A stretch of 63,731 nucleotides of DNA, the filler included, from Folioceros fuciformis (lineage: Eukaryota), in NCBI GenBank assembly GCA_049999805.1. It is 6 parts of 6 records of this genome, joined end to end, with 100 filler letters (N's around TTAATTAATTAA, not from the genome) between each part and the next. Parts side by side here need not be neighbours in the genome. Positions count along the whole stretch, not along the records: positions 31,060 to 40,720 come from JBNGIO010004559.1; 5 more parts are not named here. One strand, 5' to 3'. Positions within the stretch are counted from its first letter, which is position 1. Each line of letters starts with the position of its first letter. Below, in pieces: positions 1 through 63,731 of the stretch. A program made the position numbers and the translations under genes. Below the pieces are notes generated by a model. That model saw only the letters and a list, made by a program, of their open reading frames with translations, did no database searches and was not told where the DNA came from.

Positions 1-2653
1 ATCCCTCCCCTACCACGTCCTTCAACAAATCCCCTATCCTCATCCCTCCCCTACCTCGTCGCGAGTGATGTGAAAGGAACAGTCCTCATCCCTCCCCCGC
101 TACGTCACGAATAATGTGAAAGGAACAATCGGGTGAAAGGGGGACGTCAAGGTTTCAGAGCTTTTTTTTCTTGGATGATGGAGGATGTCCGTTGTGGGAT
201 TTTTCTTTGAACAACAATCTATTCATCTTGTGCGCCACAGCGGCCATGAATGGTGTGTTAAGAAAGAATTCTGACACCTCCCCTCTGTGTCCTCTGTGGT
301 ATGCCATAGGGGCGTGGTCTTTTTCAAAGGTCCAGATCTTGACTCACGTCTTTGTATAATAATATGCATTGTTCTCCTACAAGGAAGGTGGTGCTTATAG
401 AATACCGATTCGGACATGCCCTAGACACCTATGTTTTTGTTTTCTGGTATACGTATTTTATACGAGAATATACTGCAGAATCTACCACAAATTCCCCTCA
501 TGAACCCGTAATGTTCATTCCCGTAATGAACCACGTCATGCGGACCTACCTGTACACCGTAGAGATACTTTTTTCTTATCACTATAATGGGCATGTGGAT
601 CGATATCGACACGTATTATGTTTTTTATTTGGGTTCATGCACCCTTGTCATAAAAAATCAGGATGCTACACAGTGTTTTAAGATACACTACACACATATG
701 AAAGATGTTGGGGGTTCGCGTGGATTAGGGTTTCGTAGTGTTTTCATAGATGCACTATTGACACCGCCGTGAGGGGTCGTTTATAGTTTTGGGTTTAGGT
801 CTAGTCCACGACGTGCACACCGACACACTTACAACAGCAACACGGTTCCTTTATACAGCTACCTCATTCAATCCAGTGTACATCCACCAGAAAAATTGGA
901 TCCTGCATTCATAAGGAACCAGCCTCATATGGTCTTTCTTGCGAAACTGCCAACACAAACCTTCTACTTCAGGTGCTTCTCAAAATCCACTTCATGCATG
1001 GAAAAAGCTCTCACGAGTTTCGGGATGTTCAAGGATTTTAGGCCTCTACCATCCCCTTTGAACAATCATTTTCAAGCCTACATCTCCATCATACTACATC
1101 TTGAGGTTGCTCCAACAGTTCTACTGGAAATAAGAGCTTAAGAATTGCAGGTAAAAGAAGCCACAACAACAATTACAACTGCTCTTACAGTGTTCAAAAA
1201 CATAAAGTTCATTAAGATGGACCACAAAGGCAAGAAGGCAACCTACAGCACATTCCACAAAACATCTACAGACTACCAGTGCTGCTGCTACAAGATTAGT
1301 CTACCAACAGTAGATTCAAGAAAAACTTCAGAGGTTCACCATCTCTACAGCACCAAGGCTAGTGCCTCTAACCTGCCTGCACCTCCAACCCTGCACGCCA
1401 CATGCATCCCGAAACCTCGCGATCCCTAGCACGATCTAGATCTAGGCAGCCTCCACATTTGTTGCACAGTCACGTATGTTTGCCCTCAGCTTGCGCAAAT
1501 TACTTTCCAGCGACTCCACCAAGCCTAGGCTATTGTGCAAAGCATGCACAGCATCCACTAGGGTGTCCGCGGCATTGCCTCCATTGCTGCCTTCTTTTGT
1601 TGCGCGTTGCCTTTGTCTGCCACGGGCAACACCTTGCCGTGGAAGCATAGGAGTGTCATCCTCCTCCTCTCTAGAGGAGCACACCTCACAGTAGGAGAGC
1701 TTGTGCTGCCGCTTCTTCTTCCCTCCTCGTTGGTGGGACGCTAGACCCGGAACTTCAATCCTCATCACCACCCCCCGGTCATCCTGCCCTGCACTATTGC
1801 GTGAAGTCCCCCGGGGACTCCTCCACCAGCTACTGTGTGTCTCGCCTCCACTGCATCGAGCTCCATCTGAAAAACACAACGTTCTTCCCCTCCACAACTA
1901 GGTCTTGTGAGCTTCTGACGTCTGGGACACAAATGTGTCAGAAAGAAAAACATCTGACAGCCACTCAAAAGTTAAGAAAACCCTTAGTACGCGCTACATT
2001 GTCTTTATCGGGACGCCCAAATGGCTGCCGACTACCAATGTGAGCAGGTTTGTGATGCCCAAACATTTGGACTATATATGGAGGGGCAAAACATTCTATC
2101 AAACAACCCTTGACCATATGGGTATTCCATAGGTGCTAGCAATAGTGTCATAACCATTTGTATAGATTCATGGAACCACCCAATCTTGCGTGTAGATTCA
2201 TATAACCTGCAATGCATTGTGTGTGATTATGAGATTATTGTTCCTGTATAGTTGTAGTATGCAAGAGGATGTTGCAGAGCTGGAGCCGCAAATTCTAGTG
2301 TCCTTGCAAGAGCTTATTTTAGATTTGGGCGGGAGTATTAGTTTATGCCCATCGCCACACTCCTCCCAAATACACCTACCTCACTGCCGCCGGCAACACA
2401 CCCTCATCCCATTTCCAACAGTTGGGGTGTTCGGGGGTGTCATGGATGGACTACCACTGCCGGCGGAGGAGGAGGGAAGAAAGCGGTCGAGGCATGAATG
2501 GCAGGAGGTGTTCACTGCGGTCAAAAGATGTGCCTCTCTCCGGGAGATGGATTGCTCGCGCCTTAAAACCGAGGTGGAGGGGCGAGGGGACAAGCTGGAA
2601 GCAATGTTGGGAGGTTTGAAATTGTTTGCCCACTACTCGGCCTTAGAAACATT

Positions 2654-4290
2654 AAATTATAGCCCAATAAAAGCTTGGTAACTAATCTTCCTCAATTCCA
2701 AGCACAATATGTCCAATTTGTCACTCCAAACATTGGTAGAATTGGCGAGCCACCAACTGCAGGTAATGATGTTTCTCTTTCTATATTGTTGGATGTAGTA
2801 TATATTATGCATGTGATATCTCAATTTCGTATATGTTTTAATNNNNNNNNNNNNNNNNNNNNNNNNNNNNNNNNNNNNNNNNNNNNNNNNNNNNNNNNNN
2901 NNNNNNNNNNNNNNNNNNNNNNNNNNNNNNNNNNNNNNNNNNTAGTATATATTATGCATGTGATATCTCAATTTCGTATATGTTTTAATACAGGCAAAAC
3001 GACCTTGCGAGAAAACATGCCTAAATGTCATGCTTCCCTAATATTCACCAATCTTGTATATTTTTATTTGTGTTTAGTCCTTTTGATGAGAAATGAACAT
3101 ATCGTTTAGAGAGTAATAAAATTAGTAGACAATTTAAAAAAGAATTGAGTTATTGGTTAAAATTTATTTTATCTAATGTGTAGTTAAAAAGTTTGAGTGT
3201 GCTATAATTACTCACCTAGATAAATTTGGAAAAGAGAGAGAAGACATTAATAATATACTACAAGACGAATTTTCCAAATCATAAAAAAATGATAATGAAT
3301 ACTTTAATTTTTCTTTGGAAATACAAATAATAAATACATGTTATGAAGATCATGTTATGCACCAATCCTGTGCTGGAAATACTGTTCCTGTGGGATTCTT
3401 GCTATGCTGAAGCAAATGTAGGGTTGAAGGTGAACGAGAATACCAATATCAAGATGATAAACTTAGATGNNNNNNNNNNNNNNNNNNNNNNNNNNNNNNN
3501 NNNNNNNNNNNNNNNNNNNNNNNNNNNNNNNNNNNNNNNNNNNNNNNNNNNNNNNNNNNNNNNNNNNNNCAACCTCCGTTCCAACAGGAAAAGAAGCATT
3601 GATGAAGAGAAAATTATAGCCCAATAAAAGCTTGACAACTTATCTTTCTCAATTCCAAGCACAACATGTTCAATTTGTCACTCCAAACATTGGTAGAATC
3701 AGCGTTCTTGAGCCACCAGCTACAAGTAATGATGTTTCTCTTTCTATATTGTTGGATGTAGTATATATTATGCATGTGATATCTCAATTTCGTATATGTT
3801 TTAATGAAGGCAAAACGATCTTGCAAAAAAACATGCCTAAATCCCATGACTCTGAAGAGAAATGAAAGAGAAGAGACTTGGATGAGAGACTTGTGGACAT
3901 GGAAAATATGGATGAAAGCTAAAGGCATAGTAGTTGAGTCCTCGGAATTGGCTAGTCAAGATGAGTATCGCATCTTACATGACTACCTCTTCCCTAATAT
4001 TCACCAATCTTGTATATTTTTGTTTGTGTTTAGTCTTTTTGATGAAAAATGAATATATTTTTTAGAGAGTAATAAAATTAGTAGACAATTTCAAAAAGCA
4101 TTGAGTTATTGGTTGAAATTTATTTTATCTAATGTATAGTTAAAAAACTTGAGTTTATTATAACTACTTATCTAAATAAATTTAAAAAAGAGAGAAAAAA
4201 AATTAATTATATATTACAAGAAGAATTTTCCAAAGTAAAAAAAATGATAATGAACGCATTACTTTGTCTTTGGAAATAAAATAATAAATA
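2654..4290 (+). repeat. Diverged direct duplication of an AT-rich segment (about 2654-3335 and 3611-4290)
   Basis: Both copies start aattatagcccaataaaagcttg, share long identical stretches (gatgtttctctttctatattgttggatgtagtatatattatgcatgtgatatctc) and end ctttggaaata...aataataaata. Confidence 0.85.
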
Positions 4291-5121
4291 AAGCCTGCCC
4301 GCCTTCAGCACGGGCACTGCTCATTCCTCTTCCCGCAATCCAGAGCGACGGATAAAGGGGTTCCAGCAGCTGATCACGCGCCTGTGCCCAATATGCTAAA
4401 CAACCAGTAATGCTCGCTCCTCTATTACAAGCAAGGGGCCAACGGGCTGAGCTGACTCCATCTTAGTAGATTAAAAATCAAAAGGCTCACGAGCAACCAC
4501 GCTAGGTGACCCTTGTTGTCAGGAAACTCCAGACTACAACCTCCCAGCAGCCTCAATGTCTGCCAGTGGACATGAACGCAGTTCCATCTTCCTCCGGATC
4601 CAGAGTATTGTCGAAATGGAAATGGAGCTCGTGGCCAAGCCCCTGTTGTGCGTACCGCTCACTTTCGTAGACAAGGTGCGACAAACCCCGTGAAGATCTT
4701 CCACTTCAACACATTTTGACTTCCTGTCCTCTGGTCAGTTGCCACCAATACATTATCTAGCTGTACCATCTCTGAGAACGGCTGCCTCCTGCCTTTCAGT
4801 AAGGCACCAAGGCCTTCAGAAGGCAAGCAAAACTACCATGGTCGGCTACAACCACATGTTTGACACGAACAGATAAAAGATTGCCACATAGTTTGGGAAC
4901 TCCCTTGCATGACTCCCTGATTTACTACCATAATCAGGGTACTTGATCTTGAGAGCTTCAAAGGGCAAAAGCTGTCTGCGGAAGGTCATTCTGCTCATGA
5001 TCGGCAGCAAACATACTGGGGTAATGGTCATGACCAGCAGCAAATAAATTCGACCATCAACGAAACAAAATATTCCCGAGCGTATGCAATCGAACACCAT
5101 GTTCACGTCTCTTATTCACTT

Positions 5122-8031
5122 TTACGGTCGACCCTCACAGCTGCACCAACCAGCTGTGAATCGATGCACACGGTACCCATCCCTTACAACAATGTCCCTC
5201 TTTTCAACCCTTGACATGATCTCCGTGGAACTGTGGCAGTCACTGCACATGCGCAGATTCTTTGTTACCACCAAAGGTGTGTCATTCGGAGTGTTCAAGA
5301 GACCAAACGCCAGGGCCAGCTTCTCAGCATGCCCGCAAAGCATGTCTTCCTTGTCCTTCTCAGACAGCGGCTTCAACACCAAATTTGTCTCTGGTACATG
5401 CCCGCCTTCCTGCTTCAGGCGTGCATTCGTGCTCGCTACCTTGGGCACAAGGTCATCTCTCCTTTCTCCCACCACAAACGTATGTACCTCCTTTTTCACC
5501 TCAATGCCCGCCACTGCAGGTTTTTTGCTAGCTCCTGCAACTATTCTCTGTCTTTCAATCCTATCTGCATCCGTCCACCTCCCTACGTCTGCGTAGGCAT
5601 TGGCCATGAGCACATATGCGGATGCACTGTGAGGCACCAGTTTAACAAGACTCCCAAAACACCGTGTCGCCCTCGCAATATCCCCGTGACTTTTGCAGGC
5701 GTTCAGCAAAGACGTCAAGCCCACAACATTACTTTGGCCCTCACATGATAATAGCATCTTCTCTGCCTCATCTAACTCGCCCGCGCGCCCAAGAAGGTCA
5801 ATCATGCAACTGTAATGCTCAATAGTAGGTTTGATGCCATGCTTTTCAGCCATGGATTCAAAGTGATTGCGACCCTCCTGCACCAGCCCCTGATGGCTGC
5901 AAGCCGTTAAAAGGCAAGTAAAAGTAGCATCATCAGGCCGAATACCGGCAACTAACATCTCCTCAAAGCAAGTTAGCGCGTTGTGACCTTCATCACAAGT
6001 ACCATATCCAGATATCATACTCGTCCATGTCACCACATCCTTTGTGGCCATACTGTAGAAAACCTGGCGTGCATCTTCCAGTTTACCGCATTTTGCATAC
6101 ATGTCCAGCAGGCAGTTTCCCACCATTACATCATCTAGCAGGTCTCTTTCCACAATCTGAGAGTGCAGCTCCCTACCCTTTTGTAAGGCACCAGCGGTTG
6201 CACAGGCCCTCAGAAGGCAAGCAAACGTAACACGATTACCCAGAACCAGGCCCTCCTGCTCCATCTGTCCATGCAGAACGAGCGCTTCGCGGCAAAGCCC
6301 GTGATTTGTGTAACCAGCTATGAGGGCAGTCCAAGTCACCACATTCTTGGTGGCCAAGCTGTCAAAAACCATGCGTGCCTCTTGCAGTTCGCCACATTTT
6401 GCATACATGTCGACTAGGGAGTTGCCCACCACTATATCGGATTCTAACAGCCCTCGTTCCACAATCTGTGAGTGCAGCTGCCTGCCCTTTTGTACATCAT
6501 CATTGCTAGCACAGGCCTTCAGAAGGCAAGCAAAAGTGACATGATCAGCGAGAACCAGGCCCCCTTGCTCCATTGTTCTATACAGAAGAAATGCCTCTTG
6601 ACTCAGCCCGTGATTTACATACCCAGCTACGAGCGAGTTCCATGTCACAACATCCTTCGTGGCCAAGCTGTCAAAAACCCTGCGTGCATCTTCCAGTTCA
6701 CCACATTTTGCATACATGTCGATCAGACAGTTCCCCACGAGAATCTTATCCAGCAGTCCTCTTTCCACAATCTGTGAGTGCAGCTGCCTGCCTGTCTGTA
6801 CGGCACCTGTGCATGCACAAGCCTTCAGAAGACTTGCAAATGTCACCTGGTCAGCCACAATCAGGCCCTCCTGCTCTATCTGTCCATACAGATCAAGCGC
6901 CTCCTGACCGAGCCCTTGCTGTGCATACCCAGAAATCAGGGCATTCCATGTCACCACATCCTTGGACGCCAAGCTGTCAAAAACCCGCCGTGCATCTTCT
7001 AGTTCACCACATTTTGCGTACATGTCCACGAGGCAGGTGCCGACAAAAAAGTTAAGAGCAACGCCACTGCGCAACACATCACTATGCACTTCTCTGCCAG
7101 ATTCCAAGTCGGCGGCAAATGCACATGCTTGAAGAGCAGCTGCAAAGACGTGACCATCCGCCTTCACATCCGAGCTCCGCATCTCACGATACAGCTGTAT
7201 GGCCTTCTTCGGTTTCCCACGTTTAGCATGTGCAGAGATAATGGAAAACCACATGAAGGCATCCGGTTTGCCAACCCTGGTGAACACACCCATGGCCTCC
7301 TGTAGCCTACCTCCTTGGGCATACATGCGCAAGATATGGTTCCCCAAGTATGCATTCGACTCGTACCCAAATCTGACAGTGAGATTATGAACTCGTCGCC
7401 CCACAACCAAATCATTCTTCGCTGTACACAGTTTGAGCACAGTGTACAACAAAGCTGGAGAAATGGGACAGCCTATCTGCGCCATAGACTCCAATGCTCC
7501 AACGGCCTCAACCAGCTTCCCCTGATTACACAGCGTGCTCACAGCTCCAGGAGTCACGACGTCCATTTCCGACCCTGCATGCCTGCCAAGCTCAGGCCTT
7601 CCCGTAGGACTCGACTGGGAAGGAGCCACACTGTGACCCATCTTCGTATCCAGAGAACCGAGCTGTTCATCCACCCAAGCTGGCTTCAATATATTGTTTA
7701 ACCACAGGACCTCTCCCCCAGAGGAGCCCTTACGACGCAAGTCAGGCGCACGGGAGCTCTTCTTATCTCGTCTATTGTCCCGCCACATCGTCGGGTACGG
7801 AAACAAATTTTGCCGCAGGAGTTCCTGTTCCTGGTGACGACCGTCGCTGGAAAATCGTCTCCTCAGACCTGGAAGTGCTGGGGTCCTTCCACAGCTGCAT
7901 CTGGAGGCTTGGTTGATCCCCAGCGGTTCACTCCTTACGCAAATGTGTTGAGCGGGAGATCCTCCAAAAATCCATGTGCACTCCCCAACTTGTTGAATCC
8001 ACACTGGACCCGGTTGCCACGATTTGGCCAT
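5122..8031 (-). CDS. PLS-class PPR protein with E1/E2 and DYW:KP (GRP-type) deaminase-like domain plus one N-terminal OSB-type PDF motif; candidate organellar U-to-C RNA editing factor (969 aa, intronless)
   Basis: Repeated P-L-S motifs (VVTWNALISGYAQQG..., LVDMYAKCGELEDARRVFD). P2-L2-S2 block (HYSCMIDLLGRAGELDEA). C-terminal domain starts KKPAVAGIEV, contains HAEKLALAFGL and CSDCH, and ends CSCEGRP. RRRFSS near residue 60 resembles a mitochondrial presequence cleavage motif. Confidence 0.95.
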   Translation of the reverse strand: MAKSWQPGPVWIQQVGECTWIFGGSPAQHICVRSEPLGINQASRCSCGRTPALPGLRRRFSSDGRHQEQELLRQNLFPYPTMWRDNRRDKKSSRAPDLRRKGSSGGEVLWLNNILKPAWVDEQLGSLDTKMGHSVAPSQSSPTGRPELGRHAGSEMDVVTPGAVSTLCNQGKLVEAVGALESMAQIGCPISPALLYTVLKLCTAKNDLVVGRRVHNLTVRFGYESNAYLGNHILRMYAQGGRLQEAMGVFTRVGKPDAFMWFSIISAHAKRGKPKKAIQLYREMRSSDVKADGHVFAAALQACAFAADLESGREVHSDVLRSGVALNFFVGTCLVDMYAKCGELEDARRVFDSLASKDVVTWNALISGYAQQGLGQEALDLYGQIEQEGLIVADQVTFASLLKACACTGAVQTGRQLHSQIVERGLLDKILVGNCLIDMYAKCGELEDARRVFDSLATKDVVTWNSLVAGYVNHGLSQEAFLLYRTMEQGGLVLADHVTFACLLKACASNDDVQKGRQLHSQIVERGLLESDIVVGNSLVDMYAKCGELQEARMVFDSLATKNVVTWTALIAGYTNHGLCREALVLHGQMEQEGLVLGNRVTFACLLRACATAGALQKGRELHSQIVERDLLDDVMVGNCLLDMYAKCGKLEDARQVFYSMATKDVVTWTSMISGYGTCDEGHNALTCFEEMLVAGIRPDDATFTCLLTACSHQGLVQEGRNHFESMAEKHGIKPTIEHYSCMIDLLGRAGELDEAEKMLLSCEGQSNVVGLTSLLNACKSHGDIARATRCFGSLVKLVPHSASAYVLMANAYADVGRWTDADRIERQRIVAGASKKPAVAGIEVKKEVHTFVVGERRDDLVPKVASTNARLKQEGGHVPETNLVLKPLSEKDKEDMLCGHAEKLALAFGLLNTPNDTPLVVTKNLRMCSDCHSSTEIMSRVEKRDIVVRDGYRVHRFTAGWCSCEGRP

Positions 8032-8865
8032 GTTCCAGGCACCACCCTCTGTCGATTAGGCCTACGACCCTCCTCACGCCGTGGCAGACTGTTCTCAGAC
8101 CGACTGAATTGCCTTATGCAGGATCTCTGGAGGGTAAGAATACCTCATGGCAACAAGAAATTTTTTTCCTCTTCCACCACCAGTGGATTTCAAACTAAAG
8201 TGCGGGAGCTCCTGTGTGCTATTCCCGCAAAACATGAAAACATGGTTTCGATCCGGGTACCTCGCGCAGCGGAAGCGCGCTCTAGCAAATGGGCTACACC
8301 CTCTTAAAAACCCTTCTCAGGAATTTAGTAGTTAAATAATGAGAAATAAATCGACATCACCTGTCTTTAACGTGCTGCGTTAAACGTGAGATCCGCGCCC
8401 TCTAACCTCGAATAGGGAAATAGTGCTGCTGCAGCAACAGCAAGCATGAAATGACGCCTTCTGTACCGTGTGACAGATGGGTTCGAACGAGGCGGACAGA
8501 TGAGAGACGAGCGATCGTCCGGGAGAAACTTAGATTGAGTGTGAGCTCCAACAAAAAATAATGGCTGGCAGTCCCCTCCTTTGCACATTGTGAACCCAAA
8601 GCAGGTACTGGAACGAGGTACTGCGCTTTGCCCTCAGAGCACGCTGGGAAACGCGGGCAGAAATCCACTGGTCCCTAAAACCTGTTAGGCCAAAGAGTAC
8701 ATACATTCGATGGCGTCACTATCTTATTCCAACGAAAAGAGGCTTCCAACATTCCCAGCCACCACGAACCTCTCTTTGTACCACCAGTGCTTCTGGACCA
8801 CATGGAGCTTTGTAGTCAGGCCGTAGCGAGCTCCAATTGTGGGAGGGGGAAAGGTCAACCACCTT

Positions 8866-11777
8866 CTAGAACTTACGCTGCCAGGAACACATAAAAGGTA
8901 AAGGTACTGCTACAGTCAATCAAACACAAATCAAACCACACCAGCCACCATCCCCAATGAACCACAGCCATAGGAACACATCGCGAGAGCTAGCAGGGCA
9001 GCAGTCTTGTGAGACGTACAGGTTTCCTGTTTGCTCTCAAGTCTTCATAGCCCGGAACTGGAATCTGCCACGAGCGACCTGCAGATGAAGATGTCATCAG
9101 TATACATTGTGCACACTACTAATGGCTATTACCAACTTACTTGCAATGACACTTCTGTGACACTCCAGTATTCTATATTACTTAGCGGCAATAGGACATC
9201 GTCTACGTCCACGAGGCTACTCTTCCGGTGTTTCGTCATGTCGCAGCTAGAGCGAGATACCTGCCAAAATAAACTAATTGGACAATCAGACAAAGGAGTA
9301 AACCATGACACCAAGACAAAATGAACAGCATACACCATTTCCAACCCAGGTTTCTCATCTTCTTCTGCTTCAAGCTGGTTCAAGCAAACCCGACAGTTGC
9401 CCCAGACGTTACAACTTCACATCCTACCGTGTCAATAAAGTGATCTACAAATTCCAGTAGGACATCTTCTGCATCCGGATCCAATTGCTCCGATGGATCA
9501 ATCTACAAAAACACAACGATCGCATCACACGTGTGCACTTTGCAACGTGCTGTAGCTTAGTGAGGAGCAGAAATGAAAGCACAAGGAAAGCAAACTCACT
9601 TCTGCAAGCAGCTGCTGTACTCGCCGCTTGCCAAGAGTCCGTCGCTCGGCAACAGAGGGTTGCCCACCCAAGGGCGTGCCAGGTTGGACAGCAGGTGCAG
9701 CAATCGCCGAGGGCTGCAAACGAGGCTGCTGAGGTAAGTGCTGTGAAACTAAGGGGCGATATGACCCATATCCTTGTGCAGATGGCGGCTGGGTATGTGG
9801 GGGCAGATGGGAAGATGGGGCCTGAAGTTGCGATTGCGAATGGGCTTCTGACATCGTAGCTGTCTGGGATAGAGGCTGCTGGGATGGAGGTGCCAGATGA
9901 GTCATAGACACCCCTTGTTGCGGCTGAGAAGGAGGGAGTGACTGAAACTGTCCTTGAGGAAGTCCCTGTGACACTGGCGAGCTCCCAAACCCATGGTTTG
10001 AGGTTAGATACTGCTGGTGCAGTGCAACGTGGTGTTGCTGGTGTTGCACAGACTGTTGCCCCCCTGTGGCCCTTTGCATCCCATACTGTGCTTGATACGA
10101 CGGTGAAGGGATACCCTGCTGCTTTGAAACCCATTGCTGTTGCTGCATGCTCTGCTGAACGAGGTTACTTGTCATGCTGAACTGCTGCATTGAAGAAGAC
10201 AACGCCTGCACTCACAAGAAAAGTCCCTCAACAGTCAGTGTAAGAGAGTGTTTCATGAACCTTCTAGAAGGTCGAAATAAAAAAGGCATACCGAAGACAT
10301 GGCAGACTGCTGCTGCTGCTGCTGAAACTTCGGTCCCGAGTGCATAATCCGCTGCTGCGGTTGCTGGACAATATTTCCGGCTGGCCTAGAAGGCTGGGGG
10401 CCAGAAAGCGAAGCTCCCATGGGTTGCATTCCCTGATAGGTAGATCCCCCGGACTGCATCTGCGGTGGGATGCCTGAGGACTTCATCCGCACCTGCATGG
10501 CTACCCACCAGGCATCACGTAAGAATGCAGAAGGCAGGTCCTAGAGATTGTTGTGTGGGTCTGGAACGTGAGGTGGAGCAGGAATACCAAACTCTCTCTA
10601 ACCCCTCAACATGGATTCTGTCATGAGGACGTGCTGAATCAAGACGTTCCCAGGGCACCCTACGGGGTATTCCGGCAAGCAAATGTACCGCACATGCATA
10701 AGTCTTGCTTGTCAAAAGCCTAGGATTGTTCTATCCAAGGTGAAGACAACGGACACACCTGAAGATTTGCCTGCTGCGCTGCACTAGGCTGCTGAGGCTG
10801 CATGCCAGGCATTTGCTGCTGTGCACTCGGCATGGACATCATTGGCGGGGATTGCCCAACACCTTGACCCGATACTACGGGCAAGCCTGCGGTTGTGAGC
10901 AAAGATTGAACCCCATATCGCTGTTACATTATGGTAAGGAATAACAGCCTTGTTGCGGGCTGACTGATGTTCACTGAAAGAATGGACACCTACTGAAGTT
11001 GCGTAGTATGTACTCTGACCTTGTTGAAGGCTGCTTTGCGAGCCCCTTAGCTGAGCAGTGACAAGCCCCTGTTGCTGCATGCTAACCTGTGAACCTCTGG
11101 GCCCTACATCCTGAGACTGTTGGCCGGGATGCATCTGTGGGCTGGACACCAGTCCTCCCCCCGAGGGGGAAGAACCTAATTGGTACAATCCTGACACAGG
11201 ACGAGAAAAGGACAAAGCACTAAGTGGAGCAGGAATGAGATCGTGAAGCCACAAAACAAGCAAGGAAGCTCTCATCGAACTGATTTGTACGGATACCAAT
11301 ACTACACAAGCTGCAATTTTGATAAGTACTTCCCACAACGACATGACAGAAGGGGAAACCTGAAGGGTTATAGCTCGATGTGGCCATCTGCGCCAGCCGT
11401 TGCCCGGATGCCGTGCGGGTTAGCCCATGTAACGCCTGAGGTCCGCTCAAATGCATTCCCTGCTGTTGAGATGCTGCCATGGGCGACCCCTGTCCGGAGT
11501 GCAGGAATCGGGAATTCGGGTGCAGCTGGGGCCTGAGTGTGGGAATTCCATGCTGCGACTGTTGCTCAAGCAGCGCCTGGGCCTGGGCCTGCTTCTGCTG
11601 GTGCTGCTGCAGATGACTCTGGCTTCCATTGTGAGCTAGTAACACACCGGCCGATGACAAATTGCTTTCGTCCAAATTGGATTCTTGTTGCGTGCCATCT
11701 CCAGGGTCTTGTGGCAGATTTTGTACTTGCCCAACATTGGAATTTGGCTGACCACCAGGCTGCAGCTGTTGCTGCAT
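8866..11777 (-). CDS. TAF12: TAF12-like transcription initiation factor (TFIID/SAGA subunit 12) with long Q-rich N-terminus; multi-exon, last exon tentative
   Basis: Spliced histone fold reconstructed across GT-AG introns: RTLGKRRVQQLLAE (ends 9600) / IDPSEQLDPDAEDVLLEFVDHFIDT (9502-9428) / VSRSSCDMTKHRKSSLVDVDDVLLPL / SRSWQIPVPGYEDLRANRKP. This matches the TAF12 pattern ID..E.LD..VED.L..IA.DF..S....C.LAKHRKS.TLE..D.L.L.R.W.I..PGF. Upstream exons are Gln/Ser/Pro-rich. Confidence 0.8.
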
Positions 11778-12221
11778 CGTTGTCTTAAACCTCCAAGCTC
11801 CTCATATCATAATGCCATGCGCCTCGCCGAGTCCAGACTTGGCAGCTTCTCGCAATTCGCTCCCACGTTGGCGTACGAGAGACGGTGTGACCAACGTTTT
11901 CGCCCTCCGAAAGGAGGTCTTTCCGTGTCGACCTCTATGTGTACGTTATAGGTATAAGAAAATAATACAGTATTTGCGGCCAGGTGACGGAAGCAATATG
12001 AATTGGGATACATACATACAGTACGTATCAGGCAAAACAGACCTAATAAGAAACACACAGCAGGGTATATCTATGACTCGTGCCCACCCTGTGAGACGCA
12101 CATGATGTGAAGGGCAGAAGCACAATTCCGATAAGGCAACCCGTTGCTTCTCTCCGACCTAATTAGCCTGGCCTGCGGTTGCTTACACAGGTGTCCTTCA
12201 ATAAGCAGCGTTCCTGCTCCA

Positions 12222-13453
12222 TCAGACTACAATGGTTGGATGCAAAACTTCATCTGCACTGCTCGAGTCTAGCAGGCCATCCTTGGGAAACGGCGGTAAG
12301 CCCCAGTTGGAAGGGCAGAAGTCCAGCAGGGAGGACAGAAGCTCGTCCGCTCCCGAGCAGAGACTCCGATTCAGGTTCAAATCAGGAACCATGACCACAT
12401 TCCTGAATCCCATGCCAACGCCCAATCCCGCAGCTACTATTAGTGCATTCAGCAAAGCAGAAATGAAATGGATCATTTTCACAGCGTACATCAACTCACT
12501 CACATGCCAGCATTGCGGGCGGCAGCCACGCCGGTGGGAGCATCTTCGAAAACTAGAACATTAACAGGCTTCAGAGAAGAATCCTGCAGAAACAAGGTGC
12601 TGTTTTAACATCACCTGCGGACAGACGTAATCCGAATATGCCTTCAAACATCATGCAAGAGTTAGGGGCCTAGCAGAAACCTGAAATCGGCGAGCTGCAA
12701 TAAGGAAGATGTCTGGAGCAGGTTTACCATGGACCACATCAGGGTCATCCCCTACAACTACGTGATGCATAAGTGCTGTCAGCTCCTTGTGGCGAGTTGT
12801 TTTCAGCTCATAGTGACTTCGATGCGAGCTGCAATTCGCCAATTGGAAAATGTGAGCCTTAATCAGGCTCAGCAAGGGCAAGAGAGGTTCGTACCTGGTC
12901 GCTATAGCCATTGGCACTCCGTGAGAATGCAGGTGTGTGATGAGTCGCTCTGCACCTGCAAGCCCCAAACCCGAAAACAGGAAGTTGAGGGCAAGAAGCT
13001 CTAAGCCAGTGAGGAAGCTCGGAAGCCACAAATCTTTTTTGCTCATGAAATACCTGGCATCAGGTTACTGTGTGGGAACAGGAGCTGGAGAGCCTCTTCC
13101 CGCTGTTTGATGAAATCCTCCGGGGTGATGACTCCCTCGAGGCCAAGCTCCTGCACCAAGATGCGGCCAGCCTCCAAGGCCTTCTTCCCCATCATCTTGG
13201 CCTTCAGATCCCAGGTGAAGGTCTTTCCATAGCCTGTCAAGATAGTCTGCTGCACCTCGGTGTAGAATTTCTCCGTATCTGCAGGCGTGAATGCAGCAAA
13301 CACACTGTCAAGCTATGCAAGGACAAGTTGCACATGGAGCCAAGCCCTCACGACTTTGTCCTTACCGAGCAGAAGGCCATCCATGTCGAAGAGGACGTGG
13401 GTGATGGCTGCCCGAGCAGGAGGAGCTCCATGGCTTTCCACTGGTTTGGCCAT
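12222..13453 (-). CDS. HAD-superfamily hydrolase, GPP1/GPP2-like (DL-glycerol-3-phosphatase / pseudouridine-5'-phosphatase family); about 6 exons
   Basis: Exons encode THVLFDMDGLLL/DTEKFYTEVQ (HAD motif I), HLHSHGVPMAIAT/SSHRSHYELKT, GKPAPDIFLIAARRF, LVFEDAPTGVAAARNAGM and VVMVPD...ADELLSSLLDFCPSNWGLPPF. Confidence 0.88.
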
Positions 13454-13712
13454 GACCGGAATGGCCGAAATGGCCGGACAGAGTGTGAAGGGGACTGGAT
13501 GTACAGAGTTTACATCATCCATAAATGAGGGGTCTGTGCGGGTGCGGGAAGGATTATTATTATAACTGCGGAGAAGTTGGGTGTCAGGCGGTAATGGCAG
13601 TTGGCAAAGTCGCAAGAAACGAAGGGAAGGGAAGGGACGCACGGACCAAGGCGACACCGTCGCCATAGCCTTTGCCAACGGCATCAGTGTCGTCATCGCC
13701 GTGGCCAGAAAG

Positions 13713-14854
13713 ATGAAGAAGGAGGGGCAGAGCTTCTTACACTTCCTGGCCTGCACCGTCCTGTTTGCTGCGCTGCTGTTGCCGTTGCCTTTCAATCAGA
13801 TTCACGGTCACCTTCAAATCACATTGTGTGCTTTTCTTGCCAGCGGCACCGATATCCTGCTACACACCTATGCTTTAACAGCAGAATGCCTGAGATCGGA
13901 AAGAATGGTTTCCAGGCTTAAACATCGACATCGATCTGAAATGTGAGGAGCTGGAGCCTGAGGAATGTGCGTACGCGGTGTCCTCATCCGGAGCACGCTG
14001 CGTGCTGGAGAAGCTGCCTCCTGGCGAAGCTTTTGCGTATGCAAATGTAAATGAAGGCCAGTTGCAGGCGCTGCGGTCGCGGTGTCAGGTATGACAACAG
14101 TTACAGCACTGCAGCAACATGCAAGCATCCGGACCTGGCCAAATTCTGTGAAATGTGCATACATTGAAGAGCAAAGTGCTGCTGCGCATGGCCTGCTGCA
14201 GACGTCCTCCGTCATGGCGGTGAAGCACGTGGAATGGATCGAGACGGATGAATGCATCCGATTGTGCGGCTTGCAGAGGATGACCTACGGCATGTCCACT
14301 GATGTACTTCTGGACAAAGATTCGAGCAGGATGCTGTGCTCTGGATCGTGCCTGCAGAATTGTCCAAATATTGTACAACTTCACCTGGCGCTGGCTGCCG
14401 ACGAAGGTAGCTTAAGCTTGCGTTGGACTTGGCGTAGGAATAAATGAATTGAGCTGTCCGCATGTCACTCCCAAGGTCATGGTGACAGGAGCGTCTGGAT
14501 TGGCATTATGTTGAAAATGCAGGCCTCTATCTTCCTGACCTTTGCGCGGCCTTGGGCACAAGCTTTGAGAGCCGCAATCTGGTAGAGACAGAGAAACCTC
14601 ATCATCATACTGTTCCGAATGAGGAAGAATGGGGATTCCAAAGGGAGAGGAGGCCAGGCTGGGGCTGGAATAATGATGCACCAGCTCCTCACCATGAGAA
14701 TTCCCCTGCTCCTGCTCCTTGGCCGGACAATGCAGCTGCTCCTGCTCCTCACTGGAGGCCATGGGAAGTTGAATCTGCTCCCCAGCCCGCTCCCGCGTGG
14801 AATTGGAGACCACGGCCACCTGCACCACCTCCGACGACTCATCCCGCTGGTTAA
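13713..14854 (+). CDS. PAR1 (photoassimilate-responsive protein 1) family secreted Cys-rich protein with Pro/Ala/Trp-rich C-terminal tail; exons 13713-13806, 13916-14088, 14202-14406, 14523-14854
   Basis: Spliced product: signal peptide MKKEGQSFLHFLACTVLFAALLLPLPF, then CEELEPEECAYAVSSSGARCVLEK...RCQ/TSSVMAVKHVEWIETDECIRLCGLQRMTYGMSTDVLLD...LCSGSCLQNCPNIVQLHLALAADEG/LYLPDLCA. This fits the PAR1 cysteine pattern. All introns are GT-AG with consistent phase. Confidence 0.88.
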
Positions 14855-15313
14855 CACTTTTCCATCAATTTGTACCATATTCTGTGTATGTTACCAAGTT
14901 TCAACCAGGCGCACCTACAAACTGGTTGGCCTACAGCACGATGCATGATGTGTACTGAGCAGTGCAGTGTGTGCGCAGCACCAGAAGTCTTTTATGTTTG
15001 CCTCCCTGGAACATTACTAGTGACATGGTGGGACGACGTGAACCAGACAATGCATCACGCAGCTGCACTATTAATCGCAAGGAAAGAAGAGCATGAGAAC
15101 CTCGAAAGCACAAGTGTGTGAATAAGTGAATCACATCAACATTTTCTCGAGTGTTCATCTTCCTCAGCTGACTGACTTTGTCAACGATGCACTAGCCACA
15201 AAGGAGCCGCAATATAATTAACCCCAAAACAGTGGAAGGCCCCTCACCTCCCCTCTCACCCAGCCTACCCGCAGGTTATAAGCTCAGCCTCCACCTTCCT
15301 TCCGTGCTATAAC

Positions 15314-18300
15314 TTATACCAGCACACCGTCAGTCACAGGCTTGATACCCAGCCGATGACTCAAATGCCCATTTTGCGAAAGAGGGCTTCCACTCATGTG
15401 TATGCTCCTTTGTCCGCTCGACGCATTCCCATCCTTCGAAGCTTGCTCGACGTGGCCATTTTGTGAATCTTTAGCGCGCATGGCTTCCTCCCATGTTTTC
15501 TGCATGAATTCCCTAGTGACTGCTTCCCTGCCACTTCCGTTATGAGATCCGTGGAGCAGAACAGGAGCACTAAGAGCTGACTCTTTCACGTTGCCACCCT
15601 CTGATGAGTGACGGGTTGCCGAAGAGTCTCTCTCTACCTTGCCTGTTCTGCACCACTTCCCTTCTGCGTCCACTTTCATTTTTCCTGGGCCCCATGTCAT
15701 TGCATCTTCTCCAAGCCAGTACTCCCGACTGTAGCCATTCAGGCCCGAGTGGTAAGCGGCCTTAGGCTGCCCGGCGAGCTCGTCTTCCTTGCTTTCTCCA
15801 TTGCCCGCCTCACTATAGATCTCCACATGTGAATTTCCGGGCGCCTCGTTCACATCCTGAATACAGTGGGCTTCTTCCATGTACCCTTTGGAATACTCCG
15901 TGGAAAGGTGCTTGTCTGCACATGCGTGGTCTGCATTGCTCCTCGCACCAGCTTCTGAGTTGGATAGTGTATTGAGTTCCGTACATCTGGTGGAACTTGA
16001 ATCCCTGGCGTACTTGGCTGAAATAGGGGCTCTCCCCCTTGGAGATCCGTTCTCACTCATATCACGGCTAGAGCCTCTCGTATGGCCTCTCGTATGAACC
16101 TCTTTGAAGGGACAATTTTCCCTTGTCACCATGATGTCCTTGGTATGCCCATTCTCCTTGGCATGCCCTTTCTCCCTGGCATGCCCTTTCTCCCTGGCAT
16201 GCCCGTTCTCCTTGGCAAGCCCACTCTCCCTGCCATGCCCGTTCTCCTTGGCAAGCCCATTCTCCCTGCCATGCCCGTTCGCCTTGGCAAGCCCCTTCTC
16301 CTTGGCATGCCCATCCTCCGTAACAACCCCCTTCTCCTTGGCATGCCCATTCTCCGTGACAACCCCCTTCTCCTTGGCATGACCGTTCTCCGTTGCATAC
16401 CCACCCTCCTTCACACTTCCATTCCCCTTGACAAGCCCAATCTGCTTCACATGCACGCTATCCTTGGAGAGGCTGCTTTCTTTGATATGCCTTTTCTCTT
16501 CCTTAGCATGCGCATTGTCCTTATATTGACCGTTCATCTTGACATGACCGTTCATCTTGACATGACCGTTCTCCTCCTTGGCATGACCGTTCTCTCCTTG
16601 GGCATGGCCATTCTCCTTACCGTGCACACAGTCCTTGCACTGACCGTTCATCTTGACATGGCCGTTCTCTTCTTGGGCATGGCCAGTCTCCTTGCCGTGC
16701 ACACAGTCCTTGTACTGACCGTTCATCTTGACATGGCCGTTCTCTTCCTTCGCATGCCCATTCTCCTCGGCATGCCAACGGTTCTCCTCGCCATATCCCC
16801 CGTTCTCATTGGCGTGACTTCCGTTCTCCCTAGGATGACCCACGTTCTCCCTAGGATGACCCCCGTTCTCCCTAGGATGACCCCCGTTCTCCTTAGCATG
16901 GAACCCTGTCTCCTTGGCGTGCCCCCTCTCATTCGAATGACCGTTTGGCAAGGCGTGCCCGTTCTCCTTAACATGCCCGTTCTCCTTGGCATGCCCATTT
17001 TCCTTTGCGTACCCTTTCTCCGTGGCAAACCCATTGCCGTTGGCGTGCCCATTCTCTTTCACGTACACGTGACCATAGCCATTTCCACGTTGAGATGCCT
17101 CATGTTTGGTAGCAAACACCGCCTTTCCTACAAAAGGACTTACCGCAGTACAAGCCATTGAGAGGGTGCTTGCTATTTGGCTCGTGTCTAGCTGCCCAGA
17201 TGCAGCCCGGATCAACCCTGTAACACACAGCCCCAAACGGAGAACCTTGCTGATGAGTAAAATTGTCCATCAACAAGACGTACGAGGAAAAGATTCCCTT
17301 AAGCAAAACACACCTAGGAAAGGTGCAGAAGGATGGCCCGGCCGTGAATTGAATTCAGGATGAAACTGGACACCTACATAAAATGGATGACCTGAAAGCT
17401 CAATAATCTGGACACAAGTGCAATAGTCAGCTGATTGCGATCCAAGGCGAGTATCGACTATGCAGAAACCACTGCAAAAACATATGCCTTCGGACCTCCA
17501 TCCGCTGACCCGACTCGTCTTTGCCCACAAATTGAAGGCCCGCATTCTCTAGACTGTCCACCAACTCAGGATTGACCTGAGCAGAGAATGAAGCCGAGTG
17601 AACTGCCTGCCAACAAAAGAGTAATGCTATGTAGGGTAGATGGCAATGTCAAGGATTCCACAATACCTCATATCTATGGCGATGACGCTCATCCACGTAC
17701 TTTTGCTGCTTCTGATCATCATAGAACAGATTGTTCTCATACCTACAGACCCATACAGCATAACTAGTCATTAACAAGGAAGAGCTATCTTGACAATTGT
17801 AATACACAGTTTTGGCTTGGCATTGATGGACAACAAGATAAGCCATGACGAAACTCACAGCCTTGAAATCTTGGAGTCAGGCTTTTGAATGTAGGTCCTC
17901 CGAGCTCCCAACCTCATGGTCCCACCCATTTGAGTAGTCGAGTGCTGCAGAAATCCTGAGAGTTTAGTGGACAAAAGCAGACAGCATACCATGTGATTGT
18001 CTGCCACAGTCCAGGAACCAAGTACTAGGAGTTTGCGTTGCGCTAGTAGATACCTCTGGCATGGATATAATGCATGGGTGTGCGGCTGACTCATCGAATT
18101 CAGTGCTGTTTGCATTTGCCAAGCCCAGAACCTGCAAACACATCCGTCAGCAGCCATCTCAGAATTGAGCAGTAAGACTGTATGAAGCGTCAGTCTACCC
18201 AATTGGTTTCCTGCAGCAACGAAGAAACAATGCATGTTCACTTACTGATCGAGCAAATTCAATCACTGCAACTTGCATCCCGAGACAGATGCCCAAGAAA

Positions 18301-20789
18301 GGAGTATCTGTCTGACGCGCATAGTTCACTGCCAAGATTTTTCCTTCAACGCCCCTGGGACCAAAACCTCCTGGAACTAAGATACCATCTACTGCCTGCA
18401 AACACGCACATTGCCGATTTTATTACACAGAGGTGGAGTAAACCAGAAATATAAAACCTAAAAGTTTTGGCCTGTTAACACGTTGCCCAAAGAGGAGCTC
18501 ACCTTCAGAGTGTCCCAAGCTTCAGCATATGCATCAGGAGCCTGCACGGTACACATGGAGGTAAAATCAGATCAAGCCAATTCTACCCCTTTAAAGCTGT
18601 TGTCAAGGTTCTGCTCATTTGACCAACCGTTTGTCTCGTTTCTTCCTCCAGATTCGTAGCCAACACCCACTTAAGCACCAATTTCCTGGAGCATGCAATA
18701 GATGCATGCAAGAGGGCCTGCACGAATAACAAGATCAAGGTTTAGCTCATGGGTGAAGCAGATGCACCATGAATTCTGGCATAAAACACGTAAGCCCTTA
18801 GGTGCATAATACCTTGGTAACAGACAAATAGGAGTCTGCAAGGCCTGTATACTTGCCAACCATTGCAATGGTGACAGGGGTTGAAAGCTTGTCAAAAGCA
18901 TCTGCTCTGTTGGTCCAGTCATCCAACAGAGGATGGGGCACGACACTGCACAAACATATCACCCATAATGAAACTGCATAAGACTGAGACGGAACAGTAG
19001 ACGCTCTCCTTGAAGGACCAGTATAACCAGTATGAGGTTCCAAGCACTCGGGGCTTCAGGACAGCAAAGCAGAACAATTCAAGCAGATAGACATACGTCA
19101 ATTTCAGCTGCTGCAGGATTGCTACATGTGCCTTTTGATCCTGCATTTTAAAACAGAAGAGATCCATAAGCTCAGTATTTCAAAAAACCAGTAAACCCCG
19201 CTTCTAAAACTTTACGACAACGTCAGCAGGAGACCATCAAGAACTGTCTGTTTGAGACTTTGTTGAGACCAACCTTAAGCAGTAAGGGGATGTGCCAAAT
19301 ATTAGACACGTCATGAATGTTCACTATATTGCTAGCCTGTTTCCAGCAAATATTACAGCAACATTGAGTTAGCTTCAATTCTGAGGAAGTTCAGTCACGA
19401 CAGATGTGAGATACTCTCAAGGCTGAAGCCTTGATTTGCACTTACTGAAACATGACAAAACATGGAAAGTTTCTCCTTTGTTGATTGCTCCAAGGGCTAA
19501 AAGCAACACGAAGAGATATGAGAGGGAGCCCGAAAAGACATCCAGCAGAGAAAAACTGTGAACAGTTTCTTCACTCACTTGAGCACTCCTGCATGCCAGG
19601 AGGTGCGGAGGAAGACCTAACGCTCTGAGGTCTCTGACACTGTGCTGCGTTGGTTTGGTTTTCTACAATATGCCCAAATGATAGATCAGTATGTACATCC
19701 AACGTGCCTGTGACTACATTGGACGGACTGCAGAGCATTTGCCATACCTGTTCCCCGACCACATTAATGACAGGGACCAAGCTCACATGCACTACGCAGA
19801 AATTATCCTGGCCTGCAATGCGACCACGTCAACATCGACATTCCAACAATGAGATGACAGTGTAGTTGTCGAAAAGAATGAGAAACTTGTGATTAGCCCA
19901 AACAGGTGCCAGCGATCAGTCAACTCACCCACTCGAAGCTGCAACTGCCGAAGAGCCTCAATAAAAGGCCCTGACTCGATGTCTCCTGCAAATCATATCA
20001 CAGAGCCAATTTGGCAAGGGTCATGAGAAAAAGGTAACTAAAGGCCATCTCTACACACTACTGGACAGACCATAGACAGCAACTCGCACGAGATTGGGCA
20101 AAGAGCCTTCTTGAGGGATGGAAAAGGGTAATACCAACAGTGCCCCCAAGTTCAATCACACATACATCTGCAGGACCTTCCTTTCCATCAACCGGGATTT
20201 TTGCAACACGCTCTATCGAATCCTGGATTTCATCAGTCACATGTGGAACAACCTGTTGCAAAAGTACAAGGCCAGCTTAGGAAAGTGTGAGATGAATAAC
20301 AAGGAATCCTGCCTGGGTTCTGGGTTCTGGGTTCAACACACTCACCTGTACGGTCTTCCCCAGGTAATCACCCCGACGTTCTTTGTCGATGACCGCCTGA
20401 GTCAGAAAACAATGTTCTCAAAAGGTGTACAAGTAGCAGATGGAAGCACAGAGCGAGAGGTCCAGGTGCATCATTTGGCACGGCAGGGTCGAGAAAGCCA
20501 AGAGATGACCAACCTGGTAGACCTTCCCAGTAGTTATGTTGTTGTCCTTCGTGAGGGTGATGTTGAGGAAGCGTTCATAGTTCCCGAGGTCCAGATCCAC
20601 CTAGCCAAGGTTTGGACAAGGTCAATTACAACTCGATACCGGCAGGGGGTAGAATGCCTTCGAAAATATGGTGTCCTGGCGACGTCGTGGGTGAGAGAAG
20701 AGATACTACCTCGCCGCCGTCGTTGAGAACATAAACTTCTCCATGCTCGTACGGTGACATGGTTCCTGCATCGCTGTTGATGTACGGGT
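15314..20789 (-). CDS. CTPS: CTP synthase (glutamine-dependent), many short exons; first exon(s) missing beyond the contig end at 21182; final exon 17217-15314 encodes a roughly 630-aa low-complexity tail
   Basis: Exons encode [94 protein letters not shown] (catalytic Cys), ERHRHRYE and QFHPEF (catalytic His/Glu). Confidence 0.95.
16090..17075 (-). repeat. Coding tandem repeat array, roughly 18-21 nt units, encoding (K/R)ENGH(A/V) hexa/heptapeptides in the CTPS tail
   Basis: Recurrent + strand units such as catgcccgttctccttgg and catgaccgttc. Translation: [17 protein letters not shown]...[12 protein letters not shown]. Confidence 0.9.
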
Positions 20790-21182
20790 CTGCGCAACAA
20801 ACAGTTGAACAGCATGAGCGCGGACATCAAGACACGCGGCAGAAGGCAACAAAGACGCGGCGCGAGAGCGATTCCGACTCCCGGCCAGCACCGCCTCAAC
20901 ATGGATGGTCCCCCAGGCCACAACAAGACCCAATTGGTCCAAGCGTCTGGAGGGTCTGGAGGAAAAGCAGTCCGATTGAGCGGGCTGTCGATTCCAGGCA
21001 CAGCACCCAGCAGCTGGCAGCGACAGGCTGAAGACGCAAGCTCGAAGAGCCAGCAGCAGAATAGCCAGGCATTTTAGCTGCCGGCGCCGGCAGCGGTGCC
21101 GGTGCCGGTGGTGGCACCCAATTCCCAATTACAGGCCACAAACAAGACAACCAAACAAGAGAAGCCCCGCATTGTACAGATC

Positions 21183-21282
21183 NNNNNNNNNNNNNNNNNN
21201 NNNNNNNNNNNNNNNNNNNNNNNNNNTTAATTAATTAANNNNNNNNNNNNNNNNNNNNNNNNNNNNNNNNNNNNNNNNNNNN
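21183..21282. other. Artificial contig linker (N44-TTAATTAATTAA-N44); identical linkers at 30960-31059, 40721-40820, 55236-55335 and 61982-62081
   Basis: The same 12-mer with stops in all six frames is centred in a 100-nt N block five times. Confidence 0.97.
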
Positions 21283-24200
21283 GTGCAAGTGTTATCTCTC
21301 TTCGAGATCTCTTAACCACAATTTATAGCTCTCTAGTAAGATCTTCCTCACATTAGCTTATTTCACCTAAATTTCTTCCTTGACATATTTTAATACCCTC
21401 CAATGGACTTTTTGAATGAGAAGATTTCTTAAATTGGTTAGGATAATTTTGCAGTAAATACATAAAATATGTAAATTTTAAAAAAAAACCAGATTCTTAC
21501 ATAGCTCTTATGACATAATGTACTTTGCATGCAAAAGAATTATCCTTTGCTTTTTCATGACATCATATTACCAACGAGTGTCTTGCCTTATGCAAGCGCA
21601 AGTGTTAATATTATATCTCGGCATCATAGTTTTAAATGACAACTTCTTCACCTTTGGGTTGAAGTATTTTAGAGATCTTTACTGATGGATTTCTTGTGTG
21701 TGTAGGAATAATAGCTCTAATCCCTGATGGCATCCATGAATACAAGTGCAAAGTTAGTGTGTGCTTCTCCTTCCTATATACACTACAAGATAGACTTGCC
21801 ACATGCCATGATTAGGACACCGGCATCGGATTCCTTGAAGAACAAGGTCCAAAGCTTAAGTCTCACATCATTGGGAACAAGCCAGCGGCTTCCAATTGCT
21901 CCAAAGGTTATACTGCACTTGCGTTCTAAGAGCCATCGCAGAACCATAACATGTGAAAAGAACATGGATGTTCCGAACATGGATGCTCTTCATCTACGAA
22001 GTGACATCTATGCAGTTGGACTTGTTTCTCTACTGAGGCTTGGAGGGATGGGCTTTCGGGTAAAGAATTAACAATGCTTTGAGTGAACAAAAATGTTGTA
22101 CCTTCTGAATTGAAATAACCTAAACCCTAAACCCTAAGCTCCATTACATTTCATAGCTTTGAGTCAAGCTTCAACTTTCTAACACTATGTGATTCTTGCA
22201 TTGTTTAGGCTTACATGGTTTGCGTGTTTAAAACAAATAAGGTTGGTTACATTGTTCAAGTCGGCATGCATAATGTAAGTTTTTCATTCTTTCGTTTGTG
22301 TTATCTATATAAAGGCAAGCTTTGCAAAACTTATGATTGAATCTAAGAATGAATGTTGCAAATAGCACCAATTATGGAGTGATTTTGTTTCCTTTCATTT
22401 CCCAGAGCGAGGCGCAAAAGGTTGTTCTTTTACAAGTTGAGGAATCTGAGGCCTTAAAAATCGCTGATCAATTTGAGGTAGGAAAATTTTCTACACTATG
22501 CTTCCTCTCGATCATGTTACATCTTTTTATATTTGCCTTTCTTATCAAGTAGTATTGAGGGAAGCGACTGTCTCATTAAAATCGATATTTATTTTATTTT
22601 ATTTTTTATTCAATGGTTTAGTTTGCTCTCGCAAAATAACTAGATGAGGCTCATAAGGAGTTAATACTAGTAGCACTAGCAAGTTGGCTACTTCTTGTTT
22701 TGACATATGTTTGGTTGCATATTCTCATTGAGAACGAGAAGGATTACTTCAATTTTGGGAATGGGTTTCCTAGATCCAAGTAAGTAGTTTCCTACGAGGC
22801 CATCCTTTTCTCCTCCATGCATCTAGTGATATTTTTTAAGCTTCATCAAAGTCTTTCACACTTTAATTGTTCTTTTCTTAAATATAATGCAGGTCAGCAG
22901 CATTTAAGTGTCCAATGTACATGGACTTTATTTGACATCAACATGAGATGTTAATGGGTTATGAAGAGGATCATGATCATGAAGCTCAGCAAGAGGTGTG
23001 GTTTGAACACTTGCCCTTGAGGAAGAGTCCCTCCGACACCATCCAAAACACAATCAAATCTAATGTTCTTGATGAAGACTATGTTATACCCAACGGTGGT
23101 CCTTGTGAGCTTTTGTGTTATCTAATGTTGAGCTATAGGGTAAGAGATGATGTTCATGAAGTTACCAATGATCATCCAATTTGAAGGCTACTACTACCAG
23201 TGAAGCTAATGTGATATACGTGTAAGGAATCATGTTTTTTTGCAGTACTAACAATGCTCATGTTTTCTTCAGCTCCTTGTAGTTCGATTGCTCAAGGTGG
23301 AAAGCAAAGGTAGCAAGGCTACTTATCATGCTCGTCTTTACATATCAAATGTAAGTATCTCTATTTATCACGTAGCATTTATGCCAATAAATTCAAAGAT
23401 GTGAGATATATGTGCATGTAGGATGTCAATGTTCTTGAGTATTGTCAAAACGATTTTTTACTTCCCAGAATTTGAGCGGTGCACAAACAATAATGAATTT
23501 GGAATTAGAGGAGGCAGAAGCCATGAAATTCAATGTTGAGTTAAAGGTAAGCCAAGAGCTTTGTGTGAAATAAGATTTTTCATTTTGATGACTTTTGTTT
23601 TTGGTTTCCCCTTTCTTTATCTTAAACATAAGAAGCATGTGAACATCCAAAGGAATGTGAATAATTGCACACATACAAGAAGTGGAAATGCTTGAAGGAG
23701 CAACTAAGCTTTGTATGATTTCCTTGTCCATCCTTGTCCCTAGGTTCATATCGAGGAGTAGTCGTAACATTCTTTAGGAATGGCATCCACAATTGGATCC
23801 TTAGGAACTATATAGTCACATACCCTTGAGATATAGTCACATACCCTTGAGTCGGCTTGGTGTTGCGATGGGGTTGCTAGTCATTTTCTATTGGAAGAGA
23901 GCTCTATGGGGCTAGTGGATGCAAAAGCCCTATTGGGTTAGTTTAATTTAAATCCATTATGAAATTCATTATGGAAACAAATATCAAGATGTGATAATCC
24001 ATTCACTATTCAGAAGTGACAAAACATCGAAACATGCTAAGCGTATAGCAAAAGGGCTAGTTCACTGAAAAATGAAAAAAAAAAAAGAAGAAAAGGAAAA
24101 AGAAGAAGCTCCCTATAACTTACAGCCTCCGAAGACTAACTAAGCTCCTAAGATCCTAAGTAGTCTATTAGATGGTTTAATCTATAGGTGCAACATAGTG

Positions 24201-24619
24201 TGCCCAGCCATTGCTATCAAAAGGCTTGGTTGGCATAGAGATCGAAGGTTGTTTCAGCCCTGAAAACAAAGAGACGTATTTTTATGTAGAGTTGATTTTT
24301 GTAAAACAAAATAAATGTCAAAGCCGTTACAAGACATCTTCGAGGCACATTTCTGCATGGAGTATGTTGTGTGCTCGGGCAGACTAGCCGTATATGTCAA
24401 ACTATGAGAGTCTTCCAGTCAAGTTGGTCCGCACGTACAGGTCAGGCGAAGAGGAATCTCGCCGTTGCCATCGAAAGGATGTTGAATGTGCACAACACAA
24501 GCCTCTGTTGAATTTCTGATGCTGCAAATGTAGACAGCAACTAGGACACTCGTGCACGGAATAATTTATGTTGTCGCTACAGTGGCTTATCTGAATTGAT
24601 AACATTGCAGTGACATCTC

Positions 24620-26418
24620 CTAAGCTGCAGGTGGATGCTTGTCCTTTCGGTTTCTAATCTCCGCCTCTAGAACTGAGAGACGATTCTTTAGCTTTTCCAC
24701 TTCAGACTCCAAGTCTTCCGCTGAACGCTCTTCATCGTTGCCTGGTGGCGAGGGTTTATAAGGAGTAACTAGATTCGCAGAGAATGACTTCAAAGACTCA
24801 ACGCCCTGAACCTGAAACGTGAGTTGTAGGTAGGTTGTGAGTGGTCAGGTGGTCACAAGCTTGGACGCCAAACTCAAACATGGATGCAACCCAACAACAA
24901 ACATCAATGGCGGATAGAGTGGTCAGTTGATAACAAGGTGACACGTACAATTTCAAACATAATCAACACTAACAAAGCAAACATGATACCTCTTCTGGAA
25001 GGAGCGGCAATAGCGTAATGTGAAAGCCATCGTAAAGTTCATGAAACTGCTCTAGATACTTCTCTTGCATTGCCATCCTTGCTTTTAACAGTCTGGAGTC
25101 ATCAACTGTAGACGAAAGAAAGATCGATATCAGTCACACAAGAGAAAAGGGAGCGATGCAACATGTGGTCAATCTGTGATTGCATCCAATAGTAGAAATT
25201 ACCTTCCTCCTTGAACAAAACTTGATTGATTATGATGTTATGCGTATCTATGTCGAATTTAGCAAGCTCCTGCACTAGTCTCTCTGTTTCATACAGCGAC
25301 AGGAACTCGGGTATGCAGACACACACAAACGTTGTAATGTCCTGCAACAAGATCGAGCTAAGCCAAATATGACCAGATAACCGATGCAATGAAGAGAAGG
25401 CACGTTCTGCCGAGATTGGTACAACATACTGGATCGCCGAACTGCTTGTTGACCTGCTCTATCGCTGCCTTCATCCCTTCCACCTTCCCCATAACGGCAT
25501 CCTCCTGAAAATCATCCGCTGCACCAAAAAGGCGTGACATCTGCAGCATCAGGTGCAAGCTCAGTGACGCTGAAAGTGAAAATGTGACAGACGAGGAAAC
25601 GGACACGTCCACCCGCATGCAGTAGGCTTGCAGAAAACGGCACCTGGTTGAATAATCCCCCAAATCTGTTCTTGAGAGTCAGCACCTTGTCTAAACCCTT
25701 ATCCAAGATAGAAGGAAACTGCAACAATCTTAAAGTGTGGCCTGTGGGAGCAGTGTCAAACACTATGACAGAGTAATCCATCGTCTGCACAAGCCTGTAA
25801 CACGACACGAAGCATGCATGAGGATGCAGAAACCTTTCCCATCCTTTGTCCAATCAGCCAGTAGCCAACATACTTCAACATTTCGGCAAAGCTCATGGCT
25901 TCGTCAATTCCGGGAATGGCATTGGCTAGCTCCGCCACAAACCCTTCCATCCCCTCGCCCTGCTCAAGCTCATCGTTTTCCACAGTAGGATCCACCTCCT
26001 GTGCGAAACAGGGATCCCACAAAACCTCAACAGTCAGCCCAATCTCCGGCTCTGGTCCTGTACGATCACGAGAGCATTCCTCACGATCAACCTCTCAGAC
26101 AACCCAAATTTACAAGCAAGGCCAAGAGCCATCACGACAACTACACGGGAGGAGGCACACCATGGCAAAGAGGTTGGTGAAGCCATTGACAAGAGTTGGA
26201 GACCTGGTGAATTTCTGACGGAAAGCGTCGCTGAGATTGTGAGCAGGATCTGTGGAAATGATGAGCACCGAGTCCCGCACCTCTGCCAGCAACACCGCCA
26301 GCATGGAGCTGCAGGTGGTCTTCCCTACCCCGCCCTTACCCCCGACAAAGATCCACTTCAAACTGGTCTGCTCCAGGACATTCTTCAGGGTAGGCTCCAG
26401 CACCTCCTCTGCCGCCAT
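24620..26418 (-). CDS. GET3: GET3/ASNA1/TRC40 ATPase (cytosolic GET3a-like) for tail-anchored protein targeting; multi-exon
   Basis: [17 protein letters not shown] (deviant Walker A), [63 protein letters not shown] and [18 protein letters not shown]. Stop TAG at 24622-24620. Confidence 0.95.
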
Positions 26419-26876
26419 GCCTCCCGTCTCTTCCAAGTACTTGACCCCCGCTTTCGAATTGGGACAACCCAATCGGATCCTCCTTCAGACTGTATATACG
26501 ATGGCCTAATCCTGCGTATGGGACTGGGCAATTCTTCGTCCCACAAACTCATAGGTCGAGACCTTATTTCCTGTGCAGGCCTGATTTCGGCCTCAACCCT
26601 GCGCTGGGGCTCTACGTGACAGACACCCAGCTCAGTTTGAACGTAGCATAAACCCATGGACAGGAAAAAGTTGTCAGCATCGTTGTATTACCATGCGACA
26701 ATTTACTACCATCTAAATAACAACGCTGGTTTGAGTGCCAAGCAAGTAAGCTCCATGCATGTTTAGCAGAGCAGGTTACTACTTCTAGTAAAGTGTGTAT
26801 AGTGAATAATAGCTTAAGGCTTAAGTAAGTACTTAAGTAAGTAGTTGCTAAGTTAGTCCTCCTCTTCTTAAAGATC

Positions 26877-29800
26877 AAGGCTGCGAGTCCTCCTAGAAGA
26901 GGAGGGCGGGCTACTTGGAGGCCTAGTGCTGTGTCCGGTGTTTAAAATTGACCCTTGCTTTGGCTTCTAACTACATGGTTCTGCCCCACCCCTTCAACGG
27001 GGTGTTACTTGTTGCGGGGTGTTACTTGTTGGTATCAGACGGGGTGTTACTTGTTGGTATCAGACGGGGTGTTACTTGTTGGTATCAGAGCATAGGTTGG
27101 TGCTTGGGCTATGCCTTGAGAGCATGTGTAGCCCTCCTCTTCATGGGCTATNNNNNNNNNNAGCCCTCCTCTTCATGGGCTATGCCTTGAGAGCATGTGT
27201 AGCCCTCCGCTTCAAGGCTGCGAGTCCTCCTAGAAGAGGAGGGCGGGCTACTTGGAGGCCTAGTGCTGTGTCCGGTGTTTAAAACTGACCCTTGCTTTGG
27301 CTTCTAACTGCATGGTTCTGCCCCACCCCGTTGAAGGGGGTGTTACTTGTTGGTATCAGAGCATAGGTTGGTGCTTGGGCTATGCCTTGAGAGCATGTGT
27401 TGCTTGGGCTGTGAGAGCACATGAAAGGTGATTTGAATAAAGAGCAGCAGCAAGGGTGCTGGCTGCGAGTCCTCTTAGAAGAGGAGGGCGGGCTCCTTGG
27501 AGGCCTAGTGCTGTGTCCGGTGTTTAAAACTGACCCTTGCTTTGGCTTCTAACTGCATGATTCTGCCCCACCCCGTTGAAGGGGGTGTTACTTGTTGGTA
27601 TCAGAGCATAAGTTGAAGCATCCTTGACTAGTACGCTAGTTAACGATGGCAGATCCTGCTGAGCCAGGCAGAGCAGAGAGGGTGCGCCGCAGGAAGGATA
27701 AGGCCCCGCTTACCGAAGCCGTTGCGGAAGAGCCACAGGCGGATCCTCAAGTCGTGAGAACGACGAAGGAAGGAACTTCGGAGCAAAGGACCGGTACCAC
27801 CATAGAGGATCAGCTCCAAAAAATCATGAGGAGCCTTGATGCTCTAGATTAAGAGATCAAAGGCAAACGTAGGCTCGTTGAAGAAGAGCCAGAAGAAGTG
27901 GAGCCCGAGCCTGAGATCAGTGCTCCTAAGAACGCCAAGAAGTTGAGATTGAGTGTTCCTGCGCCTAAGAGTTACAAAGGTGAGCGTGACGTAGAGAAAA
28001 TCAGTTCTTGGTTTTTCTCTTTGGAAGCGTACTTGGAATCATGCGAAGTGCCGCAAGACGAGTACTTGAAACACGTCACGAACTTCTTGGACGAGTATGC
28101 TCTTACTTGGTGGAGGACTTACGTAGAGAACGTAAGGCAAGGCAATCGTAGAGCAACAATCTTCACATGGGCAGACTTCAAGGAAGCGCTGCAACTTCGT
28201 TTCCAACCAGCTAATGCTGTGAGTTTGGCGCGAAGGATGCTCGACAATGTCAAGCATACTCGAATTTTGCGGGAGTATATGAGTGAATTTAGCTCTATTG
28301 TCTTGCAATGTCCTGAGATGCATGAGCAGGACAAACTCCACAAGTTTACTATTGGCCTTAAGAGATGGGCTCAAAACAGGATTGCATTGACTAATCCTCA
28401 GACGTTGCAAGAGGCTATAGCAGCAGCAAATGCCATACCGGACGTGTTTGTCCAGGAGGCTCCAATCTTGAGGGGGAGATATCCTAGATCTCAAAGTAGA
28501 TCTAGAGGCAAAGGACGAGCCACCACCATTGGGAACAGTGCAACTACTGAGACTACTGCCAGAAGCCGGGGTAGAGGTGATAACAGGAGTCGTGGAAGAC
28601 GACGTGCAGCGCCTACCTCTGGTGTATGTTATAGTTGTGGAGAGCAGGGACATTTTGCTAGAAACTGTCCACATGTAGGAGCTCCCAACTTGAATCTAGT
28701 TGCCGCAAATCTACCTGTTCCTAGAGCCAGGATCCAAGAGCTCCCTGAAGAGTCTAGGTGACGCCAGGGGCCACGTGTTGTGAGGACATGTGGTGAGTCA
28801 TTGAGTGACAAGGATGTCACTATTTCCATGACCTGATGGAGACTTGATGTATATATGTGGCAAGATCAATGGCTTGGATGTTGAGCTATTGTTAGATTCT
28901 GCAGCCACCCATAATTTTTTGACTCCACGTAAGGCAAGAGAGCTTGGCCTTGATTGGACTGAAACTTCCACACCATATAGAATCAAGCAAGCTAAAGGAA
29001 CTCTGCAATTTTCTAAGTGAATTGCATGGAGTAAAGCTGCAAGTTGATGCGTGGCAAGGAAGTGTGAGTTTTACAATCATGGAAATGGATGACCATGATA
29101 TCGTCCTAGGTCTGGAGTGGTTGAGATCTAATGAAGTGCAAATGGATGTTAAGTCACGCACTATCGAGATATCCAGAAAGCACAAAGTGAGTTGTGCTAG
29201 TAGTAGCTAGAGGCTTGAGAGCGTATCAGTACAGCTGATTACAAAAAAAGAGCTCAAGAAAGACCTTAGGAAAAAGAAGGAGTTATACTTGCTTGTACTC
29301 CAAGGACTAGAGGATGGTCTGGAAGAAGATTCCATAGAGGAGAAGGACATCCCAAAAGAAGTACAAGCTGTACTAGATGAGTTCAAGGACTTGATGCCAT
29401 ATGAGTTGCCACCATTGCCGTCTCGCAGAGTTGTGGATCATGAAATTGAGTTGAGGCCAGGGAGTACACCTCCTTCGAGAGCACCATATAGATTGTCACA
29501 AGACGAGTTGCAAGAACTCAAGCGACAACTATCCAACTTGTTGGCAAAGGGATATGTTAGAGTTTCTAAGTCTCCCTTTGGTGCGCCTGTGTTATTCACA
29601 CGCAAAAAGAATGGAGGACTTAGATTGTGTCTGGATTATAGAGCTTTAAACCAGATCACAATCAAGAATGCATATCCTTTGCCAAGAATGGACAACATGT
29701 TTGACAGGTTGAAGGGTGCCAAGTATTTCACCAAGCTAGACTTGATGGCAAGGTACTATTAGATCAGGATTGTTGAGGGGCATGAGTACAAAACAGCATG

Positions 29801-30959
29801 TAGAACAAGGTATGGATCTTTTGAGTTCCTTGTCATGCCATTTGGACTTACTAACGCACCTGCTACATTTCAGACTCTTATGAATACTATATTCTGTTAG
29901 AGTTTTCTAGAGCGGAGAGCTTGAGAAAATCAGAACAATGGTAGGCAAAAAAATAATACATTACAATTAACAAAAATGTTTAAATACGTAAGTAAAGTGT
30001 CTCTTCATATTAGGGCTAATTAATCAAGGCTAATTATGGTAAATATATTATCAACCCTAATCTAATGACGTGGTTACCAAGACCTAGTAGGTCTCTTAAC
30101 ATATTCATAGATCTGGTGGACAAGTGTGTTGTAATCTATTTGGATGACATTTTGATCTATAGTCATACCTTGGAGGAACATGTTGAACNNNNNNNNNNNN
30201 NNNNNNNNNNNNNNNNNNNNNNNNNNNNNNNNNNNNNNNNNNNNNNNNNNNNNNNNNNNNNNNNNNNNNNNNNNNNNNNNNNNNNNNNCAGAGACTAAGA
30301 GAGAATTCTTTGTTCTTGGCAATCAAGAAGTGTGACTTTGTCAAGACAGAAATTCCATTCTTAGGTTTCGTTGTCTTTGCCGAGGGCATCAGGATGGATC
30401 CTGATAAAGTTAAGGCCATTCAAGATTGGCAGCCCCCTTGAAACATTCATGAGGTGCGAAGTTTTATGGGTTTGGCTTCTGTTTACAGGAAGTTTGTAGC
30501 AGCCCCCATAACTGACCTCTTCAAGACAGTAAAAGCTTGGAAATGGGATACTGAGTGTCAAGCAGCCTTTGAATGCTTGAAGAAGAAGTTGAGCACGACT
30601 CTGGTGTTGGGAATGTATGACCCCAAGAGAGATGTGGAAGTGTATTGTGATGCCTCAGATGTGGCTATAGGTGGAGTTTTGATGCAGGACCAAAAGCCAT
30701 TAGCTTTTGAGTCAGGAAAGTTGCATCCTTATGAGAGGAAGTATCCCACCTATGAGAAGGAAATGACTGTTGTCATCCACTGTCTGAAGGCTTGGAGACA
30801 CTATCTCTTGGGCAGGTGTTTTGTGTTGTATACTGATAATATCAGCACGACGTACTTCTCAAACCAGTTGAAGTTGAATGCGAGGCAAGCTAGATGGCAA
30901 GATTTCCTAGCTATGTATGACGTGACTCTAAGATATAAACCTGGAAAAGAGAATAAGGT
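26877..30959 (+). mobile_element. Decayed Ty3/Gypsy LTR retrotransposon (LTR end/PBS, gag, protease, RT, RNase H), truncated by contig end
   Basis: PBS TGGTATCAGAGC (tRNA-iMet type). Gag 27646-28761 with an internal stop and zinc knuckle CYSCGEQGHFARNC. Protease LLDSAATHNF near 28890. RT motifs [24 protein letters not shown] and YLDD (about 30137). RNase H CDASDVAIGGVL. RT-RNase H directly after protease is Gypsy order. Confidence 0.92.
29895..30101. mobile_element. Solo LTR (207 bp) inserted in the Gypsy RT coding sequence
   Basis: Termini TGTTA...TAACA. Flanked by a perfect 5-bp TSD TATTC (29890-29894 and 30102-30106). Removing it rejoins RT as TLMNTIF/IDLVDKCVVIYLDD. Confidence 0.85.
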
Positions 30960-31473
30960 NNNNNNNNNNNNNNNNNNNNNNNNNNNNNNNNNNNNNNNNN
31001 NNNTTAATTAATTAANNNNNNNNNNNNNNNNNNNNNNNNNNNNNNNNNNNNNNNNNNNNGTTCATGTGTGGTATCCACCAACATCTCTCCAACGTACACG
31101 AAAATGCGAGGCTTAAAAAAACCATGCCCAGTGATCGTGAGATGTAGACCAAACATGATTGAGCGTCCCACCCTTCATTCATTTCCTGTGACATTCATTG
31201 TGTATTTCCCACGTTCAGACCTCAGAATCGCTCCGTCCTCACTTGCAACCAACTCGCTTTCATCCCCTTTGTCTCCTGTTCACCGCACGACGTAACGCGG
31301 TAAGGGAAACTGCATTCCGGTCTGAGTATGCATCTCTGAGAGTAAGACAGCTGAGCTGGATAAGTATGAGCGATGAGTGTGCTGGTCTTGGAGTTAATCA
31401 ATCCCTCTCACCCTCTAGAAGGAAAGGGTTTTTCTCACGCGTGTACACTTTGGCACTGATCAGTTCACTGTCC

Positions 31474-34400
31474 TCACGGTCGACCTCTGCAACTGCAAGA
31501 ACCAGCTGCGAATCGATGCACACGGTACCCATCTCTTACAACAATGTCTCTCTGTTCAAGCCTTGACATGATCTCCGTGGACCTGTGGCAGTCACTGCAC
31601 ATGCGTAGATTTTTTGTTACCACCAGAGGTGTCCCACTCGGAGTGTTCAAGAGACCAAACGCCAGAGCTAGCTTCTCAGCATGCCCACAAAGCGCATCTT
31701 CCTTTTCTTTCTCACACAGTGGCTTCAACACCAACTTCGTGTGAGGTACGTGGCCCCCTTCTTGCTTCAAACGTGCATTTGTGCTCTCTACCTTGAAAGC
31801 AATATCCTTTCTCCTTTCCCCGACCAAAAATCTATGTATCTGCTTATTCACCTCAATGCTCGCCACTGCAGCTTTCTTGTTAGCTCCTGCTGCCATTCTC
31901 TGTGTTTCAATCCTGTCTACATCAGTCCACCTACCCGCATCTGCATAGGCATTCGCCATGAGCACATACGCAGACGCGTTTTGAGGGTCCTGCTTAACAA
32001 TGCTTTCAAAACACCACATCGCCCTCTCTATATCCCCGTGGCTTTTGCAGGCATTCAAAAAGGACGTCAAGCCCACAACATCAATTGGCCCCTTACATGA
32101 CAACAGCATCTTCTCTGCCTCATCTAAACGGCCTGCACGCCCAAGAAGATCAATCATGCAATTGTAATGCTCAAGAGTAGGGATAACGCCATGCTGTTCA
32201 GCCATGGAATCGAAATACTTGCAACCCTCGTCAACCAGCTCCTCATGACTGCATGCCGCAAGAAGGCAAGTAAAAGTAACATCATCAGGGTGAATACCAG
32301 CAACTAACATCTCCTCAAAACAAGCTAGTGCCCTGTGACCTTCATCACAAGCACCGTACCCAGATATCAGGGCATTCCATGTAACCACGTCCTTTGTAGC
32401 CATGCTGTCAAAAACCTGGCGGGCGTCTTCCAGAACACCACATTTTGAATACATGTCCACCAGACAGTTGCCCAACGTTATGTTAGCAAGCAGTCCTCTT
32501 TCTACAATTTGTGAGTGCAGCTGCCTGCCCTTCTGTAAGGCACCCGCGCTCGCACAGGCATTCAAAAGACAAACAAAAGTAACATCATTCGCCACGAGCA
32601 GGCCCTCTTGCTCCATTAGTCCATATAGTACAAGCGCCTCTTGGCTGAGTCCTTGCTGTGCATACCCAGCAATCAGCGCTGTCCATGTCACCACATCCTT
32701 TGTGGCCAAGCTTTCGAAAACCTGGCGTGCAACTTCCAGTTCACCACATTTTGCATACATGTCCACCAGGCAATTGCCCAACACTACATCAGCGAGCAGT
32801 CCCCTTTGGACAATCTGTGAGTGCAGCTGCCTGCCCCTCTGTAACGAACCACTGCTTGCACAAGCCTTGAGAAGGCAAGAAAAAGTAAAATGGTCAGCCA
32901 AAATGTGACCTTCCTGCTCCATTTGTCCATACAAAACAAGCGCCTCTTGGCCGAGTCCTTGCTGTGCATACCCAGCAATTAATGTCGTCCAAGTCACCAC
33001 ATCCTTTCTGGTCAAGCTTTCAAAAACCTGACGTGCATCTTCCAGCTCGCCACATTTTGAATACCCAGCTATCAAAGCATTCCATGTCACCACATTCTTC
33101 GTGTTCATGCTATCAAAAACCTGGCGCGCGTCCTTCAGTTCACCACACTTTGAATACATATCCACCAGGCAGGTACCAACAAACAAGTTAAGAGGAATGC
33201 CGCTGTGCAACACATCACTGTGCACTCTTCTGCCAGATTCCAAGTCGGTGGCAAACGCACAAGCTTGAAGGGCAGCTACAAAGACGTAAGCATCCGCCTT
33301 CACTCCTGACCTACGCATCTCATGATACAATTTTATAGCCTCATTGGGTTCCCCGTGCTTAGCATATGCAGAGATTATCGAAAACCACATGAAGGTATCT
33401 GGTTTCCTCACCTTGGTGAACACATCCATGGCCTCCTGCAACCTATTTCCAATTGCATACATGCGCAGGATATGGTTCCCCAAGTACACACTCGACTCGT
33501 ACCCAAGTCTGACAGTGAGATCATGAACTCGTCGACCCATAGCTAGATCCCTCTTGGCTGTACACAGTTTCAGCACAGTGTGAAACAGAGACTGAGAAAT
33601 ACCACAACCTAACTGCGCCAAAGATTCCAGGGCTCCAACGGCCTCAGAAAGCTTCCCCTGGCGACATAACATGCTCACGGTTCCAGCAGTTACGACGCCC
33701 ATTCCCGATCCTTCACGCCTACCAGGTTCAGGCTCATTCGGAACGCTGGACTTGAAAGATGAGGCACCATGGCCCATCTGCATATCCAACGAAAGGAGCT
33801 GCTCATCAACCCAAGCTGGCTTGTTGTTTAACCACAAGGCCTCGCCGGACCCCTTACGCCGGAAGTCAGGAATACGGGAGCTTTTCTTATCTCGTCTATT
33901 ATCCCACCACAAGGCAGGGTCCAGAAAAAATTGATGCCACAAGTCCTCCTGCGCCTGGCGACTACCGTCTCTGGGTGACTCGTACCCGCCCACGAATTTT
34001 CTCGGAAGTGGAAGTGCTGGGCTCCCCACACTGCTGCACATTGTGCCCATTTCCAATCCTGCACGCCTGCCACGATCCAGCTTATCCGGGGAGCTCACCC
34101 TGGACGGAGAGGCACCACGACCCGTTTGTGTATCCAAGGAAACGAGCTGCTCATCAACCCAAGCTGGCTTATTGATGCTATTTAACCACAAGACCTCCCC
34201 GGACCCCTTACGCCGGAAATCAGGCGAACGGGAGCTCTTGGTATCTAGTCTGTTGTCCCACCGCATGGTTGGGTGCAGAAAAAAATGTTGCCACAAGTGC
34301 TCCTCCTCCCGGCGAGAACCATCCCTGGATATCCAATCCCCACCCAGACAGCTTTCCGGATTTGGAACTGATGGGCACCCTACTCTTCTGCACCTGGAGA

Positions 34401-34521
34401 CTTGATTGTACGCCGGAAGTTGACTCTCTGAAGCGATGTGAGCGGGTATTCCTGGTGGAATCCCTGCAGGCACACAACGTCGTTGTGTCCACGACCGTTC
34501 CGGTTGCCATACTCCGGCCAT
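31474..34521 (-). CDS. PLS-class PPR protein with E1/E2 and DYW:KP (GRP-type) domain plus two N-terminal OSB-type PDF motifs; candidate U-to-C editing factor (1015 aa from ATG 34521, intronless)
   Basis: Paralog of 5122-8031. ATG at 34521 (MAGVWQPERSW) aligns with MAKSWQPGPVW, whereas the ORF-track start at 34557 is a TTG. Contains a PLS array and KKAAVASIEV...HAEKLALAFGL...CSDCH...CSCRGRP. Confidence 0.95.
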   Translation of the reverse strand: MAGVWQPERSWTQRRCVPAGIPPGIPAHIASESQLPAYNQVSRCRRVGCPSVPNPESCLGGDWISRDGSRREEEHLWQHFFLHPTMRWDNRLDTKSSRSPDFRRKGSGEVLWLNSINKPAWVDEQLVSLDTQTGRGASPSRVSSPDKLDRGRRAGLEMGTMCSSVGSPALPLPRKFVGGYESPRDGSRQAQEDLWHQFFLDPALWWDNRRDKKSSRIPDFRRKGSGEALWLNNKPAWVDEQLLSLDMQMGHGASSFKSSVPNEPEPGRREGSGMGVVTAGTVSMLCRQGKLSEAVGALESLAQLGCGISQSLFHTVLKLCTAKRDLAMGRRVHDLTVRLGYESSVYLGNHILRMYAIGNRLQEAMDVFTKVRKPDTFMWFSIISAYAKHGEPNEAIKLYHEMRRSGVKADAYVFVAALQACAFATDLESGRRVHSDVLHSGIPLNLFVGTCLVDMYSKCGELKDARQVFDSMNTKNVVTWNALIAGYSKCGELEDARQVFESLTRKDVVTWTTLIAGYAQQGLGQEALVLYGQMEQEGHILADHFTFSCLLKACASSGSLQRGRQLHSQIVQRGLLADVVLGNCLVDMYAKCGELEVARQVFESLATKDVVTWTALIAGYAQQGLSQEALVLYGLMEQEGLLVANDVTFVCLLNACASAGALQKGRQLHSQIVERGLLANITLGNCLVDMYSKCGVLEDARQVFDSMATKDVVTWNALISGYGACDEGHRALACFEEMLVAGIHPDDVTFTCLLAACSHEELVDEGCKYFDSMAEQHGVIPTLEHYNCMIDLLGRAGRLDEAEKMLLSCKGPIDVVGLTSFLNACKSHGDIERAMWCFESIVKQDPQNASAYVLMANAYADAGRWTDVDRIETQRMAAGANKKAAVASIEVNKQIHRFLVGERRKDIAFKVESTNARLKQEGGHVPHTKLVLKPLCEKEKEDALCGHAEKLALAFGLLNTPSGTPLVVTKNLRMCSDCHRSTEIMSRLEQRDIVVRDGYRVHRFAAGSCSCRGRP

Positions 34522-34964
34522 CGTCCTGGGACCGCTGTTGGACAGCGAGTCCGACAACAGAGAACACTACGGCCGACATCTATGGCCTGGTGCAAAAGTA
34601 CTGCACACTTTCGCCCGCCATGCACATTCTTTGATAACATTGGCGAGAATGTGAAAGCTCTTACAGGCATTTCAGGTCTGGGAACCTTTCGATGTGCTGC
34701 ACTGGGCTGTTGCCCTATTCCGTTTAGTGATATAGCGCCCATGACATTAATGGGGAGTTAGTCCTCCTTGCCCCAATCTTAACCACTCATTTCTTAATCC
34801 AACCAAAAAGGTTATGGACTTACCAAGCTTCTCGGTCCTCGAGGAAGGGGCGTGTCTCTCTAGCCTCCCCCTCTGAATGCTCAAATGTGCCTTCCTTGTC
34901 TATCCATTCACGTTTTACTAGGCTTATGCTACGAGTATGGGGAAATCTTTTATGCTAGGGGTCG

Positions 34965-35082
34965 ACACATCTCATACCTACAAGCTACTAGATGTGGATA
35001 CATCTCATACCTANNNNNNNNNNGGATACATCTCATACCTACAAGCTACTAGATGTGGATACATCTCATATCTACAAGCTAC
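34965..35082 (+). repeat. Short tandem repeat of about 30 bp (gatacatctcatacctacaagctactagatgt), spanning a small gap
   Basis: Three to four near-identical copies visible. The N gap suggests assembly overlap may inflate the copy number. Confidence 0.6.
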
Positions 35083-36369
35083 TTGTCCAAGTAGCTGTAG
35101 CTAATAGGAAGGAAGTATGCAGTGCATGGACTAAAACTTGGAGTGCCTATCCAACAAGATTTGTCTAAGGTGCATTCAACAACCTCATCTATAGCACCAA
35201 GTGTGCTTTTCAACTAGCTGAAGTGCCACAACAATTTTTGCAGCATAACTAGCTACCGCTTAATAGTAGAACCCCCCCAAGATACTCATCTATTGCATTG
35301 AAGATATAATTTTTCAACCTGGCCAAAGTGCTACAATAACTCTAGCAACACAACTAGCTAGATGCCGGTTTAGTGTGCCTTATTAGTGGCCCTTCCTATC
35401 CAGGACAAGAGTACGTGTTGATGGCCTGCATGTTCCTACACCTGTGGGCAACCCCAAGATCACTGCAAGTGGATCTCCTTGATATAGCAATTACTAGGAC
35501 ATGAGAGTGCATGAGCTTGGGGCTGGGCGCTTGGCCGTCCATCTCTTTGGCTTCTCTTGAAAAATGCAGGAGAATCCTTGTTCTACATAGTTTAAGGCAC
35601 TTTGACCCTCAATGTTACGTGGAGGAGCATTTTCGTGTTCGACATAAGATCTCTTTTATCCCCTCTCAACGTAATCAAATTCTGTGGATTCTTTCTGCCC
35701 TGAACACCAATTATGAACAATTCAACATGGGTGGACGGGTTGGCATTAACACTTTTGGTTTAACGGGCTGAGGTAGATTTGGGCGAAAATCTATTGGGAG
35801 GATGTGCCTTCGGCATTGTACTACAGTCTCCAGTGTTGATTTCATAGGTAGTCGACGCATGTATCCCTCCCTCCCTTGGGAGGAGGACAGACTCGGGAGC
35901 GCGAGGCGCCAGTGCAAAATTGCCTGCCCACCAGCGGCACGTGCGGGGAAGGAATAAACCTAGTGAGGTTCTTGGGAATCTGACATGACGTAGCTATTGC
36001 ATTTCATAGCTACCTAGCTAGGTAGGTATTGGTACAATGTACAACACGTCTTTGATGGAAATATCTTCTTACATAAAACGAAGAGAGAGAGAGAGTAGGA
36101 GTGGGAAGGGCGATCGTGGGTGCACTGAGGGAGAGCGTGCTTGCACTTCTGGCAGCGCTCTCACCAGGCTGTCGCTCGCGGCCAGGGGAGGGGAGCGCTT
36201 GACTTGTGCATCAAGCTAGGGCGACTGGCTTTCCCCTTGTCCCGGAGATCTCGCCTTTGGGTGTCAGCAGAAGTGGAAAGGAGAGGGACTCACTTTCGAG
36301 CACGCTCGCGAGCCGTGGAGGCTGCCCCCGGAGTGGTGTGCGGGTCTTACGACAGGAGGTGATTTGATC

Positions 36370-38445
36370 ATGGCTGCTACCGCTGCCCTCAAGTCGCAGG
36401 CCGTGGCCGCGGCGGCCAGGCCTCAGCTTGCGTGCCCTTGGCACGAGCAGAAGCTGGCCTCCAGCGCTGCCTGTGGAGCTTACGGTGGGAGGTCAGCATG
36501 GTGCGGCAAGGTGTCCTCCCGCCACACCGGATTGCGGGTTTCCCCGGCGGTGAGGGGCAGGGTGGTGCGGATGCAGGTGAGCACGGCGGCCCCAGGGCCC
36601 TCCGGAACCCTGTCCCAGGCCTTGGACGTGAGGGCGAAGCCGACGGTTTTGGTGGCGGAGAAGCTAGGGGAGGCGGGGATCGGGCTGCTGCGTAAGTTTG
36701 CCAACGTGGACTGCGCCTACAACCTGTCGCAGGAGGAGCTTTGCGCCAAGATTTCGCTTGTGGATGCCCTGGTGGTGCGCAGCGCCACGAAGGTGACGAG
36801 GGAGGTATTCGAGGCGGCCCAGGGTCGCCTCAAGGTGGTGGGCAGGGCCGGGGTGGGCATCGACAACGTGGATTTGCAGGCCGCCACGGAGGTGGGGTGT
36901 TTGGTGGTGAACGCTCCCACCGCCAACACCGTCGCCGCTGCTGAGCATGGCATTGCTCTCCTGGCCGCGCTGGCCCGCAACATCCCTCAGGCCAACGCTG
37001 CCCTCAAAGCCGGTGAGAGGACTGGGCGCCATGCCCTTGCTTCTGCTTGCCGTGTTTGTTTTTTGCTGTGCATCTCCAGCGGTTTGATGCGGATGCCGTG
37101 GAGGTGGCAGGCAAGTGGCAGAGGAACAAGTACGTTGGGGTGTCGCTGGTGGACAAGACGCTGGCGGTGATGGGGTTCGGGAAGGTGGGTTCGGAGGTGG
37201 CGCGGCGGGCCAAGGGGCTGGGCATGGTGGTAATCGCGCATGACCCGTACGCGGTGGCGGACCGGGCGCGGGCCATCGGGGTGGACCTGGTGTCGTTCGA
37301 TGAGGCCTTGGCCAGGGCGGACTTCATCTCGCTGCACATGCCGCTCACAGCCTCCACCGACAAGATCTTCAACGACCTGACGCTGGCCAAGGTGAAGCCC
37401 GGGGTGCGCATCGTGAACGTGGCTAGGGGAGGGGTGATCGACGAGCCGGCGCTCATCCGGGCGCTGGACAGCGGGTTGGTGGCGCAGGCGGCGCTGGACG
37501 TGTTCACGGACGAGCCACCCAAGGCCGGGGACCCGCTGGTGGCTCACGAGCAGGTGATTGTGACTCCTCACCTTGGGGCCAGCACGGCGGAGGCCCAGGA
37601 GGGCGTGGCGGTAGAGATTGCGGAGGCGGTCGTGGGGGCCCTCCAGGGTGAGCTCTCCTCCACGGCGGTGAACGCGCCCATGGTGGCTCCCGAGGTGCTC
37701 TCTGCTCTGCATCCCTACGTGATTCTGGCGGACAAGCTCGGCAGGCTGGCGGNNNNNNNNNNNNNNNNNNNNNNNNNNNNNNNNNNNNNNNNNNNNNNNN
37801 NNNNNNNNNNNNNNNNNNNNNNNNNNNNNNNNNNNNNNNNNNNNNNNNNNNNAGGATGTCACAGCCGTTTACAGGGGGCCACGGCAGGAGGGCATGCCGG
37901 ATGTGGATACCCGGCTACTGCGGGCGATGATCGTCAAGGGGCTGGTGGAGCCTGTGTCCAGCTCCTTCATCAACCTGGTGAATGCCGACTACGTGGCCAA
38001 GCAGCGGGGGCTGCGTGTCACCGAGGAGTTCCAGCCCTCTGCCAACGGGGCCACGGAGGGGCCGCTGGAGAGCATTGGGATTCGCATCCGCAACGTGCAG
38101 TCTAACTTCGGGAGCGCCATCTCCGACTCCGGGGACATCACGCTTGAGGGGAAGATCAGGGCCGGGGTGCCTCACCTCTCGCTGGTGGGGAACTTCAGTG
38201 TTGATATCAGCCTGGAGGGCAGCATCATTCTGTGCCGTCAGGTGGATCAACCGGGCATGATCGGGAAGGTGGGTAGTTTGCTGGGCCAGGAGAATGTGAA
38301 CATCAGCTTCATGAGCGTCAGCAGGATTTCCCCGCGCCAGCAGGCGGTCATGGCCATTGGCGTCGACGAGGCTCCGAACAAGCAGGTTCTTGACAAGATC
38401 GGCAGCGTTCCCGCCATCGAAGAATTTGTCTTCCTCAGCCTATGA
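36370..38445 (+). CDS. PGDH: Plastid D-3-phosphoglycerate dehydrogenase (phosphorylated serine pathway); intron 37013-37110; contains an assembly gap
   Basis: Ala/Ser/Arg-rich transit peptide, then KPTVLVAEKLGEAG, VVGRAGVGIDNVDL, NAPTANTVAAAEH, GFGKVGSEVA (NAD-binding), VNVARGG, TPHLGASTAEAQ and a C-terminal ACT domain DQPGMIGKVGSLLGQENVNISFMSV. Confidence 0.95.
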
Positions 38446-39511
38446 GTTTCAAGCCTGTATGAAGTGACGTGAACAACCAATTTTGCTCCATCTACTTTAA
38501 CTCTTTAGGTATTATTATTCTTTGGAGTAGCCAACTCCTCTCATCATGCGTGCATGATCTTCACATTGCTGACGGTCAGCAGTTTCTGTCACTTTTGCGG
38601 AATGGAAAGGGTTTTGACATTTGCTTCGAGCGCCGGCTTTAACTTTCTTTTTGTTTTCGGGGCTCCTCTTTGGCTTGCATTGTCATCCAGCAGGACTGCC
38701 CTGATGCTAAGTAACATGCCCTGGTCTGACACCAGGATTGTGTCAAGGCCCCGACAGAACGCGCAAGACCTGTTGACGTGTTGCTACTATTTTCCAATGC
38801 CATTGAGAAGTCTGTCACGCATGTTTGGTGCTTTACAGTGGCTCTGACACGGGTGAGGGATTCGAAGCCGAACATTCACTGACTGCTCTCTGCATACGGT
38901 TATCAACAAGGCTGACGAGGCCTTGCGTTCCCAATTTGCCCTGGTTCGATTGCCTTGGGGAAATGCTCGAAAGGGCCTCTTCTCCCGCTGGTGATGCGGA
39001 TAGTGCAAGTTTGGATTGAAATGTGATTTTTGCTCTTTCCTCCTTGTTTTGCTTGTGCTGCTTTCGTTTTCTATTTTTGCTTGTTGCTAGCGGCTTAGTT
39101 GCTTGTGTTTGGCTGTTTGCTCGTGGCTTGAGGTTGCCCTCTAGCTCCTGAGCAGATTTGTTCCAGAGCCACGCGATGTGAGCGTGTGGGACACCCAGCG
39201 ATCGAATAGGTACGTATGTACATGAACAGGTCAGCACGTGTGTATGGAATTTCTGGTTTGCTGGCAACGTGCCTCACAAGCTAAGTAGAGTTATCGGATG
39301 GAACAGTTGCTCCATAAATATTGTACGTAGTTCCTTCAGCGCAAAGAAGGGGAACGATTGGCTCCAGAGGCTATAAAAGCCATGGCGGTTTCTAAGTTAG
39401 AAAGCAGCACACACCGTTTACTATGCTACAAGCTACTTGGTATGTCAGTTAGTCCAGGTCAGTGCAGGCTGGGCCAGGCAGAAAGCAGGCGCCCGTGAAT
39501 TCTTGCTTCCT

Positions 39512-40720
39512 TCAGGACGAGGAGTCGAAGGAGGCGAAGGAACGTGGCTCAAACGCCAGGACGTGCGCGCTGCTAATGTCTGGGGCAAAAGGGTAGATGG
39601 TGGCCTTGTCCCGGGGCCAAGGCAGCGGGTTAGGGCTGGCCCAGTCTCGCCAGGACATGTCGCTCACATTATACAGGAAACCCCGATCGCAGGTCGGGGA
39701 TATGAGGTAGACGAGGTTGCCCAGGGCCACGGGCCGCAGCGAATCCCATCCCCGCAGAGCATCGTTCACGTCAGCGGGTGCCACCGATTGCAGCTTGCAA
39801 TCCCCGCCATCCGCGGGAATGTACTTGTACATGTGAAACACCTTGTCGTAGCGATTCTGGTCGGCAGAGGGATGGAATCCCATGAGGAAGACGGAGGAGG
39901 AGCAGACGACGATCTCTGGAAACCAACCCACCCTGAGAGGCACGTCGCATGGACCCTTCCACACGCACTCCTTGATGTCGTAGCCCAGCAGGCAGCACTC
40001 CAGCCCCGGCCCGCACCGCTTCTGGCACAGGCAATAGATGGTGCTGTCCAGCAGCACGGAACGCAGGCACAGCGGCATGCACAAAAAGTCCCGCAGCGTG
40101 TGCGCCGCGGGAGACACCGGCTGCCGGCTGGGTAACAGCTTCCACTCGTGCGCCTCCGAGTCCTTGGCCGGGGGCTTGGAGTCATACACCTCAACCCTGG
40201 AGAAGCCGTTGTCCAGATGCTTCACGGCTGCCGGCAGCTTCTTCCACCCGCCCCAGATGGAGTCCTCCAGAAACGAGATGGCAAACACCCGAAAGCTCTT
40301 GGCTTCCAGGTCCGTCACAATGTGCACCACCTTCGGGTTCACGGAGCCCACCAAAGGCGGGAGCCTCTTAATCAGCGTCGTCACCGGGTTACACACGTAC
40401 AGAAAATCCTGGTAGAAGTTCTTCGCCACCAGCAGCCCCTTCTGCCCGTCCAGCACCCGGGGCGCCAGATCTGGCCGGGTGGGACAGGCAGGGATGAATT
40501 TCAGCACGGGCATCGCCTTCCATTCCTTGGTGTCGGGATCCATGATAAAGCATTTCGGGGGCCGGAGGAAGGTGACCAGCACCGGGACGCTAATTGCTTC
40601 GAATTCCAGCCATTTCTTCAGGTCCTTGGATTGCATGGTTGCGTGGGCGAACAGGCATCTGCATCCGCATCTGCATGCGGCCACGCCCCGGATTCAAGCC
40701 CGACTGCGCATCAACTGCAC
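39512..40720 (-). CDS. F-box/kelch-like (F-box-associated beta-propeller) protein, 5' end truncated at contig end
   Basis: 390-aa ORF with plant F-box-associated motifs GLLVAK...LYVCNPVTTLIKRLPPL, VEVYDS...W, LLGYDIKECVW, YNVSDMSW and a terminal FEPR. The F-box itself is not clearly visible. Confidence 0.6.
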
Positions 40721-41399
40721 NNNNNNNNNNNNNNNNNNNNNNNNNNNNNNNNNNNNNNNNNNNNTTAATTAATTAANNNNNNNNNNNNNNNNNNNNNNNN
40801 NNNNNNNNNNNNNNNNNNNNAAGGGTTGAAAAGCTGAAGTGCTGGAGTGTGGAGTTGGTGTGCTGAGTTGAGGAGCTTAGGTGCTAAAGTTCTCAATCAG
40901 CTGCTGAGGTGGCTAGCATTTAGGGCTGAGAGTGGAGGCCAAGGCTAGGGCTGGGACCTCCTCTTAGTTGCTGAGGCGGCTGATACTTGGAGCTGTAAGT
41001 GGGAGCTGAACATGATGCTGGAGTTCTCATTCAGCTAGAGCTCTGGTTGGCGTTGAAGACAGGGCTAAGGATTCTGATCTTTTTTGTTGTAGTGAGGCTA
41101 GGGCTAGGAGCCGGCTGATAGATAGGGTTAGATTAGGGCAGTGTGGGAAGATTGTAGAAAACCTTGACACTAATTCACTCCCTTGGGAGCGAATCATAGT
41201 ATTTCAACGATAATAAGGGGATGTGTGGCCCTTTGGTGGTTCTTGGGTGCAAGAAATCACTCCACAACTTTACAGCTAGTGGTAAAAAGGAGTGTGTTCT
41301 TACAGTTTCGGTGGACGCATATTGGGCCTCATATTCTGACTCTAGAAAAAGTCTTTCGACTTATGTCTGCTTCATATCTTCTGGCATTGTCAACTAGTC

Positions 41400-41755
41400 C
41401 TGCAAAAAGCAATCCTCCCTTGCCCTCTCATCTACTAAAGCTGAGTACAAGGCTTTGATAGACGCTTGTAAGGAGATTGAGTGGGAAAGACAGTTCCTAG
41501 AATCTATTTCATGACTCAAAAGGCAGCCACTCCTTTGCTATGTGATAACATGTCAGCTATCGCCCTTGTGGCCAATCCCAGGTTCCATGCTTGAACTAAG
41601 CATATCGAGATTTACCATCACTATATAAGGGATGTGACCGAGAGAGGAGTTGCTAAAGTGGATTATGTAAACACAAACGACAATGTTGCAGACTTGTTGA
41701 CAAAAGGGCTTGTGAAAATCAAGCACTATAAGCATCTCACTTCTATGGGTCTGTG
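41400..41755 (+). pseudogene. Degenerate Ty1/Copia RNase H fragment
   Basis: ALSSTKAEYKAL...CDNMSAIALVANPRFHA*TKHIEIYHHYIRD...NVADLLTKGL, with stops and frameshifts. Confidence 0.85.
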
Positions 41756-43524
41756 AGCTTTTATTATGCCTACTCAAAACAACTCTCCGTAGGTCTTGTG
41801 CTAGTCTAGCAGGAAGATTCATGTGATAAGTCATCGTTTGGTTTTTCCTACCAAGAGCACTCACTCACTCACTCACTCTAGCACTAGCAACCAGCAACCA
41901 ATAAACACTACCTTCTACACTTCTGTATTGACCCCCTCACTTAGCAAGAGTCATTAGACTAACCCCAAAGAAGAGGATGCCACAACCCAAGCATGGTTGA
42001 TACTCACTCCAGTCCTGCGAGGAAACAAGAATGATAGATCATGGAGCATGACATGGAGAGTACAATCAAGAATTAGAGGGACCTCGCCCTTAACCCTGAC
42101 CATCACACCTCAAGATCCTACCAGACACTACACAGTCGGCAACACGCTGCTCGCGATTCTACTAGACACTATACAGCCGGCAATACGCCGCTCTTGATTC
42201 TACTAGATGCAGTACAAACGGCAACACGCGGCTCGTGATTCTACTAGACACTACATAACTGGCAACACGTTGCTTGTCCTGAACCAAGCAGGTCACAAGA
42301 GAGGTCGTGAAGAGACACCCTGCCTCCTAGGGGCTCACTCTATCTTACAGGAGCCTCTCTCTCTCTTACCTCACCTCTCTCTAGCTTGACAATTATTACT
42401 TTAAAAATACAACTAGCCTAGCCTATCATCAGCCACTTATTTAGACTTTCCTAGCACGTCCCGTTGCCAATATTGATGAGCTAGGCCGACAACCTGCTGA
42501 CCTTACCACCACAAGTATCTACCAGCTATTAAGATATCCTAAGACCTTGAAGGATGGCTGATCTTCAAAGATGTTGTAGACACCGCCTCTTTCTTGTTGG
42601 ATGGTTGCCCGCAAAGCCTTCCCCTTCAACTGTTCCCCCTGGTAGCTAAGCCTGCCTCCATGGGCGGAGTATGAGTAGTGGGAGAAGAAAAGTGAAGAGG
42701 TGAGAAGAAGTGTGACTAGCAGAGTCAGAATTTCTAGAATTAAATCCAAAAAAATAAAAATAAAAATAGAAAAGAAAAATTAGGGGGAAATTACGAAAAT
42801 ATACAAAGTATACGGGAAAACGAATACCATATATGTAATTAAATACATATTAATATGTATTTAATACATTTGCGGTGTGTATTTGTGTACATATACGAAC
42901 CGTATATGGACCTTAAAAANNNNNNNNNNNNNNNNNNNNNNNNNNNNNNNNNNNNNNNNNNNNNNNNNNNNNNNNNNNNNNNNNNNNNNNNNNNNNNNNN
43001 NNNNNNNNNNNNNNNNNNNCGGGTTGGAGGGGGGGGGGTGTTGGACACAGCGCCGCCGCAACGTTGGATCTGCTACGCCGCCCCCAACGACGCTCCTGTA
43101 GCACCACAATGGCGGTAGGGATTGCTGGCTCGCCCTATAGCGGTGGCGGGGAGGATTGAATTGCCTAGCCATGGGTTGGACTCTACAGCAGTGGGGAGAA
43201 GGAACAATGCTGGCCAGCCAGCCGGATGGCGGCACGGCGTGGACAATGAGATTGGCTGGCTAAAATCAGAGCAGGCACTAGCTTCCAGCTAGCTGCAAGA
43301 GGATGGGAAGAGGTAGAAGGAGGGCGCGCGGGATCTAGGTTGTGATCAGGCTGGAAATGGAGAGTAGGGCTGATTGGGCTAGATTGGATGCGCAATGGGC
43401 TCTGGACAGCGGTGCAAGGTTAGAAAGGATCAGCGTGATTATGGGGTGGGCTGGAAATCGGGCTGAGCTTGGATTTGGGGAGAGTTGGATCCAACACTCT
43501 TTGGCTAGCAGTGGGATGGGAAAG

Positions 43525-43774
43525 TGTTGAAATAGCACCACTAGTTAGATGGACTCCACAGTACATTCCTTATGGTGCACAGGATGCTACATATATAGCC
43601 TTCAGGCTGGGCAACCCTCGATAAGGTAAGCCTTAGTCTCGAGGGTGCAATATCCTGATATATCATGATAACACTTAGGTGGTAGATAACTACGAGTTCA
43701 ATATGGGATAATCTACACTATCCTAAGTGTTGTATGCTCTTAATAACAATTCAGTTAGAGCTTGATTTCTAACA
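43525..43774. mobile_element. Solo LTR (250 bp) related to the LTRs of the neighbouring Copia element
   Basis: Termini TGTT...AACA with a perfect TSD GAAAG on both sides. Shares agttcaatatgggataatctacactatcctaagt with the LTR at 44364. Confidence 0.8.
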
Positions 43775-44363
43775 GAAAGGTGGAGAGAATGCGAGGTGGG
43801 GGGNNNNNNNNNNNNNNNNNNNNNNNNNNNNNNNNNNNNNNNNNNNNNNNNNNNNNNNNNNNNNNNNNNNNNNNNNNNNNNNNNNNNNNNNNNNNNNNNN
43901 NNNACAGTAAGCAGCCCCTCCAACGCGATGAAATAGACCCCAGTAGCGTGCAGGTTCCTCTGGTCTACTTCGCCGATAGAATTTGAAGCCCGATGCCTCG
44001 CCCTCTTACTTACAACTTGAATCCATGGACAAAACAAGATGGGGATATGGAGAAGAAAGGGGGAAACAAGGAAGTGGGGACAAGAGGAGAATGGAGGAGA
44101 AGGGAGGAAGGGAGGGAGAGGAATGGGGATGGGAGCGGCCACACTCCTGCCCTAGCTAGGGCACGGCTCTCACAACCGTTTAGTCAATCATGCAATCAGC
44201 CAGCTAGACCTAACATCTGACCCTGATATATCCCATATTCCCACTCCTAGGTTCAAATAATCAGTTAATTATTCTATTATTTAATATTATTTTGTTATTT
44301 AATACTATATATTTAATTAATATTAAACGAATCACCAAACCTAGATTCAAACCTTCCCAACCC

Positions 44364-47300
44364 TGTCAATAGGATCGACTCCAGTCTATGTGCAAGTATA
44401 GGAGAGGAGAGAAGAGAGGGTGGTATTGGTGGTCACAACCAAAAACAATACACATCACCACTGTCTTACTATGGAGGTCCGAGGTCTCCATTTAAGTAGT
44501 ACATTTAGGGCTACACAACTTCCAAGTTCAATATGGGATAATCTACACTATCCTAAGTTCATTAATAACTAGAACTAGTTTAGTATGAACCCAACCGGGA
44601 TAACTAACACCACATGAGTTTAGCTTATATAGAGCTCGATAACTCAACACTCCCCCTCGAGCTCAACATAGCATTTGTATGCCTAACATAGCTCAGAATT
44701 TCTTCAGCTTCTTTGCTCCCATTGGCTTAGTAAAATTTATCGGCTATCTACTCGTCTGTGTTGACATACACAAGATCAATAGCTCCAAATAAAATCCTTT
44801 CTCGAAGAAAATGATAATATACCTCAATGTGTTTCGTCCTAGCATGAAACGTTGGGTTTCGCGCCAACTGTATGCTGCTAAGATTGTCACAGTAGATAAC
44901 AACCTTGTCGTTGACCAGCAATCCAAAATCTCCGAGTAACTTACAAATCCAAGTCACTTCACACGCTGCTATTGCTGCGGCTCTGTATTCAGCTTCTGTA
45001 CTAGACAAAGCCACTGTAGGCTGCTTCTTGCTACTCCATGTTATTGCTGCACTCCCAAGTGAAAATATGAATCCACTTGTAGATCTACGATCCGTAACAC
45101 TGCCTGCCCAATCTGCATCTATGTACCCACACAAGTTTATGTCTGAATCTGCAGCATAAAAGAGAGCATGATTCATAGTTGCCTTCACATAGCGCAATGT
45201 TTGCCTTACTGCATCCAAATGTGGCTTTCTTGGCACCTACAGAAATTGACTCTGCAGTCCCACTGTATAGTTTAAATTTGGTCTGGATAGAGTGAGATAT
45301 ATCAAGCTACCCACAATCTTCCTGTACACTATTGGATCTTCAAGTGCTTCACCATCATGAGCACTGAGCTTCAGATTTTGATCCAAGGGAATCGAGATTG
45401 GCTTGCACTCAACCATACCATACTTAGTTAGTACATCCGACGCATACTTCCGCTGTGACAGCCAAATGCCTATGTTGGTTCGTATGATTTCAATGCCTAA
45501 GAAGAATTTCAGTTCACCTAGGTCCGTCATGTTGAACTCTTGTTGCAGAAGTTCCTTGATCTGCTCCACTTGATCCAAATAATTACCTCCAATGATTAGA
45601 TCATCCACATAAATGATCACAAAGACCAGTCCTTTTGTACTTCTGCACACATACAACGAATGATCCGCATCTGCCATGTTGAATCCGATGTGAATTAGAT
45701 GTTGAGCAAGACGCTCATGCCAAGCCCTCGGGGCTTGCTTCAGTCCCTACAACGTTTTTTTCAGCTTGCACACATGATTTGGATGATCCAAATCCTCATA
45801 ACCTGGTGGCTGGTCCATGTGTACTTCTAGCAATTCTCCATGTAAGAATGCATTCTTCACATCCATATGATGTAGGACCCAACCTTTCGATGCCGCTAGT
45901 GCGATCACAGTTCGAATTGTTGCCATTTTGGCAACTGGACTAAATGTCTCCTCAAAATCTATTCCATATGTCTGGGCATATCCCTTGGCCACAAGCCTTG
46001 CCTTGTACCTGCTGACACTACCATCTGCGTTGTGTTTGACCTTGTACACCCATTTGCAACCTATTGGTTTCTTGCCTTCAGGTAGTTGTACTAGGTCCCA
46101 TGTTGCATTCTGATCTAATGCATTCATTTCTTCATCCATGGCATGTTCCCACTTTGTGTCTCCAATAGCTTCTTCAAAGCTCCTCGGTTCCACATCCTGC
46201 ACAACCTTTGCCATATAGGCACGGTGCCTAGCTACATAGCTATCATAGGTCAACCGCTATATTGGAACCTTCTGCCTTCCAGATCTTCGTGGGATTGAAC
46301 CACTTCCAGGGGCTGATTGAACCTCTTTGCCTTGGGTGTTTCGATTTTTGGTACACTGAATTCCTCATCCAAGCTCTGCTCAGAGTCGCTTGAATCATAT
46401 GCACCTGCACTCAGGTCTAGTATCTTTGAATCTTGGACTTTTTCCTTCCCTTTGCGAGACACAGTTGTGGAGCTCGTAGGGCTCACACTACCTCGCAACT
46501 TGCCACTCCATGGATTCTAAACATTTGTTGAGTTTGTTGACGCTTGTGGTCCACTCAACACTTAAGATTGTTGACTTGCATTGCTTGTTACCTCAGTTTC
46601 ATGCACATCAGCTACACCACTTGCTTGTACGTCAAAGTACCAGCTAGCCATTTCATCAAAGACTACGTCTCTGCTTACTCTCATAGAGTGTACTGGGATT
46701 GTAGCATCTATATCCTTTCTGTGTAACAGAATACCCAATGAAGACACACTTTTCTGCTTTTGGATCAAGCTTAGTCCACAATTCATCTGAAATATGGACA
46801 TAAGCAATGCAACCAAATACCTTTAAGTGTGACAAGTCAGGTTTCTTCCCTGTGAACTTCTCCTCCGGTGTTACACTGTGCACCGCTGTTGTGGGAGTTC
46901 TATTCATGATGTACACTGCTGTGTTTACAGCTTCAGCCCAATAGTAGTGAGGCATCTTCTTCTCTGTCATCAATGCTCTCGCCACTTCTGCTATGTGCCT
47001 GTCTTGCGCTCTGGAACTCCATTTTGTTGTGGCGTATAACGACTTGAGTACTGCCATTGAATGCCCTGTTCTGATAAGAATTTGCTGAACTCTTTGGGGA
47101 AGTACTCTCTCCCTCCATCAGATCTTAGGTATTTGATGTGCCTACCTGTCTACTTCTCAACCATCGCCTTGAAAGTATGAAAATGAGTGATCACTTCACT
47201 TTTTTCTTTCATGAAATAGACCCACACCTTCTTGTGTGGTCGTCAATGAAGGTCACATAGTACTTCCATCCTTCGATTGATGCAGTCTGTGTAGGACCCC

Positions 47301-49855
47301 ATACATCTGAATGCACAGCATCCAACACATATCTGCTGACATGTTTGTTATGGGGGAACGCATTCCTAGGCTATTTCCTAAGTTGACATGCTTCACATAC
47401 ACCTTGCAGTCTAGTTTCTGTAAGCTTAGGTATGCCTTAGACAACCTTCTAATGCTGCATAGACTTCAACTTCTGCACATTTACATGTCCAATGCGTTTG
47501 TGCCACATCTCTAGGTCTGTCACTACCCTTGTACCCTTCGCAAACATGGCTGACTGCAACTTGGGAACCTCCACGTTCAAGGTGAACATCCATCCAACCT
47601 TCTGCCCTTGAGCAATCAGGCGGCCGCCTTTCTTGCACTCTTCAACAAAGAGTCCTGCATGTGTAAACCTAACCTGCAGTCCTTGCTCAACCATCTGCCC
47701 AACTGACACCAAGTTCTTTGTGATGTTGGGTACGTGAAGAACATCTACCAAGCACTTCACTTTGCCATCCTGCATCTTGAGAGGTACAGTTCTTGTATGC
47801 ACAATTGCATGTGTTGTGTCATCTCCAGTTTCCACATGTCCAGGTTTGTCAAGCACCTACGTTTCTTTGAACCACTCCCCATGGCATGTCATGTGGTTTG
47901 AAGCTCCTGAGTCCACATACCACACAATCTCACCATTGGTGGATCCATTAGCAGACACAGAGTTAAGCATATGCTGCATGACAAACAAGTTGTCCCAGTC
48001 ATTCTGACTGCTGCTAGAGGCATAATTGTTCTGCTACCTCCTGTTGCCTTGATTTCTCCGTGGGCAGTCTCTTTCGAAGTGGTCTAACCTACCACAAGTC
48101 CAGCAACCACTATTGTCTGCATTTGCATCATTTTGTTGTTGATTTCCACGTCCTCTTTGACTCCCCCAGCCTCGAGAATTTTCTCCTCTTCCACGTGTAC
48201 TCTTGTACTGGGACTCCTGATTCTGTTGTTGATTTTGGTAGGAATTTCTACCTCTACCATCTCTTTGCCCTCTGCCACCTTGGGCTCTACCTCTGCCTCT
48301 GCCAAAGTCGAAGGCTTGCTCAAAGCTTTCCTTAGGCTTAGAGGATGATTCCTTGCCTAGGTTTTTCTCCTCTATGATCAACATAGAGATCAGGTGTGAG
48401 AAATTGGGAATGTTTTCCCGAGTCTGTATAGAAGTCTTGAACTGCTTATAGGCAGGTGTTAACCTGCGAAGCAAACTTTGACCTTGTCGTCATCTTCCAC
48501 AATGACACCAATGGACGCAAGGGATTCCACTATCTCTTTGATCTTTAACGCATACTCATTGATTGATAAGTTCTTCTTCATAATTGTGTTGAAGTCATTC
48601 TTCAACTGTAGTTTCCTCGCCTTCGTGTTGGTCTCATAGAGTTTGACCAACTCATCCCATGCTTCTTTGGGCAACTCTGCATCCTGTATGTGCCCAATCA
48701 TGGTGTCATGAATGCTGATTGACAGCCAATACATGACCTTCCGAGATCCTTGACTCCAATCCTTCAGCACCTTAATCTACTCCGCTGTTGCATTCCGTTC
48801 AAGTACTACAAGGGGTTTTTCATGCTCCCCCTCAATGTAGTCCCAATAACCCATCCCATAAGAAAGTTTGTAAAACGAAACTTCCAGGCATGGAAGTTGT
48901 TTTTTTCCAGCTTCTCTTGCACGATCTGGTTAATACTGTCACTGGCCATTCTTGCCACCACTCAAGGTTGACACTCAATCCTTCTTGAGTACTCACACTT
49001 GATAAATGTCTGCAAGAAAGAGACTGCTTCTGACTGGAGTTTTACTCACAAGACCTTAAGTCTCTTCTTCCTAAGAGCAATCTGGTGTGGAATCACGCTG
49101 CCTTGCGTGAACCAAATTGTCTCATGCTCCGTGTCCTTACAGACTCTTGACGATATGCCCACAAAGCTCCCGTGAGATTTCGTGTCAATTCCTTCCCTGC
49201 TGCCAAGCTAGGGTTAGCACACCTTCTTGCAGCTGCGGAGGCTACTGCAGTTGTTGCCTCCACCTGTCAGCCCTTCCACAGAGCTCCGGGGATCAACAGC
49301 CCGTCCAGTAAGCTGACATGGCCTTGTCGCCCTTCTCCTCACTTCCTACACACACCGATATGAGAGTTAGCTGCCGAGACACTTGCTGCCGATCTCCTTC
49401 CAATCTGCTCCAACTTCTCGTAGCTGCTCCAGCTCCTGGTGTGCACTCTTGCTGCCTCTTGCAGCACCTCCTACACCGATCTTGCACCGCCCTCAAGTGT
49501 ACACCCGCCTGGCTCTTCGGCTCTAGGCTACGCTTGGCAATTTGGCTCTCAAGCTCTGATACCATGTCAATAGGATCGACTCCAATCTATGTGCAAGTGT
49601 AGGAGAGGAGAGGAGAGAAGAGAGGGTGGTATTGGTGGTCACAACCAAAAATAATACATATCACCACTATTTTACTATGGAGGTCCGAGGTCTCCATTTA
49701 AGTAGTACATTTAGGGCTACACAACTTCCAAGTTCAATATGGGATAATCTATACTATCCTAAGTTCATTAATAACTAGAACTAGTTTAGTATGAACCCAA
49801 CTGGGATAACTAACACCACATGAGTTTAGCTTATATAGAGCTCGATAACTTAACA
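44364..49855 (-). mobile_element. Full-length but decayed Ty1/Copia LTR retrotransposon
   Basis: LTRs at 49565-49855 (5') and 44364-44649 (3'), both TG...CA. PBS TGGTATCAGAGC at 49564-49553 and polypurine tract GAGGGGGAG next to the 3' LTR. TSD AACCC/GACCC (4 of 5 match). Gag-pol runs from ATG about 48949 and includes a CWTCGRLDHFERDC knuckle, protease WYVDSGASNHM, GAG-pre-integrase WHKRIGH, integrase, RT YVDD and RNase H ALSSTEAEY, with stops and frameshifts. Confidence 0.95.
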
Positions 49856-50179
49856 GACCCTATGGTCCGATACCAGACCTAAACTTTTCCAAGTGTGGGA
49901 CCAAACCTATACCCACTCTAATAACCAAACCAATTATTCCCTTTTCAATTAACTTAATTAGCACAAGAAAAAAATAGGAAAGATGACCAGAAAATAAAGG
50001 AAAATTAGGGAAAATATGTAGAAAAAGAAAACCAAACCATAGCGCTATTAACCCTTTTTTAACCAAAACAAACCACTACCCCAAACTTTGGAGGTTCACA
50101 CTACGCAAGATATTATCACTAGTATAGTAGAAGGACTTGTGTAGTCCTTTGGGCAGGTTGCAGCACAGGAGGGTGAGAA

Positions 50180-51154
50180 TATTGCCTCCGAAGAAGGATG
50201 ATTGAGCTCAGCTGTCCACCCTCAAGGAGAAGGCAGCTGGCCACTCCACTGAGTTACAGGAGGAGTCCGCAAGATACCAAGAGGAGCGGGACAGGTACCA
50301 ACATGAGTTAGAGGAACTAAAGTCCCCAAGCGGCGGGGCGGACTACGGACATGAAGAACCAACTTGGAGCGGCATAGGGGGAGATTGAAAGGTTGCAAGC
50401 TGCGATGGAGGCTATCCATGCAGAGGAGCGACAAGCATGGAAGAAACGGGAGGCGGACTCCGGGCCCTGAAGGCTGATCTCTCCCGGACTCATGAGACCA
50501 TGCACAATCATGGGCAGGTCTGGGAAGAGGAACGCAAGCAACTAGTAGATCGGATCAACGGTTTCCAGGCAAAAGCGGAAGAGCTACAAGCCTAGCTAGT
50601 GGACTTTGAGACCCAGGAGGACCACCACGAGGTGGCCTTACTCCGGGCACAAACAGAAGCTGTGTCCACCCTACGCCTCCAAGAGTTGGCCATTGTCACC
50701 TCCACCGCGTTAGAGGAACTCCGGAGGTATGTCAGCGCTGCTACTGCTATGCACGTTGACCTGCCAGAGGCATGGTGGCGACCAAGGTAGGGGACTTTGG
50801 AGAATGGTGGTGGACGCCATCCAGCAACTGGATGACAACGACACTTTCTTCCACGGCAAGGTCCTCCTGATCCTGACGGAGACAATAGAGGCCGTGGTCA
50901 TTGCACCAACTCATGTACAGCCTATGGGGCAAACGGACAGTACCCAGCAGCCTAGAGCATCCAATCGCTGGACCTACCTCACCAAACCTTCTATTTCTGG
51001 TTCAATCTCCACAAGCCAGCTCCACCGATCCGCCGATTTGCCGATCACAATCGGCGGAGCAAAGTCTTCACCTAGCCCCACCTTGCGGACTGGGGCATCT
51101 CCTATACCCTCCTCTCTTGGTCCCACCCTGCCTACACTGCCGCCGGCTCATTAA
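50180..51154 (+). pseudogene. Frameshifted coiled-coil ORF relic, probably transposon-derived
   Basis: Pieces in shifting frames read LQEESARYQEERDRYQHELEEL, GEIERLQAAMEAIHAEERQAWKK and QVWEEERKQLVDRINGFQAKAEELQA*LVDFETQ. No family could be assigned. Confidence 0.4.
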
Positions 51155-53939
51155 AGTCCGATGGCAATAGGCTAGCTAACTCCTGGCAGGATTAGCCTGC
51201 CCAGCTCTTAGAATAGTTAGCGTCCTTTTTGCATTAATGATTGTTGTTCAGGCTGTGGCAGCCTAGGTTTTGTCATAAAACCCGGACATGCTATTGCAGC
51301 AGAGGCCTCGAATCCTTTTCTCCGCCCTACGTGTACCTCTCATCATTCTCTCCTCCCATATACGTTGTCTTCCTCCTTTCCATTGCTCAAGAGGCCCGAC
51401 AGGCCAAGATTCCCTCTCCTCCCAACCCGCAGGACAGGTCTTGATCCAGACCCATACGTTGTTTGCTTGAGGCCCATAGAGTCCGAGACTCGCATGCAAG
51501 AAACGTAGAAGAACCACGACATTTAGGGGTCAAACCCGAGAACCTCGACTACAGCAATCAAGATGGCAAGGCCGACCATGGTAAGAGTCCGGAGCGTCTC
51601 GCTCTCTAGGCCGTGTCCTGTAAGACTATCCATCCTTTCCTCACATCCACCCACCTACATTCTTCGAGATCGACTTTGTCTACCCGCTGAAGAAGTGATC
51701 TACACCAAGCAATTGCAACACCTCCACACGTGAGGAAGCAAAGACAAGCGGCTAAAGCAACTGCCCATGCAATGTCTGGCCATTACAATGAAAGAGATGG
51801 ACAACGTTTGTCACTACTCGTTGGAGAAGATGTTTCTCCAAACCCCCTACCTTCTTCCAGGAGGAAGAACACTCCACGGGAAGTGTCTAGGCTTCAATTC
51901 CAAAACTAGCAAAGTGCCTATTAACCATCTTCCTTTGAATGTGACACAGGGGGGTAATACCGGAGGCAACCAGAACTACAGCATACCCAATGCCTACAAT
52001 TTCGTCGAGAGATTAAGGTTGACAAAGTTGGAAGACACTCTCGCTAACAGATAGAATACTCACAAAGAGTGGTTTCTGATAGTCGAAGATAAGCTTGATG
52101 ATTTCACTTTCCCCTAGTTGCCTCTGGTTGCTCCATGGGTAAATGGTTTTCAAGATTTGGAGGACAATGAGGTAGCTAGAGCAGGTTGGATTCTTTGTGT
52201 GTTTGTGGATGGTGTGGATGATGAAGCCCATGTGAATTTCATCTTAACCAGACACCCACTCAATCACATTTCGGATGACTACAACATGGATAGTCTTGTT
52301 GTGGTCAATGTGGCGAAGGCCATTCCTAGGCGATGTGAACCCATGTGGTTGAAAAATGCACTTAAGGAATGCCTGAATTTGCTAGATGTAAGCGTTGGAT
52401 TTATGAAAAATTGATTAAGGTTCAGATGAATTAATTGTTCGAAACTTGAATCCGACTGTTTTTTCTTAATACACAGGGCGGCGAATCGTTCTGTAGCACA
52501 GAAATGCGGTGTGTAGGCAAAGCAATGCTGAAGAACCAGGTGCTTGTGGCCACTACTATGATCAAAGAGGCCACTGGTGGTTGTTTATATGCTTTCAAAT
52601 TTGAAGTTGGTTCTCTAAACATGCACTACTGTTTCTAGTAGCAACATCGCCCTAGAAAACTAGGAAAAGGTTAGCTAGTTTAGCAATTGCAGGGGATGCA
52701 CGGCCAAAGATGAAGTGAAAAGGAAGAACTTTGTAGATTACTGAGCAAGAGCCTACTCGAGCAGTGGAAACTAATTCTGAAAGGCTAAAGAGGTTGGCGC
52801 AAGATGAAGACCATTTGAATGCTATCTAGACAAAAGCTCAGGCAAAGAGGATTCAGTCTACAACTTTTGACCTACATGTGGATGTTTTACATCCTGCTTT
52901 GTTCATCACTTGTGATACTCAAATTAGGGAAGTTCATGAAGCTTGGTAAGGCAATGTAAGTAGATCTGTCAAGGAAGGTATTTTACCCCTTCTTTGTATG
53001 ATTGACCCTAATGTGAACGATCTGATAACGAGGAACTCCCTGCTGAGGTGTGTGTTGGAGTGATTTTTTGTTTTTTTTGTTTGCTAAGTTTTGTGTGAAA
53101 TAGAGTCAGGTTGTGAGTAGGTCGAGGTATTTATACTCAAAAGTTCCTTGCCCTATGAGTTTTTAGTTTTGGGTTTGGTTTGACCAATGATTGGTCCTTG
53201 GACCAGGGGGGCTAATTGTTCCTTAGTGTTTGGCCTTTGAACAATTCACAAAAGCCTATATAAGAGAGGAACCCCATAGACAGTAGAGTCATTGTGTGTT
53301 AGGAGGTAGAGGTCGAACTAGGAGTAAAGTGTCTCGGTTTGTGCGTGGACTTAGTCTGAGAAGGGAGGTAGTTGAAGCCCGACGACGATCGCGGAATGGG
53401 GGAAGTAGTCGCAGAAGGAGCAACCGGTAGTGGAAGCTGCTAGCATAGGGGAGAGACGACTCCGGTAGTGGGAAGTCCTACCGTGGTCAAGAAAGCAGCA
53501 ATAGTCGTGGAACTAGCAACCAGGGTTGCTGAAACCCCTACCCACACTAGGAGGACTAGAATGGAGACAGCTGTATGCAGAGCGTTTGGAGGCACTCCAG
53601 CATCCTTGGAAGGCAAAGAGCAAATAGTCAGGGGCAACTGTGGACTCCACATGCTGAATAGGTCCTTGGAAAATAGTAGGATTTCTCTTTTTGGGAATCT
53701 CTGAGTGAATCCTGTAATGAAATGGTTAGAAGATTAGTAGCTAGATTAATGGTGAGGCGAGACGGGTCTTTGAAGGGTTGCTGAGTGCTTTGAAGAGAAA
53801 GGATGGAATGATTTGAGAGAAGGGATGGAATGATTTGAGAGAAGAGGGAGAGTGTTGAGAGGCACTAACCATTTTGGTAGTCTTGAGAGGTTGGTCAATT
53901 TTGGTAAGGGCACTCAGTAGTGTCCATGGGACACAACCC

Positions 53940-54062
53940 CTATTAGGTCGGATTAAGGTTAGGTCAGAGTTAGGGTTAGGATTAGGTCAGAACTAGGTTT
54001 AGGCCAAAGTCAGGCTTAGGTCAAAGTTAGGTTTAGGTCAGAATTAGGGGCGGCTTAGGTCA
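53940..54062 (+). repeat. Degenerate telomere-like TTAGG/TTAGGTCAG repeat patch
   Basis: ttaggtcggattaaggttaggtcagagttagggttaggattaggtcagaactaggttt... Confidence 0.55.
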
Positions 54063-55335
54063 GAGAGAGATTGTTGGGTGGTTGACTGAGGCTAACCCTA
54101 ATAGATAGAGATGGAGGTTTGGGCCAAGGTAGTATAAGAGGCTAGACCTGCCATTGAGTCTACGGTGCGATTTCCCTGGACCTTGGGTGCAGAACTCTTG
54201 GCTTAGGGCACTGAGCCGGTTGAGACTAAACCAAGGTCATGATTTCCCTTGCCACTAGGGGAATGTGGAGGATCCCAAGACTGCCAAGATTCGTGTGGCC
54301 AGATCCGCAATGGCTGACTACCTTGCATGCTGGCTGAGGTGAGGTTGTAGGGCCGTGAGCCAAGGAGGCTACCTAGCCCTAGGCCTCGCCTCTGCCTTGA
54401 AGGCTGCAAGAGGGAAGGCTGTTGTGTTCCAAATTCCAGGAGAGAAGAGTTGAGTTGCAGATTTTGGAAGTGCACGTGTTGAAGTGAGGAGTTGAGCTGA
54501 AGTGAGGTGCTGGAGGGTGAAGTGAAGTGCTGAAGTGAAGGACTAAAGTGCTGAAGTGAAGGACTGAATGCTGGGGTGAAGTGCTGAAGTGGTGGAATGA
54601 AGTGTTGAAGCTGGAGTGAGGAGCTAGCTGAAGTTGAGGTTCTCGTTCAGCTGCGGAGGTAGCTAGCACTAGGTGCTGAGAATTGGAGGCCAGACTTGGG
54701 GCTGGAGCCTCCTCTCAGCACTGAAGTGATTGATACTTGGAGCTGGAAACGAGGGCTGAAGACTATGCTGGAGTTCTCATTTTGTTGAGGCTGGGGTTGG
54801 TGTTGTGGTATGTGGAGGCAAAACCCCGGGCACTGATTGCCAACGGGTTCCACCTTTAGTCGCCACACTTATCCCACTGTCATTGAGACATTGGGTTTCG
54901 TTCCCACGAAGGAGCGATGGGGTTCCTTGCTGCTGTGGATGGAGAGTCGGACTTGATCAACTCGATGATGGATTCGAGGGCTCTCCTCCAGCTCCGATCA
55001 GGCGTAGGACAGGCCTCACTGTCCGGCGGTTAGCTGCACCTCTCTCGGTGCCCACAAACTCACTCTAGTCACTACAACGACCCTAACCTGTTAGATCTGC
55101 AACTTCCCTCACTCACTTCACTCAGTCTCTCACTCCAGCACCAACACAAGCAACTACCAGCAACCAAGAACGACACCACTACCTTCTACACTTCCCTACT
55201 GACTCCTCCTACCCGGCAAGAGTCACTAGACTAACNNNNNNNNNNNNNNNNNNNNNNNNNNNNNNNNNNNNNNNNNNNNTTAATTAATTAANNNNNNNNN
55301 NNNNNNNNNNNNNNNNNNNNNNNNNNNNNNNNNNN

Positions 55336-55566
55336 AAAGAGCATCGGCCAGCATTGCTTTGCAAAGAGCATCGGCCAGCATTGCTTTGCAAAGAGCATCG
55401 GCCAGCATTGCTTTGCAAAGAGCATCGGCCAGCATTGCTTTGCAAAGAGCATCGGCCAGCATTGCTTTGCAAAGAGCATCGGCCAGCATTGCTTTGCAAA
55501 GAGCATCGGCCAGCATTACTTTGCAAAGAGCATCGGCCAGCATTGCTTTGCAAAGAACATTGGCCA
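55336..55566 (+). repeat. 27-bp tandem repeat (aaagagcatcggccagcattgctttgc), about 8.5 copies, running into the contig end
   Basis: Directly visible, near-perfect copies. The junction forms the palindrome CTTTGCAAAG. Confidence 0.95.
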
Positions 55567-57130
55567 CCGTGGTTTTTTGAACAGCAATAAGTGCAAGTTA
55601 ACTTTGGACAGCAATAAGTGCAAGTTAACTTTGGCACCGGTGGTAGGTAGGCCTTTTGTGATTCCACATCATGACATTTTTAGAGCAGTAAATAGTTTTT
55701 GAGAATGATGTTTGAAGGGGCTAGAACCCTTCTTGACCTTTTGGCCCTGCTTGGTTGTTCCTCCAATCTTTGGACTTTCCATCTCTTTTTTAATAACAAA
55801 AAATATCTTTTGTAGATAACTTGTAAGTATGGTAAGAGGTTGCATTGTTTGGGAAGACCAAAGAATCACGTAAGCCATGATTTGCTAATATTAAGACTCC
55901 GCATTTCACACATACTTAAGTAATAACCTAATAAATTATTAGGGGCAATATCCTTTAAAGTTGCTTAGGGCTAGTAAGCTAGTACCTATTTGGTTTGCTA
56001 ATTATTCTTGTTAATTAAACTAAAAACTTACTATTAAGATTGACTATAGAGAGGACCCATCACATTTTAATCATAAGATGGAGAAAGTTCTTAACTTGCT
56101 TTATGTAAAACTAACGATACTTCACACTCTAAAAAAGTAGAAACTTAAGATGAAAAATCAAGATATTTTGGAGAAGGGTTTAGGGTTTAGGTCTCTAAAA
56201 CATCTTGATTTTTTGTCATAAACACAATGGTTGCCCTCCACTTCATACCTATAGGGGTGAGAGAGCGATGTTGTATCTTACTCCTTTTCATAGTGAATGT
56301 TCTTCCCTTCTAACACACATATTCTATGGTAGCTTTGGGCTAGAGGACAACACACCTTACAATTGCTTTAGGTGAAGGTAGTGAGTAGCAAATCCTAGTT
56401 CAAATAGAGGGGACTTTGAAGAGATTTATTCCTTAGCTTTCCTAATAGTGTCTTGGGAAAGAAATCTTGGTTTTATGTTATGAGTTGTTGTTTATGTTCT
56501 CTAAGCTTTTTCTTGTAAACTACAGCGTCTAAAATAGTTTGGGTTTGTCCACAAAAATAGGGTTTTGTTCTAAATCCAATCCTTAAATGGTCGTTTCCAT
56601 CATTATACTTGGTTTTTAAGGGTTTTAGTTGGTGGATAAAATTGGACAACACACACCCCTCAAGATGCAATCCCACCATAAACGATATGTCGGGACATGA
56701 ATGTATTAGATTTCTGTCCAAACATGATTTTGCATGTCTCTTTATATTCTTTGTTCTCGAAAACCCTTGCTTTCTACTTGTGTCAGATTCAATCCATGGG
56801 ATTCTAGCAAACAAAACCTACAAGCATTTGGGGTGGATACAAGTACCAAGCATGGTGTGACCAAGTACGCGCCATAAACAAGCTAACACACGTTTTAAGC
56901 GCATAATGGTCAAAACAATCCTAAAAAATAACAAAAAAACCTTTAAAATCCCCTTTCATGAGCAGTGGCGCACACTTGTGTGCATCATGGGTTCAAGGTT
57001 TTATGGTTATTTTTCCCTTTTTTTTCTTTTTTATTTTGTATAAACAACCTATTTTGATTATTTTTAACCTTTTTTTGCACAGTTTGTTGTAGGAATATGA
57101 GTTCATCTTGACTAGTCCTCACCTTTCTTT

Positions 57131-57250
57131 GTATGATCTAAACCTTTAGTAAATAGTAAGGACTTTAGGTGTTTTGCATACTTGAATGTTGTATGATCTA
57201 AACCTTTAGTAAATAGTAAGGACTTTAGGTGTTTTGCATACTTGAATGTT
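57131..57250 (+). repeat. Exact 60-bp tandem duplication
   Basis: gtatgatctaaacctttagtaaatagtaaggactttaggtgttttgcatacttgaatgtt occurs twice in a row. Confidence 0.85.
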
Positions 57251-60200
57251 GTGGAGTCCACATGACGAGTAGATCCCTTGGAAATGGCAGAGTTTGTTTT
57301 TTTTTGGTTTTCTGATTGAAATTCGTAGAGGAGTGGTTAGGAGATTAGATTAGATTAGATTAGAGGTTAGATTAACGGTGAGTCGATAGGGGCTTGGTGG
57401 GATGTGTGGTAGGTACGCCACGGGTCTAGGTCCCTTGGCTAGGGTGTCTGGATGTGTATGGAAGCCTAGGACTATGCGTGGGAAGGGCNNNNNNNNNNNN
57501 NNNNNNNNNNNNNNNNNNNNNNNNNNNNNNNNNNNNNNNNNNNNNNNNNNNNNNNNNNNNNNNNNNNNNNNNNNNNNNNNNNNNNNNNCTGGATGTGTGT
57601 GGAAGCCTAGGACTGTGCGTGGGAAGGGCGAGTCGAGGTTCCTGGGGGAAAAGATGGGGACGACGGGCCCTTGCTCCTGGTGCACCGGCTAGGCAAGGAT
57701 CACGAGAGCAAAGGTGGCTGGGTTAACAGCCATGCGGGTCGGTGGTAGGCTCCTGGCAGACGTTAGTCAGGGCTGGAGGGCGTCTGACTAGCCCTCCAGC
57801 CCTGACTAGTTGGCCGGCAGAGACCAGCTAGCTGCCAAGCTCGACGAGGGGACCGGCCGGGCTGTGTAGTAGGCCGGGGATAAGATGGCTGGGGTCACGG
57901 CTAAGTAGCAGCAGGGTGTACCTGCTAGAGGTTGGAACGTTAAGAGGCTGCCGACAGGCAACACGTCTCAGTCGCAGGCAGTCCAGCCGGGGGGCTGCTG
58001 GCGAGATCCAGGTGGGCTGAGTAGTAGGAGATAGCCGGAGCCACGCTGGAGCTAGGGGCAAAAAGGGCAGTCAGGCGGCGGCTAAGGAGGGTCAATCTAG
58101 CTGCTTGGCCAGACCACCCAGCCAGCAGTCCAGCCCGGGCTGGTGGCAAGCAAGAGGTCTGGGGCCTGATCCGATCCGGGGTCCTGGCTGGGCCAGTGGG
58201 AGCAAATCAGGCCCGAAGGGATCCGGGCTGGGAGGACTAGTGGAGCGCATTGCGGCTGTCAGGGGTGGACCTGTTCAAGCTGGCTCAGCAGAGGCCGGCC
58301 ACTCGGCAGCAGCCGGGTCCAGGCTAGGTGAGGTGGCTGCCTACCAGATTGCCAGGGCAGGCTGTGGCCGGTGCCGTTAGGATCCAGGCCTAACAGCAGC
58401 ACAGGTGGGCGGGATCCGAACTAGACGACCAGGTGGGCTGGATCCAAACAATCGGGCTTTGAGCATCGGGCAGCCCGGGGTCTGGCTGAGCGGAAGGAGG
58501 GGCTGGCAGATCCGAAGGCAGCCGGGCCTTGGTGGACCTGGCAAGTGGGGTCTAGCTGGCCAGGGGGCTGGCTGGGCCATGGCGAGGATCCGCCAGGTAG
58601 AGGCGACGCTGGATCCGCCTGGCCTGGCTGACCGATCTGAAGCAAGCCAAGCCTGCTGTAGGCGAGAGGCGGCCTGGCTGGTTGATTTTTGGAGCCGGAC
58701 AGCCATGGGTGGCGATTTGGCATCTAGGTGGACTCGTAGGCCGGCTGTAGGCAAGGCAGCAGTTGGGCGAGTCGGGTGACGGGGGCCGGCTTGCAGCGGC
58801 TGGCAGGCAAACCTGCCTGGCTAGATCTGGAGGCCAGAGGCAGCAGGTTGGATGAAGAATGGTCTGCGGGAGGCGCTGCACCAGGCGGGCTGCTAGCAGG
58901 ATCAGGCCGGCTGGCCGAGGAGAATCCAGGCTAGGGAAGATCGGCTAGTGGAAGGCGGTGACTGAAATGCCCAGCCAGCAGCCAACCTGGCCCGGCTGCA
59001 GGCAAGCATCGGTAGCCGGCGTACTAGCTAGTAGCAGGTGACGGGGGTGCCTGCATGCAAGCAGTAGGCGGGCCAGCAAGTTGACCACCCGGAAGGAGCT
59101 AGGGGGGGCTGTAGGTGACTGGATCTGGCTGACGAGCAGGCGAACCTGCAGGAGGATCCCGACGGGTCTGGCCGAATTGCTAGATAGCCAACCAGCCCGG
59201 CAGCAGCAGCCAAATTCCAGCTGGGTGAGTGGCGACGGGGTCTAGAAAGGCAGGAGGCAAACTGGGGTCGGTAGGCGGCCTGGCCGACAACCTAGCATCT
59301 AGGNNNNNNNNNNNNNNNNNNNNNNNNNNNNNNNNNNNNNNNNNNNNNNNNNNNNNNNNNNNNNNNNNNNNNNNNNNNNNNNNNNNNNNNNNNNNNNNNN
59401 NNNTCGGAGTTGTGGGGGGGGAACTTGATGCTTGGCAGGCGACTCCAGTAGGATGGCTGCTGGACTGAGGAATTCTAGAGGCCGGACCCTGGCTGGTGTG
59501 TATAAAGTGAACCGACAGCACGTAGGCAACCTGACAGCGGCAGCCCGGCCGATCAGGCTGCCGGCGGGTAGCCAGCAGCGGCTATAGGGCGGTGTGCGAG
59601 CTAGTCCAGGCTAGGGCGGCCTGCGGGGGGAGCACGGCCTGGCGGGACGCTGGAGGCGGCATGGCTTGCCGATGGGCAGGTCTGCTGCAGGCGATGGAAG
59701 GAGGGTCTGGTTGAATTCAGGCTCGAAGCGGCCGAGCTGTAGGTAGCCGTCACCATTAGCTGAAGGCTGGGTGGCCCCACTATTGACGGCTGGCCGAGGC
59801 AGATCTTGCAGCCAGTTTGCATCCTGAAGGCATCGGAGGCACCCAAGCTGAGTCCGGGCCGGAAGGCAGAAGAGAGGGCTGCTGAGGAGGCTCGGCAAGT
59901 GGGGCTGGCCGGGCAAGTTCGCTGGCGGCCTGGGCAGCCCGATTGATCGAAACGGGCCGGCATAGGCAGGGACCCTGCAAGAAGAGAGCCAGCAGTCCAG
60001 GTCGAGATGATGGTAAGCAGGAGAACCAAGCCAGACCCGAGTTGGGGTCCTAGACAGGATCAGCGGCAAGCGGGCTGGCCTGCTGCTGGGATGGATCCTG
60101 CTGCAGGCGGACGACTCGGAGGATTGCAAGTACCGGCTGGAGGATTGGACCGCCAAGAGGGCAGTCGGGTAACTCGGCTAGGCTGCTAAGCAATAACGAG

Positions 60201-61894
60201 GTTGCAAGTAGGCAGCAAGCGGTGAGGGTTGGTAGTCTGGCCAGATCTAGGCGGGCAGGTTGGCCAGTCGACTCTAGTCGACAGGCTTGCTGGCTGGATC
60301 CGAGCATGGCGCTCCGATCTGGGCACGATGGGCTGCTGACAAGCCTGCAGGGCACTCCGGAGGATGGCTAAGCCGCAGGCAGTGGAGCGGCCCGGGCAAG
60401 CGAATGGTATGACCGACAGCTCGGCGACAACTGGGTCTAGAGGCGGCAGGATGCATGGCAGATCGAATCAAAGTGGCGGGGTTGCTGGTAGGCACTGCAC
60501 CGGGACGGCCGCAGATGGGGGTGGAGCAAGCACGAGCAAGCGAGACGAGGCAGGCCGGGGCCAAATTCTGACAAGCCAGAGGGGACCTGGCCGGAGGAGG
60601 GATGTTAGGACGCTAGGGCAGTGGGCTGGCAAGCGGCCAACATCGGATCAAAGGGGCTGGTTGAGATTGAGGGGTCATGGCCGTTTTTTGGAGATGTCTT
60701 AGTGGCTGGACGGAAGGCAAAAAGCGGAGTCGCAAAACCACTGGCCGCTGCCTTTGAATTATCCTCAGCCTTGCTCAGCTCGGGGACCCTGTGGCTGGGA
60801 AGCACGCTCTGGCCAGCCTCTAGTAGCATCTGCAGTAACAACAAACAAGCCTAGTGAAGGTCTCGTCTTGGCGAGGTCAGATGGGCAAGATGGAAGGCGT
60901 TGTGCCCAGGTGGCATCCAAGTCAACCAACGACTAACAGGGTGCATGATGGCCGGATCTAGCAAGCCAAACAGGCTGGTGGCGGGCTGGCTGGAACTTGG
61001 CTGAAGCAGCTGGGCTGGCAGGCGAATCAAGGGAGGCTGGTGGAGAAAGGGTTGCTCATCTCGAGCACCGAGGGCATGCTTGGGCACCTGACTGGAATCA
61101 GATGAGGAACAGGAGGTGAGATCCGGGAAGCCTCAAGAAGTTGATACCTTGTCATCTAGGGTTGTGGATGGAGACGCAGGAGGTGGTCCAGTGGAGAGAC
61201 GAGCATGGAGAGACGAGCAAGGGCTGCTGGGGATTTGACTAGGGTGATGTATTTCCTGTACCATGGCCAACTAGTGGCCGTAATTAGCATACAGCTTGCC
61301 ATCCATGGGTAGTGGGTGGGAACCGACTCTCTACCGCAGGCGGAGAGCCTGGTGCTGATTACGGTGATGATGGGTGATGTTTGCCATTCCAGGACGCAAC
61401 GCCATGGCATTCGCTCAAGGGCATCAGTCCAGCAGACCAGTCCAGCAGCTTGGAAGGTGGCCAGCCAAGGACATAAGTGGCACATGGCATTCCATCCATT
61501 AGTAGGACATAAGTGGCACATGGCATTCCATCCATTAGTAGCAACCCTAGTTGCTTGTAGGCTGAAGGTTGTAGCATAGGGGTGCTACTAGTGGTGGGAA
61601 GCCCAGTGATGGTTATGTTGACAGGAATAGTGGAATGTCATCTCCACCTTGCAAGGTGCTCCTCCAGGGTGCTAGATGGTGATTTGCCGGGGCATGAATT
61701 TTGACTGGCAGGATGGAGGGAAGGGCTTGAAGGAGGAAGACTCCGAAGAATGCAGTATGAGCTGATCCGGGAGAGGGGTGAGGGGTGTTGAGAAGCCTTG
61801 ATTTTGGCTAGATGTGAGGGGCTAATAATTTTGGGTAGAGGGCAGCTAATGGTGCCAAGGGGTAACGGGCAATTAGAAGCAGGGGTAGGCTAGA

Positions 61895-61981
61895 GTTAGG
61901 GTCCTAGGTTAGACCTAGGTCAGGTTAGGTCTAGGCCAGACCTAGGTCGGGTTAGGTCTAGGCCAGACCTAGGTCGGGTTA
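61895..61981 (+). repeat. About 27-bp tandem repeat (gacctaggtcgggttaggtctaggcca) at contig end
   Basis: Two to three copies. Each contains the palindrome GACCTAGGTC and GGGTTAGG. Confidence 0.75.
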
Positions 61982-62081
61982 NNNNNNNNNNNNNNNNNNN
62001 NNNNNNNNNNNNNNNNNNNNNNNNNTTAATTAATTAANNNNNNNNNNNNNNNNNNNNNNNNNNNNNNNNNNNNNNNNNNNN

Positions 62082-62230
62082 TTACGCAGATCTCCCCATC
62101 TTACGCGGATCTCCCCATCTTACGCAGATCTCCCCATCTTACGCAGATCTCCCCATCTTACGCAGATCTCCCCATCTTACGCAGATCTCCCCATCTTACG
62201 CAGATCTCCCCATCTTACACAGATCTCCCC
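62082..62230 (+). repeat. 19-bp tandem repeat (ttacgcagatctccccatc), about 8 copies, at contig start
   Basis: Directly visible, near-perfect copies. Confidence 0.95.
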
Positions 62231-62465
62231 AGAATTCTTGCGCAAACTCAACAGCATCTTTTTAGCCATGATCAGTAACCATGTGAGCCGTAGCTCTAAT
62301 ACCAAGTTAGAATTGCTAATGCGGAAGCAGATGCATCGAAGATGATCTACTAGCAACTGAATAGGTGGATACAAAGGCAGGCCTTAAATAGCGGTTTACG
62401 AAGGGGTGCGTCCTATAACTAGCCTGCCAGTTAACTAATTGCACTTATAACTAGGTCTAGTTAGG

Positions 62466-63480
62466 CTAACCAACGTGATACAGAACCACGTGGTCTGCCT
62501 TATATTCTAACTCTCTGAGCTCAGCCGGGCTACCGGTAGCCCTGGCGGCTACTCGGCTACCGGTAGTCCGCTTGATTACCGGTTCCCCTGCTCGACTACC
62601 GATAGCCTCTTCAGCTACCGGGGTTGCCGTTTGACTTGGGCGCCCAACCTTATCCTTCCCCTTCACTCTCTCTCTGGCTTCGTCTTGCTCCCGCTTGTAC
62701 CTGTCAGCTAGCTTCTAGGCTTGTTCCACTGCTGCTATTTCCAGCTCTTGCGCCTTGGCCATCTCCCGCTGTATCTCCAGGTTAGTCTCATGGGCCTCCC
62801 TCACCTGAGCTAGTAGGATCCCCGGTTGCTCCCTTAGCGCTTGGACCTCGGCCTTCGCCTGGCGTACCTCTTCCTCAGCCTATGCCCTCTCTTTATCCAG
62901 GACTCGCTGTCTCTCCTCCAGCTACTGTTGTGCCGTCTTCGATTCTGCTAGTAGCCTCCGGCCTTCAGCCCCCTTCCGGTATGCCTCTGCTTCTTTCCCT
63001 TGGGCCTTGGCTTCCCGTTCTGCCTGCACACTCAGCCAGGTCAATGCCCTAGCGGCCTGGACCAGGAGATCTGCTTGGGCCTGTACCATTACGGCAGTCA
63101 GCCCTGGCAGATCCACCTCCTGCGACTTTTCAACCGTCATCCCCTTTGCCGTAATCTGCTTGCTCAGAAACTCTCTCAACTTCTCTAGGTCTCCCACCTG
63201 CAGCCTATCCTTCTGAGGAATGCTCCTGAAGATTTCCTCCCATCCGGAAAAAGCTCCTTGCACCGAATCGTGCCCTAATTTGCTCTCATGCCTAGGAGGA
63301 ATTAACTCGGGAGCTAACGTCTGCTCTTGAGACCCCTCCAGCCCTGCTTCATCCTGCCCCTTCTCTTCGAGTCCTTGATCCATAACCCCCTGATTAACGA
63401 GCTCCTGTTCTACCTCCTGTTCTTGTACAGCCTGCTCCTCTATCTGACCTTCGGTTTGCTCCAGGGCTGTTGTGAACGAA
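62466..63480 (-). pseudogene. Coiled-coil ORF interrupted by three in-frame TAG codons; probably a transposon accessory ORF
   Basis: ORFs 62922-63383 and 62466-62666 are in one frame. The bridge reads KTAQQ*LEERQRVLDKERA*AEEEVRQAKAEVQALREQ...AVEQA*KLADRYKREQ. Confidence 0.55.
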
Positions 63481-63731
63481 AAAAACTTTCGGAAACCCCA
63501 TTTTGAGCGACGGAATGAGCAGGTTGTGATTTTTTTTGTGTAAGGACAAGCGAATCGGCTTAGTAGGTAAATAAGACCAGGGCGTTTATGCCCAAAGTCC
63601 CTCTTGGGCTTTGGGGTTTGGGGTGTACTGAAGACCAGGACAAGGAGGAGGGATGAGCGAGTGCCTCCTTGCCTCTCGGGTCATTGAGAACATTAAGGAC
63701 CAGGTCTGTAGGTAGGTGAGTGGGGTATGAC

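Follow-up and report, generated by a model that had tools for sequence, protein, structure and literature searches.

Two OSB-type PDF motifs in one open reading frame with the PPR array and DYW:KP domain of a Folioceros fuciformis protein

PPR-DYW editing factors are as a rule described as having a targeting peptide, an array that reads RNA and a domain for catalysis, with the PPR tract binding RNA so that its N-terminus lies towards the 5' side. The class with a DYW:KP domain is credited with organellar U-to-C RNA editing; Gerke and colleagues are said to have described such proteins of hornworts, including the GRP subgroup, in 2020. In seed plants, the editosomes also contain trans-acting helpers -- MORF, ORRM and OZ. 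The DYW:KP domain is 132-133 aa long, starts with K-P where a PG box would otherwise stand and has conserved Lys88 (PMC11845758) and Met92 (PMC9478123) residues; in its GRP subgroup the C-terminal triplet is GRP and not DYW (PMC9478123). The designer DYW:KP editors KP2, KP3 and KP6 appear in the same account as built from the PLS array onwards (PMC9478123). Plant organellar single-stranded DNA (ssDNA)-binding proteins of the OSB family (surveyed in PMC13393729) carry one or more PDF motifs of about 50 aa, preceded by a central OB-fold or SSB-like domain. In AtOSB1 the PDF motif suffices for ssDNA binding, while AtOSB2 is a tetramer (both PMC6963530); AtOSB1 and AtOSB2 prefer ssDNA over dsDNA or RNA, according to PMC4166229. 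Editing-factor domains fused to accessory nucleic-acid-binding modules have been surveyed as RRM-PPR, RRM-DYW, MORF-RRM and RanBP2-Znf proteins (PMC13386178).

The window, meaning here the whole 63,731-nucleotide stretch of F. fuciformis DNA that was analysed (filler included), contains two genes in which PDF motifs stand ahead of a PPR array, here called gene A (protein P0001) and gene B. Their features are as follows, in positions of the window:

31474-34521, minus strand: gene A, complete open reading frame; presequence, PDF, linker, PDF, linker, PLS PPR array, E motif, DYW:KP(GRP) (translation, Pfam)
34312-34521, minus strand: gene A presequence, residues 1-70; residues 1-66 predicted disordered (AlphaFold2, pLDDT <50)
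34132-34311, minus strand: gene A PDF domain 1, residues 71-130; R replaces the first W of WWDNR (PDF HMM, tblastn)
33958-34131, minus strand: gene A linker 1, residues 131-188, rich in G, S, R and P; residues 136-186 predicted disordered
33784-33957, minus strand: gene A PDF domain 2, residues 189-246; every conserved PDF column kept (PDF HMM, tblastn)
33685-33783, minus strand: gene A linker 2, residues 247-279, with predicted disorder in 250-274; first PPR helix from about residue 279
31876-33684, minus strand: gene A PLS-class PPR array and E motif, residues 280-882 (Pfam)
31477-31875, minus strand: gene A DYW:KP deaminase-like domain, 133 aa; KA start, GHAE, K88-NLR-M92-CSDCH, GRP end
33697-34393, no strand: tandem DNA duplication that gave rise to both PDF units; 33697-34039 and 34045-34393 are 76-77% identical at a spacing of 348-354 nt
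5122-8031, minus strand: gene B, paralogue of 969 codons; presequence, one PDF, PLS-E, DYW:KP (KP start, GRP end)
7648-7833, minus strand: sole PDF of gene B, 78.4 bits; LW to LR, WW to WR, PDF to PDL and a 2-residue insertion (PDF HMM, tblastn)

On translation of the window, gene A is a single open frame of 1015 codons plus stop. A distance of 15 codons separates an upstream in-frame stop from its first in-frame ATG, at 34521; the two PDF motifs follow this ATG and are in frame with the PPR-DYW part. The sequence-only reading had quoted two PDF-like peptides and placed them ahead of a PPR array in one protein; both occur letter for letter in the translation of 31474-34521 (minus strand), in the same open reading frame as the PLS-E-DYW part. 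The coordinates it gave them agree overall with the placement by HMM, except that the 3' limit, 33735, runs some 50-60 nt past the second motif. The presequence has a putative role as an organelle-targeting peptide, and the PDFs might be cleaved off together with it. Retrotransposon fragments flank genes A and B. None of the sequencing runs listed as RNA contains gene A. Sequencing run X1, which is possibly DNA and has no bearing on transcription or on the 5' end, gave error-free contigs over 33841-34160 and 34210-34685 and none from 34688 on.

Pfam finds PPR (E 5.2e-83), PPR_2 (E 9.9e-82) and E_motif (E 3e-13, residues 828-890) in gene A, followed by PF14432 (DYW; E 2.6e-31, residues 923-1013), with GHAE and CSDCH in the places of the HxE and CxxCH zinc-site motifs. 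When the K of KNLRMC is set as residue 88, the domain, counted through to the end of the protein, is exactly 133 aa long and residue 92 is M, not only in genes A and B but also in P0005, a 950-aa protein from another assembly with the same PDF-PPR-DYW:KP(GRP) architecture as gene A; all three end in the triplet GRP. The length, Lys88, Met92 and GRP end bear out the assignment to the KP kind, also made from the sequence earlier, and place the domain, within that kind, in the GRP subgroup. Compared with the hornwort DYW:KP proteins of that subgroup and the designer proteins KP2 and KP3, gene A shares the PLS array, E motif, 133-aa domain, HAE, K88, M92, CxDCH and GRP, but its domain starts with KA in place of the name-giving KP that is found in gene B and P0005, and it adds the PDFs before the PPR array, a feature absent from the accounts in PMC9478123 and PMC11845758 as far as their passages on these proteins go. 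The DYW domains of genes A and B are 81% identical and their PPR-E parts about 75%; the PPR array of gene A is some 72 residues shorter than that of gene B through an in-frame loss near residue 490.

The PDF motifs were identified in several ways. Against an HMM of 20 PDF motifs, the first and second motifs of gene A score 92.6 and 91.9 bits, and tblastn of both against the whole window returns three copies, the two of gene A and 7833-7648 in gene B (E 7e-23 to 6e-24), with no fourth, the next best match being at E 0.53. Searched against 5.8 billion proteins, the 207-aa PDF stretch of gene A matches P0003, the "protein OSB4, chloroplastic" of Tarenaya (E 6.8e-14), and P0004, which is 278 aa long and combines one PDF with a Pfam SSB domain (E 2.5e-9); in pairwise BLASTP both motifs align with the two PDFs of OSB4 at E 8e-15. 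A profile of 7 motifs retrieves 774 proteins at E <= 1e-3, and most of the named entries among the 120 matches listed bear the name OSB1-4 or "organellar single-stranded DNA binding protein"; in a representative library of 1.84 billion sequences the motif profile finds 1263 proteins. In the 20-sequence alignment the second motif of gene A retains 10 of 10 invariant and 13 of 13 nearly invariant columns. A single-motif metagenome scan gave 204 pattern matches, none of them confirmed, and the only sequence matches in the PDB, between linker 1 and TPR-like designs, were set aside as spurious, repeat-driven and individually insignificant. Judged by their sequence matches, the gene A motifs are true OSB-type PDF motifs, as had been proposed.

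Gene A shares with OSB proteins the same PDF of about 55 residues, with invariant P, DNR, PD, K, W, P and W, in one to several copies. It differs from them in having no OB-fold or SSB-like domain, in carrying its PDFs at the N-terminus rather than the C-terminus, and in the PPR array and DYW:KP domain that follow; it thus has a module in common with the OSB family, yet is no member of it. SSB (PF00436) gave no Pfam match on P0001 at E <= 1, a result to be read with the weakness in Pfam of the OB-fold in a true OSB protein (18 bits in P0003). In two named OSB proteins and in a 13-PDF protein, the PDF stretches drew no match from Pfam-A; since Pfam is without a PDF model, architecture surveys based on it would miss a PDF-PPR fusion.

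Such fusions are found in other plants as well. Six of the 246 PDF proteins collected have a PPR part, and in all six the order is PDF (one to three copies), linker, first PPR motif. Outside genes A and B the C-termini vary: P0005 ends in DYW:KP(GRP); P0029, from another assembly, has three PDFs and PLS-E without DYW; KAJ7539790.1 (P0053) of the lycophyte Diphasiastrum complanatum has three PDFs and a PLS array, its gene model stopping in the E motif; and KAI5061374.1 (P0181) of the fern Adiantum capillus-veneris has two PDFs and a short, irregular PPR part. (The latter two are annotated merely as hypothetical or PPR-containing. Two further candidate architectures, P0135, OSB plus kinesin, and P0056, named ICR2, have the appearance of merged gene models and are left out of the count.) With DYW:KP(GRP) in three of the six (genes A and B and P0005) and not in P0029, P0053 and P0181, the fusion is not specific to KP, and the particular link to DYW:KP that had been suggested from gene A is not supported. 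A tree of 72 PDF copies, from the six PPR proteins and 24 of the 240 others, with copies of <49 profile positions dropped (including the second copy of P0181), needs three changes of the PPR label; its well-supported branches force one, the PPR copies form a single group in 0 of 200 bootstrap trees, and the tree is too poorly resolved to decide on a single origin of the fusion. In sequencing runs X2, X3 and X6, searched at 88% likeness, there are thousands of short paralogue fragments; PDF positions 33873 and 34191 are covered by 10-25 contigs and DYW position 31872 by 84-105, which hints weakly at several copies of PDF-coding sequence in related organisms.

A full-text literature search, which excluded Gerke 2020, Gutmann 2020, Zaegel 2006 and supplements, found no description of a PDF-PPR fusion; the sequence-only reading likewise knew of none for the PDF-PPR-DYW:KP form. 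Among the closest published parallels are the fusions of PMC13386178, in whose main text "OSB" and "single-stranded DNA" occur 0 times; with these gene A shares the joining in cis of an extra nucleic-acid-binding module to the organellar editing machinery, but its module, the PDF, lies outside the four hallmark domains surveyed there.

Folded alone with AlphaFold2, the second PDF of gene A gives a model of pLDDT 92.6 and pTM 0.74. A model of the 420 N-terminal residues is ordered only in the two PDFs and the PPR helices, with pLDDT <50 in the three stretches listed above as disordered, no folded element besides the two PDFs before residue 279, and pLDDT of 58-80 in the first PDF as against 82-90 in the second. 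Each PDF is accordingly predicted to fold by itself into a small domain of helix-strands-helix form, flanked by disordered linkers some 25-50 residues long. Foldseek with the PDF model gave 0 matches at E <= 0.001, and VIA-align returned 27 of 48,161 chains at Z >= 2, the best at 2.8, which allows no fold assignment. With no solved look-alike to tie the PDF fold to nucleic-acid binding, and with AtOSB2 being tetrameric, the PDFs might instead serve protein-protein contacts, either through self-association or by docking the protein to OSB, Whirly or further proteins of the nucleoid or editosome. We consider this highly unlikely: the AtOSB2 tetramer is not ascribed to the PDF in the passages on it, and AtOSB1 needs no more than its PDF to bind ssDNA (PMC6963530), while the invariant W, F, R and K are the residues that would be expected of a single-strand binder.

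The two PDFs of gene A arose by tandem duplication of about 350 bp, and the copies have not been equally well kept: at conserved columns the first has lost one aromatic residue (W to R) and the gene B copy three (two W to R and one F to L), while the second PDF of gene A has lost none. This erosion, together with the lower-confidence fold of the first PDF, fits relaxed constraint on some copies. It also lends something to the view of the PDFs as a relic -- an OSB gene fragment captured once 5' of a PPR gene, spread by retroposition or duplication and now neutral or decaying, with no role in editing -- as do the PDF copy number of 1-3 among relatives, the nearby retrotransposon fragments and the in-frame loss of PPR residues in gene A, by which the locus itself may be drifting. 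The rates of change speak against it. By NG86, in comparisons that span only 55-57 codons each, dN/dS in the PDF is 0.26 (second copy of A against B, 55 codons), 0.20 (first copy of A against B, 57) and 0.35 (the two copies of A, 55), which equals the values in the PPR array (0.23, 605 codons) and DYW domain (0.26, 132 codons) and lies below those of the flanking linkers (0.42-0.74). Between gene A and P0005 the identity is 60% in the PDF, 61% in PPR-E and 74% in DYW but 20% in the linker. By both measures the PDF is conserved as strongly as the PPR array and is under purifying selection, while the linkers drift; with the frame open in genes A and B, P0005, P0029 and P0053 and with every conserved column kept in one PDF, a mere relic seems to us quite improbable.

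The same data bear on whether the PDF region belongs to the working protein at all. Methionines in frame at residues 247, 249, 275 and 285 would permit a downstream start (at residue 275 or 285, for example), and the N-terminal 250-280 residues could be removed on import. The chance of either seems very slight, given protein-level purifying selection and a conserved fold in the region, some 275 codons open upstream of the PPR part in the five separate sequences just named, and a first ATG with ensuing residues (MA..WQP) common to genes A and B.

Gene A would then be an intact nuclear gene for a PLS-E-DYW:KP PPR protein of the GRP type, with two OSB-type PDFs translated between the presequence and the PPR tract, an architecture that, taken alone, we regard as nearly certain. 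The PDFs would be a retained accessory module for the binding of single-stranded nucleic acid irrespective of its sequence, and that they are a working module of this kind, be the ligand ssDNA or RNA, is probable. The favoured ligand would be single-stranded organellar DNA, as shown for OSB proteins; binding to it would tether the editing factor to the nucleoid or transcription bubble, where the PPR tract would thereby meet its RNA target during synthesis, with a possible effect on editing. As a whole, including the ssDNA ligand and the nucleoid location, this putative explanation is a tentative one, plausible but not quite probable.

Because the N-terminus of a PPR tract faces 5' RNA, an N-terminal PDF is equally well placed for RNA, so that sequence gives ssDNA no preference. 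The PDFs, N-terminal and on flexible linkers, might thus bind RNA and not DNA, as an unspecific built-in clamp 5' of the PPR footprint that raises affinity or keeps the target single-stranded, a putative cis counterpart of MORF, ORRM and OZ. Their conservation supports such a clamp equally with ssDNA binding; the preference of OSB1 and OSB2 for ssDNA over RNA (PMC4166229) argues against it, and we think it possible but rather doubtful.

Extended beyond this locus, the ssDNA-binding explanation would point to a putative class of PDF-bearing PLS editing factors in the U-to-C lineages (hornworts, lycophytes and ferns), anchored on organellar ssDNA in nucleoids, transcription bubbles or R-loops, editing co-transcriptionally, including U-to-C, and substituting for the helpers of seed plants; at the far, speculative end of this extension, the DYW:KP domain would reach ssDNA itself. 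We consider the extension unlikely as it stands. What the fusion does is to join to an editing factor, in cis, a second and independent nucleic-acid-binding domain from the organellar DNA-maintenance machinery, and selection maintains this module, which is met again in hornwort-like, lycophyte and fern sequences. Its fold, having no solved look-alike, is worth structure determination, and in editor design the presence or absence of the PDF is an obvious variable for the KP2, KP3 and KP6 designs. For the plants themselves, the PDF module offers a concrete way to ask at which place and time the editing factors of early land plants encounter their substrate, be it at the nucleoid, on RNA still being made or free in the stroma or matrix, and bears on how early land plants do without the helper proteins of seed plants.

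Gene A, which encodes the PDF-PPR protein P0001, is read in a single frame from ATG to stop, and since its stop-to-stop frame opens only 15 codons upstream, 34521 is the first possible ATG. The relevant features are:

31474-34521, minus strand: gene A, 1015 codons
34311-34132, minus strand: PDF1 of gene A, residues 71-130, about 92 bits against a profile from 20 PDF motifs
33957-33784, minus strand: PDF2 of gene A, residues 189-246, about 92 bits against the same profile
5122-8031, minus strand: gene B, 969 codons, an intact PDF-PLS-E-DYW:KP(GRP) paralogue of gene A

Both peptides singled out in the sequence-only reading are found letter for letter in the gene A translation. Compared with the whole window, the motifs match only at their own positions and at 7833-7648, where gene B carries a third copy; the next match has an E value of 0.53. 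The two units in gene A are a tandem duplication (33697-34039 versus 34045-34393, spacing 348-354 nt, 76-77% identity). Error-free contigs of sequencing run X1, which may be DNA, cover 33841-34160 and 34210-34685. That the PDF region is absent from the mature protein is the least probable of the readings considered here.

Judged by their sequence, the two motifs are PDF motifs, and the proposal that they are of the OSB (organellar single-stranded DNA-binding) type has been borne out. In a search of 5.8 billion proteins, a 207-residue stretch of gene A matches the Tarenaya "protein OSB4, chloroplastic" (E 6.8e-14) and a 278-aa protein in which a Pfam SSB domain precedes one PDF. BLASTP pairs the motifs with both PDFs of OSB4 (E 8e-15). 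A seven-motif profile (alignment A1) retrieves 774 proteins. In the best 120 of these, most of the names given are OSB1-4 or "organellar single-stranded DNA binding protein", the Pfam entries are PF00436 (SSB) except in P0029 and P0053 (PPR families) and P0056 (PF27682), and there are algal matches from Ulva, Astrephomene and a eukprot record labelled PRCOL. Searched against a library of 1.84 billion, this profile matches 1263 representatives at E <= 1e-3; 568 of them reach <= 1e-10 and 84 reach <= 1e-30. Pfam-A has no model for the PDF -- those of two named OSB proteins, of a 13-PDF protein and of the window stretch all fall below cut-off -- and a Pfam search of gene A residues 1-280 gives no match above cut-offs. 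The invariant columns of the 20-sequence PDF alignment are P14, D19, N20, R21, P30, D31, K35, W42, P47 and W49; PDF2 keeps all of these and all 13 nearly invariant ones, while in PDF1 the first W of WWDNR is replaced by R.

Three OSB-like proteins, P0124 (1160 aa), P0126 (908 aa) and P0125 (719 aa), carry 9 to 13 PDF copies, well above the one to five stated in passages of the publications; in P0124 the majority lie ahead of the SSB-like domain. The PDF-containing OSB part is joined to a kinesin motor in P0135 (1526 aa) and to a protein named ICR2 in P0056 (1063 aa), though these two are probably merged gene models.

Behind the PDFs, Pfam identifies a PLS-type PPR array (PPR E 5.2e-83, PPR_2 E 9.9e-82), an E motif (residues 828-890) and, at residues 923-1013, a DYW deaminase domain (E 2.6e-31). 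According to passages of PMC11845758, a DYW:KP domain measures 132-133 aa, and U-to-C editing requires its conserved Lys88; passages of PMC9478123 give M92 as typical of KP and divide the hornwort KP domains into two subgroups, DRH and GRP, each named for its C-terminal triplet. With the K of KNLRMC set as residue 88, the domain runs exactly 133 aa to the C-terminus, with M92, GHAE, CSDCH and a GRP end, features common to gene A, gene B and P0005, a PDF-PPR protein of another assembly; gene A is therefore filed as a GRP-type DYW:KP protein, in agreement with the earlier DYW:KP assignment, although its domain starts with KA and those of gene B and P0005 with KP. On this basis the window would be nuclear DNA of a hornwort-like plant. 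Relative to gene B, about 72 residues (roughly an L and an S motif) are missing in frame from gene A at residues ~470-490 (window ~33050-33110, minus strand), where "...WNALIAGY" is joined straight to "SKCGELEDARQVF", as expected of unequal crossover between repeats.

Gene B, 23 kb from gene A in window coordinates, is 75% identical to it over the PPR-E part and 81% over the DYW, and shares the N-terminal residues MA..WQP; in its only PDF, two conserved W residues and the F of PDF are gone and 2 residues are inserted. P0005 (950 aa) has one PDF, PLS-E and a DYW:KP ending in GRP; P0029 (1371 aa) combines three PDFs with a PLS-E array and lacks a DYW; in P0053 (Diphasiastrum complanatum KAJ7539790.1) three PDFs precede a PLS array, and the model ends within the E motif; and P0181 (Adiantum capillus-veneris KAI5061374.1) joins two PDFs to a short PPR part. 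The proposed placement of PDFs ahead of a DYW:KP editing factor thus holds for gene A, gene B and P0005, but the last three proteins indicate that the fusion is not confined to DYW:KP. PPR similarity is seen in only 6 of 246 PDF proteins examined, all six with the PDFs ahead of the array; this set, from the best 120 and best 150 matches, favors multi-PDF proteins and is no census, and since the single-PDF P0005 is absent from both lists, more such PPR proteins may rank lower. A tree of 72 PDF copies resolves too weakly to tell single from multiple origins.

The model of PDF2 by itself, predicted from the 20-sequence alignment, is very confident (mean pLDDT 92.6, pTM 0.74), with helices at 2-12 and 48-57, strands at 17-19 and 32-34 and a 2-residue bridge at 40-41. 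Foldseek finds no match to it at E <= 0.001, and the best VIA-align Z among 48161 chains is 2.8, with no convincing solved look-alike. In a model of gene A residues 1-420, the only ordered parts are PDF1 (pLDDT 58-80), PDF2 (pLDDT 82-90) and the PPR helices, which begin at residue 279; pLDDT is < 50 at residues 1-66, 136-186 and 250-274. The predicted N-terminus is thus beads on a string: presequence, PDF, ~50-aa linker, PDF, ~25-aa linker, PPR solenoid. The PDF module is common to gene A and the OSB proteins, but gene A has no OB-fold and so is not itself an OSB protein.

By NG86, dN/dS for the PDF is 0.26 between PDF2 and gene B (55 codons), 0.20 between PDF1 and gene B (57 codons) and 0.35 between PDF1 and PDF2 (55 codons), comparisons spanning 55-57 codons only; between genes A and B it is 0.23 for the PPR array (605 codons) and 0.26 for the DYW (132 codons), and the flanking linkers (23-44 codons) give 0.42-0.74. 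Identity to P0005, a more distant relative, is 60% for the PDF, 61% for PPR-E, 74% for DYW, 20% for the linker and, over 37 aligned positions, 38% for the presequence. With PDF values near those of the PPR part and the linkers drifting, the PDF evolves as a functional domain would; against this stand the conserved W/F lost in PDF1 and in the gene B PDF, and the few codons, and none of the sequencing runs recorded as RNA contains the gene. That the PDFs are a decaying relic is unlikely, and a role as a protein-contact module is more improbable still.

Elsewhere in the window, Ty3/gypsy retrotransposon fragments (gag with zinc knuckle; RT RNase H-like domain), broken by N runs, lie just downstream of gene A at 27853-28761 and 30466-31011, both plus strand. 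A D-isomer-specific 2-hydroxyacid dehydrogenase gene with catalytic and NAD-binding domains (36220-38105, plus strand) occupies two overlapping reading frames, a split caused by an intron or frameshift. Long open frames occupy both strands of 15314-17269 (651 aa minus, 379 aa plus); the 651-aa frame has no Pfam match. The 20 N runs (e.g. 2843-2942, 21183-21282, 30189-30288) all lie outside genes A and B. Their sizes are fixed, at 100 bases, 10 bases, or two runs of 44 bases with 12 bases between them, and they resemble assembly gaps or masking.

No link of PDF or OSB with PPR proteins was found in full-text searches of the main texts of mainly open-access papers, and none of the plant-organelle papers among them using "PDF motif" treats PPR architecture. 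PPR, pentatricopeptide and hornwort do not occur in the main text of a 2026 OSB-evolution survey (PMC13393729), nor OSB or single-stranded DNA in a 2026 kingdom-wide survey of editing-factor fusions (PMC13386178), nor OSB or DYW in the Anthoceros angustus genome paper.

In gene A, an OSB-type PDF module that folds on its own has been duplicated and sits on flexible linkers before the RNA-reading array of a putative U-to-C editing factor; its conservation resembles that of the remaining protein, and it recurs in three early land-plant lineages. In OSB proteins the PDF, 50 aa in length, follows the OB-fold on its C-terminal side, and that of AtOSB1 alone suffices to bind ssDNA (passages of PMC6963530); OSB1 and OSB2 favor ssDNA over dsDNA or RNA (passages of PMC4166229). 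The PDFs here would bind single-stranded nucleic acid without sequence preference. One possibility, nearly as likely as ssDNA, is that they serve as a cis-acting helper by binding RNA on the 5' side of the PPR footprint; nothing here supports the DYW:KP domain acting on DNA itself. The reading tentatively favored, by analogy with OSB proteins, is that the ligand is ssDNA: such binding would hold the editing factor at the nucleoid or transcription bubble, where it may encounter nascent RNA.
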